Shown here: in pieces, positions 1-26,145 of the stretch
How the letters are laid out: every line of letters starts with the position of its first letter
Position numbering within the stretch: position 1 is the stretch's first letter
IMG/VR virus record: IMGVR_UViG_3300029183_000042
Location: 1 to 26,145 of that record
Reading direction: 5' to 3' (one strand)
Length of the DNA: 26,145 nucleotides
DNA from: a virus
Lineage: Duplodnaviria; Caudoviricetes
Program-made: the position numbers and the translations under genes
Notes under the pieces: generated by a model
Database searches by the model: none
Told to the model about the DNA's origin: nothing
Seen by the model: only the letters and a program-made list of their open reading frames with translations

Positions 1-212
1 TTCCCAGTCACGATCAGATGTGCAGGAACCTCGACGCCGTCAGCGGTCGCAACACGTACATCACCGCCGTCGCTTTTAACATTTGTCCAAAATGCGGAAG
101 GTGCGTCGCTTAAACGCACCCATACGGCATGATCTGAAAGGTCAGCGTCGATGTTGGAATTTGCGATCGTAACCTTAAATCGCTTCGTAAATGAGGAATT
201 AAACCATCCCAT
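1..212 (-). CDS. DUF2341-like tail/baseplate protein, N-terminal part (runs off the window)
   Basis: Manual translation MGWFNSSFTKRFKVTIANSNIDADLSDHAVWVRLSDAPSAFWTNVKSDGGDVRVATADGVEVP. The W..R..TI...L.D..V.V.L...F...KSDG.D.R...DG pattern resembles DUF2341. Its ATG overlaps the tape measure stop (TGATG). Confidence 0.75.
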   Translation of the reverse strand, partial: MGWFNSSFTKRFKVTIANSNIDADLSDHAVWVRLSDAPSAFWTNVKSDGGDVRVATADGVEVPAHLIVTG

Positions 213-2169
213 CAGGACCTCGCAGTATTACCGGCCGCTCTCTCAAGAGCATTGTGCTTATTCATTGCTTCGTTAAAATCGAATGGATCAATTCGAGCCT
301 CGAGTCCATCCATACGTTCACCCAAGATGTCGAGCCCTTCAAGCATCGCGTTTGTTTGGTCGTTTATAGCTTCTGCTACTTGGCTACTGGATCCCATTCT
401 GTCGGCTGACAACCTCTCGTCGAGCCGGCCAAGAATAGCTTCAGTATTCTCATTTGTTATAACGTTTGATCCGCCTGGAAGATTAACAAGCTCGGGACCT
501 CTTTCACCAACAAGAGCAACACCACCAGCAAAGTTGGTCACGCCATCGGCGAATTTTGGGATAAGCCGGTCGAACATTGCATTGATCGCAACAGCAGCAA
601 AACCGCCAAGCGCAAGATTGATCGGAAACCCGATCGTTGCCAAGGCTTTCGCGATCGACTCGGCAATTTTAGCCTGAATGATGCGCCTTATTTGGCCAAT
701 GATGTTGTTAGCACCATCACGAGCATTCGAAGCTTCGCCGGCCGCTGACTGTATCGATGACGCAAGAGCGGCCTTCTGAGCTTTCTCGGTTGCCTTGATT
801 GCATCGGTCTTCTTCTTCTCTTCCTTAACCCAGTTATCGACATCTGTCGTACGTAGCCTGTTATGTATCGCGAGTCTCCGGCGCTCATTCTCCATGAAGA
901 TCCTACGAGCTTCGTCGGTAAATTTAATCGCTTTCACCTGTACCGATTCGGCTGGATCTTCTGCCCCTCCAGTTACCGCCGTGTTCAGCTGATCGTAAGA
1001 CTGGGCCAAGTCGCGATTTGCTTCGGCGAATACCTCGGCCTGAATGCGAGCGGCCGACATCTGCAGTTCCTGATTGATCAGCGCCGTTTCATTCTCACGA
1101 GCACCGGTCGCGATTTCATTCAACGCGTCAATCGTCGACTGAAATGGATTCTCACGCTCCCTTCCCTGCAGTCCTGCGAATGGATCAGAGACAAAAGCCG
1201 CCGCCTTGCCAACTGTCTCGATTATTGAGGATGCCGTTCACTCGTGGATGCTTTTACGCGGTTAAACGCGATCGGAATCGAGAACTGAAAGAAGCGGATA
1301 ATGCCTTGACCAAACTCGACGAGCTTTGCACCGGTTGCTCGTGCAAACTCCAATATCCTCGGATCGCTCACAAACTGCGTGATTTGACGCTGTGCGTCCT
1401 CGATCTCTGGCAAAAGCTCAGAGCCAAGCGCTTCCTGAAAATCACCGATTGAATTTATCATCTGAACACCGGCGTTCGCGGTCGCTTGTGCAAGGCCTTT
1501 GAAATTCGAGTCGAGAATCTCAGTCACAAGACGAACCTTGTCCAGGCCTTCAGCAGTTTTGAAGGCTTCCTCCTGAGCCTCTGACATAGAAATGCCGTAC
1601 TCTCGAAGCTCTGACCCTGTGCCCCCAAGCGCTTTTCCGAGAGCGGTCGCAACTTGGTTTAAGTCGACCGTCTCCCCAGTGACTTTTGATACGCCGGCCG
1701 CAAGATCAGCAAGGCGGGGAGTGAGAAGCTCGACTCCTTCAGGACCTGCGACAGATCCAAACGAGAGAAGCATCGCCTGAGCCGTTATGATCGCCTCATC
1801 ACCAAAATTGGAGAATGTCTGTACTTCTGATGCAAGCCGCTTTAGGCGGTCGCTCGTCTCGTCGGACTCTATGCCGAGATTGCGAAGCGCTTGCTCGAGC
1901 TTTCTCTCTGAAATCTCCTGAATGCCTGCTTTCTCGACCGAGTCACTGAGGACATCAAACGTCTTACGGAGCACAGCCGATACAGCGATCATAGAGCCGA
2001 TTGATGCTACGAGCTTCCCAAATCCCCGGTCGAGCTTCTTCGTCTTTTGCTCTGTCTTCTCCGCACGTTCGCCAAGCTCGAATATTTCTCCGTTTGCGAG
2101 ACGAATTGCTCTGATCCCTTTACCGGAAGCATCAAAAATTAGCTCGACTTCTGCTTTGCGTTCACCCAT
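212..2169 (-). CDS. Tail tape measure protein (~652 aa), split into ORFs 1222..2169 and 212..1123 by an apparent 1-nt deletion near 1225-1239
   Basis: Ala/Leu-rich helical protein with the C-terminal motif FADG...LVGERGPELV typical of tape measures; lies downstream of the tail chaperone. The second frame is open from just after a TGA at about 1238-1240 into the 212..1123 ORF. Confidence 0.85.
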
Positions 2170-2174
2170 GATAT

Positions 2175-2758
2175 TTAATGTATATGCCGGAGAACTAGAG
2201 CAAGAGCAACTTCCGACGGTTCCTGATTACTTAGGTATTCGATCTCTTGCGGGGTCCGAGCGGCTCGCATAACAAGGCGAGAGAGCGGGTCGAACTCACG
2301 AAGAAGTTCACCGATCGCGACTACTCGGTCGCTCGCGTAACTGTCAAGCTTTGGTCTATCTTCTCCATACTTGAAGTCAAATCTTGAAGGAAGCCTTGCA
2401 ACTCGGCGAACTGTGAATCCGGCTCTTGCAACTGAAGTTGCGCCGCGTCGGAAAAATTTCCTTGTGCACGCTCGACCTCGGCGGTATTGAGCTCTTCCTT
2501 ACGCTCTTCGATCTCGTCGACGTGAAAAGGAAAAAGAAGCTTCGCCCGTTCGACTTGGTAGTCAACATAGCTCACTTCATCAGTTACTTCTTCACTGATA
2601 CCAAACATAAGAGCAACTTGTGAGCGCTTGGTCATCGATATAGGCGACCACTTCACGAAGCGCCGTACATATGTGAGCACGTTCTTGATTGACGGCTTGA
2701 TCGACGAATATGTCTCGTCGGAGTCAGTGAAAATCTGATATTTAGGTTCTAGATTCAT
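2175..2758 (-). CDS. Frameshifted tail chaperone (gpGT-like, ~194 aa)
   Basis: A AAT TTT at 2459-2453. The -1 frame stays open (FRRGATSVARAGFTVRRVARLPSRFDFKYGEDRPKLD...ALVLRHIH) to TAA at 2177-2175, 5 nt before the tape measure ATG. Confidence 0.75.
2321..2758 (-). CDS. Tail assembly chaperone (lambda gpG-like)
   Basis: 145-aa acidic ORF upstream of the tape measure, containing an in-frame X XXY YYZ slippery heptamer. Confidence 0.7.
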   Translation of the reverse strand: MNLEPKYQIFTDSDETYSSIKPSIKNVLTYVRRFVKWSPISMTKRSQVALMFGISEEVTDEVSYVDYQVERAKLLFPFHVDEIEERKEELNTAEVERAQGNFSDAAQLQLQEPDSQFAELQGFLQDLTSSMEKIDQSLTVTRATE

Positions 2759-2840
2759 AGTTGTTATGCGATGTAGCTTAAAAAATTAAGGTAAAGTAGT
2801 GTTTTTGCTTTCGCGTGTGAGCTCTCTTTCACGTTTTGCT

Positions 2841-2860
2841 GCCTAAATAAATTAGGTCTG
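2841..2860. promoter_or_regulatory. Palindromic motif GCCTAA-ATAAA-TTAGGT-CTG (copy 1)
   Basis: 18/20 identical to 9431-9450, and the two differences are compensatory. Confidence 0.5.
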
Positions 2861-2863
2861 ACG

Positions 2864-3298
2864 CTAGGATCCGACGTGTGGCATGAGTGCTGCAAGCGTC
2901 GTCGCCACCGAATCGTTGTACTGATACGTCGACTTTGAAAGGAACCTGAGCGAGACCTTCCTTCTGTGTGTTCCAAGACGAAGCGCTATCGCTGTTGGAG
3001 AGTGACCAAGATCGGGATATATGATGAATGACGATGACCCGCTCGTATCTGGCTTAAAAGTGATTTCTTCGCCGCCAAGCATATCGAGCCACATCGCGAC
3101 AGGCCGCTTATCAGATGCCCCGACTTGCTCCCAAACTTGGTTCACAGTCACGCGAAAGAAGATCTCGCGAGCATCCTGGTCGAGAGTGCCATCGATTAGG
3201 CGCTGCTGTTCTCCGTTCGTGATTAGCTCGATCTTTACATCGTCGGCGTAGAACTTGCGCTCTGTCGATCCCGTCGTATATGTGAAGCTTGATGTCAT
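2864..3298 (-). CDS. Minor tail protein
   Basis: 144-aa beta-rich ORF between the tail-tube genes and the chaperone; start overlaps the upstream stop. Confidence 0.55.
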   Translation of the reverse strand: MTSSFTYTTGSTERKFYADDVKIELITNGEQQRLIDGTLDQDAREIFFRVTVNQVWEQVGASDKRPVAMWLDMLGGEEITFKPDTSGSSSFIIYPDLGHSPTAIALRLGTHRRKVSLRFLSKSTYQYNDSVATTLAALMPHVGS

Positions 3299-4173
3299 TA
3301 GTGCAGTAAATAAGTCGTCTCACCATCGACGCGGCAAGCCGGATCCTTAACAGACTGAGAACCGAGTGTCGCCGTTGGCTGAATCATAATCCAGAGACGG
3401 AGCCAAAATGCATCAGTCGGAGCCGATGTGATATTGATCGAATCGCGGCCTACTGAAGACGGATCCTTAAACGATGTGTTGATCACCGTTAAATCATTCT
3501 CTAGCCACTGTCTTTGAAACTTAAACGTCGACGTCGTTGGATGAAGCACCGTCCCGTGAACCGAGAACTCGAAATCAAACGATATAGCCTGAATAGGACA
3601 GAACACATCGTAGTAAATTCCGGAGAGCTCATCAGCAAGGTTTGCTTGTTCACCGCTAGCAAATGAAGGTGTCGAAACACCAGTTCCAGGCTCGAAATGT
3701 GTATAGCCATTCGCGAGACCGCTTACACTACCTTCATGCCACCCATTCTTGGCCAGTAGCGACACGCCGCCGTGTATGTCGTGACGGCCATGGCCACGCC
3801 GCTCAATCGTCACATCCCACACATCGGAGCGACCTCGCACAAAGCCAGTCACCGGACGGCGCATCATATGTATTGGGTCGGCCTCATTCCATACGATTGC
3901 CTGACCAGGACCTAACGCAAAAAGATGAACTCTCGTTTGATTGTTCATCCATTGGCGCATCTGGTTCAGTTTCAGGCCGTCACTCGGAAGAAACGAGAAC
4001 CGGCAAACCGAGCGATCACTCGGCTGCAATGGTGATCCGGTCGGACCAGTTTCGCCGACTCCTACTGGGACCGTTTCATAAAACAGATCACCCGTAAGAT
4101 CAGTGAATTCGACGAAGTTACCGGTCGCCGGATCGCCTAAAGCGACATATGTTATGCCGTTCCAAAATCCCAT
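3298..4173 (-). CDS. Tail-tube paralog with a C-terminal beta-rich extension
   Basis: The N-terminal ~130 aa align by eye with 4177..4611 (GITYVALG/GIKKVEIG, SDRSVCRFSFL/PDLRQYRFNFL, GRSDVW/GRGDVF). Confidence 0.6.
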   Translation of the reverse strand: MGFWNGITYVALGDPATGNFVEFTDLTGDLFYETVPVGVGETGPTGSPLQPSDRSVCRFSFLPSDGLKLNQMRQWMNNQTRVHLFALGPGQAIVWNEADPIHMMRRPVTGFVRGRSDVWDVTIERRGHGRHDIHGGVSLLAKNGWHEGSVSGLANGYTHFEPGTGVSTPSFASGEQANLADELSGIYYDVFCPIQAISFDFEFSVHGTVLHPTTSTFKFQRQWLENDLTVINTSFKDPSSVGRDSINITSAPTDAFWLRLWIMIQPTATLGSQSVKDPACRVDGETTYLLH

Positions 4174-4176
4174 CGA

Positions 4177-4611
4177 TTACGCTGTTGTCTCGGTGATGAG
4201 AAACTTCGGAACACGGATTGAGCCATGGAAAACATCGCCACGGCCGTTAATCGCACCATCCATATCGCCGTGACGGAGTTCTTCAAACTGAATCGCTTCA
4301 GTTGTGATGTGCGTCTCGTCATTGTCGAGCGTAAATTGGAAGAAATATTTCGTCTTCGCGATGTGACCGGCTCTATACGTATCGAATGAACTTCTATCTA
4401 AGAAGTTGAATCGGTACTGTCGCAGGTCTGGACCGCCATAGTTGTTGCCATATGGCGTTTTTGGAGTCGAATCGCCGTGAGGCTCGAATGTTACTCCGGC
4501 TTCCGGAACTCCGGCGTCGGAGACAGCAAGATTTGGAAGCTCAGTGAGAGAAGTCGCAACCGTTCCAATCTCGACTTTCTTGATGCCTTTATATCGTCTT
4601 GGTGCTGGCAT
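4177..4611 (-). CDS. Probable major tail (tube) protein
   Basis: Size, position after the neck genes, and an N-terminal GIKKVEIG strand typical of tail tube proteins. Confidence 0.6.
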   Translation of the reverse strand: MPAPRRYKGIKKVEIGTVATSLTELPNLAVSDAGVPEAGVTFEPHGDSTPKTPYGNNYGGPDLRQYRFNFLDRSSFDTYRAGHIAKTKYFFQFTLDNDETHITTEAIQFEELRHGDMDGAINGRGDVFHGSIRVPKFLITETTA

Positions 4612-4617
4612 GATAAA

Positions 4618-5361
4618 TCAATCGGTTTTCAGTGATACATTGGAGAAGTGACGCTCAATGAACTCGTCGGCTTTGGTGCCGTCGATAACGGTCGTCAGTT
4701 TTGAAAATGCGTTGACGTGGTCATCAAACGAATGAAGCTCGTCACCACACTTCAAAAATACATACGCCGCCGAATCCGGAAGGTCGAGCGTCACCTGTCG
4801 ACATCCGGAACGCTCTGACATCGACCAAAGCCGAGTGTGAAGCGTGAGATCGATATTTTTAATTCCCTTGTCGGTCTCGTAGAGATCACCGTCAAGAATA
4901 GAACTCCTAAAAGCCGTCGCAAAAACGTGATTCGGAAAATGAGATAAGCGTCCTGTCGGAGTATCATACTCATAAAATCCGCGAATCTTCAGAGATCCGA
5001 CCGACTCATCAGAAAATACAGTCGCGACAAAGTCGATGAAACCCTCAGAAAGCAGGTCGTCGGAGCCGATTTGAATCACGACATCGCCAAACGTGACGGC
5101 GTGCTGCAGTCCTTCATTCCTTTTTTTGCCGAGATTCTCGTTAGACTGAAGAATCAGCTTCAACCCAAGTTCTTCGGCGAGCTCACGGTCTTCATCGTCG
5201 GTCCCGATAGCATGAATAACCAGATCATACCCTTTCGGTTTTAAGCCGGCCAAGTGAGACAGCGAAAGCCGGTCGAGTTTTCGCCGGCGTTCTGAGTGGT
5301 TCGCGAGATTAAGAGCCGTCGTGACGACAATTTTGAGTTTCGATTTTTTGCTCTTAGCCAT
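4618..5361 (-). CDS. GT-A fold glycosyltransferase (GT2-like)
   Basis: N-terminal beta strand KIVVTT, NENLGKKRNEGL motif, and DVVIQIGSDDLL (DxD-like metal-binding motif). Confidence 0.75.
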   Translation of the reverse strand: MAKSKKSKLKIVVTTALNLANHSERRRKLDRLSLSHLAGLKPKGYDLVIHAIGTDDEDRELAEELGLKLILQSNENLGKKRNEGLQHAVTFGDVVIQIGSDDLLSEGFIDFVATVFSDESVGSLKIRGFYEYDTPTGRLSHFPNHVFATAFRSSILDGDLYETDKGIKNIDLTLHTRLWSMSERSGCRQVTLDLPDSAAYVFLKCGDELHSFDDHVNAFSKLTTVIDGTKADEFIERHFSNVSLKTD

Positions 5362-5437
5362 GGTATTTAGGTTTTGGCCGTGGCCGCGTTAAGACATCCT
5401 TGTCGTCGATGTCGTTGGTGATGATCTGATTATCCAT
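5354..5437 (-). CDS. Possible 27-aa peptide MDNQIITNDIDDKDVLTRPRPKPKYHG
   Basis: Fills the gap between 5442 and 5361 and overlaps the glycosyltransferase start; read manually. Confidence 0.35.
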   Translation of the reverse strand: MDNQIITNDIDDKDVLTRPRPKPKYHG

Positions 5438-5441
5438 ATCC

Positions 5442-5873
5442 CTATACATTGTCTTCTTTGTTGTACCGGCTCGCTGTGAACGCCACGACGCGGATCTCTC
5501 GGTTTGAGAACCTTGATATGTAGTGGCGAAGATCGCTCAGAACAAATGGCGTCTCACTCCCCTCGTCGGTTTCAAGCTGCGTGTGCCATGCCTTGCGAAC
5601 TCTCACCATCTCAGAGTTTGGATACTGGTTAGCGGTGTCGATCACGTGGCGATCAAAGAGCATCGAAACCACATATTCATATTCTCCATCATACCGTAGC
5701 GCCCTCGGATCAACTGGTCTCATCCTGGCAAAGTTGATCGTCGGACCAATTACGAACGCCGGATATTGATCCTCTCCAAGCGACGTCGGTGGCTCAGAGT
5801 CAACAAACTTGAATTCACCACAGTTATCGGCGGCATCAATTAAGTCTTTTAAAGAAATATCAATATTAGGCAT
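5442..5873 (-). CDS. Probable tail terminator/completion protein
   Basis: 143 aa with a YPAFVI motif, located after the gp10-like gene. Confidence 0.5.
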   Translation of the reverse strand: MPNIDISLKDLIDAADNCGEFKFVDSEPPTSLGEDQYPAFVIGPTINFARMRPVDPRALRYDGEYEYVVSMLFDRHVIDTANQYPNSEMVRVRKAWHTQLETDEGSETPFVLSDLRHYISRFSNREIRVVAFTASRYNKEDNV

Positions 5874-5882
5874 TTCCCACGA

Positions 5883-6359
5883 TCAAAATAGGCTGTTGAA
5901 TCCGAGTGCATAAGCAGCTTCGACACGCTCGGCAAATTTAGGCACAATCCTGTCGAGAGCGTGCTCGATGAATCCGACTGCTTCAGTTCCTTCCTCAGAG
6001 ATCTTGCGAGCAACCAGAAAGGCAACCTCTTGAATTTGCTGCGCAGGAACAGAAGGAAGTTTCTTGCGAACCCACTCCTCGATCGGCGCAGGCGGTGGCC
6101 AGTGTGCAGCGGTCCCGAACTCGATGAACGGAGCATGAGCCGCATTCGCTCCGAATATGAGCATCACCACCTTCTTGAGAAAGACCTGGACCTCGTGAGA
6201 GATCGACCGCTTAAGCGTACCGTCGACATTCACGTCTTCAGCATCTAGCTTGTCGGCCGCGATCGCCGTCATTTCAAGTCCGATCAGTTCGAACTCCTTA
6301 ACGACTGCAGCAATACCACGCTCGTGGTCGTCCTCAAGATCGAAGTTGATTCGTGCCAT
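5883..6359 (-). CDS. HK97 gp10-like tail-completion protein
   Basis: DGTLKRSI, HAPFIEFGT and GTEAVGFI motifs. Confidence 0.8.
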   Translation of the reverse strand: MARINFDLEDDHERGIAAVVKEFELIGLEMTAIAADKLDAEDVNVDGTLKRSISHEVQVFLKKVVMLIFGANAAHAPFIEFGTAAHWPPPAPIEEWVRKKLPSVPAQQIQEVAFLVARKISEEGTEAVGFIEHALDRIVPKFAERVEAAYALGFNSLF

Positions 6360-6787
6360 TAATAGAAAGAACCAGTGTTATCAAGATAGTCGATCGGACG
6401 ACGCTTACTTGTCTTGGTCACCAGGAGTTCACGGAGCAATAATTTCACTCGGGCATACTGCCGGCGTGCATAGTGATCTACCGTTCGGGCCCCGGAAAGA
6501 GCGACTCGCGACTCGTTAAAGCCCGTTGAGCTCACAAAACCGCCTTCACTATCGCCGCGAACAGACAGATCCGGAAGCGCAAAAAAGTAACAGAGAATTG
6601 ACTCCGCTCTCTGCACTTTCGCGTAATGCTCGTGAGTCGTGTCGGCTGCAATCGTATCATACATCCCCTCTGATATCAGAAGCTTCAAGTGCTCTGTTGC
6701 TTCGAGATTATACTCGAATGCCTTATTGGCTACGCGGCTTTCAATTGAGAGATGTTTTGCGATTAGAATCGCGGTCGTGATTGCCAT
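6359..6787 (-). CDS. Probable head-tail adaptor
   Basis: Helical 142-aa ORF in the adaptor position after the capsid genes. Confidence 0.55.
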   Translation of the reverse strand: MAITTAILIAKHLSIESRVANKAFEYNLEATEHLKLLISEGMYDTIAADTTHEHYAKVQRAESILCYFFALPDLSVRGDSEGGFVSSTGFNESRVALSGARTVDHYARRQYARVKLLLRELLVTKTSKRRPIDYLDNTGSFY

Positions 6788-6805
6788 GTCTTTCCGGTTT
6801 ATCGG

Positions 6806-7096
6806 TTATGAAACCCGCTCGACTGTATCGTCTTCTGTGGTTTCAGCGGCCGCTTTTTTAGACGCAGGTGCTTTCTTCGCTTTTGGTTTAGGCTTTTGCT
6901 CAGATCCCTTTTTGCCATCTAAGAAGGCCTGGATTTCTTCCTCTGTTGCATTGACCTTGCAAAGACGATTAGGACGATCTTTCGCATATTCTACATGAAT
7001 ACGCTCGTCGAAGTCGTCTTCATTTATTACGACATAATCGTCTTCGCTCTTGGGATCGTGAATCTCAACGGTGTCAAGTATTAATTTCTTAGCCAT
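6806..7096 (-). CDS. Hypothetical capsid-associated protein
   Basis: 96 aa with an acidic N-terminus and Lys/Ala/Pro-rich tail, directly after the capsid gene. Confidence 0.5.
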   Translation of the reverse strand: MAKKLILDTVEIHDPKSEDDYVVINEDDFDERIHVEYAKDRPNRLCKVNATEEEIQAFLDGKKGSEQKPKPKAKKAPASKKAAAETTEDDTVERVS

Positions 7097-7127
7097 TTTT
7101 TATATGTGCTATTGGTTATAGACCGGC

Positions 7128-7157
7128 GAAAGCCGACGACCCGTTAGAGCCGCCGGC
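7128..7157 (-). terminator. GC-rich hairpin after the capsid gene (weak terminator or processing site)
   Basis: GCCGGCGGCUC-UAAC-GGGUCGUCGGC followed by UUUC. The stem relies on G-U pairs that form only in the minus-strand RNA. Confidence 0.5.
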
Positions 7158-7193
7158 ATTCTCCTCTCAGGTGCTCACTAGGAGCATTGACGA

Positions 7194-8393
7194 CTAAACG
7201 TCACCGAGAACGCGGCAAGCCATTTTTTCGTCAAGCGTCTTAACACCCCATAATGCGTCGAGACGCAGGTTAATACCATTTCCATCGTACCAAACCATGA
7301 GACGAAGCCCCAGATTGGTTTCAGGATCGACAACGTTTGCAACTACCCAACCTTGTGCGCGAGCTTGCTCTGAGGCTACATCGCCTTCGAGCGGTGCCAT
7401 TGCGAGCGCAAACGCATTGCGGTGATAAAGCAGGTTTGCATAAAAGTTGTCGGCGTTGTTGCCTGCAACGTTGCCATCGTCAAACGTTACGACCGCGTTG
7501 TCAGCAACAGCGGCAGAGAGACCGGGAGCAAACGTGATCGTTCCCGCACCCGCTGCAAGCGTCGTGTTTGCAGTCAGTACGTATCGGGTCGTTTGACCAG
7601 CGATCGAGAACGAGTCTCCGATAAGGAGTGTCTCGGTGCCATTAAGGCCGTCGATCGCCATCGACGTTACATCAGCAGCATAGCCACCACCATTGTTCAC
7701 AGCTGCGAGCACGTCGTTACCAGCTGAAAGAACGGTTCCGGAAGTATGCTCTTCGATCTTCCCAGTATAGAAGAATTCTATACCCTGATACATGTTCGAA
7801 GCGGCTCCGACCTGCATACGAGCTGCAGCTTCAGGACCGAGCTTATCGAAGTCGAACATTGTCGACTCACGGAAGATCGCGTCGAGATTCTCATCCATCG
7901 CGAAGAACATATTGCCACGGTCGTTGATCGGAACGCCGTTAGCTGCAAGAATCTTGCGGGGCTGAGTGACATTCTTCCGTACATCGGCCGCTGTGGTCGT
8001 CACGTCGTAACGGTACGGAATGTCGATGTATAGATCTGTCAAGTCGTCTTCAATCGCTCCGGCGAGTTCTTTCATCGCTGGACGAATATGAGAGTTCAGG
8101 AGAACTCCGCGACGTGAGAAGAAAAGCTCGGAATCAGTAAAGCGCCAGTGCGCCTCTTTGTGATTCGAAAGCACGATGTCAACACCAGAATCGTTCGCAT
8201 CCTGTGCGCCGGTTCCGAAGTTGTTGATCGTTGGTGAGTCCGGTTTGTGGATCCGGATCGTTTTTCCACGAAATCCGGCTTCTTCCGAGAATCCGCGATG
8301 TACTGAGCGAGCCATTCCCATCGCGTCGTGAAGAGTCATGAGACCTTCATTCGCAAACCAGATAAGCTCGGCTTGTGTGATTGTATTTGCCAT
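7194..8393 (-). CDS. Major capsid protein, P22 coat-like
   Basis: MANTI start, GKTIRIHKP, YHRNAFALAMAPL and RLDALWGVKTL motifs, plus a beta-rich insertion domain. Confidence 0.9.
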   Translation of the reverse strand: MANTITQAELIWFANEGLMTLHDAMGMARSVHRGFSEEAGFRGKTIRIHKPDSPTINNFGTGAQDANDSGVDIVLSNHKEAHWRFTDSELFFSRRGVLLNSHIRPAMKELAGAIEDDLTDLYIDIPYRYDVTTTAADVRKNVTQPRKILAANGVPINDRGNMFFAMDENLDAIFRESTMFDFDKLGPEAAARMQVGAASNMYQGIEFFYTGKIEEHTSGTVLSAGNDVLAAVNNGGGYAADVTSMAIDGLNGTETLLIGDSFSIAGQTTRYVLTANTTLAAGAGTITFAPGLSAAVADNAVVTFDDGNVAGNNADNFYANLLYHRNAFALAMAPLEGDVASEQARAQGWVVANVVDPETNLGLRLMVWYDGNGINLRLDALWGVKTLDEKMACRVLGDV

Positions 8394-8418
8394 GATCGAT
8401 TAAGTCGACTTTTAAGAG

Positions 8419-9243
8419 TTACGTGATTCTTAATTCGACTCCGGCCTTATCAGCGGCTTCTTTCGCTTGCTTCCACTTTTGGTGATTCTGAGCGTCTTGT
8501 GCCGATATCGTATGAGCACCTCCACCGCCGCCGCCATGACTGAAGTTAGATCCACCCTGACGATTCTTCGGAAACCATTCATTGATCAAATCAACGTTGT
8601 CGTGATTTTCTGCTTTGAAGTGGTCCCAGTAATTGTCGGGAGTGATCGGCGTTCCTGTCTTGTCGGTTAAGACGGTGTCGTCTCGCTTGATGACAAAGTT
8701 TCCTTCTTTCCCAATTGTCGGATCAAAGTCGTTGAAGAGTGATGCTGCGTTGTGAACCGCTGCGCTTCCGTCGAACGGGTTAGCGGTGAACTTCGCGTCG
8801 GCGACGCCGGCCTTCCTTGCGGATTGCTCGATCATCATCCTTTTCAACACTTCACGAGTTGAGGAGAGCTTCGTCGACAGCTTTTCGTTCGTTTCCTGAA
8901 GTGGAGCGAGCTTCGATTTATTCCAAGCTTGCTCTTTCTTCGCGAGACGCTCGTTTATAGCTGCTTCGACGGCGGCTTCGTCCTTATATTTCTCCGGCAA
9001 TTTGAAATCAAGCGTTTCCTCGTCGAAAGGAACGTTCTTCGCTTCGAATACGGACTTGATAAAAGCCGGATCTTCGATTGCTTTCTCGGGCGTCAGTTGT
9101 GATTTTTTGAGGTTTTCAAACTGTCGCTTGGTAGCCTGGAAGTTGTTGTTCAACGACTGGAATTCGTCCGGCGTCGCATATCCTTCAGGAAGTTCGACGT
9201 CGACTTCTTTGCCTTCGACCTGAGTCTTAAAAGTATGTGGCAT
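8419..9243 (-). CDS. Scaffolding protein
   Basis: Coiled-coil, Gly-rich C-terminal linker, directly upstream of the capsid gene; no prohead protease is seen. Confidence 0.7.
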   Translation of the reverse strand: MPHTFKTQVEGKEVDVELPEGYATPDEFQSLNNNFQATKRQFENLKKSQLTPEKAIEDPAFIKSVFEAKNVPFDEETLDFKLPEKYKDEAAVEAAINERLAKKEQAWNKSKLAPLQETNEKLSTKLSSTREVLKRMMIEQSARKAGVADAKFTANPFDGSAAVHNAASLFNDFDPTIGKEGNFVIKRDDTVLTDKTGTPITPDNYWDHFKAENHDNVDLINEWFPKNRQGGSNFSHGGGGGGAHTISAQDAQNHQKWKQAKEAADKAGVELRIT

Positions 9244-9430
9244 CTATTCGATGTGTGTTTTCGGCCGCTCACATGAGTACGGGCCGCTGATTTATTTTCG
9301 CGCTCTCGCGAGCGGTGCCGAGTATCGGCGATCACGGCGTTTATCTAGCGATATACTTCGCTTTCCCACGGTGCCGGAGACCGGATTCAGGTACTAATAT
9401 TGGGAGTTTTTAAGAAAGTTTCAACGCTTC

Positions 9431-9450
9431 GCCTTAATAAATAAGGTCTG
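9431..9450. promoter_or_regulatory. Palindromic motif GCCTTA-ATAAA-TAAGGT-CTG (copy 2)
   Basis: Matches 2841-2860 and lies just upstream of a TTGAAA-N17-AATATT promoter-like sequence on the minus strand. Confidence 0.5.
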
Positions 9451-9468
9451 TAAAATACACTCTTTACA
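9449..9468. promoter_or_regulatory. Operator-like palindrome TGTAAAA-N6-CTTTACA
   Basis: One mismatch to the arms at 25101 and 26108. Confidence 0.5.
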
Positions 9469-9508
9469 AAGAAAGCCGCCCCCCAATTAAGAGAACCGGC
9501 TTCCTTCT
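9468..9508 (-). terminator. Intrinsic terminator-like hairpin
   Basis: GGAAGCCG...CGGCUUUC stem followed by UUUGU. Confidence 0.5.
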
Positions 9509-9581
9509 GGTAGATACATGTCTATGTACATCACTCTTTACATCGTCTTACTCCCATTGTTTCATGCTCTATGCGATAAGC

Positions 9582-9618
9582 AAAAAGAGCCAACTCGGCA
9601 AGCGAGTCAGCCCTCTTT
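9582..9618 (-). terminator. Intrinsic terminator-like hairpin after the minor head gene
   Basis: GCUGACUCG-CUUGC-CGAGUUGGC followed by UCUUUUU. Confidence 0.6.
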
Positions 9619-9670
9619 GTAACAACTCTTCTAATGACTGCGGTTACATAACCACTGCTGTAAAGTTCCG

Positions 9671-10558
9671 CTATGACAGGACAATACGTAGGCGAGATCG
9701 GCACCTACCGTGAAACGGTGGAAAGACGACGCCGCGAGCCGCGAGCTCACGTATCGGAGCGCCAACGACATCGCGGTCTCTAAGCCATGGCGATATCTGC
9801 TTTGCTTGCTCTGGTGTCGTCGCCTGAAGCATTTCGCCCCTCACGATAACAGCATCAGAGACCCTGAAGCGCTTCTTGTTTAGATAGTTGCATATGTCGG
9901 AGGTGCGGTGATCGATGACAGCGTCGACCTCGTATTCAAGAACGCCGGCTCGCTCAAACGCCGAAAGAGCACCCATTGAACGTCCACGCGTCGCGATTGC
10001 ATCGGCCGTCAGTTCCCAGTAAGAATCGGATCGCTTGAGGTTCTCGCCTATTGTGTTCTTAAAGAATAGACCCGCGTCGCGCCGGCTCATCCCGTCCGAA
10101 ATCACTCTCTTAGTTAACTTGCGAATTCTGTTCGTGACAGACGTGTCGTAGTGGTTAAGCGACCAGAACATCGTATGTTCTTCGAGAAACCGGATCGCTT
10201 CGCGGTCTACAAGAGAGAAGCTTTTTACGATACCGCCGTCGATCTCTGCCCCTCCTATCGAATAGGATATGACGGAAGCGGCTTTCATGATCGGTCTGAT
10301 CGCTCGGCCGAGTCCGGTTTTGAGCATCCTCTCTGCAATCACTTCAATGTCGCGAGCCGTCTTTGTCGTAAATCTTTGGGTCGTAGATTTAAGAACACTT
10401 GATATCTTCGCGGCCGTAATCAGAGAAGCCGTTCTCCAAAACTGCCGAAGTACCTCACCAAGCTCATCGGCGAAAGCGTCGAATCCGTCGTCAGCTTTCT
10501 CGTTGAGCCGACGAATGATATCGTCACGACGTTTATTCGATGTGATCTTTTTCGCCAT
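9671..10558 (-). CDS. Minor head morphogenesis protein (Mu gpF / SPP1 gp7 family)
   Basis: DHRTSDIC and PPFHGRCRS motifs; follows the portal. Confidence 0.9.
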   Translation of the reverse strand: MAKKITSNKRRDDIIRRLNEKADDGFDAFADELGEVLRQFWRTASLITAAKISSVLKSTTQRFTTKTARDIEVIAERMLKTGLGRAIRPIMKAASVISYSIGGAEIDGGIVKSFSLVDREAIRFLEEHTMFWSLNHYDTSVTNRIRKLTKRVISDGMSRRDAGLFFKNTIGENLKRSDSYWELTADAIATRGRSMGALSAFERAGVLEYEVDAVIDHRTSDICNYLNKKRFRVSDAVIVRGEMLQATTPEQAKQISPWLRDRDVVGAPIRELAARGVVFPPFHGRCRSRLRIVLS

Positions 10559-10561
10559 GGA

Positions 10562-12187
10562 CTACGCTTCAGCTGGAACCGGCGGGTTGGCTACCTTTTT
10601 CGGGTTTTGCTCCTTCCCTGCGCCGTCATCTGGTGGTTCATTACCATCGTTATCGAGCTCGGTCTTTAAGAAGTCCTCGACAGCGGCCGCTCGTGACGTG
10701 CCGTCGCGTTTTTCGATGAACACCTGGATTTGCTCTTTCAGCTTTGTTAGCTCCTCTTTCGGGGCTTCAAACCCAAAGTGATTTTCCCAGATGTGAAGAA
10801 CGACCTTCTCGATCATCGTGTCAGTAAATGGAAGAGGTTCACCTCCAAAGGTCATGCGCTCCATTAGCTCGACGATCTTCTCTGGATTAAACGGCAAGAA
10901 CTTCGTTGAGCGCTCAACCTTGAACTTACCCCACCTGGACGAGTCGTTCGGATACTCGATTTGCTCACGAATAAACATTGCCTGATTCTCGGCTTCGTCA
11001 AGACTGGTCACATAGAGAATGAGGAAGACGAGAACGCCACTCATTTTGTCGAATATGATCTCTGTCGCAGTCGATTCCTTAGCAGCGTCGCCAAATGCCT
11101 GGAATGCCATCTCATGAAGCATCTTCCTTTGTTTGTCGATCTCTTCTGACAATAGGCGAGCCGGTCCTTCAGGCGGCGCTAGATAATAAGCTTTTGACCC
11201 TGGAGTCATATTGTGCTCTGTCTCGCCGGCGTTGCGGTCTTCCTGGTGCTCTTGGAATTCCCACGGAGAAGATTCCTCGATATAGTGGATCATCGTCGAC
11301 TCGCTGAGAAATGCATCCAGAGCCGACTCATGGTTGAATATCCTGATGACGATCTTCGCCAAGTAGTGGGTGATGTAGTATTTGAATGGGAATTTCGCCC
11401 GAACGATTGGAAGACGTCTCACTTCACGCTGCGTCGTTGTGTAGAACTCATAAGGCCCACGATCGACCTCTACTTCGACGTCGTCATTTTCGTGATAACG
11501 ATAGCGGACCCACCCGTCGAGCGTATAAAGCGTATAAAAGATCTGTGGCTCCTGGTCGGCTCTTGGATTGCCTGACACTTCTTCAGGAATCATTTCATGA
11601 CGAACCTTGATCCAGATTAGCCGGCCTTTCTTTTCTCCTTTCGAATGAACCATGTCCGGCGTGATGATAACGAATCTGGGTTCGCTGATCTCGACACGCT
11701 CAAGTTTACCGTCCTCTCCGAATACTTCTTTTTTCTCCTCTCCCTCTATAAGAATGTAGCTCTGAAGATATACGAGAAGCTCAGTTGCAAATTGACGCCA
11801 GAAGACCGGATAGTTCGTTCCCTTTCCGTCGCAATCGCGAAATATTTGGCCGGCGACTGTCTTCTCGTTTTTAGGATCGCCGAATTCTCCCCATTCTCGT
11901 TTGTCGTCTTTTGCCGCTGAAAAGACTTGTCCAACTATCTTTGTGACGATTATCGCGAGATCCATTGCAGCGACGGCCTTGTCAATCCGAAGCTTCATTG
12001 TGTCGCGCGTCTCTTTGTCATATCGCTTATTCAGAAACTGCTTAGCCTTTCCTTTATCGGCGTACGTATTGAGATAAACCTCGGCTGTATAAAGCCACTT
12101 ATCAATCATTTGCTTATACTCGTGGTCGGTTTTCACGAGCCAAGACTTTTTAGATTTTTCGGCGATCGTTCCGTTTGTTGAACTCAT
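10562..12187 (-). CDS. Portal protein
   Basis: 541 aa between terL and gpF, with a KESTATE motif and acidic C-terminus. Confidence 0.8.
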   Translation of the reverse strand: MSSTNGTIAEKSKKSWLVKTDHEYKQMIDKWLYTAEVYLNTYADKGKAKQFLNKRYDKETRDTMKLRIDKAVAAMDLAIIVTKIVGQVFSAAKDDKREWGEFGDPKNEKTVAGQIFRDCDGKGTNYPVFWRQFATELLVYLQSYILIEGEEKKEVFGEDGKLERVEISEPRFVIITPDMVHSKGEKKGRLIWIKVRHEMIPEEVSGNPRADQEPQIFYTLYTLDGWVRYRYHENDDVEVEVDRGPYEFYTTTQREVRRLPIVRAKFPFKYYITHYLAKIVIRIFNHESALDAFLSESTMIHYIEESSPWEFQEHQEDRNAGETEHNMTPGSKAYYLAPPEGPARLLSEEIDKQRKMLHEMAFQAFGDAAKESTATEIIFDKMSGVLVFLILYVTSLDEAENQAMFIREQIEYPNDSSRWGKFKVERSTKFLPFNPEKIVELMERMTFGGEPLPFTDTMIEKVVLHIWENHFGFEAPKEELTKLKEQIQVFIEKRDGTSRAAAVEDFLKTELDNDGNEPPDDGAGKEQNPKKVANPPVPAEA

Positions 12188-13539
12188 CTCTTTCTTGATT
12201 TACGTCTCATTAATGGCGCAAGTTTGTCAATATGACAAATGAAGTAACGTATTGCATCGACACCGTGGTCGTTCTCTTTGACGGGAGCTTCTTTCTTGCC
12301 TGGATTCATCCAAATATACGACTCGACCTCGTCTTCCGTGCAAGTCGGAACCGGTTTATCTCTGACGAGAAGCTCCTGATCTATCTCGACGAGTGCTGAT
12401 TTGAACAGAAAAAGACGGGGTTTCCCGTCCTCCTGAACTGCAAGGCGACGCTGAACCGCTTCGATACCTCTCTTTACAGATTTATACGCCGGAATGTTCG
12501 GAATACCGTTTTGTGATAGCGTGAGACGATCTTCGGCGTCAGTGTCGCATATCGTCGTGATTATCTTCTCACCAATCGAAAGCGACTTAATCTGAGCGGC
12601 ATGTTGCGCGACGGTTCGGCCTGTCTTGTAGATCTCGCGATACATGTATGCACGGCGATCGCCGTCGAGTGCCCACCACTGACAAACGAACGGATTCACA
12701 AGACCAAAGTCGATCACTCGGAAACGTGGCCAATCTCCCGGGATGTCGAAAGCCGGTATAACATGGATCGTTTTGTCAAACGTCGGATAGACAGCACCTT
12801 CAGCGGCAACCCATCGTCCGTATCTGAGCCGCTCTTTCGTGACACCTGTTAGCGCATCAAGCCGGCGAAGTGATCGCTTCCCTTGAACGGTCCACTCGTT
12901 ATCGATGTGGTCGAATAAGACGGGGTTGTCCTGGTGCCGACCTTCATGAAACGAGAGTTTCCCCTCTCGCTCTCTCTGCTTTATCCAGTGTGACGGTGGT
13001 CCCGGGTTAGCATCTCCAAGAACGAGCCCTCCAAACGGAAGATTCCCGGCTCGCCCCGTCGCTCGCGTCGTGAGCGTTTCCCAGTCGAGCAAGGCGATTT
13101 CCTCGGCCTGTGGAACGTAGATGACGTCGTATTCGGCTGAGAGTACCTTACCGGGCTTATCGAGTCCCCCGAGCACCAATCGGGATCCATTTGGGTACTG
13201 GTATGCAGACGGAGTCTCGCCGCCGATTTTTCTAACTGGGGTTTTGTCTTGTTGGAATTCTCCTTCATCGTCATACGCTCCGAGAACGTGTCTATCGAGT
13301 GTAACTACTGCCGATTCGTAAAGAGATCGAAGTGATTTTCGACACATGAGCGCTCTTACCTTCGGATATGTCGAGAGAAGCATGTTGACCTTCTCAAGAG
13401 CTACTCGTGTCTTACCTGTTTCAGCCGGCCCGCCTATAACTTGTTCCGGTGACATGTCGAACCAGAACTCACGTGCACCGCCATGGGCAACAAATCGCCT
13501 CTCACTCGTTGAGCTTTTTACGATCCGGATCTCAGGCAT
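12184..13539 (-). CDS. terL: Terminase large subunit
   Basis: Walker A GGPAETGKT, Walker B-like YDVIYVPQAEE, ANPGPPSHWIK, nuclease motifs IDFG and NDHGVDAIRY. Confidence 0.95.
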   Translation of the reverse strand: MPEIRIVKSSTSERRFVAHGGAREFWFDMSPEQVIGGPAETGKTRVALEKVNMLLSTYPKVRALMCRKSLRSLYESAVVTLDRHVLGAYDDEGEFQQDKTPVRKIGGETPSAYQYPNGSRLVLGGLDKPGKVLSAEYDVIYVPQAEEIALLDWETLTTRATGRAGNLPFGGLVLGDANPGPPSHWIKQREREGKLSFHEGRHQDNPVLFDHIDNEWTVQGKRSLRRLDALTGVTKERLRYGRWVAAEGAVYPTFDKTIHVIPAFDIPGDWPRFRVIDFGLVNPFVCQWWALDGDRRAYMYREIYKTGRTVAQHAAQIKSLSIGEKIITTICDTDAEDRLTLSQNGIPNIPAYKSVKRGIEAVQRRLAVQEDGKPRLFLFKSALVEIDQELLVRDKPVPTCTEDEVESYIWMNPGKKEAPVKENDHGVDAIRYFICHIDKLAPLMRRKSRKR

Positions 13540-13670
13540 TACTTAAAGAAGTCGTTGAAATAGAAGAGATAAAATGCCAGTGCTACGACAGCGGCAATCA
13601 TGATGCAGCCACAAGGCTGTTGTTGTCGGCTTACATCGTCGTCGTGTAGTTCTTTCTTGAAGTTCCACAT
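13539..13670 (-). CDS. 43-aa single-pass membrane protein (holin-like candidate)
   Basis: MWNFKKELHDDDVSRQQQPCGCIMIAAVVALAFYLFYFNDFFK; abuts the amidase stop and overlaps the terL start (TAATG). Confidence 0.55.
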   Translation of the reverse strand: MWNFKKELHDDDVSRQQQPCGCIMIAAVVALAFYLFYFNDFFK

Positions 13671-14111
13671 TTACCTAGCATCTTTTAAAAGACCCTCGAT
13701 AACATATTGAATGATGCCAATGTCGAAAGCCTTGCCTGGACACTCTGTAGCACGATGATCACGGTGGCAAGATATGTCCGCAAGTGAGAGATGATACTGG
13801 TTCATTACAGGAATGAAGAATTCACGAGCGGCATGAACAACCATTCCGAGCGGCGGCGGCTCGTTCGTGAAATCGCCAACAAAACAAAACCCTACAGCGA
13901 CAGAGTTCTTGCCGGGGCAGTGTGCGCCGTTCTTGTTCAGCGGACGACCGTAGCGGATTTTGTATTCTGGTCCGACGAGCTCGATGCCTGCATGATAACC
14001 GATATCCGACCATCCTCTTTCTTCGATGTGAAATTTTCGGATCTTCTCCCAATTGTCGGCGCTTGTGTCAATCCCAGCGCTATGGTGTAATATGATCTCT
14101 TTGACTGTCAT
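13671..14111 (-). CDS. N-acetylmuramoyl-L-alanine amidase (Amidase_2/PGRP, T7 lysozyme-like) endolysin
   Basis: IILHHSA, RGWSDIGYH, GAHC and HRD...TECPG motifs. Start placed at MTVKE. Confidence 0.9.
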   Translation of the reverse strand: MTVKEIILHHSAGIDTSADNWEKIRKFHIEERGWSDIGYHAGIELVGPEYKIRYGRPLNKNGAHCPGKNSVAVGFCFVGDFTNEPPPLGMVVHAAREFFIPVMNQYHLSLADISCHRDHRATECPGKAFDIGIIQYVIEGLLKDAR

Positions 14112-14186
14112 TTGGGTTTTGGCGGTGGTGTTTTGAACATTAATAACAAAACGATCACGAGTAGAATTAAACCCCAAACAATTGGT

Positions 14187-14567
14187 TCATCCAGCATTGT
14201 CTTCTCCGGTTATTTCTCGAAATAGAAGACCGCCTCTTTCGCAATGATCGACCGTCTGTCTTGCCCAGCCTGAATCGATCTTTTTCAGCTTTTGAATATA
14301 CCTCTCGGTTGGCTTGTACCACTCGTGAGTTGGTATCAGGTCTTGGTCGACCATGTACATTGATGAAGTCGCGCGAGATCCACACACAGGACAATCAATG
14401 AACATTGGAGTGTTTCCTTCATCACGGTCGATCGTCACAATTTGATGACTCTTCTCGTCGGCCGGCTTGACTACAATGCGGCCGTCTTCGACTCGTGCAA
14501 TGGCATAACTGCAGGTATAAACGTTTATCCGATTGTTTTCAGTCGTTTTTTTCATGATTTCACTCAT
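14187..14567 (-). CDS. Hypothetical protein with a CPVC motif
   Basis: 126-aa ORF in the operon orientation; possible Zn ligands CPVC...H...HC. Confidence 0.6.
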   Translation of the reverse strand: MSEIMKKTTENNRINVYTCSYAIARVEDGRIVVKPADEKSHQIVTIDRDEGNTPMFIDCPVCGSRATSSMYMVDQDLIPTHEWYKPTERYIQKLKKIDSGWARQTVDHCERGGLLFREITGEDNAG

Positions 14568-14784
14568 TTACCGCCGCGTCTGGGGCGGGTGGATTTTCCA
14601 AGATATCGTTTACCCTCTCAAGTAATTCTGCGTGATACTCAATTGCCCTGCCTCCTGAATTATTACGCATTGCCTCATTCATTGCGCTAATAATTTCACG
14701 GACTATTTTTTCACGCGACTGCACAGCAACTGCAAGCATATCCTGCGCTGAAAAGCTTTCGGGAATATATTTATTCACTTCCAT
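14560..14784 (-). CDS. Hypothetical protein
   Basis: 74 aa from MEVNK, tightly packed between its neighbours. Confidence 0.55.
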   Translation of the reverse strand: MEVNKYIPESFSAQDMLAVAVQSREKIVREIISAMNEAMRNNSGGRAIEYHAELLERVNDILENPPAPDAAVNE

Positions 14785-14792
14785 ACCCACCC

Positions 14793-15035
14793 CTAGCTGG
14801 ATTGGCTTGTTTGTTCTGAAAAAGAAGGATGTTCGGCAAAGCAAATACTTATGCCTATATAGCTGACTACATACTCTTCATAGTCGTCAGTCATATTTAA
14901 ACTCACTTGTGTATCACTAGGCATGATACCTGGTGTTTTCTTGATCGGCACATGAATAACCTTGCCAATGAATAAATTATCCATTGCTGGCACCTCCAGG
15001 TTATCCATTGGCCCGCCTTGCAGTCTTATCTTCAT
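14793..15035 (-). CDS. Hypothetical protein
   Basis: 80 aa with an N-terminal L.GGP.D motif common in small phage proteins. Confidence 0.6.
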   Translation of the reverse strand: MKIRLQGGPMDNLEVPAMDNLFIGKVIHVPIKKTPGIMPSDTQVSLNMTDDYEEYVVSYIGISICFAEHPSFSEQTSQSS

Positions 15036-15045
15036 AGCAAATATT

Positions 15046-15074
15046 ACTTTTGATAATCCTAAATTATCGAAACC
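15046..15074. repeat. 11-7-11 palindromic site A
   Basis: acttttgataa-tcctaaa-ttatcgaaacc. Confidence 0.8.
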
Positions 15075-15294
15075 TATCTTGATTACAATCTGCTACAAAC
15101 TCCTCATTAAGCTCAATTGCATACAAATTATACAACTCACCATCACTACAATCCTTGAGTTCGTGAGGTATTCTGTGCGGGTTCATTTCACATATCTCAA
15201 TGATTGCTCTTTCCCTATCCCTCATCGACAAAGGAACTCTTGCCTTGTCTAACGAAGAAAAGATTAGCCGTGTAATAAAGTTTCTTTTTGCCAT
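15064..15294 (-). CDS. Hypothetical cassette protein
   Basis: 76 aa; its stop codon lies inside an arm of site A. Confidence 0.6.
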   Translation of the reverse strand: MAKRNFITRLIFSSLDKARVPLSMRDRERAIIEICEMNPHRIPHELKDCSDGELYNLYAIELNEEFVADCNQDRFR

Positions 15295-15311
15295 GTTGAT
15301 GTCTCAACTTT

Positions 15312-15340
15312 ACTTTCGATAACGCTATTGTGGCGTAAGT
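15312..15340. repeat. 11-7-11 site B (right arm degenerate)
   Basis: actttcgataa-cgctatt-gtggcgtaagt. Confidence 0.75.
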
Positions 15341-15591
15341 TATTCTTCTATCATACTAATTGATGCTAAAAAGAAAGACTCTTCATCTCCGCGCTTCTCG
15401 TATCGGATTAAAGGAATGTCAGCATCAGACCAACCCCACTCAGTCATAATAAATGGTTTTCCATCGCCTATTGGACTAAGCCCATCCATGTCAGTTGATG
15501 TGCCAAACACCTTTGATGTATCGTGCAATCTGGAATAGATTTCTCGATATAGAATCTGATCTATTCTTCTCCATTTTACATGCGATTCCAT
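15340..15591 (-). CDS. Hypothetical cassette protein
   Basis: 83 aa between sites B and C. Confidence 0.65.
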   Translation of the reverse strand: MESHVKWRRIDQILYREIYSRLHDTSKVFGTSTDMDGLSPIGDGKPFIMTEWGWSDADIPLIRYEKRGDEESFFLASISMIEE

Positions 15592-15611
15592 TTCATTAAC
15601 CCCTTAATTTC

Positions 15612-15640
15612 ACTTTCCAAATCGCTATTTTATCGAAAGT
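15612..15640. repeat. 11-7-11 site C (left arm degenerate)
   Basis: actttccaaat-cgctatt-ttatcgaaagt; same spacer as site B. Confidence 0.75.
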
Positions 15641-15644
15641 TATT

Positions 15645-16601
15645 TTATCCTGCTATGCTCACTTCATTGAACATTGGATTATCATTTTTTATCCGCTTCA
15701 ATGACATTTGAGCATAACTAGGATTAAGTTCAATACCTATGTAATTTCTGTTTTTCGCCAGTGCTACAAGCCCAGTAGTTCCTGCCCCATTAAACGGATC
15801 GAGAACCGTATCACCTTCCTTGCTTCCTGCTAATATGCAGGGATCAATTAGCTTCTTTGGAAATACAGCGAAATGAGAACCAGCATATTGAGCAGGATTG
15901 ATAGACCAAACACTTCTTTTATTCTTCGTGTCTCTTGCCACCATATTGTGCAAGTTTTTCTTTGTCCTTCCTAAGTCGGGATCCTCCAACGAATGCTTAT
16001 TGATTGAGGTAAGAGGCCTGTTTCTACCTTTCGTTCTGAACTCAATGTCTGTTACTGGTTCGGCAATACTCTGTGAATCGAAATAATATTTCTTTGACTT
16101 ACTAAACAGAAAGATATACTCATGCGCTTTTGTACACCTGTCTGTAACGCTCTCAGGCATTGGGTTAGGCTTGTGCCAAATGATGTCCTGCCTCAAATAC
16201 CAACCATCAGCCTGCAGCGCAAAAGCTACACGCCACGGTATGCCAACTAAATCTTTAGGTTTTAAGCCAATCACACCACCGACAGAGAATCTCGCTTCTC
16301 TGTTTTTTAGTCCGTCATTATAACCGTTCTGTTTAGTTCTATTTGTGGCTTTGCCGTTGTAGCTATCCCCAAGATTAAGCCACAACGTTCCATCTTTCCT
16401 TAATACCCGCCGAACCTCCCTGAAAACATTTACCAGGTTTTCGACAAACTCTTCTGGCGTTTCCTCAAATCCTAACTGCCCGTCAACACCATAGTCACGC
16501 AGGCCCCAATAAGGCGGAGAAGTTACACACGTTTGCACAGACTCATCCTCGAGAGTCTTTAGTACTTCCAAACAATCTCCTATGTGAATCACAGCACTCA
16601 T
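15645..16601 (-). CDS. Orphan DNA amino-methyltransferase (N4C/N6A, beta class)
   Basis: Catalytic TSPPY motif precedes the SAM-binding VLDPFNGAGTT; IIWHKPNPMPES and HFAVFP motifs are also present. Confidence 0.92.
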   Translation of the reverse strand: MSAVIHIGDCLEVLKTLEDESVQTCVTSPPYWGLRDYGVDGQLGFEETPEEFVENLVNVFREVRRVLRKDGTLWLNLGDSYNGKATNRTKQNGYNDGLKNREARFSVGGVIGLKPKDLVGIPWRVAFALQADGWYLRQDIIWHKPNPMPESVTDRCTKAHEYIFLFSKSKKYYFDSQSIAEPVTDIEFRTKGRNRPLTSINKHSLEDPDLGRTKKNLHNMVARDTKNKRSVWSINPAQYAGSHFAVFPKKLIDPCILAGSKEGDTVLDPFNGAGTTGLVALAKNRNYIGIELNPSYAQMSLKRIKNDNPMFNEVSIAG

Positions 16602-16612
16602 TTTTACATTTT

Positions 16613-16641
16613 ACTTTCGATAAGACAGACTTATCAAAACC
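16613..16641. repeat. 11-7-11 palindromic site D
   Basis: actttcgataa-gacagac-ttatcaaaacc. Confidence 0.8.
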
Positions 16642-16653
16642 TAATTATCTTGC

Positions 16654-16992
16654 TTAATCTGCATGCCAAGACCGCTTTTCCGGTCTCGGTTTTAATAGAA
16701 ACTCATCGGGAATACTGTCAGAGAAAAAATCATTTAAGTAACGAATTAGTTTGTTTTTCTCCTCCAGATGCTCACTTATGCGACTATGTATTTCCTCAGG
16801 AACGTCATAGAATGCCCAATTATCGACTGGTGTCAATGACTTAAGAATGTGGTTTCTATTCCTTTTTGAGTAAAGTGGATCGCGTTCATCGATATAACCG
16901 GCTTTTCTGACGAGACTCCATACCTCAGATTCTATCGCTTTTACAGCTTTGATCAAAGTGGAAAGATCCATCCTAATAGCCTCATGTTTCAT
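16654..16992 (-). CDS. Hypothetical protein
   Basis: 112 aa from MKHEAIR, overlapping the end of terS. Confidence 0.55.
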   Translation of the reverse strand: MKHEAIRMDLSTLIKAVKAIESEVWSLVRKAGYIDERDPLYSKRNRNHILKSLTPVDNWAFYDVPEEIHSRISEHLEEKNKLIRYLNDFFSDSIPDEFLLKPRPEKRSWHAD

Positions 16993-17542
16993 TGTTGTTT
17001 TCTGTGTCGTCGTCTGGTTTATAGTTGAGCCACTCGGCGGCGAGCATTTCAGCATCCATAATCTTCACGATCACGGGTTCATTCGAATCCCCGGCGTGCT
17101 TGATGATTTCACGTCGTCCGAAGTCGTCATTACGGCGACGTTCTAAAAACCACGCGCCGGCGTGCCAATCTGGCTTATGATATTCACGAGTCGTTGTCTT
17201 CGATCCGTCCGGATGTTCGATGATCGTCTCTTTCTTGAGATGCTCACCCATCCAAGCCTTCTTGATAGACTTGTTTGCCGACACGACGGCGGAAGAGTCG
17301 CTTCTTTTTACACGGTTGAAGAAGTCCAGGTAGATGGCTTCCTCTGGGTCACGATGTTCTTCGTCGAGAGCGGCCTGTTGCTCACCTCGGTTTCGCCAGC
17401 TAAAGAATGACTGTTTCGATATACCAGCGTCGCGAGCCGCGTCCTCGAATATCGCACCGGACTTGATGTTCTCGACAATGCGGTCGACGAGATCCTGATC
17501 TTCAATTTTAGATCGTCTTCCCATTTTCTTATTCTTGCTCAT
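16982..17542 (-). CDS. terS: Probable terminase small subunit
   Basis: GRRSKI start, HTH (AARDAGISKQSFFSW), and DWHAGAWFLERR...FGR motif typical of TerS-like proteins. Confidence 0.7.
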   Translation of the reverse strand: MSKNKKMGRRSKIEDQDLVDRIVENIKSGAIFEDAARDAGISKQSFFSWRNRGEQQAALDEEHRDPEEAIYLDFFNRVKRSDSSAVVSANKSIKKAWMGEHLKKETIIEHPDGSKTTTREYHKPDWHAGAWFLERRRNDDFGRREIIKHAGDSNEPVIVKIMDAEMLAAEWLNYKPDDDTENNNET

Positions 17543-18132
17543 TGCAGTTCCCTCTTAGCAGCTTCATATGCGTCGTTTAGGATATAAAGCTTTTCGCCGA
17601 CGGCTATCTTAACCAGATGCCGATATCTAGCTTTTACGACATCAAATCCTTCACCTGGATCCACTCCTAAGATAGCCCTCCAAGATGACGGCGTCGCAGA
17701 CTCAGGAAGAGCTCTAAATCCTGCAAACGCACTTTTGAGAATGTCGGAACATGCCCACCGGTCGAGTCCGCGTATTGCTTGTATCGAGAGCCAAATAGCG
17801 TGAATGTTGTCGACGAGCCTGTACCAGTTGTCACACGCGATCACTTTGATCTCGTTATGCAAAGTGAAGTACACGGCGACACCGACATCAGTTGGTTTTT
17901 TGTAGCTCGCTCTTGGTTGGCCGTCTTGCCTCAGTGGAATATTTGACGATATGATGACGTTTTTTGCTCCAAGCTTCGCGAGCTCGTCATATATACCATC
18001 GCGAGCGGCCGCAAATTTTGACTTGCCGTCATAGCTGCGCCTTGTTCTGCTGAACCTGGAATGCTTGGGGTACCGTGTCCGTTTGATATGCTGCGGCCAC
18101 GAAAGCGGGTATGCGCTCACGTTGTCGTTCAT
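17539..18132 (-). CDS. Phage DnaJ-like protein with a degenerate C-terminal J domain
   Basis: AYPLSWP...VIISSNIPLR.DG...GVAVYF...IACD.W...DN...RGLDRW...AFAGF.ALP, followed by WRAILGV...KARYR...LNDAYEAA; no HPD. Confidence 0.75.
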   Translation of the reverse strand: MNDNVSAYPLSWPQHIKRTRYPKHSRFSRTRRSYDGKSKFAAARDGIYDELAKLGAKNVIISSNIPLRQDGQPRASYKKPTDVGVAVYFTLHNEIKVIACDNWYRLVDNIHAIWLSIQAIRGLDRWACSDILKSAFAGFRALPESATPSSWRAILGVDPGEGFDVVKARYRHLVKIAVGEKLYILNDAYEAAKRELQ

Positions 18133-18218
18133 TTTGTCGTATGTAGCTAGTTGAAAGGCCGCTTTCGTAGTGTTTAGCCGGCCTTGAAATTATTATTAGT
18201 AAACATTTACTAACGAAG

Positions 18219-18551
18219 TTAATTCTTCGGAGACACCTTGATCTTCTGCCCGAGAATAAGCTTACGCGTCGAGTCGTCGAAAATCCAGTTGGCGAATATC
18301 TCTCCGGATTCGTCGAGTGTGTACTGGTTCGTTACTTCGTAGACACCGGAGCCGTTGTCGGTAATGGCGGTGACGCTCGTCGTGCCGCTTGGCTCTATGA
18401 CTTCAAGTGTGAGATTTGCGGCTTGACCAGTGACGCCAGTCCCGCTCGAATCTTTGAGGACACACGAGAACGGGAACTTCGATCCCTGCAGAATTCCTTT
18501 TGCCGGTGTTATGTCCTGGTAGCCTGTACGGTCGTTGGATGCTCTACTCAT
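18219..18551 (-). CDS. Small beta-rich (Ig-like) protein
   Basis: TDNGSGVYE and Thr/Gly-rich strands; start overlaps the LamG gene stop. Confidence 0.55.
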   Translation of the reverse strand: MSRASNDRTGYQDITPAKGILQGSKFPFSCVLKDSSGTGVTGQAANLTLEVIEPSGTTSVTAITDNGSGVYEVTNQYTLDESGEIFANWIFDDSTRKLILGQKIKVSPKN

Positions 18552-19303
18552 GATGTCGTAAGTGTGTATTGTGCTATCGTGTTGGTTTCGAGCGTATACT
18601 CTTCGTTGTTGAGCGTGTGATAGGATACACTCTTGCGCTCATTATAAAGTTCTGTGATTTCAGCGGCCGAGAGCGCTTTGCTAAAGACCCGACCGTTGTC
18701 GAGTACGCCATTAAAGCCGCCTGATGAGAAGAAGCCGTTTTGTTCGAAGTCTTGAGCACTTTGAATATCTTCGGTTCCAAATACTGTGCCCGTCGAGCTC
18801 GCGACAACTCCGTTTACATATATCGTTGCTGTATTTGCGGACCGGTCAATAACGATCACGATCTGATACCAGTTGCCATCGGCGTCGATAACGTTCGCGT
18901 TCGAGTCGAGAATCGTTCTTGATGAGCCGTTTGAGATGTTGAAGCGTATGCCTTTCGTGACGGTCTGGTTGTTCACGACGATGCAATATCCTTCCTCTGT
19001 CGTGCTCGATGCGCCGAACATGATGATCCCTCGAAACTGCGACGGCAGAGATGGGAATTTGGCCCACAGTTCGATCGTTCGAGACGCCGTTCCGAGTTGC
19101 AGCGTTGCAGCGTTTGCATTGAGCCGGCGAAGTACGCCGTCGTTTGCATCGAACTGAACAGCCTTTCCGATTATGCCGTCAACGCTGCTGATGTCATCGC
19201 CATTTACGACAGTAAGATCATTGACGCCGTGATCATCGGTTCTATCGTCATTTCCGGTTTCCTCGTACGACCAGGAAGAGATTAAGCTTGAAATGAGTGC
19301 CAT
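18548..19303 (-). CDS. LamG/concanavalin A-like domain protein
   Basis: LISSWSYEE, GIIGKAVQFD, TIELWAK, WYQIVIV, IYVNG and FNGVLDNGRVFSKALSAAEITELYN motifs. Confidence 0.85.
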   Translation of the reverse strand: MALISSLISSWSYEETGNDDRTDDHGVNDLTVVNGDDISSVDGIIGKAVQFDANDGVLRRLNANAATLQLGTASRTIELWAKFPSLPSQFRGIIMFGASSTTEEGYCIVVNNQTVTKGIRFNISNGSSRTILDSNANVIDADGNWYQIVIVIDRSANTATIYVNGVVASSTGTVFGTEDIQSAQDFEQNGFFSSGGFNGVLDNGRVFSKALSAAEITELYNERKSVSYHTLNNEEYTLETNTIAQYTLTTS

Positions 19304-19351
19304 GCTGATATTAGGTTTTCAGTCAAGATACAACGAGAGGCTGAGATGTGC

Positions 19352-19702
19352 CTAGTCTTTGAGCTTAACGAGCGTAATGTTGCCTTGTTCAACTTCATGA
19401 CCACCTAGCGCAATTATTTGATGGCAGATATCGATTCCGGTGTCAATATTATGCGGCGCATCAGAAAGTGCTTGGTAAACGCGTTGCCGAGAGAGATTGA
19501 GACGATTTGCTATATCTGGCACAGTTAGCTCTGTTGACTTCACGATTGTCTGACGAGCTAGCGACTTGAGCTCCTCGGGAGAGAGAAACTCGCTCTTATC
19601 ATTATCGAGAAACTCGACGACAGAACGAGCGACCATATCTTCGGAGCTTTTGAGCTTGTTCTCACAATATTTCCGGATTTTTTTATTGACTTGTAACTTC
19701 AT
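19352..19702 (-). CDS. Helix-turn-helix DNA-binding protein
   Basis: LTVPDIANRLNLSRQRVYQALS. Confidence 0.7.
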   Translation of the reverse strand: MKLQVNKKIRKYCENKLKSSEDMVARSVVEFLDNDKSEFLSPEELKSLARQTIVKSTELTVPDIANRLNLSRQRVYQALSDAPHNIDTGIDICHQIIALGGHEVEQGNITLVKLKD

Positions 19703-19803
19703 CTTCTTTTGTTAGTTATTTTCCAATGTCGCTTTGTGCGATGTAGCTAGAGAGAGGACCCTGGAATCGGTTCGTAGTGTGCCGTCCAGGGTCCTCTCGT
19801 CAT

Positions 19804-19896
19804 TTAAGCAATCGTGACCGTGTCATCGCCGTCATCGATTATGATGATGCTTCCGTCGTCGATCACGACAACCTTTTGGTGTGATGGAGTTTTCAT
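19804..19896 (-). CDS. Possible 30-aa acidic peptide
   Basis: MKTPSHQKVVVIDDGSIIIIDDGDDTVTIA, preceded by AGGAGA; contains an internal IDDG repeat. Confidence 0.4.
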   Translation of the reverse strand: MKTPSHQKVVVIDDGSIIIIDDGDDTVTIA

Positions 19897-19931
19897 GGCT
19901 TTCTCCTGTTTATTGATGGATGTAGTTACTC

Positions 19932-21590
19932 TTACGAGTCTGGTTTTGAATTCGTTTTATGATCAATGTACTTACGAAGAAGAGCATTTATCTCTTCGAT
20001 TGCTTCGATATCGTCTTTCATCCTTTTGAATTTTACATCCAAGACGTTGATTATCGGCTCAATCTTGATCGGATCGCTGTCGATTAATTCGATGGGTGCT
20101 GAATGCTCTTCTACAGTGCCGTCGTTTTTAAACCAGAGGATTCGGCCGTCAGTAAGAAGCATCTCGACGCTTGTTTCGAGTGCCGAATCTCCAGGTTTTA
20201 TCTTGAATTCCTCAATACCTGCGATTTGGCGCAATATCTCGAATATGTTGCCGGAGCTCCCGAGCTCTTGGCTGAGATCATCTTTAACCTTTGCAATACC
20301 ATTTCTGAGCGTCGACTCGATCGAGCTTTGTGAAGCAACCTCAAAGGCAAGAGCTATTGACTCGTGGACACTTTGAATTCCATATTTTAGAGTCTCTCGC
20401 TTACTATCTGTGAACTTGTCGTCCACTTTCATGAGTGCAGCAGTAAGTGCTCCAATCGTCATATTAAGGTCAAATGGAATTCCTCTAATATCGACGGGGT
20501 AGTCTGCATCAACCAGTGTTGTAATATCAATGTGATAAGCATCGCAGATTGCCTCAATAATACCGATGAGAATATCTGATTTACGCTCTTTGTGTATTTG
20601 CGCAACACAGTTCCTGTTTTCTTTGATAACGGCGGTGAGGTAATCTTCAGCCGCCGTGCCATCAGAAGAATTATCATCAACTGTTGCTGATATCAGTTCC
20701 CAATCATAACCCGCCGCTTCAGCAATTGTCTGAGCTGTGTCCCTGATTGTGAGATAGCGGATTTCGTCGAGCTTGAATTCGTTGTGCTGCGCAATTGATG
20801 TAAGGTTTCCTTTGAACCTCTCTGATAGAAGTTCATCTTTATTAACTGGTCGCTCTGTCAATTCTTCGGCGAACATGCAGAACCGAGTAATTACGTCGCT
20901 AATGATTTCATCTGATAGCTTGCCGGCATCTATTTCTTCTTTTCCACGGCTATCCTTTTTTGCATTATCAGCCATTACAAGCGCTTCTTTCGCGAATGCC
21001 TCAACTGTGTCGATCCGCTCACCGAACTCATTGAAACGTTCGACGGCCTGATCATTGATGTCGGATAAGGTTTCCTTCATCAATTTATTAACCTTGACCA
21101 TCTCATCAATGGTCTTTTTGTTATCGTCAGCCGTGGCTTTTATCGCTAGAGCGTGCTCGCCGAGTTGCTTTACTTTCTCCAATACACTGGACAGTTCTGT
21201 CTCCTGCATGTCAGTACGCATAACCGAACATGTATGATCAATGATGCCGATAATTTTTTCGTCGTCTGTACCGAGCCGATCGTCGAGAATTTTATTAACG
21301 TGTTGCTCAACATGACCCTCGACCATCTCAGAAGTCACGAGCGAACCGCCTGCGAGCTCTTTAATCTTTGCGTCAATGCGTTTTGATATGAGCCGCTCGA
21401 TTTCGGCGTGGAGCGTCGTATTCTCTTTGCCAAAACGGTTGTCCATCATGTCATCGATTTTCGTCGTGAAATCGTTCCAGAGCTCATCGACGAAGCTCGT
21501 GATGTCTTTTGTGAGCGTATTGATTTTCGATGTGTCGCCAAGCATCAGTGTTAATAATGCGCCGGCGAACCGCTGAATGTAGTTCATCAT
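19932..21590 (-). CDS. Large acidic helical/coiled-coil hypothetical protein
   Basis: 552-aa ORF with no recognisable catalytic motif. Confidence 0.75.
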   Translation of the reverse strand: MMNYIQRFAGALLTLMLGDTSKINTLTKDITSFVDELWNDFTTKIDDMMDNRFGKENTTLHAEIERLISKRIDAKIKELAGGSLVTSEMVEGHVEQHVNKILDDRLGTDDEKIIGIIDHTCSVMRTDMQETELSSVLEKVKQLGEHALAIKATADDNKKTIDEMVKVNKLMKETLSDINDQAVERFNEFGERIDTVEAFAKEALVMADNAKKDSRGKEEIDAGKLSDEIISDVITRFCMFAEELTERPVNKDELLSERFKGNLTSIAQHNEFKLDEIRYLTIRDTAQTIAEAAGYDWELISATVDDNSSDGTAAEDYLTAVIKENRNCVAQIHKERKSDILIGIIEAICDAYHIDITTLVDADYPVDIRGIPFDLNMTIGALTAALMKVDDKFTDSKRETLKYGIQSVHESIALAFEVASQSSIESTLRNGIAKVKDDLSQELGSSGNIFEILRQIAGIEEFKIKPGDSALETSVEMLLTDGRILWFKNDGTVEEHSAPIELIDSDPIKIEPIINVLDVKFKRMKDDIEAIEEINALLRKYIDHKTNSKPDS

Positions 21591-21684
21591 GTCGTTTCTT
21601 AAGTGTAAACTGTTGGGATTAGAGTTAGCTTGATTGTCTAGTTTTTATTTTACTGTAAAGTGAATACTTGTTCCCAGTGAGGCT

Positions 21685-22254
21685 TTAGAATGGAAGGTCG
21701 TCGTCTTCAGAGTCGGTGCTGGCTACACTCTCCGATAGCATTGAGAGCTCGGCAAGCTGCTTTTTCGATGCTCTTCGAACAGACTTCAGTGTCGGATACA
21801 AATTGCCGGGAGCGATGAAGTACACAAATCCGTCGTGAATGAATACCGCCGGTTCATTTGGTGGAGATGTCCCTTCAGCGATTGCTTTCCCGGTTTTTTC
21901 TGCAAGCCATCGATATAGTCCAGGCTCGCGGCTCTCGTTTGTGTCTTCGAGCCACGCAGCAAGCATACGCTGAGATGCTCTGTCGACAGCATGGGGAGAT
22001 AGGTCGACCTGCGGAATCTCCAGTGATCCGCGTTGCTCTAGCTGACGCGTCGCTAGATGTACAATCTGGGGCTTATCGCTTACAGTGTTCATTACCCATC
22101 GCAGGTAGTCAGCCGGAACTTCAGCCATTCGTTTCCCAGAGTGCTTTTTCCCGAAGTTGAATATGATGTCGTCGGTGTTCTTGCCGGCGTATTTCCCGGT
22201 GGCGTACTGAACTTCGCCGGTTTCTTTGTCGAATAGTTCGTTTTGATCCTTCAT
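21685..22254 (-). CDS. DUF3820-like domain protein with an SSB-type acidic tail
   Basis: FNFGKKHSGKRMAEVPADYLRW motif; the protein ends in DSEDDDLPF. Confidence 0.7.
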   Translation of the reverse strand: MKDQNELFDKETGEVQYATGKYAGKNTDDIIFNFGKKHSGKRMAEVPADYLRWVMNTVSDKPQIVHLATRQLEQRGSLEIPQVDLSPHAVDRASQRMLAAWLEDTNESREPGLYRWLAEKTGKAIAEGTSPPNEPAVFIHDGFVYFIAPGNLYPTLKSVRRASKKQLAELSMLSESVASTDSEDDDLPF

Positions 22255-22258
22255 GTCG

Positions 22259-22663
22259 TTATTCGAATGTTTCAGTTATTGATTTTAGAGCGTCATTGAG
22301 TGGCTCTTCATAAAGTCCGTGGAGCGTCTCGGTTATTTGATATTTGATTGGATCGTTCTTCCGCTTCGTTGCTCGGTAATAATCGGCGCTCCAGTAACCG
22401 CCGAGCTCGTCTTCATTCCCATATTCAATATTTTGAATTGAGATGAAGTGGCCAAGAAACGGAAAGTGAATGACGTTGTCGATATAGTCGTGGGCATCGG
22501 AGAACTCGAAGTCGAGAATAAGCTCTCTCTCTTCTTCTGGGGTCATTAGGCCTGAGAGCGTCTTGAAAAATAGATCTCCCAAATCGAGAGAATCCAGGTA
22601 GTCGAGTTCAGCAATAAACCTCAGTAAGTATTTAGCAAGTAAAAGCCTAATTCGCTTTTTCAT
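22259..22663 (-). CDS. Hypothetical protein
   Basis: 134-aa ORF with an AAACGAC leader motif. Confidence 0.65.
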   Translation of the reverse strand: MKKRIRLLLAKYLLRFIAELDYLDSLDLGDLFFKTLSGLMTPEEERELILDFEFSDAHDYIDNVIHFPFLGHFISIQNIEYGNEDELGGYWSADYYRATKRKNDPIKYQITETLHGLYEEPLNDALKSITETFE

Positions 22664-22680
22664 GAGTCGTTTCTAATTTT

Positions 22681-22711
22681 GTTTTCGATAAGGCATAGAA
22701 TTATCGAAACC
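22681..22711. repeat. Palindromic site E (same arms as A-D, 9-nt spacer)
   Basis: gttttcgataa-ggcatagaa-ttatcgaaacc. Confidence 0.7.
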
Positions 22712-22738
22712 GATTAATTCTATGAAAACGGTTTCAGG

Positions 22739-22966
22739 CTAACTATACATTTGAATGCATTCCTTCATCTCGCTAACAAAGTCCTCAACTGTGATAGTTC
22801 CGCCGTATATGTCAATCACGTCAATGATACCATCGGCATCAACATCCGAGTAACTAACGCCAAATCTGCGAATACACTCTGCATTCACCTTATCACTTAA
22901 TTCCTTGTGTTTTTCGGCTGCTTTAGATGCTTGATCTAAGAGCTTTTGAAATCGTGAGTTTGTCAT
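22739..22966 (-). CDS. Hypothetical cassette protein (75 aa)
   Basis: Unit 1 of the AGAAACCGCCCC array. Confidence 0.7.
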   Translation of the reverse strand: MTNSRFQKLLDQASKAAEKHKELSDKVNAECIRRFGVSYSDVDADGIIDVIDIYGGTITVEDFVSEMKECIQMYS

Positions 22967-22991
22967 TTATTTATCTGGTAAGGGGCGGTTT

Positions 22992-23210
22992 CTAGTCTTC
23001 AGGATTGCATTTGTCATATATCTTCTGACACATCTTGTCATAGGCTTTGTGAATCGCCTTAATTTTCCTTTCAGAAAGATTATCAATATTACCTTCGATT
23101 AAGTCCGAAAGGTACACGCGACCCCGCCCAGCATCTAGCATACACCATGCAACGTAATACACGAACTGCGTAGGTGTGAGGTCACTAATATCTTTTTCAA
23201 GAAGAGTCAT
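22992..23210 (-). CDS. Hypothetical cassette protein (72 aa)
   Basis: Unit 2 of the array. Confidence 0.7.
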   Translation of the reverse strand: MTLLEKDISDLTPTQFVYYVAWCMLDAGRGRVYLSDLIEGNIDNLSERKIKAIHKAYDKMCQKIYDKCNPED

Positions 23211-23248
23211 TTGATTGTTTTGTGTATTTATTGATAGGGGGCGGTTTC

Positions 23249-23485
23249 TCAGAATTTTATCGATTCCTCAGAAAGTAGCCCTTCTGTATATTCAGGCTGA
23301 TACTTTTCGTGGTTTGGAAGTTTCTGTTCAAGCTCATGTATCCAGTCGGAAATCATGGTTTTGACATAATCCCGCTGTGTCCAGTCTCCGTCAAAACCTT
23401 TCTCTGTACGTATTTGTAGTTCCCTAAGGAATGCTAGGTCCTTTCCGGCTTGATCTTCTGTATAGGTAGTTTCTTTGTATTTCAT
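23249..23485 (-). CDS. Hypothetical cassette protein (78 aa)
   Basis: Unit 3 of the array. Confidence 0.7.
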   Translation of the reverse strand: MKYKETTYTEDQAGKDLAFLRELQIRTEKGFDGDWTQRDYVKTMISDWIHELEQKLPNHEKYQPEYTEGLLSEESIKF

Positions 23486-23510
23486 TTTATCTCTGTTGTT
23501 GGGGCGGTTT

Positions 23511-23729
23511 CTAGTCTTTATTGATCACGTCACGGTGCCAATATCGACTATTGGGCATTACTCCATCTAAAGCTAATTGCACGTCGTAAAGCGCTTGCCG
23601 ATAACCGCCGGCATACCCTTCTGAAGCTAGGCCACGGGCAAACATGGAATTAGGTTTTGCGTTGCTTGCAATATCTTTATTTACTTCATCAAGTACCTTT
23701 TTGAGATCGCGTCTTATTCCTTTAGCCAT
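23511..23729 (-). CDS. Hypothetical cassette protein (72 aa)
   Basis: Unit 4 of the array. Start placed at MAKGIRR, downstream of the repeat; contains LASEGYAGGY. Confidence 0.7.
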   Translation of the reverse strand: MAKGIRRDLKKVLDEVNKDIASNAKPNSMFARGLASEGYAGGYRQALYDVQLALDGVMPNSRYWHRDVINKD

Positions 23730-23773
23730 TGCAATTTGTGTTTTTATTTTCCAGCACAACCGGGGGCGGTTTC

Positions 23774-23863
23774 TTACAAGGAGAGCCACAGTGCATACAG
23801 AACGTAACCGAGCACATAGCCAGCAGCAATGGGAGTAAGTCTATCAGATTTTCCCTTTGTCAT
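23774..23863 (-). CDS. Possible 29-aa membrane peptide
   Basis: MTKGKSDRLTPIAAGYVLGYVLYALWLSL; its TAA overlaps the 12-bp repeat as in the other units. Confidence 0.45.
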   Translation of the reverse strand: MTKGKSDRLTPIAAGYVLGYVLYALWLSL

Positions 23864-23978
23864 TTTTGATGCTATCGGCATGGTACATTGAGGCTCCTGT
23901 CTTTATTGTAATCATTGCAGTGGGGACATTTGGTTTTTTCTTTTTTCATCGTTAAATCCTGTTCTGGTTTTTACCATA

Positions 23979-24077
23979 TCAGCCAAGCGCTATAGCAATG
24001 ATCGTAACTACCACAACGATAATGATCAGAATACCCGCAACTATCCTCGCCTTTGCGCGATCCTCTTTATAGCTCAT
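23979..24077 (-). CDS. 32-aa membrane peptide
   Basis: MSYKEDRAKARIVAGILIIIVVVVTIIAIALG. Confidence 0.6.
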   Translation of the reverse strand: MSYKEDRAKARIVAGILIIIVVVVTIIAIALG

Positions 24078-24078
24078 A

Positions 24079-24183
24079 TTAGATACCCGAAATTATCCAG
24101 GCAGCAAACCAAAGTATAAAGCTGAGAATTCCTGCAATGATAACTCGAAGTCTGAGGTCTTGCGGCTCGGCTGATTTTGTCAT
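24079..24183 (-). CDS. 34-aa membrane peptide
   Basis: MTKSAEPQDLRLRVIIAGILSFILWFAAWIISGI; ATGA overlap with the upstream gene. Confidence 0.6.
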   Translation of the reverse strand: MTKSAEPQDLRLRVIIAGILSFILWFAAWIISGI

Positions 24184-24659
24184 CTGAGTTTTCTCTCGAC
24201 TGGTTGGTTGATCGGTGTTGTGAAGATTGAGATCGTAGTTCCGGTGTAAGAGGTGAACGTGAAAGGCTCATCGGTTACGGTAAATGTATAGTTCTCGATC
24301 TTCTGTTTGTTTGTCTCATCGAAAACGCCAACCGTAAAACCTACAAATTTCTTAACACGCTCAGGAGAAGAGAAAAGGCCGATTACCTGGAAGTTGCCTC
24401 GCTCATCGGACTCAACGACGACGAGCATCGAATGAACGGTCTCCTTGTTGCTCGTAACTTCTTCAATCAAGAGCCGGTTTGACAGTTCATTGCGAAGTTC
24501 TTCTTTCGAGAAGGTCGCGAGCGTTCTTGATCTCGCTTCCTCAGTGAACTTGTTAATCTTCTCCGGATCTATTTCGAGTGACGGCTGACGCTGTGGCTCT
24601 TCGATTCCCATTGCCTTTAGCGCTTCACGTTCTTCTTCGATACTGCGTTCCTGGTTCAT
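24180..24659 (-). CDS. Hypothetical protein
   Basis: 159-aa ORF containing VIGLFSSPE. Confidence 0.65.
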   Translation of the reverse strand: MNQERSIEEEREALKAMGIEEPQRQPSLEIDPEKINKFTEEARSRTLATFSKEELRNELSNRLLIEEVTSNKETVHSMLVVVESDERGNFQVIGLFSSPERVKKFVGFTVGVFDETNKQKIENYTFTVTDEPFTFTSYTGTTISIFTTPINQPVERKLR

Positions 24660-24675
24660 TTGACCTCAGTATTAA

Positions 24676-25047
24676 TTAAGCCTGTATATCTATCTTGCGG
24701 CCGATCGTATTTTCGGTAACATAGATTCCGTAAAGATCGAGAGTCTTTACGTTATTTGCAGGATAATCAATTGGATCGAATTTATCAGGATCTCCTAGTG
24801 CATGTTCAATGCGATCAATAAGGTCATGCTCGTGTTTCGTTTGCAGTTGCAGAAGACCATAATTGCCGACGTCGTCAAACTGTGCGACTACGAATTCAAG
24901 ACCATTAAAACGTACTCGTTGCGCTCTGCCGTTATGGAAGCGGTAAATGTTGCCTATCTCGAATTTACTCTCGTCGTTGTTTTTTGGTACTATTTCGACT
25001 TCGACGAGTACGTATTCTGCAAAAAGAGAGATGAGGAATTTAATCAT
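24676..25047 (-). CDS. Hypothetical protein
   Basis: 123-aa ORF downstream of an operator/promoter module. Confidence 0.65.
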   Translation of the reverse strand: MIKFLISLFAEYVLVEVEIVPKNNDESKFEIGNIYRFHNGRAQRVRFNGLEFVVAQFDDVGNYGLLQLQTKHEHDLIDRIEHALGDPDKFDPIDYPANNVKTLDLYGIYVTENTIGRKIDIQA

Positions 25048-25100
25048 TGTTCTGTCGTCGTGTTTTGTTTGTGTGAACTCTATAGTGTACGCTTCACTGA

Positions 25101-25120
25101 TGTAAAGTTTCGGCTTTACA
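25101..25120. promoter_or_regulatory. Operator-like palindrome TGTAAAG-N6-CTTTACA
   Basis: tgtaaag-tttcgg-ctttaca, intergenic. Confidence 0.7.
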
Positions 25121-25134
25121 CAAATTATGCCGCG

Positions 25135-25782
25135 TTATCTTAGCCAAAGTAGGCGAAAATCGTCCTTCACCTCATAGAATATTGAGCTCTTTGATGCTAC
25201 AATTCGGCCTGATCGGTATTCATATGCGATCGACCTTATAAGATGATTGCCGGCTGCGTCGTAATAATCTAGGTTGTCAGCTTCGACCCAGCCTTGTCTC
25301 CACTGTGGCGGAAACTCATAGACCTGGATTGAGCCGGCGAGAAGATCGGTTGATTGCTCGGCTTCGGACGGTGTCAACAGGCGGCGCATATTCCTGTGAT
25401 AGAACGCGTGCTTGAATCCGCTTATGTCCATGGCTTGACCGAGATACAGCTTTTCACGACGGCTCGCTACGACGTCGTAATATGGGAGACTTTCCCAATC
25501 TATTCCAGCATCCGGTGTAAGAAACGAGACTATCTTAGGATATGGACAATTAACTTTAACGAGACCCGCATCGATGAGCCGTTGCATGTGATATTGTTCT
25601 TGCGGATAAAGTTCTAACCATATGACTGGAGCATAAGCACGCTGATTAAATAGTTGAATTCCTGCAAGCAAGTTCTTCGCCGTGAGAGGGATCTTGAACC
25701 TGCTGCGCGTCTCCTGGTCGAGATGAACCCCGACGCGTTCGCGGACGGTCTTTGGTCGTTTAAAAGATTTAGTTTTTGTCAT
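25135..25782 (-). CDS. Hypothetical protein
   Basis: 215 aa from MTKTKS, preceded by AAAAACGACAA. Confidence 0.7.
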   Translation of the reverse strand: MTKTKSFKRPKTVRERVGVHLDQETRSRFKIPLTAKNLLAGIQLFNQRAYAPVIWLELYPQEQYHMQRLIDAGLVKVNCPYPKIVSFLTPDAGIDWESLPYYDVVASRREKLYLGQAMDISGFKHAFYHRNMRRLLTPSEAEQSTDLLAGSIQVYEFPPQWRQGWVEADNLDYYDAAGNHLIRSIAYEYRSGRIVASKSSIFYEVKDDFRLLWLR

Positions 25783-25846
25783 TTGTCGTTTTTGTTTGTG
25801 GTTAACCAATTAATCGGCAACGTACCGACATTCTTAAATCTCGCGA

Positions 25847-26035
25847 TTAGAAACTTACTGAATCGAAGTCTTCGAGTGACTTGTTGTCGAAAAGTTCGGC
25901 GAGTGGATCTGTGATTTCGATCGCTTTGTCGAGTGCTGTGTGCGCTTCTTCGAGAAACGCTTCTTGATCGGCGTAATATTCCTCGACAGAGATTCGGGCA
26001 AACGGCTCTAGGTCCTGCAATAGTAGATTTTTCAT
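25847..26035 (-). CDS. Small acidic hypothetical protein
   Basis: 62 aa, downstream of an operator/promoter module. Confidence 0.6.
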   Translation of the reverse strand: MKNLLLQDLEPFARISVEEYYADQEAFLEEAHTALDKAIEITDPLAELFDNKSLEDFDSVSF

Positions 26036-26107
26036 CGTGTCGTTTTTCTAAGTGTGTGAACGAGCGGCATTATCTGATCCGCTTTCTATAATATAAGACG
26101 CCGCTAA

Positions 26108-26127
26108 TGTAAAGTTTCAACTTTACA
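26108..26127. promoter_or_regulatory. Operator-like palindrome TGTAAAG-N6-CTTTACA
   Basis: tgtaaag-tttcaa-ctttaca, intergenic. Confidence 0.7.
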
Positions 26128-26145
26128 TAAAATATTAATAATGAG

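Follow-up and report, generated by a model that had tools for sequence, protein, structure and literature searches.

Five palindromes in a fragment of a tailed-phage genome (the window, that is, the whole stretch of 26,145 bp that was analysed) are best explained as lox-type core sites of a Cre-like tyrosine recombinase, an assignment that is somewhat favored rather than firm. The enzyme would come from the missing part of this phage genome or from a co-infecting phage such as the one termed G005, and the likely role of the sites would be that of fixed joints for the gain or exchange of small genes. This explanation is supported by the anatomy of the sites, by their position at gene junctions, by the association of the same arms with recombinase genes elsewhere, and by phage G005, which combines such sites with a Cre-like enzyme and has one cargo gene in common with the window. 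The 9-bp spacer of one site (S5), the lack of a recombinase in the window and the lack of a joint or an empty site in the contigs were counted against it, as were the absence of recombinase genes near the motif at 51 viral loci, the lack of identical spacers between the window and G005, the merely weak junction look-alikes in a third phage (G310), the single known context of one cargo gene (83 aa) and the incomplete sites around another (76 aa) in G005.

Genomic setting

Gene calls and profile searches placed every gene of the window on the minus strand, and searches against Pfam and PHROGs identified tape measure, head, portal, terminase and amidase genes. An assembly of 35,703 bp included the whole window and extended past its tail side. 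Region 13500-18500 was letter-identical in the two runs that hold the window phage. Therefore, the sites are not an assembly error, with the caveat that both runs are possibly the source of the window. No joints, empty sites or variant letters were found across 13500-18500 in the contigs of these two runs, contigs being a form of data from which rare forms drop out; the excised circles implied by the original prediction did not appear in these contigs either.

Searches of the 26-kb window with Pfam, PHROGs and three profiles built for the purpose detected no tyrosine recombinase. The G005 enzyme had 162 relatives, and none of the 120 that were listed was on a contig of 35,703 bp, the size of the longer assembly of the window phage. 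A capsid scan of IMG/VR and a strict motif scan were both empty and thus yielded no close relatives of the window phage, whose terminase showed at most 44% identity among 12 phage records listed out of 446. The search against Rfam gave no match.

Anatomy and placement of the sites

The sites and the genes between them are as follows.

S1: 15044..15076, strand., 13-7-13 palindrome, spacer TCCTAAA (+)
76-aa ORF: 15064..15294, minus strand, between S2 and S1
S2: 15310..15342, strand., spacer CGCTATT, outer arm perfect, arm towards the 83-aa ORF decayed
83-aa ORF: 15340..15591, minus strand, small phage-type protein family with a confident fold
S3: 15610..15642, strand., spacer CGCTATT, outer arm perfect, arm towards the 83-aa ORF decayed
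N6/N4 DNA methyltransferase, 318 aa: 15645..16601, minus strand, between S4 and S3
S4: 16611..16643, strand., spacer GACAGAC (+), with an overlapping match to a sigma-70-like promoter in the coding strand
S5: 22679..22713, strand., both cores perfect, 9-bp spacer GGCATAGAA, closing a run of small ORFs

Four sites with 7-bp spacers, at 15046, 15312, 15612 and 16613, had been predicted originally as the limits of units of 266, 300 and 1001 bp, the last holding a DNA methyltransferase. All of this was reproduced: the four sites were well above chance by matrix score, the unit lengths were as given, and the methyltransferase was recognized by PF01555 (E 8e-55). The motif scan of the whole window added S5, which had been missed. 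Sites were scored with a matrix built on arms found in other genomes, with block-shuffled windows as the null; S1-S4 scored 19.9-32.0 bits, and the shuffled windows gave 0.08 hits at 16 bits or more and 0.01 at 20 bits or more.

S1 and S4 each have two 13-bp inverted arms, a 7-bp spacer and one core mismatch. The proposed consensus fitted six of the eight arms of S1-S4, but the right arm of S2 departed from it at 4 of the 9 core positions and the left arm of S3 at 3 of 9. S2 and S3 are identical in 25 of 33 letters and share their spacer, an identity with a chance probability of about 0.001, while the spacers of S1, S2/S3, S4 and S5 all differ. The common orientation claimed for the sites was thus confirmed in the outer arm letters and in the way the sites are placed with respect to the genes, but not in the spacers, which define orientation and compatibility and differ except between S2 and S3. 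The spacer of S1 recurred once, in the viral fragment L008 (1 among 62 collected sites); because this match was borderline and the gene orientation was opposite, it was not counted as support.

The spacer centres were non-coding at all five sites, although only 11% of the window is non-coding by the list of 40 genes. The placement predicted for each site, between a stop codon and the next ATG, needs a correction at S1 and S2, where the upstream arm overlaps the stop codon, and one arm of S1 covers the final codons and the stop of the 76-aa ORF. Each site ends shortly ahead of a start codon. The flanking genes are all co-directional, and none is a divergent recombinase or helper gene. Predicted folds of the sites ranged from -3.3 to -9.4 kcal/mol, S2 and S3 barely folding as RNA (-3.3 and -4.9 kcal/mol). 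One terminator-like match overlapped S2, but on the non-coding strand, and a terminator reading was dropped since the folds were too weak.

The position before start codons would also be expected of operators, at which a dimeric protein (the Cre-like enzyme or an unseen repressor) would control the following gene without any recombinational movement of genes. This explanation is unlikely, although several observations agree with it. The promoter match that S4 overlaps, TTGATA-18-TAAAAT, is placed for a leaderless methyltransferase transcript; freely varying spacers, the 9-bp one included, suit binding without strand exchange; and resolution sites are known to hold resolvase-controlled promoters (PMC7157771). 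However, promoter matches in 14500-17200 were at the level of chance (6 found against 6.6 expected), and S4 was the only site to have one. Nor do operators account for identical spacers in S2 and S3 with only the inward arms decayed.

The Fold and Atlas searches named no function. The 83-aa protein belongs to a wide family (72 representatives at E≤0.001). No second genomic context of its gene was found despite the width of the family, the alignment of which (35 rows) contained no stretch fit for scanning. For the 76-aa protein, the protein search and the search of phage records returned no relative besides one in G005.

The arm motif adjoins tyrosine recombinase genes in other genomes

The exact core with a 6-7-bp spacer was found at 115 GTDB loci and, with a 6-9-bp spacer, at 36 viral loci, nearly always as a single copy. 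A matrix scan of 25 metagenome loci with the motif revealed no multi-site arrays. Only one of the viral loci picked by the motif (L194, the record of G005) had three strong 7-bp-spacer sites. Two of the loci (L019 and L036) proved to be one contig, with two sites with 8-9-bp spacers, and three whole records (G006, G007 and G008) had one strong site each.

A tyrosine recombinase gene lay within 400 bp of the exact arm motif in 33 of the 80 GTDB loci with flanks, against 3 of 127 control positions; this count is partly circular, as the recombinase profiles were built from 18 such genes, but Pfam or NCBIfam named those genes independently. The motif was upstream of the gene in every linked case. 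Two classes were distinguished: 22 Xer-like genes, mostly of Anaerolineae and all with 6-bp spacers, and 11 Cre-like genes, 9 of them with 7-bp spacers, so that all nine 7-bp loci were Cre-like. In G001, a full ACTTTCGATAA arm stood immediately ahead of two Cre-like genes. In L048, L061, L081, L087 and L109, the same arm sequence, with a 6-7-bp spacer, was flanked by divergent KfrA_N and integrase genes, the former presumably TnpT. Some of the Cre-like genes face such a divergent KfrA_N gene, an arrangement also described for TnpS/TnpT resolution sites (PMC4337579, PMC7157771).

No recombinase gene was found within 400 bp at any of 51 viral loci picked by the motif, which indicates that phage copies of the site are often not linked to the gene. 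When phage loci were instead collected by relatives of the G005 enzyme, a single site was present just upstream in 5 of 45, against 0 of 73 controls, and also in L263. Considering the linkage at GTDB loci, and since native Cre-type sites typically adjoin the gene (PMC10250229), it is very probable from this sequence comparison that the arms are recognized by a tyrosine recombinase. The core-site interpretation put forward in the original prediction is likewise supported, by these independent genomes and by G005, where such sites surround a Cre-like gene. A spacer of 7 bp is indicative of the Cre-like class rather than XerCD.

The same loci bear on whether the sites could be targets of a host chromosomal Xer-like enzyme in the manner of dif modules, for example, the Anaerolineae recombinase behind the motif. 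Chloroflexota accounted for 57 of the 115 GTDB motif loci (counted by eye from titles), an Xer-like gene was just downstream of the motif in 22 of the 80 loci with flanks, and four genomes tested had only 1-2 motif copies each. Nevertheless, this origin is very unlikely: those sites all have 6-bp spacers, mostly TAATAC/GTATTA, and no window site has 6 bp; G005 has its own Cre-like enzyme; and nothing ties the window phage to Chloroflexota. Relatives of the G005 enzyme (E≤1e-40) turned up in the phylum of G001 (5 of 301 genomes) and the 7-bp motif in its class (8 of 301); no host was assigned from these counts.

Several loci deserve mention in their own right. Anaerolineae genomes (L038-L151, e.g., L044, L046, L071 and L097) have a single palindrome, TTTCGATAA-TAATAC-TTATCGAAA, 28-48 bp upstream of an Xer-like gene of approximately 340 aa, a candidate single-enzyme dif-like system. 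In a provirus (L004:2259-3638), the motif with a 7-bp spacer is directly behind the stop codon of a methyltransferase gene, beside a convergent gene for a Thoeris ThsB-like TIR protein. A Clostridia genome (L107:3270-3420) has five tandem 30-bp near-motif repeats at a distance of 1.6 kb from a perfect copy.

Phage G005 has related sites around a Cre-like gene

The record G005 (54.6 kb) was found by scanning for the arm variant of S1 and S4, and its 198-bp terminal overlap suggests that the genome is probably whole. It contains three 7-bp-spacer sites at gene junctions (48363, 50924 and 52306), which scored 19.4-33.2 bits (null 0.03 at 18 bits or more) and which lie around a gene for a Cre-like protein of 332 aa (L199:11509-12507). 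P1 Cre was the best solved relative of this protein (E 5e-11), and the catalytic residues R171, K198, H279, R282 and Y314 are kept. There is no full site directly ahead of the recombinase gene itself.

The capsid module of G005 is unrelated to that of the window, and only four window ORFs had tblastn hits in G005, that of the 76-aa cargo protein among them. The best DNA match between the two genomes was that of S4 to the third site of G005, here T4 (33/37, E 1.3e-6); the first, here T1, was matched by half of S5. Spacer ends were shared by S5 and T1 (5 letters) and by S4 and T4 (4 letters), with a simulated P of 0.002, and both pairs occur in the same order in the two genomes. A methyltransferase gene follows an S4-type site in both phages, directly in the window and approximately 1.3 kb on in G005. 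No spacer was identical between the window and G005, so that efficient recombination between them would not be expected today under a strict spacer rule. The drifted shared spacers fit common descent of the joints and not present-day exchange between these phages.

Operators, as considered above, do not account for the spacer halves shared with G005. The HTH protein of the window, named in the original prediction as a possible binder, is unlikely to bind the sites because G005 has sites but no tblastn match to this protein at E≤1; none was found in G310 either.

A further question raised with the original prediction was whether homologs of the cassette genes have the same sites in other contexts. 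The 76-aa protein has a 45% identical homolog in G005 (E 2e-13) with different junction surroundings: behind its gene comes the left arm known from the window and then another motif, AGAAACCGCCCC, in place of the right arm. The G005 gene is thus bounded by AGAAACCGCCCC motifs and a half site, not by two full sites. For the 83-aa family no other genomic context was retrieved. Furthermore, G005 has two paralogous small ORFs (64% identical), each right behind a site.

Pieces of G005 were present at 99-100% identity and low depth in all three runs, in two of which the window phage was also found; therefore, the two phages co-occur. Short matches in other contigs to the G005 stretch were not counted as joints. 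A third, partial phage record, G310, encodes a 62% identical enzyme with a shared small gene on the enzyme's other side; its junction look-alikes were weak and below the threshold. In addition, window positions 5357-5425 and G005 positions 44662-44730 share a 23-codon stretch, 74% identical in translation, at a gene junction, which may be an unannotated micro-ORF or a shared remnant.

A second junction motif

The motif AGAAACCGCCCC is repeated in the window.

AGAAACCGCCCC motif, four copies: 22982..23774, minus strand, at 22982, 23238, 23501 and 23763, each before a small ORF

G005 also has four copies (L199:9157-10090), before small ORFs and just ahead of its first full site, and two of them are fused to a lox-like left arm within a 31-bp perfect repeat. 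The order is alike in both phages, in each of which four small ORFs marked by this motif come before the first site. In a search of IMG/VR with a spacing of 236-296 bp, the AGAAACCGCCCC doublet was found in G005 only. The motif appeared in a third context in a contig of run X3 (match at L199:9779-9813), with other flanking genes and without the two-arm form, which indicates that junction motifs here need no full lox site. One X3 contig (L199:9452-9794) runs exactly from repeat to repeat of the 31-bp sequence and may represent a tandem copy or a minicircle.

These observations are what would be expected if the palindromes were passive linkers or relics, that is, once-functional lox sites that, together with AGAAACCGCCCC, offer 12-37 bp of homology for ordinary phage recombination, like the PeSL elements of T4-like phages. 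Such an explanation is rather improbable. Apart from the presence of AGAAACCGCCCC at junctions in both phages and the third contig, it is favored by the 31-38-bp direct repeats at AGAAACCGCCCC junctions of G005, shared gene ends included, by the depth of the repeat-to-repeat X3 contig, 23.6 against 12.1 and 14.2 for its neighbours (approximately twofold, but a weak indication from one contig), and by the PeSL precedent itself (PMC2839356). On the other hand, conserved arms with diverged spacers are the reverse of what homology-driven exchange would give, neither arm core departs by more than one letter at S1, S4 and S5, and the weakly folding sites lack the promoter-plus-GC-stem build of PeSLs.

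Comparison with known systems

By analogy, the sites are most like Cre/lox with heterospecific sites. The 13-bp inverted arms with GATAA beside a short spacer resemble those of Cre/loxP of P1, Dre, Vika and others, the enzyme of G005 is Cre-like, and its relatives have single sites just upstream. Two 13-bp inverted arms around a 6-8-bp spacer, as in Cre/lox, are found in S1 and S4; S2 and S3 have one decayed arm, and the spacer of S5 is 9 bp. As for shared spacers, S2 and S3 match, that of S1 has its single counterpart in L008, and for S4 and S5 the agreement with G005 is limited to the spacer ends. An enzyme of the Cre family with intact catalytic residues was found in G005, and Cre-like genes were found beside the motif in bacteria, but none was found in the window fragment. 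Whereas in described Cre-type systems a single native site adjoins the gene, with an 8-bp spacer as counted for loxP, here there are 3-5 sites per phage at gene junctions, with 7-9-bp spacers, and no enzyme in the window. Mutually different spacers are also used in cassette exchange with heterospecific lox sites (PMC10250229).

The original prediction had compared the sites with Xer/dif. Cre/lox fits instead, given the symmetric arms, the 7-bp spacer and the Cre-type enzyme. The centre of a dif or pdif site is 6 bp. In pdif modules of Acinetobacter plasmids (XerC/XerD), several core sites likewise bound small gene modules that recur elsewhere (PMC9455709), but each site is 28 bp and is served by two host enzymes, XerC and XerD, each with an arm of its own (PMC3025954). 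The window sites differ from this in having symmetric arms, 7- and 9-bp spacers and a phage-borne Cre-like candidate enzyme; of the modules, the 76-aa gene alone recurred, without full sites.

The rst site of Tn4651-type transposons has in common with the present motif, as seen in the other loci, the same arm with a 6-7-bp spacer between divergent KfrA_N and integrase genes; its recombinase TnpS is Cre-related, and the site lies between divergent genes (PMC4337579). However, rst occurs once per element, for cointegrate resolution, and no divergent recombinase/helper pair is present in the window. PeSL cassettes are similar in being repeated intergenic elements at small-ORF modules of variable regions, but they consist of a promoter and stem-loop terminators and are thought to recombine by homology (PMC2839356), whereas the window sites, AT-rich and with two arms, are protein sites whose centres are not conserved.

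A single integron-like array, with three units that would each be cut out and put back through the two sites next to them, had been the central idea of the original prediction and is now hardly credible. As in integrons with attI and attC, single promoterless ORFs lie between the sites and each site is followed by a start codon; the outer arm letters have a consistent polarity. Nevertheless, neighbouring spacers differ for two of the three units, the one shared spacer (S2/S3) goes with decayed inner arms, and no excised or empty form was seen. There was no IntI in the window, and the G005 enzyme had no match to TIGR02249. The sites are simple palindromes of 33-35 bp of a symmetric double-stranded type, not attC-like hairpins with extrahelical bases, as judged from sequence and RNA folds.

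Proposed mechanism

Under the lox-type reading, S2 and S3 look like the scar of a single 300-bp insertion. The 300-bp unit with the 83-aa ORF would have entered one intact site with perfect arms and the spacer CGCTATT, which gave rise to S2 and S3, and the poor inner arms may now lock the unit in place. A shared spacer with perfect outer and poor inner arms would follow from such an entry or from a duplicated site that decayed so that the unit cannot leave.

Exchange of the Cre type requires matching spacers, and two different spacers permit cassette exchange (PMC10250229, PMC11260471). Since the spacers differ, apart from those of S2 and S3 with their poor inner arms, the array would not be able to collapse and the DNA between the sites would not be deleted. 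The S4-S5 stretch contains the terminase small subunit gene, so that different spacers would be selected there. S1, S4 and S5, together with the S2/S3 type, are probably mutually incompatible lox sites and exchange points between phages: each could cross over with same-spacer sites on other phage genomes in a natural form of cassette exchange. The enzyme would be supplied from the unseen part of the window-phage genome or in trans, and the arms may additionally let it repress the downstream gene.

More speculatively, a guild of unrelated phages of one host may share a Cre-like enzyme and spacer-coded lox sites. Small genes, including the methyltransferase gene, would be swapped in register by natural recombinase-mediated cassette exchange, the enzyme would be borrowed in trans by phages such as that of the window, and decayed inner arms would lock captured genes. 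This wider picture is possible but doubtful.

In phage mosaics, small accessory genes change at gene boundaries, which is usually attributed to homologous or illegitimate recombination. If the lox-type reading is true, a dedicated site-specific route would make the 'linker' idea directly testable with one 332-aa protein and eight sites, and a Cre-type enzyme would become available together with a panel of natural 7-bp-spacer sites that are incompatible with one another. Should the sites turn out to be no more than operators or relics, the finding would reduce to a shared regulatory motif. The open literature, searched as main texts and including few subscription papers, yielded no report of multiple natural lox-like sites at phage gene junctions or of this motif; Table S2 of PMC10250229 holds approximately 500 predicted sites and may include this arm.

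Other features of the window

Positions 1-18 of the window are a tag that also occurs at the record ends of G310 and G005, presumably an amplification primer. The tape-measure-like region (212-2169) consists of two ORFs (315 and 303 aa), each with tape-measure matches, and represents a split gene or a frameshift. At 18548-19303, a protein of the laminin-G/concanavalin fold is encoded that is not in the tail module; its weaker Pfam match to a neurotoxin binding domain is explained by the fold that the two have in common. Two copies of the palindrome TGTAAAGTTTC-NN-CTTTACA, 84% alike and both intergenic, are located at 25097-25128 and 26104-26135 and may be an operator or an origin element.

Follow-up and report, generated by a model that had tools for sequence, protein, structure and literature searches.

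The closest described parallels to the array analyzed here come from T4-like phages. In RB49 and phi1, repeated intergenic elements named PeSLs bound ORFans in a plastic region of the genome; they carry terminator-type G/C runs, and their shuffling was proposed to occur without a dedicated recombinase (accessible parts of PMC2839356 and PMC4122927). In the same partial texts, a PeSL includes a complete stem-loop along with a sigma-70 promoter, and indels and mini-circles have been demonstrated. Linker or boundary modules are short shared sequences at gene ends across which unrelated genes are exchanged (PMC2839356 and PMC3029335, as far as their accessible parts go), and a 29-bp repeat flanks an accessory block in one such description (PMC3029335, same limit). 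Integron arrays and the CALINs of phages are made of promoterless one-gene units in one orientation, with a site at the stop codon, and integrase may be absent from the element (PMC9892861, partial text). Finally, the SAS and stoperators of mycobacteriophages are asymmetric, oriented intergenic repeats of about 13 bp that lie beside unrelated genes; SAS are genome-wide and start-associated, and stoperators are repressor sites (PMC3203893, partial text). Here, we analyzed a 12-bp repeat, AGAAACCGCCCC. A fragment of a tailed phage has four exact copies of it on its minus strand, and every copy overlaps a stop codon. We give a probability of about one half to the reading that the repeat forms an array of reused phage linkers or boundary sequences, akin to the PeSLs of T4 but shorter and lacking a promoter.

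The window, i.e., the whole stretch of 26,145 nucleotides that was analyzed, is an entire record of a linear virus sequence, with an estimated completeness of about 33%. It comes from an uncultured aquatic phage. The fragment was found in a pair of metagenome runs of aquatic origin from a single study, which may be its source, and no RNA run was listed as carrying it. Its genes, all on the minus strand, specify the terminase subunits, portal, capsid, neck, tape-measure, amidase, and DNA methyltransferase, and it is therefore a fragment of a tailed phage. The tape-measure gene shows up as two ORFs (1222-2169 and 212-1123, break at 1124-1222) that both match tape-measure PHROGs; the break may be a frameshift or an assembly error. 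No tRNA or tmRNA was found. The repeat array lies upstream of the packaging genes, surrounded by small genes that are non-structural (Table 1). Some bacteria, Bacteroidota for example, use SD pairing little. Since an SD-like word was found in only 3 of the 38 genes of the window and the leaders are rich in A, the data suggest a host of this kind.

Other elements were noted around the array. The gene at 21685-22254 encodes a protein of 189 aa, whose exonuclease X C-terminal-like match is weak (E 0.02) and which has an acidic tail ending in LPF that we take to resemble SSB tails; its product is possibly a recombination or replication accessory. A leader word, TTA(A)GAAA(AA)CGAC, recurs 0-3 nt ahead of the start codon at 26035, 22663, and 21590, and is loosely similar to the first half of the 12-mer. 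Near the window end, an operator-like palindrome occurs in two intergenic copies that are 84% alike (25097-25128 and 26104-26135). Just beyond this end, a contig of run X2 has an inverted 20-bp copy of 26028-26047, a hint of a divergent gene. The X2 assembly continues for 2.7 kb beyond the window, and the X1 contig measures 35.7 kb.

Table 1. Features of the window, by position (J1 to J4, junctions with an exact copy of the 12-mer).
Feature	Position	Strand	Description
Terminator-like hairpin	9465..9507	-	upstream of the head genes; outside the array
Palindromic site	15048-15072		TTTCGATAA-N7/9-TTATCGAAA; at a gene boundary
Palindromic site	15314-15338		TTTCGATAA-N7/9-TTATCGAAA; at a gene boundary
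Palindromic site	15614-15638		TTTCGATAA-N7/9-TTATCGAAA; at a gene boundary
Palindromic site	16615-16639		TTTCGATAA-N7/9-TTATCGAAA; at a gene boundary
Palindromic site	22683-22709	.	perfect TTTCGATAA-N9-TTATCGAAA; at a gene boundary; closes the 12-mer array
Degenerate copy, GAAACCG	22729..22735	-	3 nt past the stop of A
A	22739-22966	-	75 aa; PHROG 37511, function not assigned
J4, type II	22982..22993	-	overlaps the TAG of B; 15-nt leader
B	22992-23210	-	72 aa; homolog search returned only B itself
J3, type I	23238..23249	-	overlaps the TGA of C; 27-nt leader to B
C	23249-23485	-	78 aa; remote family, core of about 45 aa
J2, type II	23501..23512	-	overlaps the TAG of D; 15-nt leader to C
D	23511-23729	-	72 aa from ATG; widespread small phage family, no assigned function
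J1, type I	23763..23774	-	overlaps the TAA of the 35-aa ORF; 33-nt leader to D
35-aa ORF (predicted gene)	23774-23881	-	upstream of the array; hydrophobic C-terminal half

The repeat is the sole 12-mer that occurs four times in the window, and none of 200 order-4 Markov simulations had any 12-mer occurring four times. No further copy with up to two mismatches was found in the window. An earlier, sequence-only reading had described the four copies as the ends of a fixed-period series of small genes. Recomputing the positions gave the same result, with start-to-start distances of 256, 263, and 262 bp between exact copies and of 257 bp to the degenerate GAAACCG. The coordinates also agree with its description of ORFs of 72-78 aa whose stops are overlapped by the repeats, of a degenerate copy just past the last stop, and of 18 bp common to two copies, namely J2 and J4. 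Its view that each unit lies between repeats holds for D, C, and B, which alone have exact copies on both sides, but not for A, which ends at the degenerate copy. The overlap of J1 with the stop codon of the 35-aa ORF had been missed. GAAACCG would lie past the end of A by chance with a probability of about 1e-3, and this copy is the left arm of a hairpin that extends into the palindromic site at 22683-22709.

In 4/4 copies, the 12-mer starts inside the stop codon, while the distance to the next ATG is variable (33, 15, 27, and 15 nt). Hence, it is anchored on the upstream stop and not on the next start.

To what extent are the genes between the repeats related? We found no protein similarity among A to D, either in pairwise or in profile-profile comparisons (B was profile-compared with D only), and this applies both to the claim that the array is not a tandem gene duplication, which stands, and to the check for diverged paralogs, which revealed no relatedness. 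In fact, each of D, C, and A comes from a different family, unrelated to the other two, and all three families have homologs elsewhere. For D, there are 20 homologs with 45-65% identity, which start at the same Met as the 72-aa D, and the family is also present in 16 records of Stenotrophomonas phages, of which the two that were fetched are both Menderavirus. C has 21 remote matches, and most of these homologs miss its tail of ~23 aa. The homologs of A are in locus L001 and, via P0023, in Pseudanabaena phage Pam5. B has a weak PADLOC match to Csn2 (E 0.005). Searches for a function of A to D gave no useful match in Pfam, NCBIfam, or PADLOC, no Atlas lead, and no PDB relative. No family match was found for the 35-aa ORF; it is comprised in a stretch directly upstream of the array (23774-24183) with three ORFs of 32-35 aa that all have a hydrophobic segment.

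The junctions are of two types that alternate along the array, in the order I (J1), II (J2), I (J3), and II (J4), with a period near 519 bp. J2 and J4 are identical over 18 bp, a stretch that takes in the final codons of both D and B, and they also agree in AGATAAA and in a leader of 15 nt. Between J1 and J3, 13 bp are identical and a leader word is alike at 13/14 nt (score 24; a score of 22 is reached by 4% of 190 other leader pairs). This alternation points to a putative reuse of junction pieces. It could also go back to a single ancient duplication of a block of two genes, in which the coding parts were later replaced and the 12-mers are now inert scars, with nothing moving any longer. The order of the types, their period, and the lack of variant contigs fit such scars. 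Yet, no DNA similarity between units is left outside the junctions (local scores 16-23), whereas the 12-mer is perfect in four copies, which disfavors neutral decay and makes this scenario very improbable.

The putative linker may derive from a terminator. Intrinsic terminators begin with an A-tract and a G/C arm, and the 12-mer looks like this 5' arm. Elsewhere in the window, the hairpin at 9465-9507 folds at z -4.0, and the 12-mer is complementary to its 3' arm plus U-tract, apart from one extra base; such a match with one indel was obtained in 2/200 simulations, and the match is post hoc. The partner arm is retained by J1 and by the degenerate copy, J1 being the only exact copy that has it (5-bp stem, CCCC loop). 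No terminator was called at the repeats. Judging from these likenesses, the linker probably derives from the left arm of an ancient terminator. The 12-mer was also considered as a broken arm of the palindromic sites of Table 1 and this was ruled out, as the inner five bases mismatch.

These elements allow us to propose how the array may have formed. The ancestral junction would have been a stop codon followed by a terminator hairpin. Recombination at the arm would have fused it to the leader of a new gene, and in that joining the terminator would have been lost and the new gene co-transcribed. Both junction types would then have been multiplied, either by duplication or by renewed import from related phages, and would have come to enclose different coding sequences, resulting in units made of leader, ORF, stop, and linker. 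Recombination over short homologies likely served to copy and swap the gene units, and the exchange could have relied on the general single-strand annealing of phage or host, or on slippage, with no dedicated enzyme. There are precedents for PeSL and linker shuffling (PMC2839356 and, for PeSL, also PMC4122927, in their accessible parts) and for boundary sequences (PMC3029335, likewise). The linker reading is supported because the 12-mer is fixed at 4/4 stops while the leader length varies, because the junctions alternate and D, C, and A come from unrelated families, and because 2/16 loci with D homologs are bounded by repeats (see below), together with the hairpin match and the partner arms.

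Relative to PeSLs, the array has elements of 12-18 bp with at most half a hairpin and no promoter, and mobility is known for PeSLs alone. As in linker modules, a short shared sequence lies at the boundaries of unrelated genes; compared with linker and boundary modules, it is shorter, comes in four tandem copies, is mostly non-coding, follows the stop, and delimits units of near-constant length. Some observations count against the linker reading. Minimal efficient pairing takes 23-27 bp for Red-beta and 31-34 bp for RecA (PMC3945230, partial text), so that the 12-18 bp of homology available here are below the minimum of both and exchange would be rare. The even spacing is not explained, ERF and RecT are absent from the fragment, and no relative was found. 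Furthermore, four perfect copies beside unrelated flanks could equally mean selection on a binding site.

This last point leads to a different explanation, in which the 12-mer is a functional signal under selection, either a putative protein- or RNA-binding site at the stop (for translation re-initiation, RNA processing, or a stoperator-like role) or a decoy whose single strand pairs with the 3' arm of the terminator before the head genes. The four copies are all exact, on the same strand, and fixed to the stop, they are largely unpaired in 2/4 junction folds, and they are complementary to the hairpin at 9465-9507. The scarcity of SD-like words (3/38 genes) makes other initiation signals plausible, and asymmetric phage repeats of 13 bp are known in the form of SAS and stoperators (PMC3203893, accessible part). 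However, all copies of the repeat fall within 0.8 kb and none is found at the window's other gene junctions, whereas the SAS of cluster K number 11-19 per genome and adjoin starts (same partial source); the array has four clustered copies at stops. There is no second box at a fixed spacing, no Rfam match (0), and no excess of promoters (5 promoter-like sites found for 7.4 expected, and 1/4 repeat copies overlapping a sigma-70-like match of 9/12). A signal would also leave unexplained the coding ends common to D and B. We regard it as possible but unlikely.

Coming back to the linker reading, the even spacing is a feature that it does not account for. We compared the spacing with a null of 29 units (mean 263, sd 72), taken from two accessory regions of Menderavirus. 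The mean unit size is ordinary, and the tightness alone is odd: three units within 7 bp have p of about 0.004 and four within 10 bp have p 6e-4, in a null that is small and of a single phage genus, for a post hoc feature picked from a very large scan. Because of the size of the null and of this choice, a size rule for the units is a hint only.

Even spacing is what one would see if the 12-mer were the core of an attachment site, at which a recombinase encoded outside the fragment stacks circular one-gene cassettes of ~260 bp. The geometry of core, gene, and core, with the stop inside the core, fits this, as do the p-values above, although they suffer from the small, single-genus null and the post hoc choice. 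C is ~23 residues longer than its family core, 12 bp suit a crossover core better than homologous pairing, and one pair in the palindromic site family of this phage is like attL/attR (see below). Searches for integrase, resolvase, RT, ERF, and RecT returned none in the fragment, in agreement with the sequence-only reading, which had noted no recombinase in the window; as the fragment is about 33% complete and two thirds of the genome are missing, this absence is weak as evidence. But no dyad or hairpin is common to all integrated copies, none is attC-like, and the computed excision junctions fold no better than shuffles (z -1.9 to +1.6). The core is present in 0/18 homolog loci, no second array was found in viral contigs (0; 0/51) or at 116 metagenome loci (13/64 parts), and the alternation of junction types is not predicted. 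Such an attachment core is in our view decidedly unlikely.

Two classical systems can be set aside, as had been proposed from the sequence alone. CRISPR repeats have roughly 23-50 bp and are separated by short non-coding spacers. Here, a 12-bp repeat leaves 244-251 bp between copies, each interval has an ORF, and no cas family was found in Pfam among 40 ORFs of the fragment (33% complete). The array is not a canonical integron either, since the junctions have neither R''/R' boxes nor a common fold: unlike integrons and CALINs, it has no RYYYAAC/GTTRRRY boxes and no attC hairpin, and its repeat is a direct, asymmetric one of 12 bp. The integron integrase (PF00589) is absent from the window record, again at 33% completeness.

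To search for relatives of the array, we looked for its pattern in other sequences. In viral contigs, the two-copy repeat pattern was found 0 times, and a 14-mer scan gave 51 loci, of which 0/51 are arrays after stop codons. In metagenomes (13 of 64 parts), a relaxed two-copy pattern gave 116 loci, the flanks of 80 being examined, and none had two post-stop copies. No close relative was found via the neighbor gene at 21685-22254 or the capsid protein, the latter having matches at most 37% identical, and blastn of 21600-26145 against phages gave no match. We also looked for contigs skipping a unit or joined at any repeat, and found none among the contigs of three runs of one study, a weak survey since assembled contigs drop rare variants. 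A piece of X2 (23096-24726) has higher depth, which was set aside as a repeat-linked signal because its ends are not at the repeats; its loose ends are presumably library adapter. A literature search, thin in subscription papers and without supplements, gave no description of the motif or array. The idea of gene capture or shuffling put forward in the sequence-only reading keeps part of its support: the units give the impression of having been put together from a common stock of small phage genes, and their spacing is tighter than expected, but no gain, loss, reordering, or circles were seen in the contigs of that one study.

If the 12-mer traveled with the genes, one would expect it around their homologs. 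We found it, allowing up to two mismatches, at the gene flanks of 0/18 homolog loci (16 of D, one of A, and Pam5), after removal of the duplicates L177 and L186; these loci are distant (35-65% identical) and in unrelated phages. This is the outcome that the sequence-only reading had itself named as refuting capture. In 2/16 loci, L180 and L181, the D homolog lies between two copies of another, locus-specific repeat, and the flanking repeats of each beat all 1000 null windows. L180 (948-2532) has six 33-nt G-rich junction repeats with an SD word and a stop/start overlap; they separate unrelated small genes, including the D homolog, and several copies encode a common C-terminal peptide. In L181, the D homolog is flanked by a diverged repeat of about 48 bp. 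A third D locus with a flanking repeat, L183, is marginal (p 0.038). Because the homolog loci lack the 12-mer while L180 and L181 have other repeats, the 12-mer is tied to the phage locus and not to the genes. And since these two D loci are bounded by different repeats, the D family has entered repeat-bounded units more than once.

In two other D loci, L182 (410-780) and L176 (2630-3310), attC-like TAAC...GTT junctions were seen by eye after several small genes. The folds at the D gene of L176 and L182 are not significant (z -0.23 and 0.33), and PF00589 is absent from both records, one of which (G004) is rated complete.

The phage has a second family of sites, which are palindromic and border a methyltransferase and genes of 76-83 aa (Table 1). 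Three of the five are within 2 mismatches, which was reached in 0/200 simulations. Two of the five sites bracket the 83-aa gene at 15340-15591, with an identical spacer of 7 nt and perfect sequence in the outer arms only (chance of about 6e-4); by its layout, this pair is like the attL and attR left by the insertion of a tyrosine recombinase substrate into one perfect site. The stretch 16607-16643 is present in an unrelated contig of run X3, in an unlike context. Exact sites were found at 13 viral loci, some of them A+T-rich and possibly due to chance. In an unrelated phage (L195, 360-384), the site comes directly after a stop, with the 7-nt spacer of 15048-15072. In the provirus G007, one site lies right after a methyltransferase gene (L205, 79-1166) and another, with 2 mismatches, about 280 bp past a tyrosine-recombinase gene (L206, 4517-5896), with ThsB-like TIR genes near both. 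No such site was found in 401 genomes of one phylum. This family is a better lead for a dedicated system than the 12-mer. Its site at 22683-22709 closes the array, and a link between the two families would be hypothetical.

A dedicated system would combine both families: a recombinase encoded off the fragment would stack size-selected cassettes of ~260 bp at the 12-bp core fused to the stop, and lox-like palindromic sites would capture genes via 7-bp overlaps, the 83-aa gene being a fresh insertion. If true, this would be an analogue of integrons without the attC hairpin. We hold it to be improbable, and shuffling of modules by linkers, a known kind of mechanism, explains the anatomy of the locus more simply than dedicated capture. 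The array would most probably be a novel form of the linker shuffling known from phages.

The origin of the many small accessory genes of phages is only partly understood. The present evidence provides a single well-defined example, of putative mobility, of how they may be added. A junction made of half a terminator would place a new gene after a stop codon and at the same time open read-through to it. Should the uniform size of the units and the palindromes turn out to reflect a recombinase system, they would reveal a new mechanism of cassette capture and be a pointer to a pool of accessory genes.
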